Shown here: in pieces, positions 1 to 21,080 of the stretch | How the letters are laid out: each line of letters starts with the position of its first letter | Position numbering within the stretch: position 1 is the stretch's first letter | Assembly (NCBI GenBank): GCA_036507075.1 | Contig: DASXQR010000065.1 | Location: 1 to 21,080 of the forward strand | Origin: Acidobacteriota bacterium | GTDB taxonomy: Bacteria; Acidobacteriota; UBA6911; JACQSX01 | DNA length: 21,080 nucleotides | Direction of reading: 5' to 3' | Translations under genes and position numbers: made by a program | The notes under the pieces: generated by a model | Told to the model about the DNA's origin: nothing | Database searches by the model: none | The model's input: the letters and a program-made list of their open reading frames with translations, nothing else

Positions 1-345
1 TCGCACTCCATCTGCAAAGAAGTATTGGCTATTGCAAAACGCAAACGCTAAAAATTGCGGTCCATCATCTGATGCGTGCTATCGGATAAATAATAAACAT
101 GTTTGCTCTGCCTCGGATGTTCAGTTTCTCGACAACAATTATCGGGAAGAGCATTTCGAGCAAACTGGCATTTAAGCGACTTCATCGTCTTCGTCCGAGC
201 ATAACCCCTCATGCTGGGAAGAGAGATGCTCTTAGGCACTAAAAGTCGCCTGAAGCTCGCTGTACTGAATCTGACAAGCAGTGCCAGCGCACGGCGGTAG
301 AGGCGGTAATGAGGAATTGAGAACGCCTGCATCTTGGAGCCTTTG

Positions 346-369
346 TTCGTGGCTTCGTGCCTTCGTGGC
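346..369. repeat. Three 8-bp units TTCGTG(G/C)C; member of the (A)CCACGAAG-GCACGAAG intergenic family
   Basis: ttcgtggc ttcgtgcc ttcgtggc, just downstream of the minus-strand OYE stop. The reverse complement resembles the copies at 8905, 14311 and 18363. Confidence 0.6.
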
Positions 370-387
370 AGCTCGTGGGCCTGGGCG

Positions 388-1923
388 TCAGATTGACGCC
401 AGTTTCGCGGATTTGATTTTTCTCAGGATTTCACCGTCGGGATGGTTCTTGTAGAAAGGGTCGAGTGGAAAACAGCCCGAAACCAGGCCGTTGCGAGGGC
501 CCGTGGTGCAGTCGCTGAAGGTGCGGCACAGGGATTTTGTCTGCAGCGGTCGTCCCGCCAGCACGTCGGCTGCCAGTCGCGGATACGATAAGATCAGGCG
601 TCCCAGGCCCACGAAGTCCGTGTAGCCTTTTCTCACATTGTGCTGCGCGACATGGGGTATCCATTCCTGCAGGTAGGAGTATCCCGATCCCACAAACACC
701 AAATCAGGAAAAACCTGCTTGAGCCGGCGAGTCACGTCGATGTGGCGTGCCACTCCGGCCAGTGGATCTTCGGGCGGATGGTAGCCGTCCGACGGAGGGA
801 ACAGCGCCGGCCGCTGGATGTGCGGGTTGTAATAAGGACTGCCGGCCGTAATGCAGACCCAACGAATCTTCAACTCCTGCAGCAGCTTCAAAAACGCGAT
901 CGCTTCATCCAGCTTTAGATGCAGCGGGTCCGCAGGGTCCGCGCCAAAGGCGTAGCGATAGGGAGTGGAAAACGCTTCGGGAACTCCTGTGCCATCCTTT
1001 CCGCCGGCGAAAGGCACAATATCAAACGCGCTCAGACGGACAGCGATGTCCAGCGCTGGAGCGCGGGCTCGAATGCCTGCCACAATTTCGCGCAGAAAAC
1101 GGGTGCGGTGTTCAAAACTCCCGCCAAACATCCCGTCGCGATCCACCGCGCTCAGGAACTCATGGCCCAGGTAGCCGTGGCAGTGCTTGATATCGACAAA
1201 TTGAAATCCGACGTCATAGGCATGGCCGGCGCAACGGATGAAATCGTCAATCAATCGGGAAATTTCTGAATCGCTCAGGCAAGGATAATCAGGTGGTATG
1301 CCAAACCGCCGATCAAGGATAGGGTGGTGATAGAGAATTTTCGGCTCCAGCTTCTTCTTGTCTGTAGGACGGCAGAAGCGACCGGAGTGGGTCAATTGCA
1401 GTCCGACAAACAGATCCGCGGTATCTCCAAAGTTCCGGGCATGTTCTTCAACCAGGACAGTGCGCAGCGACGCCAGATCAGATTTGTTTTCGTTCCGGAA
1501 CACCAGCTGGTTGGGGTTGGCTCTTCCTTCCGTGCACACGGCCACCGCCTCGCCGCCCCAGATCAGTTTTGCTCCACTTTCGCCGAACCGCCGCCAGCGC
1601 CGCGATGTCAGCTCGCTCGGCTTGCCGTCGCTGGTCCCGTCCCAGCCTTCCATGGGAAGCACGCAAAAACGGTTCCCGATCCGAGCGGGACGCCGCGATG
1701 GCGTCCGTTCCGGCGGTCCCGCGGCGCCATTCCGCCGCGTCTGTGCAGGCCGGGCAGGCAACGCCTGCGGGTCGATGACAAATGGCTGCGCCAGGGGGGC
1801 CAGGGGCCCGCTTTCGACTTTGTCATCGAATTCGAGAGACAGCGAAAGTGATCTTATATAATCACGAAACGCATCGGCAGACTTGAAAGACGCGATTCGC
1901 GGATACCGGCTTGACTGCGTCAT
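388..1923 (-). CDS. NADH:flavin oxidoreductase / Old Yellow Enzyme-like FMN TIM-barrel protein
   Basis: 511 aa. Motifs [45 protein letters not shown] (variant of HxAHGYL), [11 protein letters not shown] and DFVGLGR. The ATG overlaps the upstream stop (ATGA at 1920-1923). Confidence 0.88.
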
Positions 1924-2906
1924 GTTAAAGCAAGCTGCTCAAGACGGTCGGCCAGATGGCGCAGCGCTTCACGATCTGTTTTTGGGCGTGCCGGACAATC
2001 CGGGTGGGGGTTGTCGCAGGCAATCAGGCCGCGAAGCTTGAGAAACTGGGCAGCACTGTGACGGTAGGCGGGAACCGGCGGGCGGAAGGCATAGGAACCG
2101 ATTGCCTGCAGCACGTCGTTGATGGCAAAAAAATTAGAATCACCCTGATGCCAGCATCGATCGCGACGCGCGAAAAAGTCGGGAGCGAAACTGGCCAGGC
2201 CGAGCAGGTAATCACTGCCGTACATGACCATGTCGATTGCCAGGTCGTTTCCGGTGTAGATCTTGAAATCGGGACGGATGCGATCCCTGATTTCCAGGCG
2301 CGCCCATTCCAGCCGCCGGTTCAGCGAAGAGTGCTTTATCCCCTGAATCTGCGGAATTTCCATTATTTCCTGCGCCAGTTCCAGAGGATAAATCTGCCCA
2401 AAGGAGGCAAACATTTCTCCCAGCTCAAATGCCAGCAGGGCATCGGTGTGACGCGCGACAGTGCGATACACATCGGCAATCTGTGCAGAAGTCATCTGCT
2501 TGAGAGCCGCACACTGGAAAAGAATAGGCAACCCGCCGAAAGATCGAACCAATTCCACCTGGCGGGCATAGGCAGGAATTACGTCGCTGTCTTCGATTGC
2601 AATAAAGGCGCCGGCGATAAAACGGCTTTTGCCTGCCACGTCCCTGGTGATGCGCAATATCTCGATTTGCTGTTCGCCGCTGATCAGATTGACGTACCCG
2701 GTATCCATGTTTACGGCGGGCGCGAGGCCGCTTTTGAGCGTGAATTTCAACAGATTGGCAAAGCTGTCAAAGTCGGGCCGGCCGTCGGGCAGAAACGGAA
2801 GCAGCACGGCAGCGATGCCCTCTATCTTGCGGTAAGGGACAACTCTGCCGAGGACTTCTTCGACCCCGAGTTGCCGGGAAGGGGATACGGGATCTTGTAC
2901 GCTCAC
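1920..2906 (-). CDS. Dihydrodipicolinate synthase (DHDPS/NAL)-family class I aldolase-like protein
   Basis: [16 protein letters not shown]-terminal strand, GIKHSS Schiff-base Lys motif and YTGND. Start moved from the ORF-track ATG at 2939 to the GTG at 2906, which has AAGGAG 7 nt upstream. Confidence 0.8.
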
Positions 2907-3048
2907 TGTGCCGCTCCTTTTGCTCTTTGCTTTGTTCATCCGACGCAGTCTACAGAAGCTGCCTCTCGCGTCTCATAGACCCGGGTCCGGCAAAATCGTT
3001 CAATTTAGGGTTTTTCCGCCTCAGTCCGAAATGCCTGTCGACGGAGAG

Positions 3049-3066
3049 CTGGAAAACGTTTTCCAG
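3049..3066. promoter_or_regulatory. LacI/GalR-type operator (perfect 18-bp palindrome)
   Basis: CTGGAAAAC|GTTTTCCAG has a central CG and A/T-rich flanks, matching the general LacI-family pattern. It lies 7 nt downstream of a minus-strand -10 box. Confidence 0.75.
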
Positions 3067-3073
3067 TTTGAGA

Positions 3074-3103
3074 ACATTAGCATGGGCTCGTTTGCCGCTG
3101 CAA
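3074..3103 (-). promoter_or_regulatory. Putative sigma70 promoter of the aldolase-OYE operon
   Basis: The minus strand reads TTGCAG-N18-TAATGT with an extended -10 (TGc). The LacI palindrome covers the expected start site. Confidence 0.5.
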
Positions 3104-3444
3104 CACGTTTTTGGATGCGTGGCCCGGCCATGCGCCGGTTTGTCGTGTCTTCTGGTCTTGGCCAAACCGATCGCCTTTTGAACCGCGGATGGACCGAAGA
3201 AGTTCAATCTTCTGTAATCGTGATTCAATAAATTGTATAGGGCCTTCTTTGAAGGATGCATCGGGTGCATTTCACGCTTACCTTGCACCAGAATGTCTGT
3301 CCGGCGAGCGTCGGTCTAACTGGTGCAAACTGAGCTTTTTTGGTTTAAGAGCAATTAGTTACAACTTATGCCGCTCAGGCCTGATTCAGGGCTCGACTTC
3401 CTCGTGCAGAGTGACCGGAAGGGATTTGACTCACCGCTCGCAGT

Positions 3445-3460
3445 GGGCATGCGAATTGCG
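3445..3460 (+). promoter_or_regulatory. Candidate sigma54 (-24/-12) promoter upstream of the TonB-dependent receptor
   Basis: GGGCATGCGAATTGCG versus consensus TGGCACG-N4-TTGCW, with exact GG-N10-GC spacing. IHF-like sites lie upstream at 3223-3235 and 3349-3361. Confidence 0.35.
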
Positions 3461-3529
3461 TGTTTATCTCGGAGTGACTTCAGCACTTTTCACCAGGGCG
3501 GTTAGTCCCTGAGTTTGGATATTTCCATG

Positions 3530-3649
3530 CGTAGAGACGCGGCATGCCGCGTCTGAGTTGGACGCGACATGTCGCGTCCAAAGCGCCGCAAGGCGGCGCG
3601 GGCGCGATTTATCGCACCCGACTCGGACGCGACGTGTCGCGTCTCTACG
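3530..3649. repeat. GTAG-type REP/REPIN-like composite palindromic element
   Basis: Begins CGTAGAGACGCG and ends CGCGTCTCTACG. Internal palindromes lie at 3535-3554 (perfect 20 bp), 3558-3581 (perfect 24 bp), 3583-3599, 3599-3620 and 3626-3643. Confidence 0.8.
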
Positions 3650-3737
3650 GCATAATGGTCCAGAATCGAGCGACAGTTAGTATCATCCGCTACGGGTGTG
3701 AGTTTCTTTCGCTTTGAAACTTTGGGGGGCAACTTAT

Positions 3738-6700
3738 ATGAGACTGCAAAATGGTTTGTGTTCGGTTTTGGCGATCGTGTTGGCGGCCGCTGGCCCTGGC
3801 GCAGGTCTGCTTTATGGGCAAGCAGTAAAAGCGAGTCTGGTCGGAGCGGTCACCGATGCCACTGGCGCCATCGTGCCCGGTGCGGATGTGACCATCACGG
3901 AAACTAAAACCCGCTACTCACGATCGACTGTAACCAACGACAGTGGCAACTATGTCTTCGGGAACCTGGATCCCGGAGTTTACAAAGTGGAGGTTCAGTT
4001 GCCCGGGTTTAAAAAGGGCGTTCGCGACAACGTGGACGTGCTCGTCAACACTACGGTTCGCGTGGATCTGCAATTGCAGACCGGCGAGATCTCCCAGTCC
4101 GTGGAAGTCATTGGCACTACACCTATGCTGCAGACCGACCGCGCCGACGTGGGACGGAAGTTCGAAGTAGCGCAGATCGAAAACATGCCACTCGGGACAA
4201 ACCGGAATTTTCAGGGATTGATGAATGGAATGCCGGGGGCTGTCCGAGGCCACCGCGAGCATTCGGAATTCTTCAACCCGCAGGACAGCCTGCGCTCGGA
4301 AGTAAACGGCCAGTCCGGTCTTGCCAACAACGTGCAGATTGAAGGAGTCGATAACAATCATCGCACCGGACTCCTGACTGCGCTCATTCCTCCGATTGAA
4401 GCGCTTCAGACCATAGATATCACCACCAGCAACTACGAGGCGGAGTTAGGACGTGCCGCCGGCGCGGTCGTCAACGTGGCGCTCAGGTCTGGAACAAACA
4501 GTTTTCATGGCAGTTTGTATGAGTTCAACCGGGTCAGCAAGCTATCCGCTCGAAACTACTTCGCGTCGGCCAAGGCGCCCACTGTTTCCAACTTATTCGG
4601 CGGCACCATCGGCGGGCCGATCAAGAAAGACAAAACGTTTTTCTTCTTTGATTTTCAGGGAATTCGGGATCGCCGCGGCGATGTCACTATAGTGACCATC
4701 CCAACGATGGAGTTTCGCCGGGGTGATCTGAGTACATCTCCGACCACTATCTACGATCCTGCTACCGGCACGCCAGACGGGAAGAGCCGCACAGCTTTTC
4801 CGGGCAACATAATTCCAGACAAGAGAATCAGCCCTGTTACAAAAAAAATCCTGGCGCTGTTGCCGCCACCTAACCGTCCCGGTATCACCAACAATTTTGA
4901 AAAAGCGACCGTGCGCAGGAAAGATTCCAATTCGTTCGACGCGAAGATTGACCACAAGTTCTCGGAGAATAACACAATTGCTATTCGTTACAGCTTTCAG
5001 CGACCAGTGACTTTCGACCCCGGCCTCTATAGCGATATCGTCGGCGGCCCCAAGGCGGGCGGTTTCGCCGCCAACGGAGTCCAGCGCGCCCAGAATGGAG
5101 CCGCGAACTACACGCACATCTTCAATCCCGGTTTCATTACAGAAATTCGTTTTGGTGTGATGCGGTATCGCAATGATGCGAAAAATCTGGATGCGGGAAA
5201 ACTGACAGCTAACGAACTTGGCATTCCCGGGGTAAATCTGGATGAATTCACCAGCGGCATACCAGGCGTCAACATCACCGGCTACAGTGGCCCGGTGGTC
5301 GGCTTTTCGGCCAGCCTTCCCTGGGTTCGGGCAGAAACCAATTTTGATCTGGTGAGCAACTGGACACGCATTTTCGGCAATCACACCTTAAAATGGGGAG
5401 CCGACGTACGCCGCAATCGTGATGACCTGCTTCAAACACAAAGTTTCAGCCCGCGCGGTCTATTTAACTTCACGGCGGGCCCGACGGCCCTGAACGGCGG
5501 CCCTGCGAGCGGATTTGCGAATGCCTTCGCCAGTTTTCTTCTCGATTTACCGAATAGCTTTGGACGTGACCTGCCGGGAATCTTCCCTACGTTTCGACAG
5601 ACGCAGCTCTTTACGTACGTTCAGGACAAGTGGGTAGTAACACCGAAGCTAACGATGGACATTGGCATGCGTCATGAGATCTATGGCCCTGCCACGCCCG
5701 CTGTACGCGGGGGTTTCTCCAACTACAATCCCACGACGAACAGTCTGGAACTGGCGGGTTTGGGAAGCATCCCCATGGACGCCGGAGTGAATGTGGACTG
5801 GCTTAACTTCGCACCGCGATTTGGCCTGGCTTACCGCGCCAGCGAGAAAACGGTGATTCGTGCCGGTTTTGGAATTTCCATCGATCCCTCGTATCCAGAC
5901 GATAAGTGGGCCTACAATTACCCCGTCAAGCAGAATAACTCTTTTGATCCGGTGAATTCGTTCAGTTGGCCCGGATCTATGGCCACCGGCTTTGGGCCGC
6001 CGTTGCCGGTGCAGCTACCGAGCAACGGCATCATTCCCAATGCTCCCGCGCAGTTTTACCTTGTGCTGCCGCGCCCGCTGCGCCAGGGATATGTGCAATC
6101 CTGGAACGTCACAGTGCAGCGCGCTTTGCCCTGGAAACTTACATTTGAGGCAGGCTACGTCGGGAACCACGGAGTGGGGAATCTCGCCCAGCAGGACATT
6201 AACGCGAGCCGGGTTCCCGGGTCGGGAGCTGCCGGGCGGCCGCTTAATCAGCTTTTTGGCCGGCTTGCGGAAACAAGGACTTGGACACCCTTGGGGACGA
6301 ATTACAATTCGCTGCAGGTCAAATTTGATCGGCGCTTCTCAGATGGTTTTCTTCTGACAACCGCTTATACGTATGGGAAGGGCATCAACTACGTCGATGA
6401 CAATGGCGGTTTGTTCATTCCCATTAATTTCCGCGCGAACCGCGGACGGAGTAACTTTGACCGGGAGCACTCCTATGTGCAGAGCTTCTTATATGAGCTC
6501 CCGTTCGGGCCGGGGCACCGATGGGTGCAGTCTGGTCCGGGAAAGTGGATCGTGGGTGGCTGGCAAATCAGCGGCGTTTTCTCCGCCTATTCGGGCCTTC
6601 CTCTGGACATCACTATCAGTAACACTACTCTCAACGCTCCCGGCAACAATAATCGTCCAAATATGAGTGGGAACCCGGAGATCACGGGAAATATCGGGGT

Positions 6701-6998
6701 GGGTCAAAAATACTTTGACGTCACCAAGTTCTCCCAGCCACCGGCCAACACTTTCGGGAACGTGGGAAGGAGAATTCTTCACGGGCCGAACCTGGTGAAC
6801 CTGGATGCCGCAGTTTTCAAGAAATTCCCAGTCACCGAGAGGATTGCCGGGGAGTTTCGCGTCGAGTCCTTCAATGTAAGCAATACCCCGCATTTCAACA
6901 ATCCGAGCGGGAATTTCAGCGGCACAAGCTTTGGCGAGGTTACCGGCGCTGCCGCAGATCAGAGGCAGTTCCAGTTCAGTCTGAAGTTTGTTTTCTGA
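3738..6998 (+). CDS. TonB-dependent outer-membrane receptor with N-terminal carboxypeptidase-regulatory-like domain (Oar-like, Acidobacteria type)
   Basis: About 1086 aa from the ATG at 3738. Sec signal peptide, then GAVTDATGAIVPGA...GNYVFGNLDPGVYKVEV, plug motif YEAELGRAAGAVVNV.LRSGTN, YVQDKW, NFAPRFGLAY and a C-terminal beta-signal RQFQFSLKFVF. Confidence 0.93.
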   Translation: MRLQNGLCSVLAIVLAAAGPGAGLLYGQAVKASLVGAVTDATGAIVPGADVTITETKTRYSRSTVTNDSGNYVFGNLDPGVYKVEVQLPGFKKGVRDNVDVLVNTTVRVDLQLQTGEISQSVEVIGTTPMLQTDRADVGRKFEVAQIENMPLGTNRNFQGLMNGMPGAVRGHREHSEFFNPQDSLRSEVNGQSGLANNVQIEGVDNNHRTGLLTALIPPIEALQTIDITTSNYEAELGRAAGAVVNVALRSGTNSFHGSLYEFNRVSKLSARNYFASAKAPTVSNLFGGTIGGPIKKDKTFFFFDFQGIRDRRGDVTIVTIPTMEFRRGDLSTSPTTIYDPATGTPDGKSRTAFPGNIIPDKRISPVTKKILALLPPPNRPGITNNFEKATVRRKDSNSFDAKIDHKFSENNTIAIRYSFQRPVTFDPGLYSDIVGGPKAGGFAANGVQRAQNGAANYTHIFNPGFITEIRFGVMRYRNDAKNLDAGKLTANELGIPGVNLDEFTSGIPGVNITGYSGPVVGFSASLPWVRAETNFDLVSNWTRIFGNHTLKWGADVRRNRDDLLQTQSFSPRGLFNFTAGPTALNGGPASGFANAFASFLLDLPNSFGRDLPGIFPTFRQTQLFTYVQDKWVVTPKLTMDIGMRHEIYGPATPAVRGGFSNYNPTTNSLELAGLGSIPMDAGVNVDWLNFAPRFGLAYRASEKTVIRAGFGISIDPSYPDDKWAYNYPVKQNNSFDPVNSFSWPGSMATGFGPPLPVQLPSNGIIPNAPAQFYLVLPRPLRQGYVQSWNVTVQRALPWKLTFEAGYVGNHGVGNLAQQDINASRVPGSGAAGRPLNQLFGRLAETRTWTPLGTNYNSLQVKFDRRFSDGFLLTTAYTYGKGINYVDDNGGLFIPINFRANRGRSNFDREHSYVQSFLYELPFGPGHRWVQSGPGKWIVGGWQISGVFSAYSGLPLDITISNTTLNAPGNNNRPNMSGNPEITGNIGVGQKYFDVTKFSQPPANTFGNVGRRILHGPNLVNLDAAVFKKFPVTERIAGEFRVESFNVSNTPHFNNPSGNFSGTSFGEVTGAAADQRQFQFSLKFVF

Positions 6999-6999
6999 G

Positions 7000-7052
7000 G
7001 ACACGAATTACAGACACGAATTACAGACACGAATTACACGAATTGACACGAA
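7000..7052 (+). repeat. Tandem ACACGAA(TT) repeat, 5 cores with 9-13 bp spacing
   Basis: gacacgaattaca gacacgaattaca gacacgaatt acacgaatt gacacgaa, starting 2 nt after the receptor stop. The core is the same as at 17134-17197. Confidence 0.85.
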
Positions 7053-7188
7053 AATGGATGCAGTCTCGAAGGATGAGCTCCGTGCCAGGGGTCAGTTAAC
7101 CTGAGTAGCGTTGCTCATCTCTCGACCTCGCTAAGTTGTCGAGCAAGCTCAATCCTTTCGCGCCTTCGCGGTTCCAGCCTTTTCCCAT

Positions 7189-7206
7189 CTGGTAAACGTT
7201 TTCTAT
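7189..7206. promoter_or_regulatory. Second LacI-type operator, upstream of apbE
   Basis: CTGGTAAACGTTTTCTAT matches the 3049-3066 palindrome at 15 of 18 positions. A TATATT -10-like hexamer follows at 7229-7234. Confidence 0.6.
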
Positions 7207-7291
7207 TCCCTTGTCTGCGTCTTTCGACTATATTGATGAACCGGATAATTTTGAGTTACCCTGAGTTGCAGGGAAAGTCACTCTCTTCGAA

Positions 7292-8299
7292 ATGCCACTG
7301 AACAGGCGACAATTCTTCTCGCTTCCGCGCCGCGCCCGGCGGCGTCAAGGCTACTGGCTCCATGTATATCGCACGGCCATGGCCTGCCGGTTTGAGATCA
7401 CCCTGCCTCTTGCAGAGACCGCCGCTGTGCAGTGCGCGCGCGACGCGCTCGATAAGATTGACGCGCTGGAAGCAAGACTGACTGTCTATCGCAGTGACAG
7501 CGAAATCGCTTTGATCAATGACAAGGCCGCCTGGCAGCCTGTTTGCCTGGCGCAGGATTTATTACAGTTGATCCTGCTATGCCGCCGCATCCATATGGAG
7601 ACGGATGGCGCATTCGACATTACCACAGGCCCTCTGATCCGCAGTTGGGGTTTCCTGACACGCCAGGGGCGCCTCCCGTCGCGGGAAGAACTGGAATCGG
7701 CGCGCGGCCGCGTCGGTATGGGCCGCGTTCTGCTGGACCCAGACAACTCGACAATTCAGTTTCAAGACCCGGGAATGGAGTTGAACCTGGGGAGCATTGG
7801 AAAGGGATACGCGCTGGATCGCGTTGCTCCCGAACTGAGACGCGATACGCGCGGCGCGCTTCTCAGCGCGGGAAGCAGCAGCGTGCTTGCCGTCGGGAAT
7901 CCTGGAGGATCGCAAGGCTGGCGGGTCGGCGTGCGCCATCCATACCTGAAGCAGCGACGCATCGCCCACCTCTGGCTCCGTGATTGCGCCATGTCGACCA
8001 GCGGAAGCGGGGAGCAGTTTTTCGAGCACGAAGGGAAGCGCTACGGCCACATTCTGGACCCGCGCAGCGGGCAACCGGCCCAGGGAGTTGCCGGAGTCAC
8101 CGTAGTTGCGCGCTCGGCTGCGCTCGCGGAAGCGCTTTCTACCGCGTTTTACGTAGGAGGAGTCCAACTAGCCGGACAATACTGTGCTCGCCATCCCGAC
8201 GTTGTCGCCTTGATGCTGATGGAACAGGACTGGAACACGCCGCTTCTGTTTGGCGCGAGCAATAAGTGCGATGTGGAGATTCTCGATGGACAAAAGTAG
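7292..8299 (+). CDS. apbE: FAD:protein FMN transferase (ApbE family)
   Basis: 335 aa. Motifs [54 protein letters not shown] and VTVVA...AEALSTA. Confidence 0.9.
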
Positions 8300-8816
8300 C
8301 CGCCATCCTTTGTCATCGCTGCAGCAGACCGCGCTGATCCTTCTGCGGACACTGATCGGATGGCACTTCCTGTATGAGGGCTATTACAAAATCGTACAAC
8401 CGGCTTGGAGCTTGTCCGGGCAGCCGCTCCCACGGTGGTCTTCGGTCGGATATTTGAGGGCCGCGTCCGGTCCGCTGGGGGGTTTGCTGCGAAAAATGGC
8501 GGAATCGGGCTGGACGCCGATCATGGACCGCGTCGTGGAAACAGCGCTGCTGGTGATTGGTCTATCCCTGATTTTGGGATTTTTTACGCAACTGGGTTGC
8601 TATGGGGCGCTCGCTCTGCTTGCCCTGTTTTACATCTTGTCCGTTCCCGTTCAAGGTACGCCGCAGCCGGGAACGGAAGGAACCTATCTGCTGGTGAATA
8701 AAAACCTGGTGGAATTGGCCGCTGTGCTGGTCCTGCTGGCCTTTCGAACCGGTGAAATCGCAGGCCTGGATCTGCTTCGCCGTGGTTCCAATCGCGCTGC
8801 ATCGCCGGCGGTTTAG
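8286..8816 (+). CDS. DoxX family membrane protein (DoxD / thiosulfate:quinone oxidoreductase small-subunit-like)
   Basis: The ATG at 8286 has a GGAG RBS and overlaps the apbE stop. Motifs [35 protein letters not shown] and GLD, with about 4 hydrophobic helices. Confidence 0.82.
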
Positions 8817-8872
8817 GTCATCAGTGATTGGTGGTCGTTGGTGGTGCGGTCATGCTGTGTGAAGGTTCAGGA

Positions 8873-8922
8873 GCTTGGTGCCTTGGTGGTAAAAAAAGAA
8901 TTGAACCACGAAGACACCAAGC
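8873..8922. repeat. Inverted repeat of the ACCACGAAG-ACACCAAG family
   Basis: GCTTGGTGCCTTGGTGGT (8873-8890) and ACCACGAAGACACCAAGC (8905-8922) are complementary at 16 of 18 positions. Confidence 0.7.
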
Positions 8923-9020
8923 CTGGTTTGGCAACTTGTGCGGTTGATCCGGGGGCCCTGATAGGTAACGCGAAAACGATAGTAGAATAGAAACTAAATC
9001 TGATTAAGGAACGAAACACG

Positions 9021-10331
9021 ATGAATCTTACTCCCGAACAGAAAACTTTGGGCCGAAGAAACTTCATGAAAGCCTTGGCCGGGACGCCGGCTCTGGCTGC
9101 TTTGGGTGCGGCCGCCGCGGTGCGCGGTCCGGTGAGAGGGGGTCCGGTAAAGGCCGCGCTCATTGGCCCGGGCGGTGAAGGGAAAGTGCTGCTTGGACAG
9201 TGTCGCAGGGAGTTCATCGATATCAGGGCCCTGTGCGACATCAATCCAAAACATCTCCAGCAAGGCTCCGATCTGCTGGTTAAGGCGGGCTACGCGAAGC
9301 CTCGCGGCTATGAAGACTGGCGCGAGATGATTCAAAAAGAAGACCTGGAAGCGGTGTTGATCGCCGTGCCGCTTTGGGCGCACAAAGAAATCACGGTGGG
9401 ATGCCTGGATGCAGGCAAGCACGTGCTTTGCGAGAAGTTAATGGCGTGGGACATTCCCAGTTGTTACCAGATGCTGGAGGCTTCGCAGAAAAACCATCGT
9501 CTGCTTGAGATCGGATATCAGCGTTTCTACAACCCGTTGTACCAGGCCGCTTACGAAAATATCATCAAGAAAAATGTGCTCGGCGACATGTACTATGCCC
9601 GCCTGGTGTGGCACAGAAATGGCAATTGGCGGCGCGACGAACAGCCGCCGCATGCCGGATACAATCCCGACAAGTGGGGATATCCGGACTGGGAGCATCT
9701 TGTAAACTGGCGCCTGTATCGCAAATACGCCGGAGGGTTGATGGCCGAGTTGGGAAGCCACCAGGTGGCTGTTGTCAATTGGTTCTTCGACGCTCAGCCG
9801 ACTTCCGTTTACGCCTCGGGTGGAATATACGAGTATAAGGATGGACGGGAAGTGAATGATCACATTTATGTCACCTACGAGTACCCCGGAGGACGGACAG
9901 CAACCTTTACGTCGATTCAGTCCAATAAATTCGACAATTATTACGAGCAATACATGGGGACCAAAGGGACCCTGATTCTCTCGGGCGAAGCCGAGGCCTA
10001 CCTGTTCAGCGAAGGTGAAGAGTCCGCCAAACCGACCAGCATGGAGCTGACCAAGCAGACTTCCGCGCCGGTCCTCGATGCATCGGCAAGCCGCGTAGCC
10101 GACGCCGCCGGAGGCCGAACCGTGAGCGATGGAACAGGCGAAAAGCTGGACCGGCTGATATCGTATCGGGAAGAGATTGCCGGATTGTGTTCGGCCATTC
10201 GAACCGGTGCCGCCTTGCGCTGCGGCCCTGAAAGAGCGGTCAAGTCGGCGACTGCCTGCCTCAAGGCAAATGAGTCGGCAGACAAACGTTTGCGCCTGGA
10301 TCTGTCTTACACGACGGAACCAAGACCGTAG
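9021..10331 (+). CDS. Tat-exported Gfo/Idh/MocA family NAD(P)-dependent oxidoreductase
   Basis: GRRNFMK twin-arginine motif plus Ala-rich H-region, Rossmann [17 protein letters not shown] (EKP variant), IGYQR and [18 protein letters not shown]. Confidence 0.9.
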
Positions 10332-10333
10332 AA

Positions 10334-10354
10334 GTTGCGGGTTACGGGTTTCGA
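10334..10354 (+). repeat. Short GTTRCGG heptamer array
   Basis: gttgcgg gttacgg gtttcga starts just after the stop. It is the same family as the minus-strand reading of 16054-16162. Confidence 0.55.
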
Positions 10355-10359
10355 ATTGT

Positions 10360-10454
10360 AAAGCCGCAAAGCGGGTGACAAGAATTGTAGCCGGGGTGCG
10401 TAAGCCTCCGGAAAGCCGGATTCAGTTATCAAAGCTGCGCAGCGGCGCCAGAAT
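10360..10454 (+). repeat. GTAG-hairpin REP-like element with flanking small hairpin direct repeats
   Basis: GTAG (10387-10390) precedes the hairpin CCGGGGTGC-GTAA-GCCTCCGG. It is flanked by AAAGCCGCAAAGCGGG..AGAAT and AAAGCTGCGCAGCGGC..AGAAT. Confidence 0.5.
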
Positions 10455-10487
10455 CCAGGCTGCCAATGATCCTTTAAATTGCCAAAC

Positions 10488-11450
10488 ATGTATTCATCCA
10501 AAATGTCTCGTCGTCGATTTGTGGCCGGCGCCGGAGTGCTTTCCGCTGCCCTGCCGCTGCGGATTATGGCCAATCGTTCTCCCTTCCGGCTTTCAATCAT
10601 CACCGATGAAATCTCCCAGGATTTCGCCCATGCCCTTGAAGTGGCATCCAAGGAATTTGGCTGCAGTTGGGTGGAGCTTCGAGGCATGTGGGACAAGAAC
10701 CTGATGAGGCTTGACGACAAAGAAGTGGAGGAAGTCGGAAAGATTATAGAAAAATTCCAGATGCAGGTATCCTGCATCGCCTCTCCACTCTTTAAGGTCG
10801 ACTGGCCGGGCGCGCCGGTTTCAAAGTTCAGCCCCCGGCGCGACCAGTTCAATGCCGACTTTACATTTGACCAGCAGGACGAGGTGCTGCAACGCTGCAT
10901 CCGGCTGGCGAAGGTCTTCAAAACCGACCGGGTTCGCTGCTTTGATTTCTGGCGTCTGGACGATCCAGCGCCTTATCGTGCCGCCATGGACGACAGGCTG
11001 CGCCGGGCGGCTGATCGTGCTTTTAAACAGGGAATCGCGCTCGTTCTGGAAAATGAGACTGCCTGCAATAGCGCCACCAGCGCGGAGGCAGTCCGCACGT
11101 TGAAGGCTGTCAATGCTAACGGCCTGATGCTGAACTGGGATCCGGGTAATGCCGCCTCGCGGGGTGAGACGCCCTTTCCGGACGGTTACAAATTGCTGCC
11201 GAAAAAGCGGCTTGGCCACTTGCACTGCAAGGACGTCATCCGCAATAACAGCCCGGAAGGTTATGACTGGGCAGCAGTAGGCAGGGGCGTGATTGATTAC
11301 GTTGGGCTGTTCCGCGCCCTGAAAAAGGACGGCTATCGGCGCGCTGTTTCTCTGGAAACCCACTGGCGGGGAGCGGGGACGGCGGAAGCATCGTCGCGCG
11401 AAAGTATGGCAGGGCTGAAGGGAAAATTGCGCCAGGCAGGCGCACTCTAA
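10488..11450 (+). CDS. Tat-exported sugar phosphate isomerase/epimerase (xylose isomerase-like / AP endonuclease 2 TIM barrel)
   Basis: SRRRFV Tat motif and metal-ligand pattern LENE, WDPGN, HLHCKD, SLETH. The start is uncertain (10479, 10488 or 10503). Confidence 0.85.
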   Translation: MYSSKMSRRRFVAGAGVLSAALPLRIMANRSPFRLSIITDEISQDFAHALEVASKEFGCSWVELRGMWDKNLMRLDDKEVEEVGKIIEKFQMQVSCIASPLFKVDWPGAPVSKFSPRRDQFNADFTFDQQDEVLQRCIRLAKVFKTDRVRCFDFWRLDDPAPYRAAMDDRLRRAADRAFKQGIALVLENETACNSATSAEAVRTLKAVNANGLMLNWDPGNAASRGETPFPDGYKLLPKKRLGHLHCKDVIRNNSPEGYDWAAVGRGVIDYVGLFRALKKDGYRRAVSLETHWRGAGTAEASSRESMAGLKGKLRQAGAL

Positions 11451-11541
11451 GCAGAATGCGGAAGGCAGAAAGCGGAAAGCGGAATGCGGAATGCGGAATG
11501 CGGAATAAAGCTGTTCGTTGTCAGTTGTCCGTGGTCAGTTG
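11451..11541 (+). repeat. Composite heptamer array: (GCRGAAN)x8 - AAAGC - TGTCAGT-like x4
   Basis: Starts at the first base after the TAA. Units run from gcagaat to gcggaat over 11451-11506, then tgttcgt tgtcagt tgtccgt ggtcagt. Confidence 0.9.
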
Positions 11542-11596
11542 GTCTAGTTTTTATCAGGGTTCGAACTGCCCTACCCAACAGTAGAGTCTTGCAGAT

Positions 11597-11701
11597 CTGA
11601 CCACTGACCACTGACCACTGACCACTGACAACGGACCACTGACAACGGACCATTGACAACGGACCACTGACAACGGACCACTGACAACGGACCACTGACA
11701 A
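11597..11701 (+). repeat. Heptamer array (CTGACCA)x4, then (CTGACAA CGGACCA)x5 and CTGACAA; 15 units
   Basis: Read directly from the sequence. It is reverse-complementary to 11512-11541 and ends just before the AAGGAGG RBS of the next gene. Confidence 0.92.
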
Positions 11702-11721
11702 CGACAAAAAGGAGGTCAAAC

Positions 11722-13050
11722 ATGTCAAATTCGCGTCGGAATTTCATTAGAACCATGGCCGCCGGTGCTGCCGGAATGGCCGTTACGTCGCGTGCTTCCA
11801 GTTACGCTCGAATCGTCGGAGCCAATGATCGCGTGCGTGTGGGAATTGTTGGGTTCTCGGACAGGTTTCGGTCCGCGCTGTTGCCCGCCTTTCTGACTCA
11901 TGCCGGCTCCTTGAACTTTGAATTCGTCGCCGTGTCGGATATCTGGAGCCGCCGGCGAAACGAAGCGGTTGACGCCGTGGAGAAGCGCACCGGGAAAAAA
12001 ATTGCCACTGCGCGAAACAACGACGAACTGTACGACCGCAAGGACATCGACGCGGTCATCGTGGCGACGGCGGACTTCCAGCACGCGCGCCACGCAGTGG
12101 AAGCCGTGCGGGCTGGATGCGATGCCTACGTGGAGAAGCCGCTGGCAAATACGATGGAGGATGCGCGCCTGGTTTTGAAGGCTGTGGAAGACACCAGGAA
12201 GATCGTGCAGATCGGAACCCAGCGCCGCAGCACGCCCAATTATATTCAGGCTGCCGAGTACCTTCGCTCCGGCAAGTTCGGCGATATCAATGCAGTCGAA
12301 ATGACCTGGAATGTGAACCAGCCCGGTCGCTGGCGCCGTCCAAAACTGGTGGCCGAGATCCGAAAAGAAGATACCGACTGGAACCGTTACCTGATGAATC
12401 GCCCCAAAGAAGAATGGGACCCGCGCAAGTATCTCGAGTTTCGCTTGTTCTGGCCTTACTCATCCGGCATTCCCGATCAATGGCTGGTGCATCAGATTGA
12501 TACTGTGCACTGGTTCACCGGATTGAATCATCCCCGGAGCGTGGCGGCAAACGGAGGAATCTACCAATGGCATGACGGGCGCCGCAATTACGACACCATA
12601 ACGGCCGTCTTCGATTACGGCCCGCCCAAAGATATGTCAAAGGGTTTCCAGGTGATTTACTCATCGCGCATGACCAACTCTGCCGGAGGCGTCAAGGAGT
12701 GCTACTTCTCCAATGGCGGCAAACTTGATCTGGATAAGAACGAAGTCACGCCCGAAGGGGGGCTGCGCGAAAGGGAAGCTTCGGAAATGGGGCTGGAGGC
12801 CAACCTGCTGCCAAAAATGAAACTGGCCGAGGCGTCCAAAGTTGAAACTGCGGCCAACACGGGAGAGGACGACAGTACTTCTGCCCACATGAGAAACTGG
12901 CTGGAATCTGTACGCAGCCGCAGGGCGCCCAACGCCGACATTCGCGCCGGATACAATCACTCGGCAGCCTTGTGCATGACGATCGCTTCTATTCACACAG
13001 GCAAGCGCGTCACGTTTGATGACGCAAAGCAGGATGTGGTGATCGGGTAA
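11722..13050 (+). CDS. Tat-exported Gfo/Idh/MocA family oxidoreductase
   Basis: AAGGAGG RBS, SRRNFIR Tat motif, [29 protein letters not shown] and [21 protein letters not shown]. Confidence 0.92.
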
Positions 13051-13060
13051 GCGGGAGAGC

Positions 13061-13193
13061 GTGGAAGGCGGAAGGCGGAAGGCGGAAGGCAGGAGGCAGA
13101 AGGCAGGAGGCAGAAGGCAGAAGGCAGGAGGCAGAAGGCAGAAGGCAGAAGGCAGAAGGCAGGAGGCAGGAGGCAGAAGGCGGAAAGCGGAAT
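13061..13193 (+). repeat. Heptamer array GCRGRAG x19, with a short inverted arm at 13233-13248
   Basis: Units gcggaag, gcaggag and gcagaag, ending gcggaaa gcggaat. CTATTCCGACTTCCGC downstream can pair with the 3' end of the array. Confidence 0.92.
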
Positions 13194-13297
13194 AGTCAAA
13201 CCTCATTCTTCAGAGCAGACCCAGTCGCCCTGCTATTCCGACTTCCGCATTAGGGGCGGTTTTTGAAGGCCTTAAAACATAAATTTGAGGATGAATT

Positions 13298-14302
13298 ATG
13301 TCGAAACGAATATTGGTTTTTCTACTGGCACTCGCTTCAGTTGCGACTGTTATCCTTGCAGCAGAAGACGGGAAATCAGGCGTCACAGTCACCGTCAATG
13401 AAGCGGCACAGCGCGTCGATGTGGCCATCGACGGCCAGCCGTTCACCTCGTATCTTTGGGCCGGCAATTTCAAGAAACCGGTCCTGTTTCCGATTCGCAG
13501 CGCAAAGGGTACCGTTGTAACGCGCGGGTATCCGATCGAAGCGCGTGCGGGAGAGGACAAAGACCATCCCCATCACATCGGGCAGTGGCTCAATTACGGC
13601 GATGTCAACGGGGTCGATTTCTGGGGGAATTCTGCCGCTCTGCCCCCGGAACGCGCCAAGAATGAGGGAAGCGTCGTGCATCGCTCGATCAAAAAGGCCG
13701 AAAACGGCAAGGACAAGGGCGTGCTGGAAGTAACAGCGGACTGGGTCATGCCGGATGGCTCAACCGTTTTGCGCGAGGAATCCCGGTATATTTTCCGCAA
13801 GGCGCCAAATGCGCGAATCATCGATCGCGTGACGACGCTGACGGCGGGGGATCAGAAGGTAATCTTCGGCGATACCAAAGAAGGAATGTTTGCATTGCGC
13901 GTGGCCCGTTCATTGCAGCACCCGCCAAAAGGTAAATCCGATCCCGTCTCTACTGGCATGTATCTGAGCAGTGAAGGCAAAACGGGAGACGACGTGTGGG
14001 GAACGCGAGGCCGCTGGATGATCCTGACCGGTGCGGTCGAATCCGAGCCGCTCACGCTTGCCATTTTCGACCACCCGAAAAATCCGGGATTTCCCACCTA
14101 TTGGCACGCGCGTGGCTACGGCCTTTTTGCCGCCAATCCGTTCGGACAAAAAGATTTCACCGGTGGAAAAGAGGAGATGAAATTCACTCTGGGCCCGAGG
14201 CAATCCACCACATTCCGTTATCGGACCTCGGTTGTGTCCGGCACCGCGACGGCCGATCAGGCTGAAGCGGAGTACAAGAAGTTCATTCAGGAAATCAAAT
14301 AG
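13298..14302 (+). CDS. Secreted DUF6807 / 'PmoA family' protein (not a methane monooxygenase subunit)
   Basis: GAGG RBS and Sec signal MSKRILVFLLALASVATVILA. Motifs KPVLFPI, VTRGYP, DHPHH, FGDTKEG, DHPKNP and WHARGYGLFAANPFG. Confidence 0.78.
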   Translation: MSKRILVFLLALASVATVILAAEDGKSGVTVTVNEAAQRVDVAIDGQPFTSYLWAGNFKKPVLFPIRSAKGTVVTRGYPIEARAGEDKDHPHHIGQWLNYGDVNGVDFWGNSAALPPERAKNEGSVVHRSIKKAENGKDKGVLEVTADWVMPDGSTVLREESRYIFRKAPNARIIDRVTTLTAGDQKVIFGDTKEGMFALRVARSLQHPPKGKSDPVSTGMYLSSEGKTGDDVWGTRGRWMILTGAVESEPLTLAIFDHPKNPGFPTYWHARGYGLFAANPFGQKDFTGGKEEMKFTLGPRQSTTFRYRTSVVSGTATADQAEAEYKKFIQEIK

Positions 14303-14310
14303 TCTTTTTC

Positions 14311-14363
14311 ACCACAAAGGCACAGAGGACACAAAGTTTTTGTGTTCTTTGTGCCTTTGTGGT
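14311..14363 (+). repeat. 25-bp stem hairpin built from CACAAAG-type 8/9-mers
   Basis: ACCACAAAGGCACAGAGGACACAAA-gtt-TTTGTGTTCTTTGTGCCTTTGTGGT. The only two non-Watson-Crick positions are G-U pairs on the + strand. Confidence 0.85.
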
Positions 14364-14382
14364 TGGTGTCAAAGAGAAAACC

Positions 14383-15912
14383 GTGGCCACGTCAAAACAG
14401 CCCGTCCTGGAGCAGCCCGCACCGGCGCCGGCGAGCGAGCCGGGAAAGATTCGTCATCTGCGCTGGTATATCTGCGGCCTGCTTTTTCTGGCTACCACCA
14501 TCAACTACCTGGACCGGCAGACGGTCAGTGTGCTCAATAAGCCGGTGCTCCAGGAACAGATCGGCTGGACGGAATCAGGCTACGGCTGGATTCAATTCTC
14601 CTTCCAGTTTGCGTACGCCATCATGCTGGGCGTTTCGGGGCGCCTGCTGGATTTGTTTGGCGTGCAGCGCGGTTTCACGGCCGCGGTAATTGTCTGGAGC
14701 CTGGCCGCTGTTGCGCACGCGTTTGTCCGCACTCCAGTCGGTTTTGCTGCGGCGCGATTTGCGCTCGGAATTGGAGAAGCGGCGAACTTTCCGGCCTCGA
14801 TCAAAGCGGTTGCGGAATGGTTTCCAAAGAGGGAACGCGCGCTCGCAACCGGCATTTTCAATTCGGGCACGAACGTGGGAGTGATGCTCTCCCCTTTGAT
14901 TGTCTGGCTCGCCATGGCATGGCATTGGCAGGGCGCGTTCATTTTGACCGGCATCACAGGTTTTCTCTGGCTGATTCTGTGGAAATGGTTTTACCGCTCG
15001 CCCGAGGAACACCCTAAGCTTTCTTCCGCCGAGCTCGCGCTCATTCTCAGCGACAAGGAACCTCCCGCAACGGCGGTGCGCATTCCGTGGGTGACGCTTC
15101 TTCGTTATCGGCAGGCATGGGCGTTCTTAATCGCCAAGATGATGACCGATCCCGTGTGGTGGTTTTATCTTTACTGGCTTCCTTCCTACCTGAAACAGGA
15201 GCGCGGTGTTTCGGCGCTTACCGCCGCCGTGATGCTGATCTATCCCTACATCGCGGCGGACGTTGGAAGTGTCGGCGGGGGATGGCTCTCTGGTTTTCTG
15301 ATGAATCGGGGTTGGAGGAGCGGCCCGGCGCGACTCACCGCGATGATGGTGTTTGCGCTCTGTATGCCTGGCGCCATCTGGGCTGTGATGACAAACAGCT
15401 TTTGGACAGCTCTTTCGCTCATCAGCCTGGCCACGGCTGCGCACCAGGCCTGGTCGGCCAACGTATTTACAATGGCGTCGGACATGTTCCCAAAGAAGGT
15501 AGTGGGCTCGGTTGTTGGGCTTGGCGGGATGTGCGGCGCCATCGGCGGCATGTTCATGACGCTGATTGCTGGAGGCGTGCTGCAGTGGTTTGGAAGCTAC
15601 ACGCCGCTGTTTATCGCGGCCGGATTGATGCATCCCACGGCGCTGGCCGCCGTGGTTCTTCTCGCCGGAAGGGACTTGCGCCAGGCCGATGTCGAGGAAA
15701 CCCTGAAAACGGGAGCGAGTGCCACTCTGATGCTCGTAGGCGGGATACTGTCCGCCGTCGGCGCGGCCCTGGCGTTGCTGGTTTGGAATCGCTGGGATTT
15801 TATCGTGCAGGCGTCACATTCCACCAGCACCGCAGCCCAGGGCCTGGTGGCCTCGCTCGGTGTAGCCCTCCTGGGAATGGCTTTGATCTACGCCGGCAGA
15901 GCCCGCAAATAA
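14383..15912 (+). CDS. MFS transporter, ExuT/hexuronate (ACS) type, with a C-terminal extension
   Basis: Motifs LRWYICGLLFLATTINYLDRQ, GIGEAANFPASIKAVAEWFPKRERALATGIFNSG, DPVWWFYLYWLP and AAHQAWSAN. The GTG at 14383 is preferred because the ORF-track start (14359) lies inside the hairpin. Confidence 0.88.
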   Translation: MATSKQPVLEQPAPAPASEPGKIRHLRWYICGLLFLATTINYLDRQTVSVLNKPVLQEQIGWTESGYGWIQFSFQFAYAIMLGVSGRLLDLFGVQRGFTAAVIVWSLAAVAHAFVRTPVGFAAARFALGIGEAANFPASIKAVAEWFPKRERALATGIFNSGTNVGVMLSPLIVWLAMAWHWQGAFILTGITGFLWLILWKWFYRSPEEHPKLSSAELALILSDKEPPATAVRIPWVTLLRYRQAWAFLIAKMMTDPVWWFYLYWLPSYLKQERGVSALTAAVMLIYPYIAADVGSVGGGWLSGFLMNRGWRSGPARLTAMMVFALCMPGAIWAVMTNSFWTALSLISLATAAHQAWSANVFTMASDMFPKKVVGSVVGLGGMCGAIGGMFMTLIAGGVLQWFGSYTPLFIAAGLMHPTALAAVVLLAGRDLRQADVEETLKTGASATLMLVGGILSAVGAALALLVWNRWDFIVQASHSTSTAAQGLVASLGVALLGMALIYAGRARK

Positions 15913-15916
15913 ACCC

Positions 15917-15991
15917 TTCGAATGCGGAATGCGGAATGTGGATTGCGGAATAAAGACTGTCCGTTGACCGTGGTCAGTTGTCAGTTGTCGG
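15917..15991 (+). repeat. Second copy of the composite (GCGGAAT)n-AAAG-(TGTCAGT-like)n array
   Basis: gcggaat gcggaat gtggatt gcggaat AAAGAC tgtccgt tgaccgt ggtcagt tgtcagt tgtcgg, with essentially the same junction as 11500-11541. Confidence 0.85.
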
Positions 15992-16053
15992 CGTCTATCG
16001 GCGTCGAATGCCGATTGCGGAATCCAAAGGTTAAAGAGTTAAACAAGCCAGCT

Positions 16054-16162
16054 TCGTAACCCGGAACTAGATAACCCGCAACCCGAAAACTCGTAACCCA
16101 GCAACCCGCAACCCGCAAACCCGCAACCCGTAACCCGCAAACCCGTAACCCGCAAACCCGCA
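16054..16162 (-). repeat. CCGYAA(A)C 7/8-mer array, about 15 units (GTTRCGG on the minus strand)
   Basis: Units ccgcaac, ccgtaac and ccgcaaac, ending 3 nt from the stop of the minus-strand gene. Confidence 0.9.
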
Positions 16163-16165
16163 TTT

Positions 16166-17026
16166 TTATGCGAGCAGATTGCGAATGTAGGCCAGATTGG
16201 CCGGCAGATCTTTGCTGATGTCCTTGTTTGGAGATTCGGTTTCCAGGTTGGCCCATCCGCTGTACTTGATGTCTTTGATGGCCTCGACGATCGCCGGAAA
16301 ATCAATCTTGCCCTGTCCCAGAAGATGAGGGTTGTCTTTCAGATGGAACTGGCAGATGCGGTCGCGCCCGAGCCAGCGGATCTCTTTGACGACATCGTAT
16401 CCTCCCCGCGTGGAGTTTCCCACGTCGTAATAAACCTTTACCGCCGGCGATTGGATGCGCTCGAGCATGTAGACGTTTTCTTCGGCTGAATTTTCGTTCT
16501 CCAGGCCCAGGATGATGCCGGCCCTTTCGGCATCGGGCGCCGCAGCCTTCAGGAAATCAGACACGAAATCCCGTTCCTCACGAGTCTTCAAAGCGCCTTT
16601 GCCGAAAAACGGCAGAAGAATCACGCGCGCGCCCAGGTCCCGCGTAATTCCGATGGAGTCGCGCACCCACCTCTGGCCCAATGGATCCGACTTCAAATAA
16701 TTCCGGTGCAGAATATTCAGGCAGGTCGATGTGATGGCGACGCCATGCTTGCTGGATTCAGCCAGGTATGTTTTCTGCAGATCCTTGTCGGCCAGCGGAA
16801 GCGCATCGTCGCCGACTCCGAGGCTTACCTCCACTCCTTCGAACCCTAGCCGGCCGGCCAGTTCCACTGCTTCAGTCTTGCCGGTCAGACGAAGGTTCCA
16901 GTCCGGCACGCCGACACGCACTCGTGCGGCAGCCTTCTTTTGCCCAAGCACAATTTGGGCCGAGGATGTGAAAGTGGCTAACCCGGCGGCGGTCAATTCA
17001 AGGAAGTTCCTACGCGTAAGTGACAT
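16166..17026 (-). CDS. Tat-exported sugar phosphate isomerase/epimerase (xylose isomerase-like TIM barrel)
   Basis: Start reassigned to the ATG at 17026 (GGAGA RBS, MSLTRRNFLE Tat motif). Motifs GFEGVEV, GLEN, YYDVGN, QFHLKD and NLET. Confidence 0.87.
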   Translation of the reverse strand: MSLTRRNFLELTAAGLATFTSSAQIVLGQKKAAARVRVGVPDWNLRLTGKTEAVELAGRLGFEGVEVSLGVGDDALPLADKDLQKTYLAESSKHGVAITSTCLNILHRNYLKSDPLGQRWVRDSIGITRDLGARVILLPFFGKGALKTREERDFVSDFLKAAAPDAERAGIILGLENENSAEENVYMLERIQSPAVKVYYDVGNSTRGGYDVVKEIRWLGRDRICQFHLKDNPHLLGQGKIDFPAIVEAIKDIKYSGWANLETESPNKDISKDLPANLAYIRNLLA

Positions 17027-17133
17027 ATCTAATTCTCCATTCAGGGATGAGATTGCCATGATACGACAAAGTCGGAGCCGCATGGAAGGTGGGTGGGCAG
17101 TATGTTCATCCGCGGTTACCTCCGTCCTGGGGG

Positions 17134-17197
17134 ACACGAATTTCACGAATTTCACGAAGTTGGTTTAGAAGATTCGTGAAATTCGTGAAATTCGTGT
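17134..17197. repeat. Perfect 25-bp inverted repeat made of 9-mers CACGAATTT
   Basis: ACACGAATTTCACGAATTTCACGAA - 14 nt - TTCGTGAAATTCGTGAAATTCGTGT. Confidence 0.92.
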
Positions 17198-17348
17198 TAT
17201 TCGTGCTCAACCCTCGTGCTCGACACTCACCTCGGCAAGAACAATACCAACTCGATTGCTCGATATAAATTCCAGTTTATCAATGGATTCCAACCTGTAA
17301 GAAGACGCTAAATGCGGATTTTGGTCGATATTGGGGGCAAAGTGGAGA

Positions 17349-18320
17349 CTATTGCGACCAGTGGGTCGGGAGCCGGTCCCAGCGGTGCTTGCGCAATTGC
17401 TGATGCAGGATATGCGGCAGAGGGCCGGCATCGCTTGCCGAGATATTGGACTCCACATGGGCGACCCTTCGCATCCCTGGAATAATAGTGCTCACCGCGC
17501 TGTTGTTCAGAATGAAACGCAGAGCCATCTCCGCCATGGTGCTGCCTGCGGGTACCAGAGGTCTGAGGGCCTCGGCGCGCTCAACGCTTGCTTCCAGGTT
17601 CTCCTTGACAAAATATATATTTCGCCAGTCTCCCTTGGGCCATGTGCTGTGCTTCGTGAGCGTCCCGGTAAGCGTGCCTTCATCGAACGGAACACGCGCA
17701 ATTACAGCGACGTCATGATCGATGCACGCGGGAAAAAGATGGTCCTCAGGATTCTGGTCAAAGATATTGTAGATTACCTGGACCGAATCGACGTGCCCGC
17801 TGCGGACCGCTTCGACCCCATTCCAGGGTTCCCACCGGTTAACGCTGATGCCCACCCCGCGTATCAGTCCCTGCCGCCGCAAGTCTTCCATTTTCCGCAC
17901 CCAGCGATCATCCCGAACCCAACTGTCTTCCCAGGTATGAAACTGAACCAGGTCGAAGCTTGGGAAAGAAGCGTTCTCCAGGCTCTTGTGAACGTATTCT
18001 TCGATATGATCGGGAGGATAGCAATCGTCCAGCGTGTACTCACGGCGGCTGGGCCATTTCAAATTCTTGGGTGGAACTTTGGTCGCCGTGTAAAGTTTTT
18101 TGCCGGGATTGGCGCGGACCAGTTGTCCCAGCAGCTTTTCACTGTGGCCGTTTCCATAGGCCCAGGCTGTATCGAAGAAATTGCACCCCAGATCGACGGC
18201 CCGCTGCAGTGCGCGCATCGACTCCTGGTCGTCGGATCCGGTCCAGCCCCCCATCCCCCACATACCGTAACCGATTTCACTTACCCGGCACCGCAGTCGC
18301 CCGAAAGTCCTGTATTTCAT
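17349..18320 (-). CDS. Aldo/keto reductase
   Basis: 323 aa. Motifs MKYRTFG...VSEIGYG, NFFDTAWAYGNGHSE (catalytic Asp/Tyr), ATKV, DLVQFH, GVGIS, QVIYNIF and STIIPG. Confidence 0.92.
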   Translation of the reverse strand: MKYRTFGRLRCRVSEIGYGMWGMGGWTGSDDQESMRALQRAVDLGCNFFDTAWAYGNGHSEKLLGQLVRANPGKKLYTATKVPPKNLKWPSRREYTLDDCYPPDHIEEYVHKSLENASFPSFDLVQFHTWEDSWVRDDRWVRKMEDLRRQGLIRGVGISVNRWEPWNGVEAVRSGHVDSVQVIYNIFDQNPEDHLFPACIDHDVAVIARVPFDEGTLTGTLTKHSTWPKGDWRNIYFVKENLEASVERAEALRPLVPAGSTMAEMALRFILNNSAVSTIIPGMRRVAHVESNISASDAGPLPHILHQQLRKHRWDRLPTHWSQ

Positions 18321-18335
18321 TCGCTCTCTTCATTT

Positions 18336-18388
18336 TTTGTGTCCTTTGTGGTGTTCTTTTGAACCACAAAGGCACAAAGGGCACGAAG
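18336..18388. repeat. CACAAAG-family inverted repeat in the divergent AKR / Gfo intergenic region
   Basis: TTTGTGTCCTTTGTGGT ... ACCACAAAGGCACAAAGGGCACGAAG. The right part is near-identical to 14311-14336. Confidence 0.78.
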
Positions 18389-18481
18389 CCAGTACAATTT
18401 TCCAGCCGAAGAGCTTATAATTTTGGCTTGCCTTTCACTACGCTAAAAATCGCCCCCGGTTTGAGGCGCAAAGGAGACTGT

Positions 18482-19810
18482 ATGGATACGCTCAATCGCA
18501 GAAAATTTTTAAAGGCCACCGGCGCTGCCCTGGTGACCGGCCCGTTCATCCGCACAGGAGGCGCGGCCAGCCTGAATGGCGAGACCATCAATGTGGCCGT
18601 CATGGGAATCCGCAGCCGCGGCCAGGCCCACATTTCCAACTTTGCAAAGATTCCCAATGTTAACGTTGCCACCATTTGTGATGTGGACGAGCGTCTGTTT
18701 CAAAGGGCCGTGGACCGGTTGAGCCAGGGCGGGAAAAAGGTAAAAACGGAAACGGACATCCGCCGGGTTCTCGACGACAAAGACATACATGCGATTTCCA
18801 TCGCCGCCCCGGATCACTGGCATGCTCTGGCGACAATTTGGGCCTGCCAGGCCGGCAAGGACGTTTATGTCGAAAAGCCGGCCTCGCACAGCATTTGGGA
18901 AGGCCGCAAGATGGTGGATGCGGCGCGCAAGTATAACCGCATCGTGCAGGTCGGAATGCAGAGCCGGAGCAGAGGGACGGTGCGCGCGGCCATGAAATTC
19001 CTCCACGAGGGCGGCATCGGCGACATTTACATGGCCAAAGGGCTTTGTTTCAAGCCGCGCGACACCATCGGAAAGAAGCCCGACAGCCCGGTGCCTCCCG
19101 GGGTGCATTATGACCTCTGGCTCGGCGCCGCTGCCAATCGCCCGTTCAACGAAAACCGGTTCCACTACAACTGGCACTGGTTCTGGGAATACGGTTGCGC
19201 CGACCTTGGCAACCAGGGCCCGCACGAAATGGACAAGGCGCGCTGGGGCCTGAACAAGAATGAATATCCGGTGAAGATCAAGTGCGCCGGCGGCCACTTT
19301 GCTTTCGATGACGACCAGGAGACGCCGAACACCCAAATGGCCACGCTGGAATATGCCGACGGCAAAATCCTTCAGTTTGAAGTGCGCGGCCTGTACACCA
19401 ATGATGAAGACAAGATTAAGATCGGCAACCTGTACTTCGGCACCAAAGGCTGGATGCATCTGAATGAAGGGACGTGGAAGACCTACCTTGGGCGCAACAA
19501 CGAGCCTGGTCCGTCGATGGATGGCAAGGGTGGGGACTCGATGGATCTGATGGGCTCGGGCGACGAGGAAGGGCACTTCGAGAATTTCGTCAAGGCCGTG
19601 CGATCCCGCAAGATGGAAGATCTCACCGGCGACATCGAGACTGGGCATCTATCGACAGCTTTATGCCACCTGTGCAACATTTCGTACCGGGTAGGACGGG
19701 AAGTCCGTTTTGACGGCAAATCAGAAACTTTCGGAAACGATTCGGAAGCGAACGCGCTGCTGAAGCGCAAAGCTTATCGAAAGCCGTTTGTGGTTCCCGA
19801 GAAAGTATAG
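18482..19810 (+). CDS. Tat-exported Gfo/Idh/MocA family oxidoreductase
   Basis: AAGGAG RBS with ATG at 18482, NRRKFLK Tat motif, VMGIRSRG, PDHWHA, GKDVYVEKP, VQVGMQSRS and HYNWHWFWEYGCADLGNQGPHEMD. Confidence 0.92.
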   Translation: MDTLNRRKFLKATGAALVTGPFIRTGGAASLNGETINVAVMGIRSRGQAHISNFAKIPNVNVATICDVDERLFQRAVDRLSQGGKKVKTETDIRRVLDDKDIHAISIAAPDHWHALATIWACQAGKDVYVEKPASHSIWEGRKMVDAARKYNRIVQVGMQSRSRGTVRAAMKFLHEGGIGDIYMAKGLCFKPRDTIGKKPDSPVPPGVHYDLWLGAAANRPFNENRFHYNWHWFWEYGCADLGNQGPHEMDKARWGLNKNEYPVKIKCAGGHFAFDDDQETPNTQMATLEYADGKILQFEVRGLYTNDEDKIKIGNLYFGTKGWMHLNEGTWKTYLGRNNEPGPSMDGKGGDSMDLMGSGDEEGHFENFVKAVRSRKMEDLTGDIETGHLSTALCHLCNISYRVGREVRFDGKSETFGNDSEANALLKRKAYRKPFVVPEKV

Positions 19811-19869
19811 ATCGCTCGGGAGCAGCGCCAAAAGCGCCGTGGCCTTTGTCATGTCAGGCAAGGATTTGC

Positions 19870-19959
19870 GGAGAGACGGCCTGAGGGCCGTCTCAGCTTG
19901 GCAATTTACTCCTCACAAAATGTAAAATTCTCCTGAGACGGCCCTCAGGCCGTCTCTCC
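19870..19959. repeat. REPIN-like element: two inverted 27-bp palindromic units, possibly also a bidirectional terminator
   Basis: GGAGAGACGGCCTGAGGGCCGTCTCAG (19870-19896) and its exact reverse complement (19933-19959) flank a 36-bp AT-rich spacer between convergent genes. Confidence 0.85.
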
Positions 19960-19979
19960 ACATTCAACTGGTTTCTCGC

Positions 19980-20993
19980 TCATCCGCTCGCTCTTTCCCT
20001 CCACGCGGCCAGCACCTGATCCATTACCCAGTTGGTGCGTGATCCTGACTCTCCAGTGCTCGGACAAGTCCCCTTTCCGTTCAGTTCATCAATGATTGTC
20101 TGAATCAGAGGCTGCTGAATGTGCGGCGGATAGGCGATCGAGAACTCCTCGGTTCCCTCGGCCGTGGTCAGGAGAATGGGACTGGCGTCAAAAGTGGAAA
20201 AAGTAATCTTTCCCTTGCTGCCGATAATCTCGGTGGAATCGACAGCGGAGAAGGCGGTAAAACACCAGACCCCCGTTCCCTGCGCGCCCGATTGGAAAAC
20301 AAAGCTTGCAGTGACCAGATCTTCGGCCGGATACAGATGTGCCTGGTTGGCGGCATGTCCAGAAACTTCCACAATCGGGCCGAACACAGAATCCAGAAAA
20401 TCGAGAGTGTGAGAGGCCAGGTCCATGAATTTTCCCGCTCCCGCAATTTCAGGAATCACGCGCCAGGGCAAGTTGTTGCGGTCCAAATCGGCCGGGTGAG
20501 GGGCCTGGTGCAAAGTGACTTTGACAAAGCGAACCGCGCCAATCGCCCCTTGCTCCACCAGTTCTTTGATTTTGAGGAATCGCGGCAGCGCTCTGCGGTA
20601 GTAGGCCACGTAGAGAGGGACATTGGCTTGCCGGCAGGCGTCTATCATCTTCTGGCATTCCTGAAAATTGCGCGCCATCGGCTTTTCCACGTAGACAGGT
20701 TTTCCGGCTGCGGCGCACAGCAGCGTGTACTGCATGTGCGATGACGGAGGAGTGGCAATGTAGAAAACATCGATCCCGGGGTGGTGCAGGATGCCCTCAA
20801 GATTGTCAAAGCAGCGCGCGATGTTATGGCGCCCGGCATAATCCCTGACTTTGTCCTGGTTGCGACCCATAACGGCAACCAGCGCCGAATTCTCGGCTTT
20901 CTGAAACGCCGGACCGCTCTTCACCTCGGTCACGTCCCCGCATCCGATCATCCCCCAGCGAATCGTCCTGATTGCTCGTTCCGACTGTCCCAT
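19980..20993 (-). CDS. Cytoplasmic Gfo/Idh/MocA family oxidoreductase
   Basis: IRWGMIGCGDV Rossmann motif, YIATPPSSH, GKPVYVEKPM, VAYYRR and GKFMDLASHTLD, with no signal peptide. The start is the ATG at 20993 (or 21023); the ORF-track N-terminus is a translated repeat. Confidence 0.9.
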   Translation of the reverse strand: MGQSERAIRTIRWGMIGCGDVTEVKSGPAFQKAENSALVAVMGRNQDKVRDYAGRHNIARCFDNLEGILHHPGIDVFYIATPPSSHMQYTLLCAAAGKPVYVEKPMARNFQECQKMIDACRQANVPLYVAYYRRALPRFLKIKELVEQGAIGAVRFVKVTLHQAPHPADLDRNNLPWRVIPEIAGAGKFMDLASHTLDFLDSVFGPIVEVSGHAANQAHLYPAEDLVTASFVFQSGAQGTGVWCFTAFSAVDSTEIIGSKGKITFSTFDASPILLTTAEGTEEFSIAYPPHIQQPLIQTIIDELNGKGTCPSTGESGSRTNWVMDQVLAAWRERASG

Positions 20994-21044
20994 AGGGCTC
21001 TTCTGCTGGAGGACTTCTCCCATCTGAAAACAAAAGCCGTCTAG

Positions 21045-21080
21045 GTCCACGTGCACGACCACGTCAACGTCCACGCCTAC
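21045..21080. repeat. Hexamer array GNNNAC x6, running off the window edge
   Basis: gtccac gtgcac gaccac gtcaac gtccac gcctac. Confidence 0.7.

Follow-up and report, generated by a model that had tools for sequence, protein, structure and literature searches.

The window, i.e. the whole 21,080-nucleotide stretch of DNA that was analysed, carries on its plus strand an apbE gene (7292..8299; open reading frame list and Pfam PF02424), a doxX gene (8286..8816, start codon ATG at 8286) for a four-helix membrane protein predicted to be an electron outlet or anchor, and a gfo gene (9021..10331) for a Tat-type Gfo/Idh/MocA dehydrogenase, the predicted client of ApbE. The open reading frame coordinates confirm the arrangement given in the sequence-only reading, with apbE and doxX overlapping by exactly 14 nt (8286-8299) and the Tat Gfo following. 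The 204-bp spacer between doxX and gfo contains a REP-like hairpin repeat (8873..8922) found genome-wide, with 194 blastn-short hit lines. A motif scan places a LacI-like palindrome as an operator candidate 5' of apbE (7190..7205) and a perfect palindrome of the same type (3049..3066) in the divergent region before a TonB-dependent receptor-like outer-membrane protein (3714..6998, plus strand), which is also present in the two closest relatives, L006 and L007. This motif has four matches compared to 0.42 expected from shuffling. A LacI-type operator had been claimed for the locus; the palindrome at 7190-7205 exists, and by the look of the motif a LacI regulator may bind it, but its core is not found upstream of apbE in L006 and L007. 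A scan of positions 6950-11800 gave no sigma-70 promoter site and no terminators above chance. Downstream lie sugar-catabolism genes (10479..15912, plus strand) encoding a Tat TIM-barrel protein (AP_endonuc_2), a second Tat Gfo that lacks the motif described below, a DUF6807 protein and an MFS transporter. The TIM barrel and DUF6807 also lie downstream of gfo in L006 and L007, and the MFS transporter in L006.

The Gfo protein encoded at 9021 matches PF01408, PF22725 and PF02894 and has the Rossmann N-domain, alpha/beta C-domain and catalytic His of the Gfo/Idh/MocA family, together with the motifs GxGxxG, Asp73, EK138-139 and Glu243/His247. Its score against NCBIfam BT_2158 (NF058561), a family of BT2158-type glycoside 3-dehydrogenases, is 43.4 bits, far below the cut-off of 750. 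Because of Asp73 the cofactor is likely NAD and not NADP, so that of the bound NAD(P)H proposed earlier the NAD form is kept and NADP is disfavoured. Based on the neighbouring genes and the closest solved sequence, the substrate is most likely a glycoside or uronic acid, with C3 as the site of oxidation. Positions 9021..9131 (plus strand) encode an n-region (MNLTPEQK), a twin-arginine motif and an h-region, i.e. a Tat signal or uncleaved anchor; the motif, of the RRxF type (G-R-R-N-F-M-K), is followed by 17 residues forming an Ala/Leu-rich h-region. RRxF is present in 119 of 120 Gfo homologues and a hydrophobic window above 1.6 in 118. The protein is predicted to be exported by Tat with NAD bound.

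ApbE matches PF02424 with 229.5 bits (cut-off 25.6). Its triad, Ser237-His253-Glu280, was mapped by spacing to Ser241/His257/Asp285 of the V. cholerae enzyme (PMC12052999); the third residue is Glu in the window protein compared to Asp in 117 of 119 homologues. The subfamily is marked by RRxF[LF] without an h-region, a 12-residue signature and GxSS. While an RRxF-type motif occurs in 118 of the 119 homologues, a hydrophobic window above 1.6 is found in only one and a lipobox in none, and the typical ApbE lipoprotein or secretion signal is likewise missing from the window protein. ApbE proteins without a signal are already known (PMC12052999). Since ApbE has neither a hydrophobic region nor a lipobox, it is likely to act in the cytoplasm and to modify Gfo before export.

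Gene linkage was surveyed in 200 Acidobacteriota genomes, where the order apbE-doxX-gfo is found at 12 of 12 top-tier (close) orthologue loci and all 11 further ApbE matches of at least 316 bits sit at those loci, counts which, like those below, include kin genomes and are not independent. Among 151 Planctomycetota genomes, the ten with a top-tier Gfo (at least 420 bits) are the same ten that score best for this ApbE subfamily (at least 271 bits), and gfo and apbE are unlinked in six of them. Where a Gfo locus lacks apbE, an RR-type ApbE is encoded elsewhere in the genome in 23 of 24 cases (19 at 320 bits or more; four weaker, split or cut). Four proteins are ApbE-Gfo fusions (L108, L109, P0323 and P0336). 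Gfo is thus genomically coupled to apbE, through both the synteny and the fusions that the sequence-only reading had looked to. The coupling is looser at 80 metagenomic doxX loci, of which 20 lack apbE directly upstream and 13 lack gfo directly downstream despite room. Bacteroidota-type Gfo was found in none of the 151 Planctomycetota genomes, and no relatives were found on viral contigs.

The candidate flavinylation site maps to a predicted disordered loop of Gfo (residues 333-374, pLDDT < 50; 10017..10142, plus strand), which may form a swinging arm. It harbours the non-canonical motif D353-A-S-A-S357 (10077..10091, plus strand), with Ser357 as the predicted acceptor. Across 120 homologues position 357 is always Ser or Thr, Ser355 is invariant and Asp353 is kept in 116, compared to a mean of 0.62 at the other loop positions. 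The window motif, V-L-D-A-S-A-S, departs from the canonical D-x-x-[ST]-G-A-[ST] by Asp at -4 instead of -6, Ala at -3 and a Ser in place of Gly at -2. At position -1, 50 of the 120 homologues have Glu. Changes of G to A and D to A in the motif are tolerated (PMC12052999).

The canonical form itself occurs at the same place. Among 106 loop representatives (Gfo sequences clustered at 50% identity; 5,815 loop residues), [ST]GA[ST] is found in 10 loops compared to one match in the remaining 43,242 residues, while shuffled loops give a mean of 2.1 and a maximum of 9. Ten representatives have this strict motif and ten the window type, most others being further variants as read by eye. The full canonical motif stands at the aligned place in six representatives and in a Spirosoma member of the same clade, whose Gfo (DGVTGAT) adjoins a secreted ApbE. 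ASAS aligns in register with SGAT (MAFFT), and both forms fall within one clade of a quick-search tree (SH-aLRT 97). Tandem paralogues were compared in 10 pairs: each time DTQAS is found in the copy that has the h-region, and the partner lacks both. Of the genome's 43 Gfo proteins, only the one at 9021 has the motif near its C-terminus.

We consider it likely from these comparisons that the Gfo at 9021 carries covalent FMN, with Ser357 as the candidate acceptor. That Gfo is an ApbE client has strong comparative support from synteny, unlinked co-occurrence, fusions and a conserved acceptor in register with canonical motifs. Of the three Tat Gfo proteins put forward for a flavin assay, this one is left as the candidate; the other window Gfo proteins were rejected, as they lack the motif and fall outside the ApbE-linked clade, and so was DoxX, whose alignment has no [ST]GA[ST]-like motif. 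The window was said to hold no usual ApbE client, which is borne out for FMN_bind, and neither NqrB/RnfD nor DUF2271 was found in the genome (95.7% complete). The single FMN_bind protein of the genome adjoins a different apbE on another contig. Service of this apbE to Rnf/Nqr is therefore rejected.

Thus, ApbE without a signal would attach FMN to Ser357 on the flexible Gfo loop in the cytoplasm, after which Gfo, with NAD bound, would be exported by Tat. In the periplasm Gfo would oxidise a sugar to give bound NADH, whose hydride may pass to the tethered, swinging FMN arm and from there as electrons to DoxX and probably to the quinone pool. We assign this model as a whole a probability of roughly 0.58. 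With slightly less confidence we favour a widespread class of periplasmic NAD-dependent sugar dehydrogenases with an FMN arm, a dedicated cytoplasmic ApbE reading a shortened motif, and an exchangeable outlet, DoxX or a multihaem cytochrome depending on the lineage.

The last step depends on DoxX. The window protein reaches 20.4 bits (E 8e-4) against PF07681, below the cut-off of 23.6 that four of five scanned homologues pass. It does not match DoxD (PF04173), for which one Planctomycete homologue is just over the cut-off, and there is no doxA among the window genes. The family shares RxxIGWHFxxEG, NKNLxE and GLD in this order, with His27 replaced by Gln in L008 and L010. The model shows four long helices (pLDDT 88). 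No Foldseek match reached E <= 0.001. A wide fold search returned general helical bundles, and the 50 matches listed include no redox protein such as cytochrome b or DsbB. The best solved fold is the assembly factor NACHO/TMEM35A, with a Z of 11.2 that is within the usual range for helical bundles.

This leaves room for a different role of DoxX, as a mere membrane anchor or assembly chaperone for a flavinylated Gfo, with the electrons of FMN taken up by oxygen, by a soluble carrier or by a partner dehydrogenase. The NACHO fold would fit such a role, no site for a redox cofactor is shown in DoxX, and ApbE and Gfo occur without DoxX in many members of the clade, often with a second Gfo adjoining. 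Neither DoxX nor a multihaem partner is seen in the Bacteroidota members and seven screened lower-tier loci (L070, L071, L108, L110, L112, L118 and L119), and the same is true of L109 and L116, the latter having one single-haem protein. Not all members of the clade need DoxX. On the other hand, multihaem cytochrome c/b modules replace DoxX within the same clade: at eight loci lacking DoxX, cytochromes with six to seven haems lie beside Gfo, one of them with a weak cytochrome b561 match. Published DoxX/D proteins are tied to quinones as subunits of quinone-linked dehydrogenases (PMC10084136), and oxygen is scarce in the rumen and gut, from which records titled Thermoguttaceae or planctomycetes also contain the doxX-gfo pair. 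We consider the anchor or chaperone role unlikely, and favour, with some reserve, DoxX as the quinone site through which electrons leave the FMN arm. The proposed link from DoxX to quinone is thus supported indirectly, by the alternation with multihaem cytochromes, while the closest solved fold, NACHO, is no redox enzyme.

In many Gfo enzymes a loop at the place of the candidate arm covers the active site. The D-x-S-x-[ST] loop could accordingly be a substrate-binding or oligomer lid, with NAD recycled internally as in GFOR and the 3-keto-glycoside enzymes, and ApbE supplying FMN as an FAD pyrophosphatase or modifying another protein. The non-canonical window motif would be consistent with this, as would the nearest relatives of solved structure (P2B11 glucuronide 3-dehydrogenase and GFOR), which use bound NAD(P) and no flavin. 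However, a lid leaves unexplained the canonical motif that other clade members have at the aligned position, the ApbE-Gfo fusions and the unlinked co-occurrence, and no other client is nearby, DoxX having no such motif. We regard it as improbable. Least probable of all is that the same parts run in reverse, from quinol via FMN to NAD, so that a periplasmic keto-sugar is reduced, or that the catalytic domain is cytoplasmic with the RR segment as an anchor: RR motifs without an h-region in ApbE and a second Planctomycete paralogue indicate that RR alone is no proof of export, and the Gfo n-region is conserved and confidently modelled, but the h-region is kept in nearly all Gfo homologues (118 of 120), NAD+ reduction from menaquinol is uphill, and an enzyme inside the cell has free NAD and no need of an arm.

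If the favoured model is correct, exported Gfo/Idh/MocA enzymes would gain net oxidative turnover from a flavin arm linked to the membrane. In the periplasm there is no free pool of NAD, and it is therefore assumed that a second sugar serves such enzymes to recycle NADH, as is thought for NAD(P)H in those of the GFOR, BT2158 and P2B11 type; the acceptor of BT2158 is stated as unidentified (PMC8121099). Gfo shares with these Tat-exported proteins with tight NAD(P) (Zymomonas GFOR, PDB 1ofg/1evj; B. thetaiotaomicron BT2158; P2B11 glucuronide 3-dehydrogenase, PDB 8tdi) the fold (TM-score 0.62-0.66 by query length), the Rossmann and EK motifs, the Tat signal and glycoside-catabolism neighbours. 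It differs in sequence (about 20% identity), and in its clade the dehydrogenase comes with a candidate flavin arm, its own dedicated ApbE and a partner in the membrane. In Acidobacteriota, Planctomycetota and Bacteroidota, gut Bacteroides among them, glycoside breakdown would then be coupled to respiration.

The extracytosolic carriers flavinylated by ApbE (FMN_bind of NqrC/RnfG/NosR/PplA; DUF2271, DUF3570, Flavodoxin_4 and FMN_red; PMC8238504, PMC11334425, PMC12052999) resemble the present system in having apbE beside the client, a Ser/Thr acceptor within an [ST]GA[ST]-like motif and a predicted membrane redox partner. Here, in contrast, the client is an NAD-binding Gfo/Idh/MocA protein, ApbE lacks an export signal, DoxX is the partner, and a disordered loop carries the motif in the shortened form D-x-S-[AE]-[ST]. 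The terms 'Gfo' and 'Dox' are absent from the main text of two flavinylation surveys, and a module of this makeup was not found in the literature. The ApbE clients would, if the model is correct, gain a large family and a motif in shortened form, and some of the 'orphan' apbE genomes remaining from the 2021 survey would be explained.

DoxD of thiosulfate:quinone oxidoreductase and BtdS of hydroxyhydroquinone dehydrogenase (PMC10084136) are likewise small four-helix DoxX/D proteins beside a dehydrogenase. The window differs in having neither DoxA nor BtdL, and its protein in the missing PF04173 match and a score below the DoxX cut-off; under the model the DoxX family would gain a defined and testable biochemical role. 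The cytoplasmic ApbE of Klebsiella with its soluble fumarate reductase and the ApbE-fumarate reductase fusions of Trypanosoma (PMC12052999) share with the present system an ApbE without a signal, lineages in which ApbE is fused to its client, and covalent FMN, predicted here, on a peptide segment of the enzyme. Their client is an FAD-dependent reductase kept inside the cell, whereas the window client is NAD-dependent and predicted to be exported after modification.

The sequence-only reading had described an apbE gene that overlaps doxX by 14 nt and is followed by gfo, the gene of a Tat-type Gfo/Idh/MocA dehydrogenase. ORF and Pfam analysis bears this layout out: apbE (Pfam match) lies at 7292-8299, doxX at 8286-8816 and gfo, the third gene of the trio, at 9021-10331, all on the + strand. 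The window DoxX scores 20.4 bits against Pfam, under the cut-off of 23.6, which four of five scanned homologues exceed. Pfam and NCBIfam scans of the window identify as neighbours a TonB receptor-like protein, two TIM-barrel proteins, three further Gfos and a DUF6807 protein, and an MFS transporter, an aldo-keto reductase, a DHDPS-like protein and an OYE-like enzyme are also encoded, a setting that resembles a locus for sugar utilisation. Named homologues come mainly from Acidobacteriota, and the window is contig C65 of a host genome that measures 6.1 Mb (completeness 95.7%). Motif analysis locates a palindrome at 7190-7205 and a perfect one of the same operator type at 3049-3066, both of which we take from their appearance to be LacI-type. 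Intergenic repeats comprise a palindromic array before the TonB gene (3530-3649), three tandem copies of a 13-nt unit after it (7000-7050) and a dispersed hairpin repeat in the doxX-gfo spacer (8873-8922).

A Gfo profile searched against 201 Acidobacteriota genomes (E <= 1e-70) gave matches in 24, and all 25 matches outside the window's own genome were retrieved. The synteny survey proposed along with the sequence-only reading found apbE-doxX-gfo conserved at 12 of 12 loci of the closest orthologues (E < 1e-129), with apbE truncated by a contig end in one. At loci of more distant orthologues apbE lies within ~6 kb in 11 of 13 cases from Acidobacteriota and within the locus in 10 of 11 from Planctomycetota. 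The 49 Gfo loci of the genome collection have doxX upstream in 37 cases (upstream DNA too short in 8, distant Gfos in 4) and an adjacent apbE in 7. Viewed from doxX, 80 metagenomic loci carry apbE directly upstream in 46 (another gene in 20, DNA too short in 14) and gfo directly downstream in 53 (13 and 14, respectively). Counted from both sides, the trio is therefore common but not fixed. Beside gfo and apbE at several lower-tier loci (L074, L075, L111, L114, L115, L117) a protein with an F5/8-type galactose-binding domain is frequent, as is a PMT-type glycosyltransferase-like membrane protein.

All 11 Acidobacteriota ApbE matches of at least 316 bits outside the window's genome sit at top-tier Gfo loci. 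A top-tier Gfo occurs in 10 of 151 Planctomycetota genomes, and the identical 10 rank best for this ApbE subfamily, with apbE and gfo adjacent in 4 and distant or on separate contigs in 6. Where the Gfo locus lacks apbE (24 genomes), a subfamily ApbE of at least 320 bits is encoded elsewhere in 19; four others have a weaker, split or cut ApbE and one (2.7 Mb) has none. We give no P value for this co-occurrence, because the genomes are related and not independent and just 7-14 candidates were scored per genome. The proposed search for fusions yielded four single-chain ApbE-Gfo proteins (L108, L109, P0323, P0336), in which an N-terminal ApbE is followed by an internal twin-arginine segment and then Gfo.

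The candidate attachment site, Ser357, lies in a loop (Gfo residues 333-374) with pLDDT < 50 inside an otherwise confident AlphaFold2 fold. Among 120 close homologues (identity 60-100%) the segment D353-A-S-A-S357 has Asp in 116 and retains Ser355 and Ser/Thr357 in all 120, while mean conservation in the rest of the loop is 0.62. PMC12052999 gives the canonical ApbE target motif as D-x-x-[S/T]-G-A-[S/T], with a minor effect of Asp-to-Ala replacement and about half of the modification retained upon Gly-to-Ala. The window's V-L-D-A-S-A-S does not conform to this motif. Within 150 representatives clustered at 50%, [ST]GA[ST] occurs in 10 of the 106 complete loops, compared with a mean of 2.1 and a maximum of 9 in 2,000 trials of shuffled loops; outside the loops there is a single match in 43,242 residues. 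Six loop motifs are fully canonical (DFTSGAT, DGVSGAT, DSVTGAS, DGMSGAT, DTVTGAS, DGRSGAT), LDTGAT and LDATAT are intermediates towards the window form, and ASAS is in register with SGAT in a MAFFT alignment. The window-type pattern is found 10 times in loops against 1.5 expected, which is weaker evidence because the pattern was derived from the same data. In a quick maximum-likelihood tree of 64 selected rows, run with no bootstrap, all 38 rows of ASAS/SGAT-type Gfos form one clade (SH-aLRT 97), and among the 43 Gfos of the genome only that at 9021-10331 has the motif in its C-terminal loop. Synteny, co-occurrence, fusions and the motif clade thus speak for the Tat-type dehydrogenase as an ApbE client; the window's other three Gfos fall outside that clade. 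We consider flavinylation of Gfo likely.

In ten of ten Planctomycetota tandem Gfo pairs, which may derive from one or two events, both the h-region and DTQAS are confined to the first copy, suggesting a heterodimer with a single arm. The second copy retains RR and the catalytic residues (L029-L053) and is a candidate hitch-hiking Tat subunit.

By its invariant residues the window ApbE belongs to a separate subfamily, with AMAC, Asn165 and GxSS where ordinary ApbEs have MGT, DLGG and GGD. Ser237 and His253 correspond to catalytic residues, and the remaining triad position, Glu280 in the window protein, is occupied by Asp in 117 of 119 homologues. The N-terminus (encoded at 7292-7321) carries the twin-arginine consensus RRxF[LFIM] in 118 of 119, the hydrophobic region is missing (hydrophobic window in 1/119) and a lipobox occurs in none; two other ApbEs of the genome reach 2.1-2.9 on the same hydrophobicity scale. 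The RR motif may serve TatC docking or co-transport with Gfo, unless it is a relic. Interpreted most simply, this ApbE would act in the cytoplasm and modify its Tat substrate prior to export, and the fusions agree with this because ApbE precedes the internal signal. In Planctomycetota (L078-L099) RR-type apbE genes unlinked from gfo frequently adjoin one for a membrane protein of ~210-260 aa that contains a 'TGxGLPxPEE' segment and is presumably DedA-like. In a small sample of Bacteroidota plasmid records the pairing of site form with ApbE type matches that seen elsewhere: a canonical DGVTGAT Gfo adjoins a secreted ApbE in Spirosoma, and the variant sites of Bacteroides finegoldii (AGTS) and Persicobacter psychrovividus (AGGSS) have short signal-less ApbEs adjacent. 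No apbE lies within 7 kb of the DGVSSAT Gfo of Chondrinema. The B. finegoldii locus (L213:5834-12231), a gut member of the clade, reads GH43 - Gfo(AGTS) - 80-aa membrane protein - Gfo - DUF1080 - signal-less ApbE - GH115, with the uncharacterised small membrane protein in DoxX's place.

We assign a probability of roughly 0.58 to a complete chain from ApbE to quinone. ApbE would attach FMN to Ser357, likely in the cytoplasm, and folded Gfo with NAD bound is predicted to cross the membrane by Tat. Residue 73 is Asp in 118 of 120 Gfos and Glu in 2, from which, as for Rossmann folds generally, we assume NAD as cofactor. The Gfo may remain anchored after export, because conservation of its n-region MNLTPEQK spans Acidobacteriota and Planctomycetota. 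Its role there would be the oxidation of a sugar in the periplasm, and glucuronide 3-dehydrogenase P2B11 (E 2e-17), the nearest sequence with a solved structure, offers a weak lead to the substrate. Once reduced by hydride transfer from NADH, the FMN arm would swing over to DoxX, and DoxX would in turn reduce quinone.

The main rival retains flavinylated Gfo and makes DoxX just an anchor or chaperone. The DoxX model (four long helices, pLDDT 88), from an alignment of 81 rows that drew on 68 of 80 metagenomic loci, is nearest among solved folds to NACHO/TMEM35A, an assembly factor (Z 11.2, rmsd 3.3, 125 aligned), and this modelled match gives no support for a redox role. Arg21, His27, Glu31, Lys35, Lys139 and Glu143 are conserved polar residues, partly selected by the search pattern. 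DoxX as electron outlet is argued indirectly, from its replacement by multihaem proteins. In a partner-gene screen of loci L058-L127, 6-7-haem proteins adjoin clade Gfos at eight DoxX-less loci (L072, L073, L075, L111, L113, L114, L117, L124), with cytochrome c7/c3 matches and one weak cytochrome b561 match; L122 has such a protein beside both Gfo and DoxX, L115 has a MauE-like protein in the partner position, and at other loci neither DoxX nor a multihaem partner was seen. PMC10084136 describes DoxD as handing electrons to quinone and BtdS as the small subunit of a dehydrogenase. The proposed DoxX-quinone link gains from the alternation with cytochromes and loses from the NACHO fold; we lean towards quinone as the outlet and regard the anchor or chaperone role as unlikely. 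At L073:7402-9888 gfo and apbE flank a six-haem membrane cytochrome with six tandem G-A-T-S copies, which read as repeated [ST]GA[ST] and could reflect multi-flavinylation or a simple repeat.

Overall, the earlier observation is confirmed and its interpretation partly supported; we read the module as a variation on ApbE-dependent extracytosolic electron transfer with Gfo as a new client family. Neither Gfo nor Dox appears in the accessible main text of the ApbE-client surveys PMC8238504 and PMC11334425; the terms are absent from three supplementary files of the former (5,406 characters), whose larger gene-cluster tables may list such neighbours. Our literature search, which left out most subscription papers, turned up neither an ApbE-modified Gfo nor this trio as a described system. 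For Tat-exported BT2158, PMC8121099 states that the acceptor is unidentified.

The absence of a usual ApbE client was previously noted for the window. In the genome (95.7% complete), NqrB/RnfD families and DUF2271 have no match and the sole FMN_bind protein adjoins a different one of the four apbE genes, on contig C133. From gene content, no ordinary client accounts for the window apbE. The C133 locus (L057:6801-10887) combines apbE, a small FMN_bind protein (ITGAT), a 162-aa membrane protein and a porin-like outer-membrane protein, and is free of Rnf/Nqr genes. The fourth apbE (L055:2394-9418, C33) faces genes for a protein of 1,223 aa that lacks Pfam matches, one of 321 aa and a DUF362 protein; none of these was recognised as a client. 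On C80 (L056:3400-7344) a secreted ApbE stands back to back with an FGE-sulfatase-fold protein bearing D-A-V-T-R-P-T and a Tat Gfo of another clade. D-x-x-[ST]-x-P-[ST] recurs in 9 of 9 homologous loci, with Gfo in 8 and apbE in 4, each within 1.5 kb, and the FGE-sulfatase-fold protein is likely a further non-canonical ApbE client. In several Planctomycetota genomes (loci L125, L126) an FMN_bind-like part is fused to ApbE (~590 aa), and an Acidobacteriota locus (L120:2535-5702) encodes a 1,055-aa fusion of sulfatase-like, carbohydrate-binding-like and ApbE domains, as labelled by eye.
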